From assembly GCA_964625255.1 (NCBI GenBank), contig CAZVBD010000003.1, positions 1-41,552 on the forward strand: a stretch of DNA of 41,552 bases, read 5' to 3'. A model generated the notes under the pieces. The model saw only the letters and a program-made list of their open reading frames with translations, ran no database searches and was not told the origin of the DNA. A program made the translations under genes and the position numbers. This document shows, in pieces, positions 1 to 41,552 of the stretch; the stretch's first letter is position 1, and each line of letters starts with the position of its first letter. This DNA is from an uncultured Thiohalobacter sp. (GTDB taxonomy: Bacteria > Pseudomonadota > Gammaproteobacteria > DSM-19610).

Positions 1-526
<526 letters not shown>

Positions 527-1741
527 TCAGTTGAGCTGGATGCGCTGTCCCCAGGGCACCTTGCCCCGGCCCTTGACCAGCCACAGCACCGGGTAACCGG
601 GTTCCCGTTTGGGGAACTCGCCCCGGGCATCAGTAAAGTACACCAGTAAATCAGGCTGTTGCGCCAATTGATCCAGCCACTCGAAAACCGGCGTGAATCG
701 CGTGCCACCACGTCCCTCAATACCTTCAGGCAGGATGAAGGTTTCCCAGGGTTCATAGATCCACGGCCCGTTTCTGCACAACACCGCATCACAACCATGC
801 AGTACCAACCGGGCGCGCATCTGCCCCTTGATGGCGTCGATTTCACTGACGAATTCCCGCATTTCCGTATCATTGACAGAGCCGCTGGTATCCAGCACCA
901 CTGTGACATTGACCTGCGTACTCTTCAACGTCGGCAGTATCGCGTCCCCTTCGCACCGCGAGGGCCGCTGGTAACTGTAGTCATCACGCGCCACTGCCGT
1001 CATGTAACGCGCCAGCAACATGCGCCAGGGCAGCTGGGGTTGCAGCAGATGATCGACCAGCCGCATCATGGCTGCTCCCAGTTTGCCGGCCTGTTTGGCC
1101 TGTTGCGCTGCGCCCGCAAGCCGCTGCCGCCACTGTACGGCGAGCTGTTCCTGCTCGGATTCGCTCAGTGGCCTCGGCTGTCCGTCCTGCCCCGGATCAG
1201 AGTCTTCATCCTGTGTGCTGCCATGTCCATTGTCCTGATTTTGATCAGGCTCCTGTGACTGACCCGCCGATGAAGACTTTCCGGATGCGTTCTCCTGGTC
1301 ATAGAAGTGGTCGTCGTGCGTTTCTTCCTCGGTATCTTCTTCAATAAAAGGGTAGATTTCCTCGGCCATCATGCCTTCAAACCCGCTTTTCAACAGGATA
1401 CCGGGCGGTGGTTTTAGCCCGTCCTGAATCAACAGGGGGTTGATTGCGAGGTCGCAAGCCACATCCCAGCGTTGTTTGACACGGTGCTGACGACGCGCAA
1501 AGTGCGATAGCGCACAGTGCAGGGCTTCGTGCGCCAGTACAAACTGGGTTTCATCCAGGGACAGGTGACTGATATATTCGGGGTTGTAATAAAGCGCACG
1601 AACATCGGTACCGATCGTCCTGCAACGTTCCGGCTTTGTCGCCTGCATAGGCAAACGCAACACCAGCGCACCGAGAAACGGCCGGTCAAGAATCAATCGG
1701 GTGCGTGCTGCACTGAGTTTGGTTTCGATATCGTCCGGCAT
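527..1741 (-). CDS. DUF2201-type putative metallopeptidase with C-terminal VWA domain
   Basis: HEALH zincin motif, acidic linker, VWA MIDAS DTSGS, GRGGT and YFTD motifs. Directly downstream of an AAA ATPase. Confidence 0.85.
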   Translation of the reverse strand: MPDDIETKLSAARTRLILDRPFLGALVLRLPMQATKPERCRTIGTDVRALYYNPEYISHLSLDETQFVLAHEALHCALSHFARRQHRVKQRWDVACDLAINPLLIQDGLKPPPGILLKSGFEGMMAEEIYPFIEEDTEEETHDDHFYDQENASGKSSSAGQSQEPDQNQDNGHGSTQDEDSDPGQDGQPRPLSESEQEQLAVQWRQRLAGAAQQAKQAGKLGAAMMRLVDHLLQPQLPWRMLLARYMTAVARDDYSYQRPSRCEGDAILPTLKSTQVNVTVVLDTSGSVNDTEMREFVSEIDAIKGQMRARLVLHGCDAVLCRNGPWIYEPWETFILPEGIEGRGGTRFTPVFEWLDQLAQQPDLLVYFTDARGEFPKREPGYPVLWLVKGRGKVPWGQRIQLN

Positions 1742-1742
1742 G

Positions 1743-2789
1743 CTACATATCGAACAACATCACATCAGCGACGGTCTTGGCCCAACGGGAAAACTGCGGC
1801 ACCTGGAACAGATCCTGGCCAATTGCACGGTGCATGTCGGAAATCAACATAACACCCATTTCGCGTTGGGGGAAAGTACCGGCGTAATCGATGATATGCC
1901 CGAATATGTTCTGTGCGTCATCATCATCACGAACGCGAATTGCCCGGCCTACCAGTGCTGAAGCAACGGCATACTGGAGATCGGTTTCCTTTGGTACACC
2001 GACCTTCTCTCCCCGGGTAATGGCGTCAATATCCGGCAGTTTGTCGAGATTATCGACAAAAGCATGCAACTCGATCCCGGCGGCAGGACCCACACAGGCT
2101 TGCAGGGCTTCAACCATCACGGCGGAATGGCTGTCGAATTTTTGTAACGCGCGGTGAGCGAACTCCCAGGAACGCGGCGAAGGGAACGCCACCGGGTTAT
2201 GAGCCGGGTCAAATTCAAACAACAACTCCGGACGAAAGCGCAGGAAGGCGATCAGGCGTTCATCAATACCGTTGGCATAGGCCCAGGCCACCCAGTCATC
2301 GAGATTTACGTCCAGTTCATAATGTGAAAAGCGATTGGCCAGCGGCGCCGGCATACTGTAAGTGACGCCACGGTCGCCCTGCCGATTACCGGCAGCAAAA
2401 ATCGCCCAGCCATCCGGCACCTCGTAGGCACCCAGCCGACGATCCAGAATCAACTGGTAGGCCGCTGCCGATACGCTCGGTGGCACCGAAGTGATTTCGT
2501 CAAGAAACAGAATGCCCTGTTCACCGTGGCGTTCCGCGTCCGGGAGCATGGCCGGCACGGCCCACTCGACACTGTCACCGACACGAAACGGAATACCGCG
2601 CAGGTCAGTCGGTTCCATCTGCGACAGGCGGATATCGATAACCGGCACCTGGTGGCGGGTAGCGATCTGGGCCACGATCTGTGATTTACCCACCCCGGGT
2701 GGACCCCACAGCATGACCGGCGTGTGCTGGCCGTGCCGAACACTTCCGAATTCAGTTTCAAGGATGGTCAATAGCTGTAATGGGCGCAT
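1743..2789 (-). CDS. MoxR-related AAA+ ATPase (AAA_5-like), partner of the VWA protein
   Basis: Walker A GPPGVGKS, Walker B ILFLDE, sensor AAGN, LANRF, SPRSWE. Start trimmed to ATG 2789 (MRPLQLL). Confidence 0.88.
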   Translation of the reverse strand: MRPLQLLTILETEFGSVRHGQHTPVMLWGPPGVGKSQIVAQIATRHQVPVIDIRLSQMEPTDLRGIPFRVGDSVEWAVPAMLPDAERHGEQGILFLDEITSVPPSVSAAAYQLILDRRLGAYEVPDGWAIFAAGNRQGDRGVTYSMPAPLANRFSHYELDVNLDDWVAWAYANGIDERLIAFLRFRPELLFEFDPAHNPVAFPSPRSWEFAHRALQKFDSHSAVMVEALQACVGPAAGIELHAFVDNLDKLPDIDAITRGEKVGVPKETDLQYAVASALVGRAIRVRDDDDAQNIFGHIIDYAGTFPQREMGVMLISDMHRAIGQDLFQVPQFSRWAKTVADVMLFDM

Positions 2790-3009
2790 GTCTGCTCCAG
2801 TTGAACGAAGGCGTTCAGACACCTCCACAAAGGCGCCACATGTTACTGAAAGCCACACCGAAATGCATGATCACTGTAAAAATACAACAGAACACAGAGG
2901 GTTAAACGCACCGGCGTTCAGGACTGTCGTACTGTGAAAAATCGGCTCAATATTTTTCCCGCGCAGCCGTTACGGAATATTATCAAATAGACAACTAAAC
3001 AAACGCTAC

Positions 3010-3690
3010 ATGCTTTCACAAGACAGTTGTATTAAACGCCTTTTGCTTTGCTCTTCAGACAAGGGAAAACTGGAACCACTTCGCAAACGCTTTGATGCCG
3101 CCGGTATCCAGGTGGACTGCGTGACGCACGCCGAAGAGGCACGTCAACTGCTGTGGGACCATCACTATGACGGTATCGCCATTGACCTGCTATTGGCTGA
3201 CCGTGATGGTATTTCCTTTGCCATGGAGCTGCGTCAGGAACATCCCCGCACCTCTGTGCTGGTGATCTCCACAACGCGCGAAACAGAACGCGGCGACAGC
3301 GGCCCCGACTGGCTCACGCGGTCTACCGACTACGCACGTCTGATTTTTGCCCTGAAACAGGCCAGCCAGCGTGCCGCCGGACGCCCGCCGAAAATTCTCC
3401 ATGTCGAAGACGATGACAGCCTGGCTGACCTGGTACAGAACACCATCGGCAACCAGACCCAGCTGTTCCGCGCCCGCTCCGCACAGGAAGCACAGATCGC
3501 CATGGCGTTACGCGAATACGACCTGGTATTGATCCGCACCGATGTCCCGCAAACCAATGTCAGCTGGCAGGACACACTAACAAGTCATCAACCGCTTGCG
3601 ATCAACACGGACCCACACAATGATCCTGTGCTGAATATTCTCAACAATCTGCGTCGTCCGGCGTTCGTCCACGAGGCTGCCTACTGCTAG
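3010..3690 (+). CDS. tandem receiver-domain protein (degenerate), no output domain
   Basis: REC1: YDGIAIDLLLADRDG...VLVIST. REC2: KILHVEDD...YDLVLI, truncated. Confidence 0.7.
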   Translation: MLSQDSCIKRLLLCSSDKGKLEPLRKRFDAAGIQVDCVTHAEEARQLLWDHHYDGIAIDLLLADRDGISFAMELRQEHPRTSVLVISTTRETERGDSGPDWLTRSTDYARLIFALKQASQRAAGRPPKILHVEDDDSLADLVQNTIGNQTQLFRARSAQEAQIAMALREYDLVLIRTDVPQTNVSWQDTLTSHQPLAINTDPHNDPVLNILNNLRRPAFVHEAAYC

Positions 3691-3705
3691 GCAAGGCTTG
3701 GGGTT

Positions 3706-4083
3706 CTACCACTTCAGACTGCGCAACTGACGGCGGGATTTCTTGTCCGGCTTGCTCAATGGCCGCGGTGTGCTGGCCGAAGCCAGCTGGAACTGTTCTG
3801 TAACAGCCTCGCGCTTAAGGATACTTTCTTCTGATTCCCGATACAGTGTTTGCGCTACGCTGGCCGGGCCACGTCGTGCAGACAGGATTAGCACCTCAAT
3901 CTGCCAGGTCAGTCCGTTTCTGTGGATATCCAGGCTATCACCGACCCTGACCATGCGCGCCGGTTTCACACGTGCACCACCAAGCCGTACCTTGCCACCC
4001 GAAACAGCATGTGCAGCAATACTGCGCGTTTTGTAAAAGCGTGCTGCCCACAGCCATTTGTCAATACGAACCGGTTCACTCAT
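3706..4083 (-). CDS. hslR: ribosome-associated heat shock protein Hsp15 (S4 domain)
   Basis: VRIDKWLWAARFYKTRS...RRGPASVAQTLYRE...KPDKKSRRQL. Confidence 0.93.
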   Translation of the reverse strand: MSEPVRIDKWLWAARFYKTRSIAAHAVSGGKVRLGGARVKPARMVRVGDSLDIHRNGLTWQIEVLILSARRGPASVAQTLYRESEESILKREAVTEQFQLASASTPRPLSKPDKKSRRQLRSLKW

Positions 4084-4697
4084 GTGCTGGCAGCATGGGC
4101 GGCATCAAGCAGTTGTGCGTAAGGCACTGCACCATCCAGACGTTGCTCACCGATAAAAAAGGTCGGGGTTGCCCGCACACTGAGGTCACGTGCAGCCTGT
4201 CGGTACTGCGCCAGCTTTTCTGCCGACGCCGTATCATCCCATGCTGCTGCAATCTGGTCATCGTTCATCCCCGCCGCACGTGCCAGCGTTTCAAGAACCG
4301 TACGATCGCCAATGTTCTGACCTTCAACAAAAAATGCCTCAAACAACGCATTATGCAAACGATAGAATACCGCTCGACCCAGTGGCTTGGCCGCTTCTGC
4401 CAGTAACAGCGCCAAACGTGAATTGGTGGTAAATTCACGCGTTTTTAATGTGACACCTTCACTGACAGCCATTTCATTCAGCGTAGCCATCATGGTCCGC
4501 CAGCGTTCGTTGTCGTAACCCAGCGACTCGATGGGTCGACCTTCAGCCGAGGTCTCCGGGTGGATCTCGATCGCGCACCAGTTCACCCTGAGATCAAAAT
4601 GCTCGCGCAGGCGACTGAGGCGCAATTCCCCGATATAACAAAATGGGCAGATGTAGTCGCTGAATACCGTTACTTTCAGCAACGGCTTGCCTGCCAT
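4080..4697 (-). CDS. DsbA/FrnE-family thiol oxidoreductase
   Basis: FSDYICPFCYIG (CxxC) and cis-Pro loop ATPTF. Confidence 0.88.
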   Translation of the reverse strand: MAGKPLLKVTVFSDYICPFCYIGELRLSRLREHFDLRVNWCAIEIHPETSAEGRPIESLGYDNERWRTMMATLNEMAVSEGVTLKTREFTTNSRLALLLAEAAKPLGRAVFYRLHNALFEAFFVEGQNIGDRTVLETLARAAGMNDDQIAAAWDDTASAEKLAQYRQAARDLSVRATPTFFIGEQRLDGAVPYAQLLDAAHAAST

Positions 4698-4699
4698 GA

Positions 4700-6586
4700 T
4701 TAGTCCGCTATCTCGACGAGTATGCTGTTCAAACGTTTCACAAAGGCGGCAGGATCATCCAGCTGCCCACCCTGGCTCAACATTGCCTGCTCGAACAGCA
4801 GGCGTGACCAGTCCGAGAAACGGGCCTCGTCATTTTCCTCACGCAAACGCTCCACCAGCGGATGTGCCATATTAATCTCCAGCATGGGTTTGCTGTCTGG
4901 GACATCGTGCCCGGCCTGCTTGAGCATCTGCTGCATATGCATGGCCATTTCCTGCTCGCCGAGCACCAGGCAGGAAGGCGAATCGGTCAGACGCTGGCTG
5001 CTGCGTACCTCGCTGACTTCATCAGTCAGCACTGCTTTTACCTTGTCGAGGAAAGCCTTGTATTCTTCTTCGGTCTTCTCGTCTTTCTTTTCCTCATCAT
5101 CACCACCGAGCTTGCCAAGATCCAGATCACCCTTGGCGACTGACACCAGTGGCTTGCCATCAAATTCGGTCAGGTGCGAGACCAGCCATTCATCGACACG
5201 GTCGCTTAACAACAGGACTTCGACACCTTTCTTGCGGAACACTTCAAGGTGCGGACTGTTTTTTGCTGCTGAGAAACCATCCGCCGAGACATAGTAGATC
5301 TTGTCCTGGCCTTCCGGCATACGACTGATATAGTCCTCCAGTGAAACAGTCTGCTCTTCGCTGTCGGTATGCGTTGAGGAGAAGCGCAACAGTTTCGCAA
5401 TCCGTTCACGGTTGGCAAAGTCCTCGGCTGGGCCTTCTTTCATCACCTGACCAAACTGTTTCCACAACTCGGCATACTGTGTCGGCTCGTTCTTTGCCAT
5501 GTTTTCCAGCAGACCGAGAACCTTCTTCACCGAAGCGGCACGAATCGTGTCAATAAACTTGTTCTTCTGAAGGATTTCGCGCGATACATTAAGCGGCAGG
5601 TCGTCAGAATCCACCAGGCCACGAACGAAACGCAGGTACTGCGGCATCAGGTTTTCGGCATCGTCCATGATAAATACACGCCGGACATACAGTTTAATGC
5701 CGTGGCGACGATCACGATCCCACAGATCAAACGGCGCTGTCTTGGGAATATAAAGAAGGCTGGTATAGGACTGCGTACCTTCTACCTGATTGTGTGTCCA
5801 CGCCATCGGTTCGCCAAAGTCATGCGCAACGTGCTTGTAGAATTCCTTGTATTCCTCGTCGCTGATGTCCTTCTTTGGGCGCTTCCACAGGGCGGAAGCA
5901 TTATTGACAACCTCGAACTCACCTTCCTTGTCTTCTTCCTGGGACGGCATTTCGATAGGCAAGGAGATGTGGTCGGAGTAGCGGGTAATAATGGAACGCA
6001 ACCGCCAGGCATCAAGGAACTCATCTTCGCCTTCGCGCAGGTGCAGGATGATTTCAGTGCCACGGTTGTCTTTCGTTATATTCGTCAGGCTGTAACTGCC
6101 TTCACCATCCGACTCCCATTGCACAGCCTGGTCAGCGGTCTCGCCTGCGCGCCGGGTCGTCAACGTCACCTTGTCGGCGACAATAAAACAGGAGTAAAAA
6201 CCAACACCGAACTGCCCGATCAGTTCCATATCGTGGGTCTGGTCACCGGTCAGGGACTCAAAGAACTGCCGCGTACCTGACTTGGCAATGGTGCCGATAT
6301 TGTCCACGACTTCCTCGCGGGTCATACCGATGCCGTTGTCGCTGACGGTGATCGTGCGTGCGTCCTTGTCAAAACTGACGCGGATTTTCAGATCACTGTC
6401 GCCGTCGTACAACGCATCATTGGACAGCGCCTCGAAACGCAGCTTGTCGCAGGCATCGGAGGCGTTGGATATCAGTTCACGCAGGAATATTTCCTTATTG
6501 GAGTACAGCGAATGGATCATCAACTTCATCAGCTGACGAACTTCAGCCTGAAATTCCATAGTTTCTTTCCGGGTTTCTACGCTCAT
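4700..6586 (-). CDS. htpG: molecular chaperone HtpG (Hsp90)
   Basis: [47 protein letters not shown]. Confidence 0.98.
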
Positions 6587-6661
6587 GTTCTAAAACCTTT
6601 AATTTGAATCAAAAAAGTGACGGGGACTACAGCCCACTGGTCGGCGTTCCCTCCGCACACC

Positions 6662-6690
6662 ACATGGGGATTCGTTCAATGAATTTCAAC
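6662..6690 (-). promoter_or_regulatory. sigma32 (RpoH) promoter of htpG
   Basis: Minus strand GTTGAAA-N14-CCCCATGT matches the RpoH consensus CTTGAAA-N13-17-CCCCATNT, ~75 nt upstream of htpG. Confidence 0.85.
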
Positions 6691-7161
6691 ACCCTCACGC
6701 GCCAGCAATTGGCGTTTTATTGCGACCAGCCGCCCCGATGTCTGGCCCGCGAATCCGCCAAGACCCCGGCTCGGGACAATCCGGTGGCAGGGGATGGCCA
6801 GCGGGACCGGATTGTGCCGGCAGGCATTCCCCACTGCCCGCGCACCACTTTGCAGCCGAACCGCGAGTTCACCGTAGGTCATCACCTGCCCTGCCGGAAT
6901 AGCTTGCAGGGCCGCCCACACACGTTGCTGAAACGGGGTTCCCTCAACCATGAGCGGTACCGATGGCAGAACAGCCGGTGTCTCAAGATAACGCAGTATG
7001 GCCCGCTGTATGCGGCGTACTGGTGCACAATCAGCCGCCACGAGGGCAGTACGGCCATCAACAAACTGCAAACCACGCAGGCTGTCACCACCGAGTATAA
7101 TAGCCAGACGGCCGACCCGGCTGTCGAACACAGCATCAAAACGCGTGGACTGTGTCATCAC
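6676..7161 (-). CDS. ogt: methylated-DNA--protein-cysteine methyltransferase
   Basis: GTPFQQRVW, TYGELA, ARAVGNAC..NP, active-site PCHR. Confidence 0.93.
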   Translation of the reverse strand: MMTQSTRFDAVFDSRVGRLAIILGGDSLRGLQFVDGRTALVAADCAPVRRIQRAILRYLETPAVLPSVPLMVEGTPFQQRVWAALQAIPAGQVMTYGELAVRLQSGARAVGNACRHNPVPLAIPCHRIVPSRGLGGFAGQTSGRLVAIKRQLLAREGVEIH

Positions 7162-9023
7162 TGATCCTCCTTTTTTACCGCATCGACCAGGCGCAGGCGC
7201 TGTATTTCACTGTTCAGCACGGCCTTGCGACTGGCATCGCGCGTTGCGCGCATGAGGCTGGAATAAATACGCCGCGCATCATCCAGCAATCCGGCCTTGA
7301 CCAGTGCTTTCGCCGCCCGGTAACGCGCGGTCTGTGCCCAGGGATCCATGGCCTGTGGATCGACGAGCGTGGCTGATTTGAGGTACAGGTACGCGGCCTG
7401 GTCAAACTGTTTCAGTGCCTGCAACGACTCCGCCATCCAGAACAGTAATTCACGGCGTTGCTGGGCTTCCAACGGCTTTTCCAGCAGAGCGTCAAACAGC
7501 TCCAGTGCTTCACGGTGATGCTGCACGGTTTGCAGATCGAACAGAATCTGCAGCAGACGATCGACACGTTTGCTGTCCCAGTCAGCGCCTTCTTCTGTAC
7601 TCAGCAATTGCTGTAACAAGGCAACTCCGGCCGACACTTCACCCGTATAAATCGCAACCCGGGCACGGCGCAGGGTCCATTCAAAGCGATCCTGTCCGCG
7701 TGGTGGCTCGGCCAGCCCGGCCATCAACCGTGAGGCTGTGTCGAGATCCCCTGTTTCCAGCGCTTCATCGATGAGGCGATACCGTACTATGGCAGGAAGA
7801 CGGTCAGCCTCTGCATAACGCGTTGCGTTGAGATAAAGGGTGCGCACCAGCTGTTTGCCTTCCGGCAATTCGTCCAGCAGACCGACCAGGTACTCGTGCG
7901 CCAATGAACGACGCTGATTATTACCCGCATATTCAGCCAGTACCGCAAAGAAAATTCTCGCCCGCAGCGGATCTTTTTCCATCGCCTCGGTCGCGGGAAA
8001 ATACCAGTCGTCGTCATTACCGAGCAGGCGCTGTTCCTTGTTACCAATCTGCTGTCCCAGGGCCAGGTATCTCTGCCAGAGGCTGTCGGCATTGACCTCC
8101 GGGAACAGCAACGCCAGCTCCGGGTCAGGCCGTAAAGCGAGGGCATGTTCCAGGTAGCGTATTTCATCGTAAGGCTTGTCCGCCTTTGCAGCAGCGCGCG
8201 CCGCCAGTGACCACCAGGCTCGCTGCAGGCCGGGTGAAGTTGCAGCAGCGGCCTGTTGAGCGGCTTCATCGATGATCTGAACGGGTTTACTTTCACCTGC
8301 TGCCAATGCCGCCACCTGGTACAGGAATTCACCTCGCGGTTGACGCGTTCCGGCAAGCCGTTTCAGTGCGGAACGCGGGTGCCCGGCCTGCAGGGAAACA
8401 CGTGCGCTCAACCAGCGCCATTCGCGGTTATCCGTGCCGTAATCCTGCCGGTAGCGCAACAGCGCAAGACGTGCATCCTCGACACGGTTTTCACGCACAT
8501 AGGCGCGTACGACAAGACGCCGCCAGTGTTCCAGTTGATCGGGATCCGCATGCGCGCCATGTTGCCAGATCAGTATACGCATGCTGGCCAGTGCAGCAGG
8601 AATATCGCCGAGTTGCAGCAATGACTCAACACCAAGTGTTCTGGCGAAATGCAGGAAACGCTCATCGATGCCCGGGGGCAAGGCTTCCACGCGCTTTGCC
8701 AGCGCGTCATCCATATGCTGACTACGCAGGATCTGCAAGCGTTCACGCTCCCATGTCATCCAGTCGACCGGGTTATCTGCAAAGCCCGGTTGTTCCACGT
8801 CCATACGTTGTAGCGCCAGTTGCGGCGCGCCGTTGCGAGCAAGCTGGGAAATATCGCGCAGCGCCGAAGTATCGACAGCCTGCGCCAGTGGCATAACCAT
8901 CAGCGACCACAAAGTCGCCAACAGGCCGGCGCTGAATCTTGTCAGGCCACAAACAAAAACGGGCAACCTGTGGCCAGGTTGCCCGTCATACTGCATCGGG
9001 GCGGTAGCCAAAGGCCGCCGCAT
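7158..9023 (-). CDS. exported TPR-like alpha-helical repeat protein
   Basis: Long helical ORF with a signal-peptide-like N-terminus (...LWSLMVMPLAQA-VD) and TPR-like C-terminus. Start uncertain (9023 or 8996); the ORF-track start at 9104 overlaps rplS. Confidence 0.65.
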   Translation of the reverse strand: MRRPLATAPMQYDGQPGHRLPVFVCGLTRFSAGLLATLWSLMVMPLAQAVDTSALRDISQLARNGAPQLALQRMDVEQPGFADNPVDWMTWERERLQILRSQHMDDALAKRVEALPPGIDERFLHFARTLGVESLLQLGDIPAALASMRILIWQHGAHADPDQLEHWRRLVVRAYVRENRVEDARLALLRYRQDYGTDNREWRWLSARVSLQAGHPRSALKRLAGTRQPRGEFLYQVAALAAGESKPVQIIDEAAQQAAAATSPGLQRAWWSLAARAAAKADKPYDEIRYLEHALALRPDPELALLFPEVNADSLWQRYLALGQQIGNKEQRLLGNDDDWYFPATEAMEKDPLRARIFFAVLAEYAGNNQRRSLAHEYLVGLLDELPEGKQLVRTLYLNATRYAEADRLPAIVRYRLIDEALETGDLDTASRLMAGLAEPPRGQDRFEWTLRRARVAIYTGEVSAGVALLQQLLSTEEGADWDSKRVDRLLQILFDLQTVQHHREALELFDALLEKPLEAQQRRELLFWMAESLQALKQFDQAAYLYLKSATLVDPQAMDPWAQTARYRAAKALVKAGLLDDARRIYSSLMRATRDASRKAVLNSEIQRLRLVDAVKKEDQ

Positions 9024-9027
9024 GCCG

Positions 9028-9372
9028 TTAGAGCTTCTCTTTGATACGCGCAGACTTGCCGGAACGCTCGCGGAGGTAATACAGCTTGGCACGGCGTACA
9101 GCACCGCGACGCTTCACAGTAATGCTGTCGATACTCTGACTGTAGGTCTGGAACACACGCTCCACGCCTTCGCCGTGTGAGATCTTGCGCACCGTAAAGG
9201 CGGAGTTCAGACTGCGGTTACGTTTGGCGATAACCACACCCTCGAAAGCCTGCAGGCGTTCGCGGTTACCTTCCTTTACCTTGACCTGTACGACCACGGT
9301 GTCACCGGGTGAAAACTCCGGCACGTCCCGGGTCATTTGTTCTTTTTCAAGTTCTTCGATGATGTTGCTCAT
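9028..9372 (-). CDS. rplS: 50S ribosomal protein L19
   Basis: [28 protein letters not shown]...[10 protein letters not shown]. Confidence 0.99.
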
Positions 9373-9377
9373 TTTCT

Positions 9378-10148
9378 CTATCCCCTGCCAGGGTCCTGTT
9401 CCGAATCTGTTGTTTGCTGCTCGCGGATATATTCCTCAAGCAACGCCTGCTGTTCATCACTGAGCTGAAGCTGTTCCAGCAGGTCTGGCCTGCGTTTCCA
9501 GGTTCGCCCCAGCGATTGTTTCTTTCGCCAGCGTTCTATGTCGGCGTGATGACCGCCGGTCAGAACCTCTGGCACGGCCTTGCCGTTTACCACCACCGGC
9601 CGCGTGTAATGCGGGTAATCCAGCAGGCCCTCCATAAAGGAGTCCTGCCCGGCCGAGTTTTCATCGCCCAGCGCACCCGGCAACAGGCGCGTGATAGCGT
9701 CAATCCAGACCAGTGCGGCGGCTTCACCACCACTCAGCACATAGTCGCCGATGGACCACTCTTCATCAACATCCTGCTCGATGAGCCGTTCGTCGATGCC
9801 TTCGTAGCGCCCTGCCAGCAATATCATATGCGGCAGTTCGGCAAACCGTCCAGCCGCCGCCTGGTCAAAACGACGACCCTGCGGACTAAGATAAATCACC
9901 GGACCATCACCGCCGACACGTGCCGCTTCAATCGCGTCATGCACCGGCTGTACCTGCATCACCATGCCGGGGCCACCCCCATAAGGGCGATCATCGACCC
10001 GGCGGTTGCGGTCATCCGCATAGTCGCGCGGATTCCACAGGCCCAGTTCCAGCAGCTGTTTTTCCTGCGCAATGCGCGGGATACCCCAGCTGCATGCGTC
10101 CCGAACCATCTCGGGAAACAGGGTCACCACATCAATGCGTGTGGCCAC
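9378..10148 (-). CDS. trmD: tRNA (guanine-N1)-methyltransferase
   Basis: [40 protein letters not shown]; GTG start. Confidence 0.98.
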
Positions 10149-10149
10149 C

Positions 10150-10671
10150 CTAAAAATCCTTGTCCCAGTCGACGCGAATCCGGCCCTGTTCGAGATCCAC
10201 CTCGACGATCACCTGCTTCATCACGAAGGGGATCAGTCGTTCCCGGTCACCTTTCACGACCAGCACATCATTGGCACCGGTTTCCAGCAGGTTATCCACC
10301 TGGCCAAAGTCATCACCCTGCGTATTCATAACCTGCAAACCGATCAGGTCTTTCCAGTAATACACACCGGGCGACAGGGCCGGCAACTGGTCGCTACGGA
10401 TACCAATTTCGACCCCGATAAGCTGTTGCGCCTGATCACGATCCGTGCAATCCACCAGCCTCGCGACAACACCCTTGCCGTGTGCACGACCCTCTTCCAG
10501 TGAGGTTTCCTGCCAGTCACCCTGATCACGCCGCAGGTACCAGGGCTTGTAGGTAACAATATTTTCGCGCGGCTGTGTGCTGGAGTAGACCCGAACCCAG
10601 CCACGCACACCGTAGACCCCTGAAATACGGCCTACCGGAATAATGTGCGGTTCTGTTTCGCGTTGGCTTAC
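10150..10671 (-). CDS. rimM: 16S rRNA processing protein RimM (start codon unclear)
   Basis: [20 protein letters not shown]...YYWKDLIGL...[10 protein letters not shown]...RLIPF..VDWD. The conserved N-terminus extends upstream of the ORF-track GTG at 10608. Confidence 0.93.
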
Positions 10672-10910
10672 TGCTGCTGATCCTTGAGCAGTTTGGCAAC
10701 ACGGTCCGAAGTGCGGGCACCCTGGCCGACCCAGTGCTGTACCCGTTCGGCATCAATCTTCAGACGCGTTTCACCACCGGTGGCAACCGGGTTAAAATAG
10801 CCGACACGCTCAATGTAGCGTCCGTCGCGACGATTGCGGGAATCGGTGACCACCACATGGTAGAAGGGCCGTTTTTTCGCACCACCGCGCGACAGTCGAA
10901 TTGTTACCAT
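10668..10910 (-). CDS. rpsP: 30S ribosomal protein S16
   Basis: [41 protein letters not shown]; ATG at 10910. Confidence 0.99.
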
Positions 10911-10979
10911 CGTGACAAAACCTCTAATACAACACATTAATATTGCGCGCGGAATATTGGCCTGCGCGGAAAAGCGGGC

Positions 10980-11007
10980 ATTTTACGCGTTTCCGGCAGA
11001 AAGTGAA
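10980..11007 (-). promoter_or_regulatory. probable sigma70 promoter of the rpsP operon
   Basis: Minus strand TTCACT-N16-TAAAAT followed by GC-rich discriminator GCCCGC. Confidence 0.5.
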
Positions 11008-11310
11008 GCACTTGCGAACAAATATCACGGCATGCCGGATAGTGTCTGAATTTTATGCCGCCCGGCAAACCACCCGCCACCATGAATCGGTAGACTTTCC
11101 AGAAAACGTCGACTTTCTTTACGCGGAAAATTTACACCAAAACATCGCCAAATTAATCAATTAATATTTTATATTCATATGGTTATCACAAAAATAACCC
11201 CCCTTGGTTTGTTACATAACTGTCGAATTTGTTTACATAGAAAAAAGTCGGATACAGCCCTCTCCCTGATAACCTCACATAACAGACTGTTTTTTCAGGG
11301 GTTGCCATTT

Positions 11311-11327
11311 CTGGCATGGAGCTTGCT
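11311..11327 (+). promoter_or_regulatory. sigma54 -24/-12 promoter
   Basis: CTGGCATGGAGCTTGCT: GG at 11313-14 and GC at 11325-26, exact consensus spacing. Confidence 0.75.
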
Positions 11328-11337
11328 CTTTCAGTTA

Positions 11338-11536
11338 GCGAGGGAACGATGTAAGTAACAAGATATGTCTGTGTTCTATGTACGAGGGGCGATTGAGCGC
11401 CAGCTGTCTTACAAGAATGGCCTGCGGCAATTGAAAATCCTTCCGTCAGAAATAACTGAGAATCAGCACTGACGGCAGGGGGGAAAGATTATAAATGCTC
11501 TACTGCTACGGCGAGCCTCACGGCTCGCCGCTTTTA
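11338..11536 (+). ncRNA. candidate sigma54-dependent small RNA (or short sORF transcript)
   Basis: Bounded by a sigma54 promoter and an intrinsic terminator. Internal stem CCGTCAG/CTGACGG (11443-11475). No long ORF. Confidence 0.55.
11509..11536 (+). terminator. intrinsic terminator
   Basis: CGGCGAGCC-TCAC-GGCTCGCCG followed by CTTTTA on the + strand. Confidence 0.75.
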
Positions 11537-11538
11537 TG

Positions 11539-12900
11539 TCAGGGGAAAGGAAATCCTTGTGGCATCTTGCCCTTCAGGCCACGCATCATATTCTTCATGC
11601 CACCCTTCGACATTTTCTTCATCATTTTTTGCATCTGGGTGAACTGCTTGAGCAAGCGGTTGACGTCCTGAACCTGTGTCCCGGAACCGGCGGCAATACG
11701 TCTGCGCCGTGAGCCTTTGATAATACCCGGGAAAGCGCGTTCTTTAAGTGTCATGGAGCGGATAACCGCCAGCATGCGATCCATATCCTTGTCATTGACC
11801 TGTTCACGGACGTTTTTGGGTATCTGACTCATGCCGGGCAGCTTGTCCATCAAGCCACCCAGACCACCCATTCCTGCCATCTGCTCCAGCTGATCGTGAA
11901 AATCGGTCAAGTCGAAACGCTTTCCCTTGTGCAGCTTTTTCGCCAGCCGCGTTGCCTTTTCCTTGTCTACCTTGCGCTCGACCTCTTCGACCAGGCTGAG
12001 GACATCGCCCATCCCCAGAATACGCGAGGCGACACGATCCGGGTGGAATGGCTCCAGGGCATCAGTTTTTTCACCAATACCGAGGAATTTGATTGGCTTG
12101 CCGGTGATTGCACGAATAGACAGCGCCGCACCACCGCGGGCATCACCATCCGTCTTGGTCAGGATAATACCGCTCAGGGGCAATGCATCGTTGAAAGCAC
12201 GCGCGGTATTGGCCGCATCCTGGCCAGTCATGCTATCAACCACAAACAGGGTTTCGATCGGTTGCACAGCCGTATGGACGCGCTGAATCTCATCCATCAT
12301 GTCTGTATCGATATGCAGGCGACCGGCGGTATCAATAATCAGCACATCAACATGCTGTTTACGTGCCTGTTCAAGCGCGGCGTTCGCGATAGTGACAGGA
12401 TCCTGGTCTGTGCTGCTTGGGAAGAAGACAGCGCCGACTTCAGTCGCCAGTGTTTTCAGCTGTTCAATAGCAGCAGGACGGTAGATGTCACAGCTCGCAA
12501 CCATCACTGATTTGTTCTTGCGCTCTTTTAACCAGCGCGCGAGCTTGCCGGTCGACGTGGTTTTGCCGGAACCCTGCAGGCCTGCCATTAACACCACGGC
12601 CGGGGGTTGCACATTGAGCTGAAGTTCGTCGCAGGCCTCACCCATCAGCGCGACCAGTTCGTCATTAACAATCTTGACCAACGCCTGACCCGGCGTCAGA
12701 CTTTGCATAACTTCCTGTCCGACAGCACGTTCCCGCACCTTGTCGATAAAGTCCTTGACCACCGGCAGCGCCACGTCGGCCTCAAGCAGGGCCATGCGCA
12801 CTTCACGTAGCGCATCCTTGATATTATCTTCGCTGAGGCGCCCCTGCCCGCGCAGGCGCTTGATCGTGCCGGTCAGGCGATCTGTCAGATTCTCGAACAT
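11539..12900 (-). CDS. ffh: signal recognition particle protein
   Basis: GLQGSGKTT, DTAGRL, TKTDGDARGG, Met-rich M domain with SRRRRIAAGSG. Confidence 0.99.
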   Translation of the reverse strand: MFENLTDRLTGTIKRLRGQGRLSEDNIKDALREVRMALLEADVALPVVKDFIDKVRERAVGQEVMQSLTPGQALVKIVNDELVALMGEACDELQLNVQPPAVVLMAGLQGSGKTTSTGKLARWLKERKNKSVMVASCDIYRPAAIEQLKTLATEVGAVFFPSSTDQDPVTIANAALEQARKQHVDVLIIDTAGRLHIDTDMMDEIQRVHTAVQPIETLFVVDSMTGQDAANTARAFNDALPLSGIILTKTDGDARGGAALSIRAITGKPIKFLGIGEKTDALEPFHPDRVASRILGMGDVLSLVEEVERKVDKEKATRLAKKLHKGKRFDLTDFHDQLEQMAGMGGLGGLMDKLPGMSQIPKNVREQVNDKDMDRMLAVIRSMTLKERAFPGIIKGSRRRRIAAGSGTQVQDVNRLLKQFTQMQKMMKKMSKGGMKNMMRGLKGKMPQGFPFP

Positions 12901-12927
12901 GCAAAACCTTCCCAGTTAAAGGCAGGA

Positions 12928-13692
12928 TTATAGCGTGAAGCGGTCCCCGCCGCACAGGCGTTGCACATCCAGCGCTTCGATCTGGTCGCGGCACTGGTCC
13001 AGGATGCGCGTTTCACTGCCGGGCTTGAGATGGGTCAGAAAGAGCTGTGGACGGTGACGCAGTTTTTTCAGGTCAGCCGCCAGCAATCCCGGACAATAAT
13101 GCCGTGCCTGCTGGCTGAGTTCGCGATCCTCATCCGGAAAGGCGCTCTCGACAATCAGCAAATCCAGTGTGTCGTGACGGTTGAGTGCCGTCCAGAACCC
13201 TTCATTACTGGTGGTGTCGCCGCTAAACGCAAAACTGCCAACACCGTTCTGCACCCGGTAACCTGCCGCCGGCACCGCGTGATTGACCGCGATCATTTCA
13301 ACACTGCGGTTGCCAACACGCATTCGCTCACCCGGCTGCATCTCTTCAAAGCGCAGCACCGGCGCCTCGGCACTCGGCAGACAGGAGAAATCCGGCCAGA
13401 TCTGCCAGTTAAAGATGTGCTCCTTCAAGGCACGCAGTGTTTCTGCCCGGGCGTGCAATATAATGGGTTCATGAATGTAGTCAAACACCGAATCGAGCAA
13501 CATGGGTATACCGGCAATATGGTCCAGGTGTGAATGCGTCACAAAAATATGCCGGATTCTTTTCATCTCATCGAGACTGAGCTCCGTTAGACCGGTTCCT
13601 CCATCAATAAGGATATCGCCATCCACCAGCAGAGAGGTAGTCGTCATTTCAGTGCCAATCCCGCCACTGCATCCCAGTATTCTCAGTTCCAT
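12928..13692 (-). CDS. class II cyclic-nucleotide phosphodiesterase-like MBL-fold hydrolase
   Basis: LRILGCSGGIG, THSHLDHI, HIFNWQIWPDF, FSGDT, THLKP. Start trimmed to ATG 13692. Confidence 0.82.
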   Translation of the reverse strand: MELRILGCSGGIGTEMTTTSLLVDGDILIDGGTGLTELSLDEMKRIRHIFVTHSHLDHIAGIPMLLDSVFDYIHEPIILHARAETLRALKEHIFNWQIWPDFSCLPSAEAPVLRFEEMQPGERMRVGNRSVEMIAVNHAVPAAGYRVQNGVGSFAFSGDTTSNEGFWTALNRHDTLDLLIVESAFPDEDRELSQQARHYCPGLLAADLKKLRHRPQLFLTHLKPGSETRILDQCRDQIEALDVQRLCGGDRFTL

Positions 13693-13726
13693 CGTCTTGA
13701 TTCCGGTTATCACCTGATACCGGTAA

Positions 13727-13742
13727 TGCGAGTACCGTGCCA
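13727..13742 (-). promoter_or_regulatory. sigma54 -24/-12 promoter upstream of the phosphodiesterase
   Basis: Minus strand TGGCACGGTACTCGCA with correct GG/GC spacing, ~35 nt upstream of the ATG. Confidence 0.6.
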
Positions 13743-13933
13743 CGGCAATTCACACAGGAAGAGAGAACCGGCTCACAGTCTTCGCCCTTTTCCAAGCACA
13801 TTTGCGTGATCCATGCAACACGGCAAACACAACTGACGCTGTACGTCAGTCTGAGTGACACTGTCGGGCGATTTCCTTTCAGGATAAGGCGGCAAGACTT
13901 TAAGCCCCCGGTGGCTTATGCCATCATTAGCGG

Positions 13934-14746
13934 ATGAATGCGACAGGACTCGCCTTACCCGCTGTATTGCTCTATCTGCTGGCCACTGTCGGGCTGGCCA
14001 TGCGTCTTGGCGGCTGCACATTGTCCATGTGTGCCACGCGTAAAATCATCTTTGTACCCGGCATCAGTGCCGCAATACTGCACGCCCTGGTTCTCTACCC
14101 GGAACTGATTACCGGACAGGGCATCAACCTGGGCTTCTTTAATGCAGCTTCACTGGTCGCCCTGCTGACCGTAGTGCTGTTGTTACTGACTGCCATCTGG
14201 CAGCCTGTGGAGTCGATTGGCATCCCGCTACTGCCCATCACAGCAACGACACTGGGGCTGGCAGCGCTCTATCCCAGCCAACATGCGATCAGCGCCACCA
14301 GCTGGCAACTCGACACCCATATCCTGTTTTCTGTACTGGCCTACAGCCTGTTCGTACTGGCCGCTTTCCAGGCGGTGCTGCTGGCCATCCAGGAACGCCA
14401 CCTGCGCAATCGCCAGCCCGGCGGTTTCATCCGCGCTCTGCCACCACTCCAGGTGATGGAAAAACTGCTGTTCCAGATGATTGGTGTCGGCTTTACGCTG
14501 CTGACTATTGCTCTGCTGACCGGTTTTTTCTTCATCGAAGACATTTTTGCACAACACCTGGTACACAAGACCATCCTGTCGATAGCCGGCTGGATTATTT
14601 TCGGGGTATTGCTGTGGGGACGCTGGCGTTTCGGCTGGCGTGGCCGTACCGCCATCCGCTGGACACTGAGCGGCTTTGCCCTGCTGGCACTGGCCTACTT
14701 CGGCAGCAAGCTGGTGCTCGAACTGATTCTGACCGGCAACGCCTGA
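13934..14746 (+). CDS. ypjD: cytochrome c assembly (CcsA)-family inner membrane protein YpjD
   Basis: Multiple TM helices, LPPLQVMEKLLF, HKTILS..W, GWRG..A, LAYFGSKLVLE. Usual position, divergent from ffh. Confidence 0.85.
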   Translation: MNATGLALPAVLLYLLATVGLAMRLGGCTLSMCATRKIIFVPGISAAILHALVLYPELITGQGINLGFFNAASLVALLTVVLLLLTAIWQPVESIGIPLLPITATTLGLAALYPSQHAISATSWQLDTHILFSVLAYSLFVLAAFQAVLLAIQERHLRNRQPGGFIRALPPLQVMEKLLFQMIGVGFTLLTIALLTGFFFIEDIFAQHLVHKTILSIAGWIIFGVLLWGRWRFGWRGRTAIRWTLSGFALLALAYFGSKLVLELILTGNA

Positions 14747-14803
14747 CAAACCTCGTCGTCCGGCATACAATCCCCCCATCTACGGCGACGAGGTCAGACC
14801 TCC

Positions 14804-16084
14804 TTGGACGACATACCGCTTAGCGTGCTGTTCGGCATACTGGTGTTCCTGATCATACTGTCAGCATTCTTTTCCGGTTCAGAAACCGGGCTGATGACGC
14901 TTAACCGCTACCGATTGCGTCACCTGGTGCGTGCACGTCATCGCGGTGCAGTGCGTGCGCAGAAACTGCTGGAACGTCCTGACCGGCTTATCGGCCTTAT
15001 TCTGCTCGGCAACAATTTCGTCAACATCCTTGCCTCCACGCTGACAGCCGTGATCGCTTTCCGTATCGCTGGTGAAACCGGGTTGATGGTCGGTGCTGCG
15101 CTGCTTACCCTGGTCATTCTGATCTTTGCGGAAGTCACGCCCAAAACACTCGCGGCGCTGCATCCCGAGCGAGTAGCCTTCCCTGCCGCTTTTGTTTACG
15201 GGCCGCTGTTGTGGCTGCTTTACCCTTTCGTATGGGTCGTCAACATCATCGCCAACTCCATACTCAAAGCGATAGGTGTTCGCCCCGAACGGGGCGATAC
15301 CAATACCCTGAGCCAGGAGGAGCTGCGTACGGTCGTCCTGGAAGCCGGCGCCATGATCCCCAAACGCCACCAGGATATGCTGCTCAATATTATCGACCTG
15401 GAAAAAGTCACGGTCGAAGATATTATGGTGCCGCGCAAGGAGATCAGCGGCATCGACCTGGATGAGGACTGGAACACGATTATGCGCCAGATCATCTCCA
15501 GCCAGTACACGCGCCTGCCGGTGTACCGGGGCAGCATCGATCACGTCATCGGCTTTATTCATCTGCGCAAGATACTGCCTCTGCTGAAGCACGATGAGTT
15601 CGACAAGGAGGCACTGGAAAAATCCATTCGTGAACCCCTGTTCATCCCCGAAAATACACCATTGAACCGTCAGCTGCTGAATTTCCAGCGGGAACGGCGA
15701 CGTGTTGGACTGGTTGTTGACGAATATGGCGATATCCAGGGACTCGCCACGCTTGAGGACATTCTTGAAGAAGTGGTTGGCGAATTCACCACCGACCCCT
15801 CCACCAGCAGCAAGGATATTATGCCGCAGGAGGATGGCAGCTACCTGGTCAACGGCACCGTCACCATTCGCGAGCTGAACCGGGCGTTGAATATAGCGTT
15901 GCAGACCGATGGCCCGAAAACACTGAACGGGCTTGTCCTTGAATATCTGGAAGATATCCCACAACCGGGGACCAGCCTGCTGTTGTCCGGATACCCGATA
16001 GATATCGTGCAGACCCAGGGGAATCTGGTAAAAACATTGCGCATCCATACCACCAGGCGTCAACCTGTGCCGGAACAAAACTAG
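14804..16084 (+). CDS. HlyC/CorC (CNNM-CBS) family transporter, YfjD-like
   Basis: SAFFSGSETG, ILLGNNFVNI, FAEVTPKT, tandem CBS (VVDEYGDIQGL), CorC C-terminus. TTG start. Confidence 0.92.
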   Translation: MDDIPLSVLFGILVFLIILSAFFSGSETGLMTLNRYRLRHLVRARHRGAVRAQKLLERPDRLIGLILLGNNFVNILASTLTAVIAFRIAGETGLMVGAALLTLVILIFAEVTPKTLAALHPERVAFPAAFVYGPLLWLLYPFVWVVNIIANSILKAIGVRPERGDTNTLSQEELRTVVLEAGAMIPKRHQDMLLNIIDLEKVTVEDIMVPRKEISGIDLDEDWNTIMRQIISSQYTRLPVYRGSIDHVIGFIHLRKILPLLKHDEFDKEALEKSIREPLFIPENTPLNRQLLNFQRERRRVGLVVDEYGDIQGLATLEDILEEVVGEFTTDPSTSSKDIMPQEDGSYLVNGTVTIRELNRALNIALQTDGPKTLNGLVLEYLEDIPQPGTSLLLSGYPIDIVQTQGNLVKTLRIHTTRRQPVPEQN

Positions 16085-16155
16085 CCATCAGATTCAGTCC
16101 TGCCAGCCGATGTCTATACTGGGACACATCTTGTAAAACCTGCCGGGGGAAATAC

Positions 16156-17172
16156 ATGGCCAGCCTGACATTGTCATTCAAGGGCCAGAAACTGAAGATT
16201 TTTGCACTGGAGTCGACTGACACAGTCATTGGCCGTGATGACAGTTGTGCAATCTTTATCGACAGTCTTGCCATTGAACCGCAACATGCCATCATCAGGC
16301 AGCATGGAGACATCTGCACCGTTGAGCCTGTCGACCAGGAAAGTCATGTCCTCGTCAACGCTGTACGGGTTGAAAAGGCACATAAACTCTCGGATAGAGA
16401 CAACATACAAATCGGGAAACACACCCTGACGTATTCCATAGAGCAGAAATTCCCTGCACAGGAAGCACCACAGCCCCTGCAAACCCGCACATATTACGAT
16501 GCACACCACTGGCTACAAATTCAGAGCGGTTCACACCTTGGTCGAACCATCCGCCTCGACAAGGCCTTCACGCGCATCGGAAGTACAGACAGTAACCTTG
16601 CCATTATCGCCCGCCGCTATAATGGTTACTATCTTTCCCACCTGGATGGCGAACAGCACCCGGTGGTCAATGACCGAACAATCGGCGATACGGCACATAG
16701 ACTCTGCCACGGCGATAACATCAGTGTTGGTGAGCTGCAAGTACAGTTTTTCTCAGGCATGACACAGGCACCACAGGAGAATACCGATATGAGCAAATCC
16801 GATGAGCATACCGAACAACGCAAGTTCAGGCGCATCCCCTTCGATGTTAGCGTCAGCCTGCATCTTGGTGACACACACTGGGAAAGCACTCTGGCGGATA
16901 TTTCCCTGCACGGTGCGTTGATTCATACACCGGAAGACTTTACATCAAATGCAGACGCACAGTATCGCCTCGACATTCATCTGGAAGGAGGGCCGGATAT
17001 CGCCATGGATGTCCATGTGGCGCATCAGGAGCCGGGAACGACAGGGCTGCGCTGCGACGATATTGATGTTGACAGCATTACCCACCTGCGACGGCTGGTA
17101 GAACTGAATCTGGGTGACCCGGAACTGCTGGAGCGTGAATTATCCGCACTGGCACCGATTGAACCGATTTGA
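16156..17172 (+). CDS. tandem FHA domain + PilZ (MapZ/PA4608-like) protein
   Basis: FHA-like VIGRD..C.I.ID...H and second FHA (RIG...PVVND..L..GD.I.VG). PilZ RKFRR and DISLHG motifs, ending in the MapZ-like SITHLRRLVELNLGDPELLEREL. Confidence 0.85.
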   Translation: MASLTLSFKGQKLKIFALESTDTVIGRDDSCAIFIDSLAIEPQHAIIRQHGDICTVEPVDQESHVLVNAVRVEKAHKLSDRDNIQIGKHTLTYSIEQKFPAQEAPQPLQTRTYYDAHHWLQIQSGSHLGRTIRLDKAFTRIGSTDSNLAIIARRYNGYYLSHLDGEQHPVVNDRTIGDTAHRLCHGDNISVGELQVQFFSGMTQAPQENTDMSKSDEHTEQRKFRRIPFDVSVSLHLGDTHWESTLADISLHGALIHTPEDFTSNADAQYRLDIHLEGGPDIAMDVHVAHQEPGTTGLRCDDIDVDSITHLRRLVELNLGDPELLERELSALAPIEPI

Positions 17173-17175
17173 GCA

Positions 17176-18549
17176 TCACTGCCCGGAGAACCAGTCCATT
17201 ACTTCCGAATAGCGTGATACTGCACAGATATCCAGGCCCTTGATGGCTGACTTCGGCGCATTGGCCGCTGGTACAAGTGCTCGCCGGAAACCCAGCTTGG
17301 CCGCTTCATGCAGGCGCTGCTGACCGTTCGGTACCGGCCGAATCTCACCCGCCAGCCCCACCTCGCCAAAAACAACAAGATCATTCGGCAAGGTACGATC
17401 CCGGAAGCTCGACAACACCGCCAGCAACACGGACAAATCAGCCGCTGTTTCCGTCACGCGCACTCCACCCACCACGTTGACATAAACATCCTGATCCCCC
17501 ATCACTACACCACCGTGGCGGTGCTGGACAGCCAGCAACATAGCCAGCCGGTTCTGTTCCAGGCCGAGCGTCACACGCCTTGGGTTGGATAGCAGGCTGT
17601 CATCCACCAGAGCCTGCACCTCAACCAGCATCGGCCGTGTCCCTTCCATGGTGACCAGAATGACACTGCCCGCCACCGGTTGGTCATGTCGTGATAAAAA
17701 AATGGATGATGGATTGCGGACCTCTTTGAGACCCTTGTCGGTCATGACGAAAACACCCAGCTCGTTGACAGCACCGAAACGGTTTTTGACAGCACGGATG
17801 ACACGGTAGCGGCCACCGGAGTCACCTTCGAAATACAACACCGTATCGACCATGTGTTCCAGTACGCGTGGACCGGCCAGCGTACCTTCCTTGGTTACAT
17901 GCCCGACCAGAAATAATGCCGTGCCGGTCTGCTTGGCAAAACGCACCAGTTGTGCAGCGCTTTCGCGCACCTGCCCGACTGATCCTGGTGCTGATTGCAA
18001 CGCCTCGGTATACAGCGTCTGGATCGAATCGATCACCATAACCTTCGGTATCTCAATGCGTGCGTGCTCAATGATCCGTTCGACAGAGGTTTCCGCTAGC
18101 AAGCGCATGTTGTCCGCGCTCGCCTCCAGGCGACGTGCCCGCAGGGATACCTGCTCGGGCGATTCCTCACCCGTCACGTAGAGCGCTTTCAGGTTGCCGG
18201 GAAATGACGCAAGTGCCTGCAACAACAAGGTGGATTTTCCAATACCTGGATCACCACCAATCAGCACAACCGAGCCGGCGACCAGGCCACCACCCAGAAC
18301 GCGATCCAGCTCCTGTACACCAACGGAAACCCGCACCTCCTGTCCCGGCTGAACTGCACCAAGATCCTGGATTTGTGCACCAGCCTGCCCGGTATAGCTG
18401 CTGAACCGAGACTTGCCTGCATCACTGGACACACTGGCAAGCGCCTCGCTCATGCTGTTCCAGGCACCACAATCTGCACACTGACCAGCCCATTTAGGCG
18501 CCAGTGCGCCGCAGTCGCTGCACTGATATTGGAGTTTTGATTTTGCCAT
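17176..18549 (-). CDS. radA: DNA repair protein RadA/Sms
   Basis: C4 zinc finger, GDPGIGKST, KNRFG, Lon-like C-terminus GEVGLAGEIR. Confidence 0.99.
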   Translation of the reverse strand: MAKSKLQYQCSDCGALAPKWAGQCADCGAWNSMSEALASVSSDAGKSRFSSYTGQAGAQIQDLGAVQPGQEVRVSVGVQELDRVLGGGLVAGSVVLIGGDPGIGKSTLLLQALASFPGNLKALYVTGEESPEQVSLRARRLEASADNMRLLAETSVERIIEHARIEIPKVMVIDSIQTLYTEALQSAPGSVGQVRESAAQLVRFAKQTGTALFLVGHVTKEGTLAGPRVLEHMVDTVLYFEGDSGGRYRVIRAVKNRFGAVNELGVFVMTDKGLKEVRNPSSIFLSRHDQPVAGSVILVTMEGTRPMLVEVQALVDDSLLSNPRRVTLGLEQNRLAMLLAVQHRHGGVVMGDQDVYVNVVGGVRVTETAADLSVLLAVLSSFRDRTLPNDLVVFGEVGLAGEIRPVPNGQQRLHEAAKLGFRRALVPAANAPKSAIKGLDICAVSRYSEVMDWFSGQ

Positions 18550-18701
18550 GGCACGTCTCGAACAGTCGGGAAGGATCGGAGTGTACCCTTGAGCACCGCT
18601 GGATGACTACTGTCGGCAATCTGTATGCCATCAATGAATTAGCATTGTACAACTCCTGGAATTTCTGGCACGCTTGTCCACTAGGGTAATACGCGTTCTG
18701 A

Positions 18702-19640
18702 ATGCGGAAGCACAGGGGAGAAAACAGTAGCGTGAAACACACTGACGACGACATTCTTCAGCGCAGGCTGCGACATCTCAAAGTAACCAATGATCCGGCA
18801 CGCAATGCTGTCTGGATAGAGTTTAAATTCAGCGGCCGGCCATGCTTCACAACCGGGTTGCTTGATGACCTTATGATTGCGCAGCACTCTATCCGGAAAA
18901 CTGCACAACAACAGCATAGGCTTGGGAACAACGACCGACTTCAGTTCCAGGTACTCGCTTCGTCGGACACCCGCGCATTCAACCTGGGTGGTGATCTGAC
19001 TCACTTCATCAAACTCATCGAAACACGCGACCGGGATGCTCTACTGGACTATGCAAAAACCTGTATCGACATCCAGTTCGCCTCCGTAACCCATTACGAC
19101 ATTCCCTTTACCACCATTGCACTGGTTCAGGGCGAAGCATTGGGAGGCGGATTTGAAGCCGCACTGTCAAACAACGTTATCATTGCGGAAGAATCAGCCC
19201 GCTTCGGGTTTCCCGAACTGAGCTTTGGGATGTTCCCCGGGATGGGAGCCATTTCATTACTGACACGAAAAATCACCCCCGCCATGGCACGACGACTCAT
19301 CATGGACCGTCGTGTACACACGGCTGAAGAGCTTTATGATATGGGTGTTATCGATGTATTGGCAGCAGAAGGCGAGGGCCGTGAGGCTGTTGCCAACTAC
19401 ATGCAGCGACATAGTGACATCGCACCTGGATTGCACGGATTTCAGGCCGCCATCGATCGGGCCATGCCTGTCAGTTACGATGAATTGTACGATATTGTGG
19501 AACACTGGGTAGACACGGCACTTCAACTCAGCGAGAAAAACCGCAGGTTAATGGCCTACTTTGCCCGCGCACAAAGCCGACAGCAGCGCTCACAGCATCC
19601 GCCCCTGGTTATCGACCGCAGACAAACGTCACCGACTTGA
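18702..19640 (+). CDS. rpfF: DSF synthase RpfF (crotonase family)
   Basis: GRPCF, VLAS...FNLGGDL..F...I...DR..LL.YA..C, catalytic GGGFE and GFPE, FPGMGA. Convergent with an RpfC-like kinase. Real start may be GTG 18732. Confidence 0.9.
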   Translation: MRKHRGENSSVKHTDDDILQRRLRHLKVTNDPARNAVWIEFKFSGRPCFTTGLLDDLMIAQHSIRKTAQQQHRLGNNDRLQFQVLASSDTRAFNLGGDLTHFIKLIETRDRDALLDYAKTCIDIQFASVTHYDIPFTTIALVQGEALGGGFEAALSNNVIIAEESARFGFPELSFGMFPGMGAISLLTRKITPAMARRLIMDRRVHTAEELYDMGVIDVLAAEGEGREAVANYMQRHSDIAPGLHGFQAAIDRAMPVSYDELYDIVEHWVDTALQLSEKNRRLMAYFARAQSRQQRSQHPPLVIDRRQTSPT

Positions 19641-19644
19641 AACT

Positions 19645-22227
19645 TCAGCCTGTTTTGCGTGGACTGTTCACCCGTTCGCGGAGCGTTTCCAGCGCCGCAT
19701 CTGTTGCCTGATGCAAGGCCTTGAGCTGATCGACACCATCGCTCAGGAAGTCCTGCTCAGGCATATTCTGCATCTGTGTGCTCAATGCCGCCAGCTGTTG
19801 TAGACCGAGGTACATAGCAGCGCCCTTCAATGCATGCGCACTGTCACGGAATACTATCCAGTCATGATCAGCCACGGCAGATTCAAGCGCTCGCAAATCA
19901 CGATTGGCATCACCTTCAAAGTTGGTGATGATATCGCGCATAAACTGGTCATCACCGTCACCAAGTAATTCCAGTTTTTCGAATTCCTCGGTATCAATAA
20001 CCGGTAATTTTTCAATGGCGGAAACACTTGTATCCGTGGTCATAGTATTTACTACACTTCCCTGATGCTCGTCTCGCAGGGTATCAGTCAATACCTCCTG
20101 CAAACGTGACAGGGATACCGGTTTGGTCAGAAAATGTCGGATGCCCGCCAAAGCGCAGGCATCTCGCGATTCCTGCGTAGCATCGGCCGTAAGAATAACA
20201 AATGAAAGATTCGACGACAGGCCATGCGCCATGGAAAATGCCGAATAAACTTCAAGACCACCCATGTCAGGCATATTTTTGTCGACAATGGCGACATCGT
20301 AGTCCGACTCCTCCAGCGAAAGTAATACAGCCTCACCACCATCTACAGCCACGCACTGATGTCCAAGCTGTTCAAGCATACGCTGCAAAACAATGCGGTT
20401 TGTCGCATTGTCATCCCCGATAAGCACCTTGAATTGACGCCCCATATCCTTACTCACACGTTGTCGCGAGGCGATATGAATCACATCATCTTCCGTACTG
20501 TGACGCGAATAGCAGGCGTGCAGCACGTTGAAAAGTACCCGTCTGTCCAGTGGCTGGCTCAAAACAAAGAAATGATCGCGCGTACACCCCACAATCTCCG
20601 GTGGATAGTGCTCTCCCCCCAGCAGGGCAACAGGCAGTGCCTCAGATGCTGCATCGCCCGCATACTCTGTCAGCAACGCATCAAGCTCCGGACCATAAGG
20701 GACTCCATCAATCAGCAGTGCATCAACAGCCTGCCCTGCTGCCCGCATCTCGCTAACCCGCTGCCGGCATACCTCGATACTGCTAACGACACTAAATGGC
20801 ATCTCCCAACCACTCAGGTTCTCCAGCAGCTCACCACCACTGGCATCGTCATGCCGCAGGCAGATAACCCTGCAGTTGCGAGTCCAGGCACTAATCTCAT
20901 CCTTCTCTGACAGGTCAACAACTCTGAAGGGAAGATCAAACCAGAAGGTTGTCCCAACTCCCGGCGTGCTCTGCACGCCGATTTCGCCACCCATCAGGCT
21001 AACCAGATGTTTACAAATCGTTGTGCCCAGACCCGTACCACCGTGCCGACGGGCTATCGTGCTATCGGCCTGGGCAAAAGGCTCAAAAATCTGATCCAGA
21101 CGATTTTCTGCGATACCCGTACCCGTATCGGCGACTTCGAAGCGCAAAACCACATCCCCACCCTGCTCTTCCCGGGGATGAACCCGCAGAGAGACAAAAC
21201 CCTTGTCGGTAAATTTCAATGCATTACCGACAAGATTGATAATGACTTGTCGAAGCTTGTGAGGATCACCAAATAGCAGGAAAGGGGTACTGGGATTAAT
21301 GGTTTCCTGCAAAGCGATATGTTTCTCGACGGCTTGGGCTTCAAATATACGCAAAGTCGTATTGATCAGCGCGAACAGGTCAAACTCGACTCCCTCCAGA
21401 TCAAGCTGGCCTGACTCGATTTTGGACAGATCAAGTATGTCATCGATCTGATGGGCAAGTGTCTTGCCGGACGCATAGATAGTCTCGACATACTCGCAAT
21501 CAACAGGATCCAGTGGTCGGCTTCGCAACAGCTCTGTCATGCCGAGAATACCATTGAGTGGCGTACGTATTTCATGCGACATGCGGGAAAGAAAATCACT
21601 TTTGGCGCGACTGGCCTGATCAGCCTGTTGTTTCGCCTCGTTAAGACGGCGAATAAGAACCGAGGAATAAGCGGGTATAACAAGCAACGTCAAAGCAAGA
21701 CCAATGGCCAGCTCTCTGTGGCTAATCCAGTATTCGGTCGTAAATGAGACCGTCACAAACCCCACCAGTGATGCGGCGCCTGAAACATAAAGATATTTTT
21801 CGCTGTATCTGAATCCGTTACCGAGCGTGACCCACAAATACACACCATACCAGGGCGCACCCGCTGGCCCCGTCAGATAGAGTCCATAGCTCAGTGCAAA
21901 AATATCTGCCAGTATGCTTGCCACACGTCGGGATGCCGATGGTGCTGGCCAAACCAGTGTCGAAATGAAGAATAGTGTGGAGAAAACCAGGAAACAGGAG
22001 ATAAACACCACACCGGTATGCCACAAGGCTTGCCCCGCCTCTGTGCCCGGCCAATCGAACAGCAAATAACACAAAAAGGTGAGCGGAATAATAATACGCA
22101 GTAATCCCTGCTCCTGGTCAGGCGTACCTTTCCAGCCTATCGCGGACAACCAGGGAGGAATTCCGGTGTCAGGTACTTCGCGACCCTTGTTTAATTCGCC
22201 GCCGGCTAACACGTGTACCTGCTCCAT
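19645..22227 (-). CDS. rpfC: DSF sensor hybrid histidine kinase RpfC (5TM-HisKA-HATPase-pseudoREC-REC-HPt)
   Basis: RpfC-like sensor (EQGLLRIII, YLWVTLGNGFRY), SHEIRTPLNG, NALKFT, GGTGLG, REC DDNATNR...DKNMP...TKP, HPt AHALKG. Confidence 0.88.
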   Translation of the reverse strand: MEQVHVLAGGELNKGREVPDTGIPPWLSAIGWKGTPDQEQGLLRIIIPLTFLCYLLFDWPGTEAGQALWHTGVVFISCFLVFSTLFFISTLVWPAPSASRRVASILADIFALSYGLYLTGPAGAPWYGVYLWVTLGNGFRYSEKYLYVSGAASLVGFVTVSFTTEYWISHRELAIGLALTLLVIPAYSSVLIRRLNEAKQQADQASRAKSDFLSRMSHEIRTPLNGILGMTELLRSRPLDPVDCEYVETIYASGKTLAHQIDDILDLSKIESGQLDLEGVEFDLFALINTTLRIFEAQAVEKHIALQETINPSTPFLLFGDPHKLRQVIINLVGNALKFTDKGFVSLRVHPREEQGGDVVLRFEVADTGTGIAENRLDQIFEPFAQADSTIARRHGGTGLGTTICKHLVSLMGGEIGVQSTPGVGTTFWFDLPFRVVDLSEKDEISAWTRNCRVICLRHDDASGGELLENLSGWEMPFSVVSSIEVCRQRVSEMRAAGQAVDALLIDGVPYGPELDALLTEYAGDAASEALPVALLGGEHYPPEIVGCTRDHFFVLSQPLDRRVLFNVLHACYSRHSTEDDVIHIASRQRVSKDMGRQFKVLIGDDNATNRIVLQRMLEQLGHQCVAVDGGEAVLLSLEESDYDVAIVDKNMPDMGGLEVYSAFSMAHGLSSNLSFVILTADATQESRDACALAGIRHFLTKPVSLSRLQEVLTDTLRDEHQGSVVNTMTTDTSVSAIEKLPVIDTEEFEKLELLGDGDDQFMRDIITNFEGDANRDLRALESAVADHDWIVFRDSAHALKGAAMYLGLQQLAALSTQMQNMPEQDFLSDGVDQLKALHQATDAALETLRERVNSPRKTG

Positions 22228-22298
22228 CGAGAAAAGAGATTACTGTGCTGGGCTGTAGCGGCCGCATGACAAAAATGCTTTAATTAGACGAAGCTATA

Positions 22299-22559
22299 AT
22301 GGGGAAGTGGATAGTGAAAGTTGAAAATGCATTAGTAGAGATAATAACCCGGGAACGAAAATGCTCCCCTGAAGATGTGTTGGTGGAAACACAATTAAGT
22401 GAGCTGGGTATAGATTCCCTGCAAGCCATTACCATTCTTTATGAACTTGAAGAACGTTTTGAAATAGAAATTCCCAATGAACTGATGGAAAACCTTGAAA
22501 CAGTAGGAGATATTGTTTCGGCCATCAACCAGATCAGGCAGGAAGGCGCAAAAAACTAG
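22299..22559 (+). CDS. acyl carrier protein (NodF-like)
   Basis: Phosphopantetheine site LGIDSL, LEERFEIEIP...TVGDIV. 2 nt upstream of the ketosynthase. Confidence 0.9.
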   Translation: MGKWIVKVENALVEIITRERKCSPEDVLVETQLSELGIDSLQAITILYELEERFEIEIPNELMENLETVGDIVSAINQIRQEGAKN

Positions 22560-22561
22560 AC

Positions 22562-23776
22562 ATGCAGGAACGCGTTGTCATTACCGGCCTCGGCGCCATA
22601 TGTGGACCGGGGCACACGGCAAAACAATTCTGGGAGACGTTGCTCAACGGCACCTCGGCCATTGCTCCGCTGGGTACACAGTGGGAAGGGTCGAAAATCC
22701 GCATCGGAGCACTTGTCAGGGACTACGACCCTGCAGCCCATTTCGCACCGGACAAACTTCCTCTTCTTGATCGTTTCTCACAGTTTGCCGTCATCGCCGC
22801 CACCGAAGCGCTGATGGACGCCGGACTGAAGTCACACAGTAGTGCAACGCAACGCGCAGCTGCCATCATAGGCACCGGGTGTGGAGGGAAGCAGACCGAC
22901 GAGGAAACCTATCTCCACTTGTACAAAAATGGACGACCCCGCGCTCACCCGCTGACCATTCCAAAAGGCATGCCCAGTGCAGCCGCCTGCCAGGTCAGCC
23001 TGAACCTCGGGATTGGAGGTCCTGTTTTCTCAGTCGCCAGTGCCTGTGCCTCGGGCGCACATGCCATCATACAGGCTTCCCTGATGATCCAGTCCGGACT
23101 GGTGGATGTCGCGCTCGCCGGAGGGTCAGACACGCCGTTCACTTATGGTCTTCTGAAATCTTGGGAGGCATTAAGGGTTGTTTCAAATGATACCTGCAGA
23201 CCTTTCTCCGCTAATCGCTCCGGTATGGTGCTGGGCGAAGGTGCCGGTATGCTGGTGCTTGAGTCGGAAAGTCATGCACTCAAACGGGGGGCTCGTATCT
23301 ATGCCGAACTGGCCGGGTTTGGCATGTCATCCGACTCAGCACATATAACCCGACCTGACGTAAATGGCATCATATCAGCTATGCAACAGGCCCTGCAGCG
23401 CGCAGATATTTCCGCTGAATCAGTCTCCTACGTCAACGCCCACGGCACTGGTACTGCGGCCAACGATAAAACCGAAACCGAGGCTTTGCATAAAACGTTC
23501 GGCCAGCATGCTCGCTCACTCGCCATCTCATCAACCAAATCAATGCATGGCCACGCGCTGGGCGCATCCAGCGCCCTGGAACTGATTGCGACTACACTCG
23601 CCATCCATCACCAGATCGCCCCACCGACGGCCAACTTCACGGGAGCCGATGAAGACTGTGACCTGGACTATATCCCGAACAAGGCACGCCCCCTGCCAAT
23701 CAATGTGGCAATATCGAATGCATTCGCATTCGGGGGACTCAACGCGGTCACGGTATTAAAAAAACCGAATCTTTGA
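22562..23776 (+). CDS. beta-ketoacyl-ACP synthase II family, NodE-like
   Basis: Cys-His-His triad (SACASG, NAHGTGT, KSMHGH). NodE-like segments PKGMPSAAA and LKSWEALRV..DTCRPFSA.R.G.VLGEGAGM. Confidence 0.9.
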   Translation: MQERVVITGLGAICGPGHTAKQFWETLLNGTSAIAPLGTQWEGSKIRIGALVRDYDPAAHFAPDKLPLLDRFSQFAVIAATEALMDAGLKSHSSATQRAAAIIGTGCGGKQTDEETYLHLYKNGRPRAHPLTIPKGMPSAAACQVSLNLGIGGPVFSVASACASGAHAIIQASLMIQSGLVDVALAGGSDTPFTYGLLKSWEALRVVSNDTCRPFSANRSGMVLGEGAGMLVLESESHALKRGARIYAELAGFGMSSDSAHITRPDVNGIISAMQQALQRADISAESVSYVNAHGTGTAANDKTETEALHKTFGQHARSLAISSTKSMHGHALGASSALELIATTLAIHHQIAPPTANFTGADEDCDLDYIPNKARPLPINVAISNAFAFGGLNAVTVLKKPNL

Positions 23777-23778
23777 AC

Positions 23779-24849
23779 TCAGCCTTTCAATTTGAACAAA
23801 TAGTGGCTATTCCCGTAGAAATGTCCATCCATAGGGGCAAACATAGCCTTGCACAGTGAAAAATAATTATTCCAGTGTGCTATCTGTTCATGATCGAACG
23901 TCGTCTGATACAGCGCTGGTAAACTGTGCCAATAGCGACGATGCCACTCATCCAGCGTCCGCCAGTAATTCAACCCGTTCACAAACCAGGTTTCGCACGT
24001 ATCAAAGTGATCTGTGTACCCGGCAAATTCCGCGTGAGGCCAGACGCGCCCCCCCGGGAAATAGAGTCCTATGCGTGTCTTGTCAGGGTTCAGAAACTGG
24101 GGAATTGCAGCCTGTGACGTTATAAAATGGTGGAACGTTCTGCCGCCCGGCAACAACAGCGAAGCAATCTTTTCCAGCACTGCCCGCATATTGATAACCT
24201 GTTCAAATACGGCCACGGAAATCACCAGATTGTACTGACGCCCTCCCAGGGCATTGACATCAAGCTGGTCGAAAGCACCTTCTATCAGGGTCAGCCGGTC
24301 AGAACAAAGGGGGTCGGAAGGGTCCTGCATGCGCCCCCTGATATGCGCAAGTTGAACCTTGCTCGGGGTGATGCTGACGATTTCCAGCTCTGGATACTGT
24401 TTCAGCAAATAGGTTTCCAACGACCCAAAGCCACAACCAATATTGAACACCTTCTCATCACCACGGATTCCTGCACGTTCCGCAATCAGAGCAAATTTGG
24501 CTTCTTGCGCCTGTTCGAGGGTCGCTGTAGAGTTTCTGACATCTTCGGGTGACTCACCATAATAAGCCATGGAGTAGGCTCGATATTGTGTATCGAGGAA
24601 CCCTGAGAAAAAATCCTGCTGCTCATCATAGTGCTGTTCCATTAGCGCTTCAGTCTCTTCCATCACGGGACCCTCATCGGTCGCAACACCATAATCCCGG
24701 GGAACAGACGTGGAATCCTCGTAGCGGGCATATTCCCGCTCAAAGAAACGTGTCAACCTGCGCTCGTAAAGCCGCATTTCACTGGTTTCAGGCCCAAATA
24801 TGCCTTCTTGATGAAGACGCGCCACAATATCTGTTTCCACTCCGATCAT
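23779..24849 (-). CDS. class I SAM-dependent methyltransferase, cyclopropane-fatty-acid synthase (CMAS)/CNMT-like family
   Basis: HYD...FLD...YSMAYY, TLEQAQEAK, NIGCGFGS, ISVAVFEQV, YFPGG, W.VNG.NY.RTLDEW. Start set at ATG 24849 after GGAGG. Confidence 0.8.
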   Translation of the reverse strand: MIGVETDIVARLHQEGIFGPETSEMRLYERRLTRFFEREYARYEDSTSVPRDYGVATDEGPVMEETEALMEQHYDEQQDFFSGFLDTQYRAYSMAYYGESPEDVRNSTATLEQAQEAKFALIAERAGIRGDEKVFNIGCGFGSLETYLLKQYPELEIVSITPSKVQLAHIRGRMQDPSDPLCSDRLTLIEGAFDQLDVNALGGRQYNLVISVAVFEQVINMRAVLEKIASLLLPGGRTFHHFITSQAAIPQFLNPDKTRIGLYFPGGRVWPHAEFAGYTDHFDTCETWFVNGLNYWRTLDEWHRRYWHSLPALYQTTFDHEQIAHWNNYFSLCKAMFAPMDGHFYGNSHYLFKLKG

Positions 24850-25104
24850 CACCCCTCCAGAAAATGTTAAACTGCCAGTAACTGCTCGCAAAGCGATGAT
24901 AACACCATCAAAAAGCAACTTAACCCATGGACGGGTCAAGACAGGATAGATTTTGTCGTAAATCCCGGCTTATATCCGACACAGAGACCGAAATAAGCCC
25001 GGTTGCAACTATATCTCAATCATGGAAGCCTGATGCCGATAGACTCACCGCAACAAGACGTCTATCAATAAACAGGCACTGTCGAAGAGCAACCACAACG
25101 CACT

Positions 25105-26169
25105 ATGGCCACTGTACTCGTCATCGATGATCAGGCAACAAGCCGTCAGATCCTTACCCAGATCGTCAGGTCAATTGACGGACTGCTGGAAGTCAAATCT
25201 TTTGACAGCGCCCAACCGGCTCTGAACTGGCTGCGTGACAGACCTGCCGACCTGATTCTCACTGACTACAAGATGCCCGGCATGAACGGCATCGAATTTC
25301 TCGAACAGGCACGCGCTATCCCGCAGATCCGTAGCGTCCCCGTCGTGATGATTACCTCGCATGAACAAACAGAGATCCGCTACCGCGCACTGGAACTGGG
25401 CGCGACGGATTTCATCAATAAACCGATCGACCACGCCGAGTGCCGCGCCCGCTTCCGTAACCTGCTGCAGCTTCAGCGTCAAAGGTTGATCATCGAGGAT
25501 CGCGCCAACTGGCTGGAAGAACAGGTACGGGCTGCCACCCACGCCATCCGCGTACGCGAACATGAAACTCTGCTTCGCCTCGCCAAGGCCGGCGAATACC
25601 GTGATGAAGAAACCGGTAACCACGTTATTCGCATGGCACGTTTCGCCCGTGTTATTGCGGAAACCCTGGGGGTTGATGAAACCGAATGTGAAAGCATCGA
25701 ACTCTCTGCACCAATGCACGATATCGGTAAAATCGGCATCCCTGACCAGATCCTGCTCAAGCCCGGCAAACTCACCACCGAGGAGTTCGAGGTCATCAAG
25801 CAACACACGGTGATCGGATACGAGATACTCAGGGACAGCCCTTCAAAGTACCTGAGAATGGGCGCGGAGATCGCTCTGGGGCATCACGAAAAATTTGATG
25901 GCAAGGGCTATCCCCAGGGACTCATAGGCGAAGCTATTCCCCTGCCCGCCCGTATTGTCGCTGTAGCCGATGTATTCGATGCCCTGACATCACGTCGCTG
26001 CTACAAACCGGCATGGCGTGAACAGGATGTACTGAGTCTGATGGTTAGTGAAAGCGGCAAACATTTTGACCCGCAATGTATCGATGCTTTTCTCAGTCAG
26101 CTCAATCGTATAAAAAGGATACGCGCCTCGTTATCTGACGATGACAACAGGAAGCAGGAAGCCACATAA
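25105..26169 (+). CDS. rpfG: REC + HD-GYP c-di-GMP phosphodiesterase RpfG
   Basis: VIDDQ...DYKMPGMNG.EF...KPI...RAR.RNLLQL (RpfG-like), MHDIGKIGIPD, HHEKFDGKGYP, VADVFDAL. Confidence 0.88.
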   Translation: MATVLVIDDQATSRQILTQIVRSIDGLLEVKSFDSAQPALNWLRDRPADLILTDYKMPGMNGIEFLEQARAIPQIRSVPVVMITSHEQTEIRYRALELGATDFINKPIDHAECRARFRNLLQLQRQRLIIEDRANWLEEQVRAATHAIRVREHETLLRLAKAGEYRDEETGNHVIRMARFARVIAETLGVDETECESIELSAPMHDIGKIGIPDQILLKPGKLTTEEFEVIKQHTVIGYEILRDSPSKYLRMGAEIALGHHEKFDGKGYPQGLIGEAIPLPARIVAVADVFDALTSRRCYKPAWREQDVLSLMVSESGKHFDPQCIDAFLSQLNRIKRIRASLSDDDNRKQEAT

Positions 26170-26197
26170 CACCTGCGAGAAACACCCGAACCCGGAC

Positions 26198-27316
26198 TCA
26201 ACACCCCCCAGTCGACTCACTGAACCGTGGCACCCGTGATGTCACTCCGCACAGCAGCGCATAGCTGATTGTTCCAGCGGCTTCGGCCACCACATCCACC
26301 GGGAGTCCCTGCCCCCACAGCTCGACAACATCACCCACGCCAGCTTGCGGCTGCTGGCGCAGATCGACACAAAGCATGTCCATGGACACACGTCCGATGA
26401 GGGATACTGGTTCATTATTGACCAACAAGGGGGTACCGGATGGTGCATGACGTGGGTAACCATCACCGTATCCGGCTGCCACTACCCCAATCGGCATATC
26501 TTCCGGACAGATCCAGGTCTGCCCGTAGCCGACCGCATCACCCTGGCGGCAATGATGGACGGCGATCAGTTCGGAGGTCAGTGTCATCACCGGGCGCAAT
26601 TCAACCGGCACGGCCTGCCCGGCTGCCATCGGTGATGCGCCGTACAGCATGATACCGGGACGCACCCAGTCCAGGTGACTGGACGGCCGACTGAGGAGTG
26701 CTGCGGAATTTGCCAGTGAACAGGGTGCCTCACGCTGCGCACTCAGCTCACGGAAAACAGCCTCCTGATCTGCATTTGCGACATGTTGAGGCTCATCAGC
26801 ACAGGCAAAGTGCGACATCCAGCGTTGCGCTGTTACCTGTGGCATGGCTGCCAGACGATCCCAGGCGGCAAGAGCCTCACCCGGGGCGAACCCCAGACGG
26901 TTCATACCGGTGTTGACCTTGAGCCAGACCGTCAGGCCTGCTGCGTTATGCCCCGGAGCGCCTGTGCCTGGTACCTTGTCCAGTGCTTGCAGCCAGTCCA
27001 GTTGTGCCGCCTGATGCACGACCAGTTCAAAGTGGTGATCTACGACAGCTGCCAGCTCATCACTGGAGAACACACCCTCCAGCAACACAATCGGCTTTTC
27101 GACACCGGCTTCGCGTAATAACACCCCTTCTTCCAGACTGGCGACGGCAAAGCTATCCGCAGCCTCCAGCGCACCCGCCACAGCCAGCATGCCGTGGCCA
27201 TAACCATCCGCCTTGATCACAGCCATAACACGACTGTCCGGCGCCGCGCGGCATGCCTGGGAAAGATTGAACGTCAGGGCGGAAAGATCGATATGCGCCC
27301 GGACGGGACGCGTCAT
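26198..27316 (-). CDS. alr: alanine racemase
   Basis: AVIKADGYGHG (PLP Lys), TGMNRLG, GYGDGYPR, GRVSMDM. Confidence 0.97.
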   Translation of the reverse strand: MTRPVRAHIDLSALTFNLSQACRAAPDSRVMAVIKADGYGHGMLAVAGALEAADSFAVASLEEGVLLREAGVEKPIVLLEGVFSSDELAAVVDHHFELVVHQAAQLDWLQALDKVPGTGAPGHNAAGLTVWLKVNTGMNRLGFAPGEALAAWDRLAAMPQVTAQRWMSHFACADEPQHVANADQEAVFRELSAQREAPCSLANSAALLSRPSSHLDWVRPGIMLYGASPMAAGQAVPVELRPVMTLTSELIAVHHCRQGDAVGYGQTWICPEDMPIGVVAAGYGDGYPRHAPSGTPLLVNNEPVSLIGRVSMDMLCVDLRQQPQAGVGDVVELWGQGLPVDVVAEAAGTISYALLCGVTSRVPRFSESTGGC

Positions 27317-28716
27317 CCGCTGTAATCCTCGTTGGAATAGGACTGGATGGCGGTGAAGTTTTCAAAGCGTGTGTGCTGGCCGAGGAAGGTCAGACGACGC
27401 ATACCAATGGGACCATTACGCTGCTTGCTGATAATGATCTCCGCCGTACCCTTGTCGGGGCTGTCCTCGTCGTAGACCTCATCACGGTAGATAAACATGA
27501 TCACGTCGGCATCCTGCTCGATTGCGCCCGATTCGCGTAAATCCGACATCACTGGCCGCTTGTTGGGACGCTGTTCGAGACTGCGGTTGAGCTGTGACAG
27601 GGCAATCACCGGCACTTCCAGTTCTTTCGCCAGTGCTTTCAGTGAGCGGGATATTTCCGAGATTTCCCCGGTCCGGTTTTCATTGCTGCCGGGCACCTGC
27701 ATCAACTGGAGGTAATCGATAACAATCAACCCAAGATTGTGCTCGCGTTTCAGCCGTCGCGCCCGCGCACGTAACTCGGTGGGCGACAAGGCTGGCGTGT
27801 CATCGATAAACAACGGCGCTTTGGAAAGAATACTGACCGCCGAGGTCAGTCGTGGCCAGTCGTCATCATCGAGCTTGCCGGTACGCACCCTGGTCTGGTC
27901 GATACGACCGAGCGAAGACATCAGGCGCATGGCCAGTTGTTCGCCAGGCATTTCCATACTGAATACCGCAACGGGCACGTTATCTTTTATTGCAGCATGT
28001 TCGGCGATATTCATGGCAAACGATGTTTTACCCATGGAAGGTCGGCCGGCTACGATCACAAGGTCTGAAGCCTGCAGACCGGCGGTCATCTCATCGACAT
28101 CGGTAAACCCGGTCGATACACCGGTAAGTGGATTATCCTGATGAAACAGGGTATCAATACGGTCAACCGCACGTGCCAGCAGGTCCTTGATATCGTGAAA
28201 TCCTGAACCACGGGTAACGCCCTGGTCCGTTATACGAAATACCAGCTTCTCGGCATTGTCCAGCAACGAGGGCGTATCGCGCCCTTCCGTGTAGTAGGCG
28301 CTGTTGGCGATCTCGGTACCCACATCGGCCAACTGGCGCAGCACCGAGTTGTCGCGCACGATATTGGCGTAGGCTCGAATATTCGCCGCGCTCGGGGTAT
28401 CTTTCGCCAGCGTGCCCAGGTAGGCCAGCCCACCCACATCATCGAGCTGATCGTTGGACTCCAGCCATTCAGACAAGGTGATCACATCACAGGGGTCGCC
28501 GCGCTCGATCAGCGCATCGATGGCCGAAAACACAAGCCGGTGTTCACGACGGTAGAAATCAGGGCCGCTCAGAATATCCGCAATCTGGTCCCAGGCGCGG
28601 TTATCCAGTAGCAGACCGCCCAGCAGCGACTGCTCGGCCTGCACAGAATGCGGGGGGACCTTCTGACGATCAGCGTTAAACTCGACCGTGGCTGCGGATG
28701 AAACCGGTTCCGGCAT
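27313..28716 (-). CDS. dnaB: replicative DNA helicase
   Basis: PPHSVQAEQSLLGGL, GRPSMGKT, IDYLQL, SDLRESGAIEQDAD, KQRNGP. ATG 28716 with GGAGG. No intein. Confidence 0.98.
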   Translation of the reverse strand: MPEPVSSAATVEFNADRQKVPPHSVQAEQSLLGGLLLDNRAWDQIADILSGPDFYRREHRLVFSAIDALIERGDPCDVITLSEWLESNDQLDDVGGLAYLGTLAKDTPSAANIRAYANIVRDNSVLRQLADVGTEIANSAYYTEGRDTPSLLDNAEKLVFRITDQGVTRGSGFHDIKDLLARAVDRIDTLFHQDNPLTGVSTGFTDVDEMTAGLQASDLVIVAGRPSMGKTSFAMNIAEHAAIKDNVPVAVFSMEMPGEQLAMRLMSSLGRIDQTRVRTGKLDDDDWPRLTSAVSILSKAPLFIDDTPALSPTELRARARRLKREHNLGLIVIDYLQLMQVPGSNENRTGEISEISRSLKALAKELEVPVIALSQLNRSLEQRPNKRPVMSDLRESGAIEQDADVIMFIYRDEVYDEDSPDKGTAEIIISKQRNGPIGMRRLTFLGQHTRFENFTAIQSYSNEDYSG

Positions 28717-28868
28717 CTGCCCTCCAGGGCATGTTGTATTCAGCGTTAGCTCAGGAATTGAACTACGAGACTGACGCAGTCTAAAGCCAGTGACAGGCAC
28801 GCTCAAGCACGCAATTTGCGGGCCGGTGCGATAGCACAACAGACAATAATCGGGATGCCAGACAAAAC

Positions 28869-28900
28869 AACGCCTTGCCACGAGATCGCGGCAAGGCGTT
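28869..28900 (-). terminator. intrinsic terminator after rplI
   Basis: AACGCCTTGCC-N10-GGCAAGGCGTT; minus strand continues GTTTTGT. Confidence 0.75.
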
Positions 28901-28914
28901 ACAGAAACGAACGT

Positions 28915-29361
28915 TTATTCGGCTTCGACGATCAGCGTAATTTCGGAATTAACGTCGCTGTGCAGATGCAACTGCACCTTGTACTCACCAACGTTTCGAA
29001 ATGCACCTTCCGGCAACCGCACTTCACTGCGCTCGATTTCAACGCCGGCGGCAACAATGGCTTCAGCAATATCAATGGCACCGACAGAACCGAACAGCTT
29101 GCCTTCCTCACCGGCTTTCGCCGCGATCGTGATGGTCATATCCATCAGCTTTTCGAGGCGGGCCTCAGCAACCGCCAGTGATTCGGCAGCGGCTTTTTCC
29201 AGCTCGGCACGACGTTCTTCGAAGGCCTTGATATGTTCCTCGGTGGCCGGAGTCGCCTTGCCACTCGGGATCAGGAAATTACGCCCGTAGCCCGATTTGA
29301 CGTTGACCCGGTCGCCCAGATTGCCCAGATTTTCAACTTTTTCCAGCAGAATGACTTCCAT
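28915..29361 (-). CDS. rplI: 50S ribosomal protein L9
   Basis: [32 protein letters not shown]...GKLFGSV. Confidence 0.99.
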
Positions 29362-29421
29362 CGTTCGACCCTACCCTATGCATACAGCTTCATGTTTTTG
29401 ATAAATTAAATTTCGATAAAT

Positions 29422-30357
29422 TCAGTCTTGACCCGATGTACTCCTGTCGGTGCGACGACGCGGATCCAGCCAGGGATCCAGCATGCCCAGTGCGACAAGT
29501 AACTGTGGCACAAACAAGGCCACGATATACACCAAAACCAGCCAGGCAAACCCGGCTTTCAGATTGTTCAGGGTTGCATGTGCAACCGCCAACCCGACAA
29601 ACATAAACGGCACCATAACGACCAGCGCCCATTGCAGGGACAGTGTGCTGACAATCCCCAGATCCAGAGACGCCAGCGCAAAAATCAGAATCCCCGCCAG
29701 TGACAAACTGCGATTAATGTGCAAGGCATAAAATTCTGCCCGGACCGCACCCGGTCGTTCCAGTACCACGGCCTGCCACCAGCGTCCCAATGTCAGGCAC
29801 AGCAGGGCATTCATCAGCAACCCTGCCGAAATCGACCCGGCCAGCACCGGCGCAATGCGATCAGCCAGATCAGACAACTGTTTGAACTGCTCTCGCAACT
29901 CGGGCTGCGCTGCAATAGCCGCTTCAAGCTGCTTGCTGACATAGCCCGGCCACCACTGCACCGGGTCACCCGCCACAATATAGACCAGCACAACACCGAG
30001 CATACCCAGCAGCGAGAGCACCAGCATCGCCATGGCCAGTGATCGTGTCTCGCGCAACACCACGCTGGCCAGCCAGACCGGTACCCACAGTACCAGCAGA
30101 ATAACCATGATACCGATCAAGGCTTGCTGCCCGGCGACAAAGCTGGTCAGCAGTGCCACCAGAGCCGACGAAGCCAGCAGTACAATGGCACCGGATTTCG
30201 CACCCACCTGCAAACTGTTCAGTGCCAGTGCTGCCGCTGCCACATAGCCCAGTATGGACGTTACCGGCGGCATCAAAAAACTCAGCACGGTACAAAGCGC
30301 GACAACCAGTACCGCCTGATACGGGCCTGCAACGACCAGTCTGCCAAGCGCGCGCAC
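29422..30357 (-). CDS. DUF2232/YybS-type membrane protein
   Basis: Multi-TM protein with LGRWWQA and C-terminal LG.LDPWLD.RRR. Typical location between rpsR and rplI. Confidence 0.75.
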   Translation of the reverse strand: MRALGRLVVAGPYQAVLVVALCTVLSFLMPPVTSILGYVAAAALALNSLQVGAKSGAIVLLASSALVALLTSFVAGQQALIGIMVILLVLWVPVWLASVVLRETRSLAMAMLVLSLLGMLGVVLVYIVAGDPVQWWPGYVSKQLEAAIAAQPELREQFKQLSDLADRIAPVLAGSISAGLLMNALLCLTLGRWWQAVVLERPGAVRAEFYALHINRSLSLAGILIFALASLDLGIVSTLSLQWALVVMVPFMFVGLAVAHATLNNLKAGFAWLVLVYIVALFVPQLLVALGMLDPWLDPRRRTDRSTSGQD

Positions 30358-30396
30358 TACAACGCACCTGCGCAGGTGGCCACAGGCCTCATACGA

Positions 30397-30627
30397 TTAT
30401 CCCTTGTGGGAATCGCAGTACGGCAACAGCGCCAGGAAACGTGCGCGCTTGATGGCCGTGGCCAACTGTCGCTGGTACTTGGCCTTGGTACCGGTAATGC
30501 GACTCGGCACAATCTTGCCGGTTTCCGACACGTAGTTCTTCAGTGTCTGAAGATCCTTGTAATCAATTTCTTTTACACCATCTGCGGTGAAACGGCAGAA
30601 TTTACGGCGACGAAAAAAACGGGACAT
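30397..30627 (-). CDS. rpsR: 30S ribosomal protein S18
   Basis: RRRKFCRF...IDYKD...[11 protein letters not shown]...[13 protein letters not shown]. Confidence 0.99.
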
Positions 30628-30690
30628 ATGCTTGACCTCTGGTTAGCCGTTAACCTGAACGGCTGATTTCCCAATACGTGGTGTGCGACT

Positions 30691-31179
30691 TCAGTCAGTC
30701 GTACTGCTGGCAGCTTCTGACGCATCGGCGTCACCTGCTTCCGGTGCTGTCTCAGCAGCTGGCACATCGCTGACCGGTGCTTCACTGACCGGCTCATCAG
30801 CGGATGGCTCATCTTTGGCCGGTGCATCAGCAACCGGGCGCGGCCGTTCTTCACGATCATCGCTGCGCTTGACCAGCAACGATGGATCAGTAACGGCTTC
30901 CTTGCGTACGATGATCAGGTTACGCAGCACGGCATCGTTGAAACGGAAAGCGCTTTCCAGCTCTTTCAGTTCTTCAGTGCCGCACTCGACGTTCATCAGC
31001 ACATAGTGGGCCTTGGCCAGTTTCTGAATGGGATAGGCAAGCTGACGGCGACCCCAGTCTTCCAGGCGGTGAATCTTGCCGCCGCCGGATTCGATGGTCG
31101 AGCGGTAACGTTCGATCATCGCGGGCACCTGCTCGCTCTGGTCCGGATGGACCAGGAACACAATTTCATAATGACGCAT
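30691..31179 (-). CDS. rpsF: 30S ribosomal protein S6 with long acidic tail
   Basis: [25 protein letters not shown]...[12 protein letters not shown]. Confidence 0.99.
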
Positions 31180-31185
31180 GTAATG

Positions 31186-31232
31186 CTCCTTACGGATTAT
31201 AAGCCTTCCGCCTTATTGCGAAAAGCAAGGAG
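31186..31232 (-). promoter_or_regulatory. S6:S18 autoregulatory leader of rpsF
   Basis: Minus strand CTCCTTGC...GGCTTATAATCCGTAAGGAG: anti-SD/SD stem with internal-loop CCG, as in the gammaproteobacterial rpsF leader. Confidence 0.8.
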
Positions 31233-31260
31233 TACGCGCTAAGCGCGCGAAAGCGGAGGC

Positions 31261-31289
31261 ATTCTACGTGACAGGCGGGTAGTCTGCAA
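31261..31289 (-). promoter_or_regulatory. sigma70 promoter of the rpsF operon
   Basis: TTGCAG-N17-TAGAAT followed by a GC-rich discriminator. Confidence 0.65.
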
Positions 31290-31309
31290 GATGGCCGCGC
31301 TAATCTGGT

Positions 31310-31373
31310 GTTTCAATGGGGTCAGACTCGATTGATTTTGATAAAAATCAATCGAGTCTGACCCCATTGAAAC
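31310..31373. repeat. perfect palindrome with 30-bp arms (REP/REPIN-like, GGGGTCAGA type)
   Basis: GTTTCAATGGGGTCAGACTCGATTGATTTT-GATA-AAAATCAATCGAGTCTGACCCCATTGAAAC; overlaps the rlmB 3' end. Confidence 0.85.
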
Positions 31374-32106
31374 GTTGACGTTGTGCTTCGAACAGACAAA
31401 TACCCGTGGCAACCGAAACATTGAGACTACTGACCGAGCCAGCCAGCGGGATGGACATCAGGCCATCACAGTGTTCACGGGTCAGACGCCGTAGTCCTTT
31501 GCCCTCACCACCCAGCACCAGCGCCAGCGGCCCGCTCAGGTCGGTGTCGTAAAGTGAGGTTTCCGCTTCACCGGCAGCGCCATAAATCCACACACCGGCA
31601 TCGCGCACGGCTCGCAGGGTGCGGGCCAGGTTAGTTACCCTTACGACTGGTATGGTTTCTGCGGCGCCACAGGCCACCTTGCGTACGGTGGCATTAAGCG
31701 GCGCTGACTTGTCCCTGGGAATAATAACGGCATCGACACCCGCCGCATCGGCGCTGCGCAGGCAGGCGCCGAGATTATGCGGATCCTGCACGCTATCAAG
31801 AATAAGAAGAAACGGCGGTCGATCCAGTGCCTCGATGAAAGCCGGCAAGTCATGCTCTCCCAGACCCGGCGCACCACCGGTTTCCGCCAGTACACCCTGG
31901 TGGGTGACACCGGGGACACGTTCGTCCAGTTCCTGACGTGCGACACGCCGCACCGGCACATTGGCTTTGTCAGCTAATGACAGCACCTCATCCATCCGGG
32001 CATCACTGCGCGTCTCCAGTGCCAGCAACAGTGAGACACGTGCCGGGTTACGTTCCAGCAAGCTGCGTACCGCGTGTAACCCGAAAACGCGCCCGGTTTG
32101 TTTCAT
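31348..32106 (-). CDS. rlmB: 23S rRNA (Gm2251) 2'-O-methyltransferase
   Basis: FGLHAV, HQGV, LDSVQDPHNLGACLRSADAAG, GGEGKGLRRLTRE, SLNVSVA. Confidence 0.97.
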   Translation of the reverse strand: MKQTGRVFGLHAVRSLLERNPARVSLLLALETRSDARMDEVLSLADKANVPVRRVARQELDERVPGVTHQGVLAETGGAPGLGEHDLPAFIEALDRPPFLLILDSVQDPHNLGACLRSADAAGVDAVIIPRDKSAPLNATVRKVACGAAETIPVVRVTNLARTLRAVRDAGVWIYGAAGEAETSLYDTDLSGPLALVLGGEGKGLRRLTREHCDGLMSIPLAGSVSSLNVSVATGICLFEAQRQRFNGVRLD

Positions 32107-32126
32107 CGGTTATTTATCCACCATGC

Positions 32127-32807
32127 TCAGTGTCCGTGCGAATGTTCTGCCGGAGCATCAGAGGCCACCGGACGCACCAGTATCTCGACACGCCGGTTTA
32201 ACTGCCGCCCTGCTTCTGTTGCATTGGTCGCGCGCGGTTGAGTTTCACCACGTCCAACGGCATTCAAACGGTATGCTGCGACACCGTGATCGATCAGATA
32301 ATCCATCACACTGCGCGCACGACGCTCGGAAAGGCTGTGATTGTATGCCTCTGAACCAATGTTGTCTGTATGGCCAATCACCGTCACCATCGTTTTCGGG
32401 TAGCGAGCGAGAATACCGGCTACCTTGTTAAGGGTTGGGCGAAACGCCGGCTTCAGGTTGGCACTGTTGAAATCAAACGACACTTCGCTGGAGACATCAA
32501 TCTTGAGACTCTCATCCTGCAAACGCTGGATCTCAAGATCATTGCGGCGCTGTTCATCCGCAAGCTCTGCTTCGAAGGCACGCTGTTGTTCATCCATATA
32601 GTTGCCGGTGGCGCCGCCGGCAATGCCGCCAATGACAGCACCCGCCAGTGCTCCCCGCTTGCCACCGCTGATCTGTTTGCCGATTACCGCACCGGCAATA
32701 GCACCGACTGCGGCACCCGTTTTAGCACGGCGATTGGGATCATCAGCCGCACAGGCGGCCAACGCCAGCACCAGGACTGCCATCACCAAATTACGAATCT
32801 GTTGCAT
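32127..32807 (-). CDS. OmpA-family lipoprotein with glycine zipper (YiaD-like)
   Basis: Lipobox LAAC, GAAVGAIAGAVIG zipper, GHTDNIGS..YN..LSERRA, NRRVEI. Start ATG 32807. Confidence 0.9.
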   Translation of the reverse strand: MQQIRNLVMAVLVLALAACAADDPNRRAKTGAAVGAIAGAVIGKQISGGKRGALAGAVIGGIAGGATGNYMDEQQRAFEAELADEQRRNDLEIQRLQDESLKIDVSSEVSFDFNSANLKPAFRPTLNKVAGILARYPKTMVTVIGHTDNIGSEAYNHSLSERRARSVMDYLIDHGVAAYRLNAVGRGETQPRATNATEAGRQLNRRVEILVRPVASDAPAEHSHGH

Positions 32808-35277
32808 TTCCTTTACTCCTGCCTGAACTACGCTTCCTACGACCACCGCGCCGGCGTTTTGGTTTCTTCTTTTTAGCATCACCGTCGCTTTTATCTGGCG
32901 AGTCACCGGTTTTCTTCCGGTTCTCAGATTTAGTATCAGCTTTCGCCTTGGTCTTGCCCTCATCCCTGCTTTTGTTTTTATTCCTGTTTTTGTCCTTGTT
33001 CTTGCGCCTGGACTTACTCTTGCTGCGAGGCTTGTTATCACCCTCAGGCTTACCTGGTAGCTCGAAATCCATCTTGCGTTCATCGAGATCAACGCGCACG
33101 ACGCGTACGCTTACTTCATCGCCAAGACGATAAGTATTACCTGTACGCTCACCGCGCAATCGATGACCGGCTGGATCGAAGTGATAGTAATCATTGTGCA
33201 ACGCCGTAATGTGCACCAGCCCTTCTACATAAATATCCTTCAGTTCGACAAAAATACCGAACGAGGTCACGCTGGTGACAATACCGTCATACTCCATGCC
33301 GACCTTGTCCAGCATGTACTCACATTTCAACCAGTCGACCGCGTCGCGCGTCGCATCATCGGCACGCCGCTCGGTCGTTGAGCAATACTCGCCAATCGCG
33401 GCCATGTCAGTGTCGCTGTAACTGAACGACGCGGCACTACCGGCCTTGCCGAGCTTCTTGCCCTGCTTCTTGTAACGCGCTTCGGTACGTAAATGATGAC
33501 GAATGGCGCGATGAACCAGCAAATCCGGGTAACGACGGATCGGCGAAGTGAAGTGCAGATACTCATCCTGCGACAGGCCGAAGTGGCCGATATTCTCCGG
33601 GCTGTAACGCGCCTGTGACAGTGAACGCAGCATAACCGTCTGAATTAAATGAGCATCCGGGCGCTTCTGGATCTTTTTAAGGAGTTTTGAAAATTCGGCG
33701 GCCGGCGGCTTGTCCCCGCCATCAAGGGACAGTCCCAGCTCGGAAAGAAACTCACGCAGATCGGCCAGCTTGTTGGCCTGTGGTCCTTCGTGTACCCGGT
33801 ACAGGGTCGGCAACTTGTGGCGGTTGAGAAAACGCGCCGTACAGACATTGGCCGCAATCATGCACTCTTCAATGATCTTGTGCGCGTCGTTACGCACCAC
33901 CGGTATAATCTTTTCGATCTTGCGATCTTCACCGAATACGATGCGTGTTTCCGTCGTCTCGAAGTCGATGGCACCACGTTTTTCGCGCTGTTTACGGAAC
34001 ACCTTATACAAACGATACAATTCTTCGAGCGGTTTGATCAGTGCTTTGTACTTTGCACGAACCGCAGGTTCCTTATCCACCAGCACGGCCGCGACTTCAT
34101 CGTAGGTCAAACGCGCATGTGAACGCATCAACCCTTCCATATAGCGCGAACGGATCATCTTGCCTTCTGCATCGATATACATCTCGCATACCATACACAG
34201 GCGGTCGACATCCGGATTCAGGGAACACAGCCCGTTGGACAGGATTTCCGGTAACATCGGGATAACGCGCTCAGGGAAATACACCGAGTTACCACGCTGC
34301 TCGGCTTCGGTATCCAGCGCGGTACCTTTCTTGACGTAGTGCGATACATCAGCAATGGCAACCAGCAGACGCCAGCCCTTGGGGGTCTTGCTACAGAAGA
34401 CTGCGTCATCAAAATCACGCGAGTCGGCCCCGTCTATCGTGACCAGTGGCGTATCCCGCAGATCAACACGCTCGCGCTTTGCGGCCGGTGCGACCTTGTC
34501 AGCCAAACCCTGAATTTCATTTTCGACAGCGTCGGGCCATTCCAGTGGCAACTCGTGCGCACGAATCGCCACATCGATTTCCATGCCCGGCGCCATGTGA
34601 TCACCGATAACTTCCACCACACGGCCAACTGGCCCGGAACGCTTGCTCGGCTGCTCAATGAGTTCCACCGTGACAAACTGGCCGTGGCGCGCACCGCCAA
34701 CCTGATCCGGCGGTATGCGGATATCGTGTGTCAGGCGCTTGTGGTCCGGCACGACATGACTGATACCGTTTTCAAAATAGATGCGCCCAACCACCCGGTG
34801 TGTACACCGTTCCAGCACCTCGACGATAGCGCCCTCGCGACGCCCGCGCCGGTCGATGCCGGTCACACGCGCGACAACCCGGTCACGGTGCATCACACCG
34901 CGCATCTGGCGTGGTGACAGGAACAGGTCATCACCCCCTTCTTCCGGCACCAGAAACCCGAAACCGTCAGGGTGCGCAATGATGCGTCCGCGCACCATAT
35001 CCATTTTATTAATCAGTCCGTAACCGCCTTTGCGGTTACACAACACCTGCCCATCCCGCTCCATGGCACGCAACCGGCGGCGTAATGCTTCCAGATCTTC
35101 CTCGCTGGACAGCCCGAAGGACGCGGCAATTTCCTCGCGCGTCATCAGCCGCCCAGCCTCTTCGAGCCGCGATATAATGAACTCGCGACTGGGAATCGGA
35201 CTGCTGTATTTGGAGGCTTCGCGCTCGGCGAAAGGATCATTTGATGAGGTTTTCTTGCTATTGCGTCGTTTTTTCAT
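32791..35277 (-). CDS. rnr: ribonuclease R
   Basis: HPDGFGF, TIDGADSRDFDDA, HFTSPIRRYPDL, S1 domain, basic C-terminal tail. Confidence 0.98.
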   Translation of the reverse strand: MKKRRNSKKTSSNDPFAEREASKYSSPIPSREFIISRLEEAGRLMTREEIAASFGLSSEEDLEALRRRLRAMERDGQVLCNRKGGYGLINKMDMVRGRIIAHPDGFGFLVPEEGGDDLFLSPRQMRGVMHRDRVVARVTGIDRRGRREGAIVEVLERCTHRVVGRIYFENGISHVVPDHKRLTHDIRIPPDQVGGARHGQFVTVELIEQPSKRSGPVGRVVEVIGDHMAPGMEIDVAIRAHELPLEWPDAVENEIQGLADKVAPAAKRERVDLRDTPLVTIDGADSRDFDDAVFCSKTPKGWRLLVAIADVSHYVKKGTALDTEAEQRGNSVYFPERVIPMLPEILSNGLCSLNPDVDRLCMVCEMYIDAEGKMIRSRYMEGLMRSHARLTYDEVAAVLVDKEPAVRAKYKALIKPLEELYRLYKVFRKQREKRGAIDFETTETRIVFGEDRKIEKIIPVVRNDAHKIIEECMIAANVCTARFLNRHKLPTLYRVHEGPQANKLADLREFLSELGLSLDGGDKPPAAEFSKLLKKIQKRPDAHLIQTVMLRSLSQARYSPENIGHFGLSQDEYLHFTSPIRRYPDLLVHRAIRHHLRTEARYKKQGKKLGKAGSAASFSYSDTDMAAIGEYCSTTERRADDATRDAVDWLKCEYMLDKVGMEYDGIVTSVTSFGIFVELKDIYVEGLVHITALHNDYYHFDPAGHRLRGERTGNTYRLGDEVSVRVVRVDLDERKMDFELPGKPEGDNKPRSKSKSRRKNKDKNRNKNKSRDEGKTKAKADTKSENRKKTGDSPDKSDGDAKKKKPKRRRGGRRKRSSGRSKGNATDS

Positions 35278-35346
35278 GGCGGCATGCTAACCAGTTTGGC
35301 GGACAAAGGAAAATTTGCGGGTTGCGTCTCACCAGTATAGGCGCCA

Positions 35347-35375
35347 TTGACAACCCCGATAACCGGCGGTAAAGT
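35347..35375 (+). promoter_or_regulatory. sigma70 promoter of tRNA-Leu
   Basis: TTGACA-N17-TAAAGT followed by discriminator GCGCGCC. Confidence 0.8.
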
Positions 35376-35414
35376 GCGCGCCTCCCGATATTCGGTAACC
35401 ACCGATTCAGTACT

Positions 35415-35501
35415 GCCGAGGTGGTGAAATTGGTAGACACGCTAGCTTCAGGTGCTAGTGGGGGCAACCCCGTGGAGGTTCAAGTCCTCTCCTCGGCACC
35501 A
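35415..35501 (+). tRNA. tRNA-Leu (CAG)
   Basis: GCCGAGG/CCTCGGC acceptor stem, anticodon arm CTAGC-TTCAGGT-GCTAG, long variable arm, GGTTCAAGTCC, encoded CCA. Confidence 0.97.
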
Positions 35502-35654
35502 AATTCCAGCACCATCACAGAGCAGCAGGAACCACGCCGCCTGACCGACGACGAGGAATGTGCACACAGCCAGATACTGGAACCGTAACGCGTTGTTTTA
35601 CTTGGTTGATGCCGAACTTTCAAGACAACCCCTGGCCGCCCTTGTCAGTATTTT

Positions 35655-36527
35655 TTAGTCCCGGTACTCAAATGAGGCTTCGATGATCTTCCCCTTCCAG
35701 AACGGCCACCTTCCTTCGGGCAGGAGCCAGCCGACTTCCCCCTCCGTCGGAATTTTTATACCGTCAAACACTTGGTAGTTCGTAAAAAAGCCTTCCCAGG
35801 GATACTGGACGTATTGACCACCAAACCGGCCAAAGCGATCCGGAGTATAGATCCCCGTGACCTCACCCAGATTATTGAATCTGAACTCAAGCGAGACGGA
35901 AACGCTCCCTGCTGTTAAATGTGCGACAGCTCTACTCTCATCAAGCGCCTCCCATTTTACCCCGGATTGAGGCAAAAGGGCGGTTGGATGCCAGACAGCT
36001 TCGGCCAGGTAGCGGTAGAGAGCACCTGAATTCAGTTCGGGTCTGTTTTTATCGCTGGCGATAGAAATTGCTGACATCAGAGAGAGGTTTCCTGCCCCGA
36101 CACCATCGAGAAATGAGTCACTGATACGCACATGCAAAAAAGGGGCAATGTCGATTTTTGCATCCCAGACAAAACCCACCGGGATTTCTGACACAAGGCA
36201 TGATGCCTTGAAACGAGACCAGCCGGTCGATTTTGGATCCAGCCTCAGTTTGCCTGTCTGTCTGAATTTCGCGAGCTTGATGGGCTTTTGGCCACGGGGA
36301 AGCACGTGGCGGAAATATCTCTCAACTGGTTTGGGCAATTCGGATAGTACTGTGAAATCAAATCGTACGTGATCCCGGGTGGCGGATGAGCCAGCCCGTT
36401 GTTTCAAAAGCGCTTCTGTCCTGCTTCTGCTTTGCCTTGACCTGATAGCCAGAAAAATTGCAGTCGATATGACTATCAGCAAAATGCTGACTATTCCCGT
36501 GCCGGGCCATACCGTTATCAGGTCCAT
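35655..36527 (-). CDS. membrane-anchored protein, DUF6544-like
   Basis: N-terminal TM, LPKPVERYF, FVWDA.I, RYLAEAVWHPTALLP, PW.G....Y...G..IP..GEVGW (family recalled, not searched). Confidence 0.6.
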   Translation of the reverse strand: MDLITVWPGTGIVSILLIVISTAIFLAIRSRQSRSRTEALLKQRAGSSATRDHVRFDFTVLSELPKPVERYFRHVLPRGQKPIKLAKFRQTGKLRLDPKSTGWSRFKASCLVSEIPVGFVWDAKIDIAPFLHVRISDSFLDGVGAGNLSLMSAISIASDKNRPELNSGALYRYLAEAVWHPTALLPQSGVKWEALDESRAVAHLTAGSVSVSLEFRFNNLGEVTGIYTPDRFGRFGGQYVQYPWEGFFTNYQVFDGIKIPTEGEVGWLLPEGRWPFWKGKIIEASFEYRD

Positions 36528-36645
36528 AACCTTCAATCTTCGACAGTCGGCAACAATGCCGACAGCATCATGATAAGCGCAAAAACAAAAAATGAAATCC
36601 CCGCCCGCTAGTGACCTTGCCCCGAATAACTGACAAAATGCCGCA

Positions 36646-38088
36646 ATGTTCTTCAGCGAAAACCGTAACCATTTTTTCCGCCCGTTTTTCGGGAAGTACC
36701 GGGAGCAGGTGCTGGAGTGCCTGCGTACGCTCCATGCCCGCCTTTACGGCTCGCTGGCCGATTACAACCGGGCCTTTACCCGCGAGCAGGTACTGGAGGG
36801 CTTTCAGGAAGCCATCACCCGCACGCCGGTGCTGGATGAAGACGAGGACGATTTTTCTGTCCCGGTGCGCAGTGAGCGGGAGCAGGCCAACTGGATTCTG
36901 AATCTGCTGCTGGAACACGGCTGGATCGAGTGCCACGCCGATGAGGCCACCCTGCAGAGCAGTTATGCCTTTAGCCGGGTCGGGCGCCTGTTTACCCAGC
37001 CGATGGTGGAAACCGCCGGCGGTGGATTCCGCACCCGTCACCGCAACACCCGTAATACCCGTAACGCACTGCAATCCTTCCTGGAGCGGGGCGAGGTGTA
37101 CGACCTGCTCGATGCTTACGAATATTCTGAACGCATCATCAGCGATTTCAGCGATGTCATTGCAGAACTCGACGAACGCAAGCGTATGCTGGTGAAGGAA
37201 GTGGAAGCCCGGCAAGTCATCCAGCAGGCCAGTGACGAATTCTTTGACTTCATGGAGAAACGTTTTATACCGGACCTTTCCGTGCGCCTGTCGGCCGACA
37301 GCGTGGAAAAATACCGTGATGAAATCCAGTCACTGATTCGCAAGGCCCGGCGCAAACAAAAGGCCTTCAAGACCCACGCCGAACTCGAACTGCGCAAACT
37401 GGCGCCGGAACTGTTGCAGGATAAAAACACCTCGTTGTACCTGTGGATCCTGGAAAATATCGAGTCGCGCATCCACAGCGCCAGCGATATCATGCTGCCG
37501 GCCCTGCGTAACGCCCTGCACGGCTTTACCCGTCGCGCCGATATCATTATCCGCCAGCTCAGTTACACCCTGGGTGGCGAACAGGGCGATCTGCTCGATC
37601 TCTGCCAGCAACTGGGTCAGCTACCGGAAGAAAAACAGCAAAAAATACTGGATGCCGCCGGAAAGGCCATGGCCACCCTCCGCGTTGGCGTCGTTGATCC
37701 GGGTATACTGCGACTGTTTACCGGGCGGCAACGTCGCGTCGTGAACACAACCACTGAAGAACACGTCCCCATGGACAAAGCCTCACGCCGCGAACTCTTC
37801 ATCCAGCAGTCACTGCAAAAGGCCTTTATAGTGAATAACTGGCAGATGGGGCAGTTTATTCTCACTGCACTCAAGAACGGACACCGCATTCACAGCAACC
37901 AGCTCCCGGTACAAAATGCCAGGGATCTGCTCATGGCGGCACACGCGATCGAAGCAGGTGCCGCCGGGGTGGATTCCAGTGAATTTCATTTCCAGGTACA
38001 ACCCACCGGCCAGCGCGTCCAGACCGATTATTATCACATCACCGATGACTTCATCATTGAGCTTGTAGAACGGAACCATGCTGACTGA
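36646..38088 (+). CDS. jetA: Wadjet JetA / MksF-like kleisin subunit
   Basis: 480 aa, winged-helix-like N-terminus (L..L.EHGWI); first gene before a DUF4194-like gene and an SMC ATPase. Assigned mainly by context. Confidence 0.7.
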   Translation: MFFSENRNHFFRPFFGKYREQVLECLRTLHARLYGSLADYNRAFTREQVLEGFQEAITRTPVLDEDEDDFSVPVRSEREQANWILNLLLEHGWIECHADEATLQSSYAFSRVGRLFTQPMVETAGGGFRTRHRNTRNTRNALQSFLERGEVYDLLDAYEYSERIISDFSDVIAELDERKRMLVKEVEARQVIQQASDEFFDFMEKRFIPDLSVRLSADSVEKYRDEIQSLIRKARRKQKAFKTHAELELRKLAPELLQDKNTSLYLWILENIESRIHSASDIMLPALRNALHGFTRRADIIIRQLSYTLGGEQGDLLDLCQQLGQLPEEKQQKILDAAGKAMATLRVGVVDPGILRLFTGRQRRVVNTTTEEHVPMDKASRRELFIQQSLQKAFIVNNWQMGQFILTALKNGHRIHSNQLPVQNARDLLMAAHAIEAGAAGVDSSEFHFQVQPTGQRVQTDYYHITDDFIIELVERNHAD

Positions 38089-38758
38089 CATACTGAACCA
38101 GGAACTGGAAAAGGAAAACCTCGGCCTCGACGAGTTCCGTGAACTCGTCATCCGGCTGCTTAACTACGGTGTACTGTGCCGGGGGGAAAGCCAGACCGAG
38201 CAGCAGCTCTACGACCGTTACCTGCGCATTGCCGACCTGGTGCAGGACTACCTGGGCATCATGGACATCGCGGTATTTCATGACCCGCGTTTTGAGTACC
38301 TGCGCCTCTACCCGCCGGGCAGCCAGACGCCGGGTATGGAAGAAGCCGAAGTCTCGGCATTTGCCGGCAGTCTGCGCAACAAGCTGAACCAGTCGGAAGT
38401 GGCCATGGTACTGGTGCTGCGCCTCCAGTACGACAAGGCACTGCGTGAAGGCCAGGTGGATGACAGGGGCTATGTCACCGAATCCATCGAGGCCCTGGGG
38501 ATCGCCATGAAAAACATTGTGGCACGCAGCCTGCCGGAAAAACTCACCGAACGAAAACAGTTATTCATCCGCCTGCGCCGCCTGCGGCTGATCGATTTTC
38601 GCAGTGAAGAAGACCTGGTCAGTGGTGAAGCCTGGCTGAAAATCCACCCGATGATCGTTCATTTTGTTAATGACGATGCCGTGCAGGCACTGGCCGCCGC
38701 CACCCCGTCTGATGATGAAACGGCCGGGGAAACTGAAACCGAAGAACTCCAGGATTAA
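38078..38758 (+). CDS. jetB: Wadjet JetB / MksE-like (DUF4194) kite subunit
   Basis: RLLNYGVL.R.ES..E..LYD, LVLRLQYDKALREG, I.P.I; 226 aa between the jetA-like and SMC genes. Confidence 0.78.
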   Translation: MLTDILNQELEKENLGLDEFRELVIRLLNYGVLCRGESQTEQQLYDRYLRIADLVQDYLGIMDIAVFHDPRFEYLRLYPPGSQTPGMEEAEVSAFAGSLRNKLNQSEVAMVLVLRLQYDKALREGQVDDRGYVTESIEALGIAMKNIVARSLPEKLTERKQLFIRLRRLRLIDFRSEEDLVSGEAWLKIHPMIVHFVNDDAVQALAAATPSDDETAGETETEELQD

Positions 38759-38767
38759 CCGCTAAAC

Positions 38768-41552
38768 ATGTTTCTGAAAAGATTTGTCTTTGTAAACTGG
38801 GGCAATATCCCTCAACTGGAATTCGAGCCGGGACCTATCAACCTGATGTCGGGCGGCAATGGCTCGGGCAAGACGACCGCAGCAGATGCCATCCAGACCA
38901 TCATGACCGCCGCCCATGAAAACCTGTTCCAGTATAACCCTGGACAGGATGAAACCACCCAGCGCGGCCGTGGCGGCAAGCGGGTACGCACCCTGGCATC
39001 CTATGTGCTCGGCTGCGATGATGGCAGTTATGCGCGCCTGGACCCCACCGACGGTTATCTTGCCGCCGTGTTCAGCCCCACCAGTGGCGAGTCTGCGGAA
39101 CCGTTTACGGCGGTTATCGGTGTGCGCGCCTGGCTGGATTCCACCGCCGGGCAGAATGTGGCACGACAGGATGACCTGTTATTTCTGATCCTGCCCGGTG
39201 AAGAACTCACGCTGGAACACTTTGTCCGCGAGCACAAGGCAAATAAGTACACCACACCGCTGGACAAAATAACTCAACTGCTGATCCGCGAATTCGGCAA
39301 ACGCCACGTACAAAAATACGACACCAAGAAAGCCTACCTGCGCCGTCTCTATGCTGCCCTGCGCGGCAAGAGCGACAGCGTTTCCGAACAGGAAGCCACT
39401 GCCGCCGCACGTGCCTTTTCGCGCTTTATGGCCTACAAGCCGGTACGCAGCATCAATGATTTTGTCGCCCACGAAATTCTTGAACGAAAAGATTTGGGTG
39501 AAGCCATTCGCTCCATTTCCGGCCAGCTCAAAACCATCCACGCCATGGAGCGCGATGCAGCACACCTGCTGGAATCCATTGATATCCTGAAAAATGCAGG
39601 ACAACACGCCGATGCCTATATCCAGCAGTGGATCGAACTGAATACGCTCGATTTCACCCTCGCCCAGCACGATTACCTGCAGCGCCAGCAAGACTACCTG
39701 CGCACCAAAAAGAAACAGGGCGATTACCGTCGCAGCCTGGAAGAAAACGCCAACGAAACAGAACTCTCGGAACAGCGCCTTCAACAGCAACACGAACAAC
39801 TGGTACAACTGGAAGCTCAGCGCATGGGCATCAGCGCCCTGCAGCAGAAGGATGAACTGGAACAAAAACGTGACCGGCAGCAGAAAACACTCACAGACAT
39901 GGCACGCCGCTTACTGGTGCAGGATAACGCCCTGGATGCAAACCTACAGGCCACACGATCCCTCGAAAAGGACCTGGGCGATGCCGGCCTGACAGAAGAC
40001 CTGCCCGCAATAGCCGACCTGCATGTGCGGCAACTTGCGGGTCGTGTGGTAAAGGAAGGCAACCGTGGCGAACTGGATATTCCGGCACTGTTGCAAAAAG
40101 ACATGCTCAATGACCTGTCACCGCTGGAGCAACACCTGGATCAGGCGCGCGCCGCCCAGCGTCTGCACAACCAGTGGTACGAACAATGGCATCAATCAGA
40201 CGGCTCGACCGGTAACCTTTCATGGTATGAACAACTGGCGAAACTGGTGCACACCCGGGAAGCCAACTACGAAAAACTGAAAATACGGTGCCGGCAAAAG
40301 GAACACAGTATCGAGCGCCTGCAGGCAAAACAGGTCAACTACCCGTCCTTTGTCGAACGTGCCCTGGACGCTATCCTGCGCGACTGCCCGCAGGCCGACC
40401 CGCGTGTCCTGTGTGACCACGTGGATGTCAGTGACCCGCGCTGGCAAATGGCCATTGAGGGCTATCTCGGTATGGCGCGATTTTCCATCATCGTCGATCC
40501 GGGTCATGAAGCAGAGGCCATTCGCATCGTGCGTCGACTGCCGGGGCGCGATAACCGGGCACGCATCATCCAGGGTGCGAAAGCACAGCGCGATGCGGAA
40601 CGTATCACGCTGCCCGCCGACTCGATCATCCACCTGCTGTCCTTCAGTCACGCCACAGCAAACCACTACCTGACCGCCAGTTACGGCAACGTGGTCCAGG
40701 TTCCCTCTGCGGACACCCTGCGCCATACCCGCCGGGGTCTGACGGCTGACGGCATGGGTGCAGGCGGCTACAGCCTGTTCCGTTGTGACCTGCCCGACGG
40801 AGAACTGGTCTTCGGCCAGGCGGCACGTGAACGCGCCTTGAAAGCCAAACAACAGGAACTGGAGCACCTCAACGAAGCATGGCAGGAAGCCAATACACGC
40901 ATGCAGTTGTCCAGCCGTATGCTGGACAATGTCAAATCACTGCAAACCCTGGATTATGCCGACACCATCACCCACATGCTGGCATTGCACCGTGAACTGC
41001 AGACCCTTGAGAACCTGCTGACACAACTGGATTTGTCCGAACACCGGGATCTGGAGGATAAACTGACAGACCTGCGTGAACAGGTGCAGGTGTTACGGCA
41101 ACAACAGGGCCATCTCAAGGAAACCCGCGGCGAACTCCAGGAAAAGAGTCGTAAAATCACCGAGCGTTGCAAGCAACTGTCCGATGCACAGGATGCTACC
41201 TTGCAGGTGGTGGAAAGCCGCGAACAAAACCTGCTCGCCATCGCCGCTGACTGGCCTGAATTTGACGCCGACGCACGGCTGGCCAATGCGGAAAAAGACG
41301 CTGAATCACTTAACGTCGAGGTTGCGGAAAACTTCCGCCAGGAAGTCCAGCGGACACTTCACACGCTGGAACGCAAAATGGATGATGCGATCCAGCAACA
41401 CAACCAGCACTGCCAGCCTGGCGATGCCATTATTTATCAAAGTTTCAACGGTGACTATGACACAGCCCTGTTCGCCGCCATTTGTGGACTCCGGCGCGAC
41501 CTCGACCGGGTTTACAACCGCCTGAAGAACAATATCCTGGTCGATAAATACG
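38768..41552 (+). CDS. jetC: Wadjet JetC / MksB SMC-like ATPase (runs off the window end)
   Basis: Not in the ORF track. ATG 38768: MFLKRFVFVNWGNIP...SGGNGSGKTTAADAIQ (Walker A), RTLASYVLG, long coiled coils, hinge-like WQMAIEGYLG. Same frame reads ...LKNNILVDKY at the window end. Confidence 0.85.
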   Translation, partial: MFLKRFVFVNWGNIPQLEFEPGPINLMSGGNGSGKTTAADAIQTIMTAAHENLFQYNPGQDETTQRGRGGKRVRTLASYVLGCDDGSYARLDPTDGYLAAVFSPTSGESAEPFTAVIGVRAWLDSTAGQNVARQDDLLFLILPGEELTLEHFVREHKANKYTTPLDKITQLLIREFGKRHVQKYDTKKAYLRRLYAALRGKSDSVSEQEATAAARAFSRFMAYKPVRSINDFVAHEILERKDLGEAIRSISGQLKTIHAMERDAAHLLESIDILKNAGQHADAYIQQWIELNTLDFTLAQHDYLQRQQDYLRTKKKQGDYRRSLEENANETELSEQRLQQQHEQLVQLEAQRMGISALQQKDELEQKRDRQQKTLTDMARRLLVQDNALDANLQATRSLEKDLGDAGLTEDLPAIADLHVRQLAGRVVKEGNRGELDIPALLQKDMLNDLSPLEQHLDQARAAQRLHNQWYEQWHQSDGSTGNLSWYEQLAKLVHTREANYEKLKIRCRQKEHSIERLQAKQVNYPSFVERALDAILRDCPQADPRVLCDHVDVSDPRWQMAIEGYLGMARFSIIVDPGHEAEAIRIVRRLPGRDNRARIIQGAKAQRDAERITLPADSIIHLLSFSHATANHYLTASYGNVVQVPSADTLRHTRRGLTADGMGAGGYSLFRCDLPDGELVFGQAARERALKAKQQELEHLNEAWQEANTRMQLSSRMLDNVKSLQTLDYADTITHMLALHRELQTLENLLTQLDLSEHRDLEDKLTDLREQVQVLRQQQGHLKETRGELQEKSRKITERCKQLSDAQDATLQVVESREQNLLAIAADWPEFDADARLANAEKDAESLNVEVAENFRQEVQRTLHTLERKMDDAIQQHNQHCQPGDAIIYQSFNGDYDTALFAAICGLRRDLDRVYNRLKNNILVDKY

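Follow-up and report, generated by a model that had tools for sequence, protein, structure and literature searches.

A carrier protein, a NodE-like ketosynthase and a CFA-family methyltransferase embedded in a DSF-type rpf locus: a candidate pathway for a tailored fatty acid signal

The DSF quorum-sensing system of Xanthomonas is described as drawing on housekeeping FAS II for its acyl chain (PMC13660987). What, then, do an acyl carrier protein (ACP), a ketosynthase (KS) and a SAM methyltransferase (MT) do in the middle of an rpf locus? Such an arrangement is found in the window analysed here, a 41,552-nt stretch of DNA from an uncultured Thiohalobacter sp. Six genes, rpfF, rpfC, ACP, KS, MT and rpfG, form a block between radA and alr. 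An ORF check of the window shows all of them to be intact, and their domains are backed by Pfam and NCBIfam (crotonase; HisKA-HATPase-REC-HPt; PP-binding; ketoacyl synthase; CMAS; REC-HD). The gaps at the rpfF/rpfC, rpfC/ACP, ACP/KS and KS/MT junctions are 4, 71, 2 and 2 nt, and the ORF coordinates confirm the six genes, orientations and gaps given in the first-pass annotation. The strands alternate, with rpfF, ACP, KS and rpfG on the forward strand and rpfC and MT on the reverse strand. Thus the block comprises several transcription units and not one operon. A 7,781-nt contig of run X2, which belongs to a separate study, spans positions 17923-25703 with 10 differences and bridges rpfF to the middle of rpfG, and run X7 provides two contigs (18581-22008 and 22064-25386). 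In view of these independent contigs, the six-gene arrangement is no assembly artefact.

The gene rpfF (18702-19640, forward strand) encodes an RpfF-type crotonase, the type of enzyme that serves as DSF synthase with 3-hydroxyacyl-ACP dehydratase and thioesterase activities. Its start is probably GTG 18732, because its relatives begin there. The best PDB matches are the RpfF/DSF synthases 7zq7, 3m6m, 6dgn and 5fus, with E-values from 1e-54 to 1e-42, while the next crotonase follows at 6e-17. Glu152 and Glu172 align with the two catalytic glutamates of the X. campestris (Xcc) enzyme, which we take to be those numbered E141 and E161, and both are present in all 53 cassette-linked RpfFs. The protein passes the NCBIfam model PRK08788 (318 bits, cut-off 177) and lies under the cut-off of the strict RpfF equivalog NF053515 (220 bits, cut-off 550). 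A comparison with plain RpfFs reveals substitutions near the second catalytic glutamate in the main clade of cassette-linked RpfFs. Residue 176 is Gly in 42 of 42 of these and Asn in 52 of 55 plain RpfFs; residue 168 is Phe in 42 of 42 versus Met in 35 of 55; and residue 184 is mostly Ile, Leu or Phe, versus Tyr in 48 of 55. The 11 other cassette-linked RpfFs resemble the plain ones.

The gene rpfC (19645-22227, reverse strand) adjoins rpfF and encodes an RpfC-type hybrid sensor kinase of 860 aa with a membrane sensor (TM), HisKA, HATPase, REC and HPt domains and with the motifs of His219, Asp649 and His798. The best PDB match of its REC domain is the REC domain of Xcc RpfC (3m6m_D, E 3e-24; the next match is at 5e-13). 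In Xcc RpfC, residues R15, D17, S18, E19 and Q22 are required for DSF binding (PMC5391125). The sensor motif of the window protein reads KGTPDQEQ in place of RPDSEHEQ, and at these five positions it has K, T, P, D and Q when aligned to the RPDSEHEQ consensus, which is not the Xcc sequence itself. By this alignment, the window RpfC is without two residues that Xanthomonas requires for DSF binding. D17 is missing in 29 of 46 cassette RpfC rows versus 9 of 46 plain rows. The canonical sensor Asp is kept in the other 17 cassette rows, and most of the altered sensors come from a single clade. The gene rpfG (25105-26169, forward strand) encodes an RpfG-type c-di-GMP phosphodiesterase with the REC-HD-GYP layout (Pfam Response_reg and HD_5), in which the phospho-acceptor Asp54 and the HD and GYP motifs are present. 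Judged from the residues, synthase and sensor both appear altered, and we read this as signs of a changed ligand that are bound to particular clades. Because the changes in RpfF and RpfC follow clades, they are not independent events. The locus thus resembles the rpfB-rpfF-rpfC-rpfG system of X. campestris and X. oryzae (PDB 3M6M) in its RpfF with two glutamates, its convergent RpfC and its REC-HD-GYP RpfG. It differs in the dedicated ACP, KS and MT, in the absence of rpfB from the locus, in the altered sensor motif of its 860-aa RpfC and in an RpfF that scores under the strict equivalog cut-off.

The ACP gene (22299-22559, forward strand) matches PF00550 and scores under every AcpP cut-off. 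Its attachment site, Ser40, is shared by all 30 cluster ACPs that were aligned. The adjacent KS gene (22562-23776, forward strand) encodes an elongating ketosynthase with the Cys163/His294/His329 motifs. Its best 50 plasmid matches are all rhizobial, at 51-52% identity; the annotated rhizobial matches (48.7-52% identity) adjoin nodF, nodA or nodD, and many close homologues carry the JGI label 'nodulation protein E'. FabF-type matches reach at most 42% identity in a spread sample of the plasmid matches. In a quick tree of 60 rows with SH-aLRT support only, 45 rpf-linked KSs form one clade (95) that is sister to five NodEs (83) within a NodE-like group (99), and this group stands apart from FabF and FabB. 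The rpf-linked KSs have 19 positions in common with NodE as against FabF. They also differ consistently from NodE at 22 positions, including C107, K110 and D113, which correspond to I108, L111 and I114 of E. coli FabF. The latter three presumably line the acyl pocket. Because of these 22 differences, the length and unsaturation of the product may differ from those of NodE. By residues, identities and tree, the KS is NodE-like and not a FabF. The private ACP and KS that had been proposed from the first reading of the window are thus supported, and the assignment can be sharpened: the pair is NodF/NodE-like and not of the AcpP/FabF type.

NodEF is described as making the special acyl groups of a signal molecule (PMC9048898) and as required for the alpha,beta-unsaturated chains of Nod factors (PMC9048898, PMC4618531). 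The pair in the window resembles rhizobial NodF/NodE as an adjacent private ACP and KS (about 52% KS identity), the Nod pair likewise serving a signal molecule. In contrast to the Nod pathway, the chain here would be released by RpfF and not transferred by NodA. No nod genes, including nodABC, are found in the locus, where the neighbours are rpf genes, radA and alr. The locus is best regarded as a variant of the DSF system, and it is not a Nod system. ACP-KS pairs of the NodE-like kind are also seen away from rpf genes, in G310 (L131) and, together with a type III PKS, in Sphingobium. The likeness to NodE therefore supports a private chain but not a polyene specifically. Elsewhere, the genome encodes FabF, FabB, FabA, a second ACP adjoining the housekeeping fabF on contig C2 and three further CFA-type genes, and for this reason the cassette is not a housekeeping set.

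How firmly the cassette is tied to rpf genes was examined in relatives. A scan of metagenome contigs with the MT alignment confirmed 96 loci, 80 of which were used together with 10 genome loci. After collapsing at 90% identity, 70 MT clusters remained. KS is present in 54 of them, ACP in 48, rpfF in 47 and at least one rpf gene in 56, although the contigs include short ones. Three show no cassette or rpf partner, on contigs of 1.3, 1.8 and 4.5 kb, the rpf-free 4.5-kb contig being that of the G350, L133 MT pair. KS, ACP, rpfF and rpfC are all found in 14 of 14 clusters with long flanks, so the neighbourhood comparison suggested at the first reading gave linkage and not separation. These counts also argue that the arrangement in the window is not due to chance. 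Furthermore, the cassette loci occupy several chromosomal sites and show at least five gene orders. ACP, MT and KS lie in tandem and divergent from rpfF in L059 and L093; MT is placed in tandem directly upstream of rpfF in L096, L100 and L101, and between rpfC and rpfF in L086 and L110; in another order the entire cassette is upstream of rpfF. One could suppose that common descent alone keeps the genes side by side, as one inherited island with no functional link, and this would agree with distance correlations that are positive for all pairs in 28 loci (RpfF-RpfC rho 0.83, RpfF-KS 0.53, RpfF-MT 0.34) and with a single origin of the cassette-linked RpfFs that was not rejected. However, the linkage survives many gene orders, several sites and identities from 40 to 100%, and clusters that are rearranged yet intact largely refute this explanation, to which we give hardly any weight. 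As to the converse, that several RpfF lineages recruited the cassette repeatedly, the RpfF tree shows three groups of cassette-linked sequences, but a single clade is not rejected (p-AU 0.129, with 39 of 113 rows), and the idea was not adopted.

In the genus (34 genomes), rpfF is found in 13, KS in 11 and MT in 7; all 7 genomes with MT also have KS and rpfF, and all 11 KS genes adjoin an RpfC-type kinase. In the class, rpfF is present in at least 66 of 400 genomes, with 4-5 candidates scored per genome, so that the counts are floors. Of 60 class rpfF loci, viewed over up to about 6 kb per side and in several cases ended by contig ends, three have the cassette, two of them in the genus, which leaves 1 of 57 outside it. 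At one further locus there is just an ACP, and at another an ordinary CFA gene. Unrelated KSs are seen at two: in G031 a FabB-like KS replaces the ACP-KS pair at the same site, and G149 has a KS, an ACP and a radical SAM gene. A radical SAM gene is also found in 1 of the 34 genus genomes, and on the basis of these two loci a radical SAM enzyme may substitute for MT. Beyond the class sample, MT was seen only in the window's own genome among 401 phylum genomes, and a plasmid search for MT gave no close match (best about 29%). The MT is an optional, dispensable part of the rpf cassette: L111, L114 and L199 have ACP-KS without it. A divergent MT subtype (45-47% identity) accompanies window-like RpfFs (74-78%), which indicates that MT was either retained or exchanged in situ.

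The MT gene (23779-24849, reverse strand) encodes a CMAS/CFA-family SAM methyltransferase (PF02353). Its start is most likely ATG 24849 and not TTG 24939, because the resulting 356 aa are the usual length in the family. The 79 MTs form a single clade (support 99), which is apart from the three other CFA-type genes of the same genome and also from the DUF1295-linked enzymes. Against the NCBIfam cfa equivalog the protein scores 93.5 bits, under the cut-off of 400, and it is shorter than the CFA synthases compared (371-528 aa). In a Foldseek search with the AlphaFold model (pLDDT 92.6), the closest folds are plant alkaloid N-methyltransferases (TM 0.66-0.79), with CFA synthases next; identity to the latter by structure alignment is about 25% or less. 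The bicarbonate set of E. coli CFA synthase consists of C139, E239, H266, I268 and Y317 (PMC3132707). Equivalent to the last four are E216, H241, I243 and Y295 of MT, which all 79 members have without exception. The position of C139 is Met in 72 of 79, and SAM motif I mostly has Asn. At position 213, where coclaurine N-methyltransferase (CNMT)-like enzymes have a Glu in the motif I-E-x-x-E-H, all 79 MTs have Gly or Ala. This Glu is presumably involved in amine binding. Thus MT resembles CNMT-type enzymes in overall fold but is without their motif Glu. It has PF02353 and the E/H/I/Y set in common with CFA synthase, the mycolic-acid CMAS enzymes and UfaM/FufM, and differs from them in its separate clade, the Met at C139, a fold nearer to CNMT and linkage to a signal synthase instead of DUF1295/DUF1365 clusters. 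As a CFA synthase it is putative.

Because four of the five bicarbonate residues are kept in 79 of 79 members, C-methylation or cyclopropanation is favoured over ester formation. Of the three chemistries considered in the first-pass annotation, cyclopropanation and C-methylation fit the active site and the O-methyl ester becomes less likely. From these residues we favour addition of one carbon at a double bond, giving a ring or a branch. A distal cis bond would be the likelier target, since on chemical grounds a conjugated cis-2 bond is a poor nucleophile. A predicted complex of MT with ACP scores 0.53 versus 0.01 for the best control, with a partner pLDDT of 83 and agreement of at least 95% of contacts between runs. 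This score range is reached by only 18 of 157 solved complexes and by both passing mismatches (2 of 215), and passes at such a score are more often wrong than right unless the pairing is likely beforehand, so the model lends weak support to an MT-ACP complex.

Two other roles for MT have to be weighed at this point. ACP and KS may feed RpfF while MT acts after release, either as a C-methyl turnover step in place of RpfB or by forming a methyl ester, as PhcB of Ralstonia does. The locus has no rpfB, MT is optional and swappable, and the fold is nearest to small-molecule N-methyltransferases, all of which would suit such a role. On the other hand, four of the five bicarbonate residues known from alkene-modifying CFA synthases are kept in MT and the CNMT Glu at 213 is not, the genome has four AMP-binding ligases elsewhere that are at most candidates for RpfB, and the predicted MT-ACP complex, weak as it is, also speaks against such a role. 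We therefore regard action after release as improbable. It is a shade less probable still that ACP-KS only set the chain length or boost the supply of a known DSF-family acid, such as a 2,5-dienoic or medium-chain one, with MT riding along as a membrane-lipid enzyme. The FabB-like replacement in G031 suggests that precursor supply is a common need, and UfaM and FufM, two methylases related to MT, work on phospholipids, relatives producing rings or methyl branches (PMC7380195). Yet the MT clade was seen only at rpf/KS loci wherever the flank sufficed, and neither the short length of MT nor the presence of three other CFA-type genes in the genome agrees with a membrane-lipid function.

Our preferred reading, which we hold to be somewhat better than an even chance, is as follows: chain building falls to the NodFE-like pair, the still carrier-bound chain is modified by MT, and RpfF sets free a product that RpfC and RpfG perceive and relay via c-di-GMP. 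The sequences show that none of the six genes is broken, that the catalytic motifs are in place and that the genes co-occur across relatives; the chemical steps are deduced. Speaking against this reading are the dispensability of MT and its weak distance correlation with RpfF, the 17 cassette sensors that keep the Asp, the single origin that was not rejected, the NodE-like pairs and the one MT pair seen without rpf genes, the N-methyltransferase-like fold with Met at C139, and the separate transcription units. In the first step, housekeeping FAS II would provide a primer, which KS would elongate on the private ACP with borrowed FabD and FabG, and the fabA and fabB genes present in the genome could supply the cis double bond. 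In the second step, while the chain is still attached to ACP, MT would transfer a single SAM-derived carbon to an isolated double bond in it, giving a cyclopropane or a methyl branch. RpfF would then dehydrate the 3-hydroxyacyl-ACP and hydrolyse the thioester to yield a tailored cis-2-enoic acid signal. The Xanthomonas enzyme likewise dehydrates 3-hydroxyacyl-ACP, frees the acid and is blocked by the REC domain of RpfC (PMC13660987). By analogy with Xanthomonas, RpfC would sense the product, restrain RpfF via its REC domain and signal to the c-di-GMP-degrading RpfG. Loci without MT would make an unmethylated version of the signal. That ACP, KS and MT are consistently linked to the rpf locus across relatives makes a chemically modified DSF-type signal likely.

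The strongest competitor treats the cassette as what the system controls, an output instead of an input: RpfF would make ordinary DSF from the housekeeping ACP, and ACP, KS and MT, regulated by rpf genes, would produce something separate, either a special lipid or a bioactive fatty acid. ACP-KS diverge from rpfC and MT diverges from rpfG, an arrangement well suited to common regulation; elsewhere, NodE-like pairs are part of other pathways, and many cassette RpfCs keep the canonical sensor. However, no acyltransferase or thioesterase besides RpfF accompanies the cassette in the loci with listed ORFs (a family scan covered part of these), MT stands directly upstream of rpfF in several lineages, and the main-clade RpfF has its own substitutions beside the catalytic Glu. 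We judge the output explanation to be unlikely, with roughly one chance in a handful.

Tailoring on the carrier may be part of a broader scheme. We offer tentatively, as a distinctly less secure proposal, that marine sulfur-oxidising Gammaproteobacteria have a modular DSF line, in which a NodFE pair would supply a polyunsaturated chain, a swappable enzyme (MT, or a radical SAM enzyme where MT is missing) would cyclopropanate or methylate it on the carrier, RpfF would release it as a private signal and a re-tuned RpfC would sense it. Dedicated enzymes that turn fatty-acyl precursors into quorum signals are described for Photorhabdus (PpyS/DarABC) and Ralstonia (PhcB) (PMC7154725); these differ in their synthases and receptors, and none includes RpfF, RpfC or RpfG. 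In a 2026 review, the DSF-family acids covered are derived from general fatty-acid intermediates and vary in length, branching and unsaturation; a cyclopropane ring is given for none of them (PMC13465397). The rpf genes of vent and seep bacteria are mentioned without such a cassette in the relevant passages of two papers (PMC4136832, PMC12781772), one of them the Thiolapillus genome paper, where rpf genes only are noted (PMC4136832). No paper on an rpf locus with ACP-KS-MT was found in the literature searched, which left supplements aside and covered few subscription journals. If the broader scheme holds, no DSF signal before this one would have had a ring or branch installed from SAM, and the rpf-linked ketosynthases would be the sister lineage of rhizobial NodE. 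If the cassette is indeed dedicated and swappable, DSF chemistry would prove to be something that genomes can encode, and sulfur bacteria of vents and sediments would gain private channels. The pathway is short and testable with four genes; it offers a substrate lead for an uncharacterised MT clade, and its KS, as a relative of NodE from outside the rhizobia, could help to explain how chain structure is determined by NodE.

Several minor observations complete the analysis. No phosphopantetheinyl transferase (PPTase) was found in the genome, which is 87.6% complete. For a riboswitch or attenuator upstream of MT, there is no Rfam match in 17500-27500, and a candidate attenuator hairpin at 24919-24940 was rejected because it is not conserved in four relatives. 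A promoter scan gave 8 sites versus 6.5 expected and is uninformative. GC3 shows a mild dip in the block (0.52-0.61, ACP 0.39) versus the flanks (0.56-0.69), and composition is not decisive for a horizontal origin. The named relatives are Thiohalobacter and Sedimenticola MAGs, and, besides the possible source study P1, large shares of the stretch are present in labelled hydrothermal vent metagenomes (studies P4 and P5).

Comparison of the window with L115, a locus of a relative (G031) at the same radA–alr site, shows that the synthase–sensor module is exchanged there in place. The rpfG genes of the two loci are 83% identical, and the rpfF and rpfC alleles are unrelated, with 36% and 33% identity. 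The KS of L115 is FabB-like and is found without ACP. The gene adjoining radA (window 16156–17172), which encodes an FHA-FHA-like plus PilZ protein, is kept also where the rpf alleles differ; its product is a candidate c-di-GMP receptor near the rpf locus. In the intergenic region between MT and rpfG (window 24850–25104), a short conserved block, TATCGGCA ... TATAGT, is common to five close relatives and is probably a promoter element.

Additional signalling proteins are observed at other loci. A second RpfC-like kinase is present in the cassette loci L085, L086, L111, L199 and L200, and its sensor motif is the canonical RPD(S/T)EH where read (L086, L111, L199 and L200). One sensor of these two-kinase loci would possibly serve the private signal and the other canonical DSF. 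These loci also encode a small REC protein, that of L111 with a weak ANTAR match. The Sedimenticola-type clusters are accompanied by an extra REC-containing protein resembling the C-terminal part of RpfC (L003:8329–9930; likewise L066, L068, L070 and L074–L080). In the ACP-MT-KS lineage, genes convergent with the cassette encode GGDEF-EAL proteins (L092:2831–4933 and L102:3327–5402), a possible alternative output.

Two rpf loci with ACP and KS and without MT carry a radical SAM gene (L114:11962–13470 in G006 and L146:9028–10623 in G149). The two proteins, 61% identical and weakly matching PhpK/HpnJ, may be an alternative tailoring enzyme at such loci. In L146, ACP, KS, rpfF and the radical SAM gene all run in the same direction. 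A transposase-like ORF lies between KS and MT at L130 (13382–14960, G247) and apparently clips the KS end. L133 (G350:C535) holds a tandem pair of MT-clade methyltransferases of different subgroups at a contig edge, where 4.5 kb contain no rpf gene; the rpfF of this genome is on a different contig. At L190, on a Sphingobium plasmid, genes for a type III PKS and for a methyltransferase share an operon with those of a NodE-like KS and an ACP.
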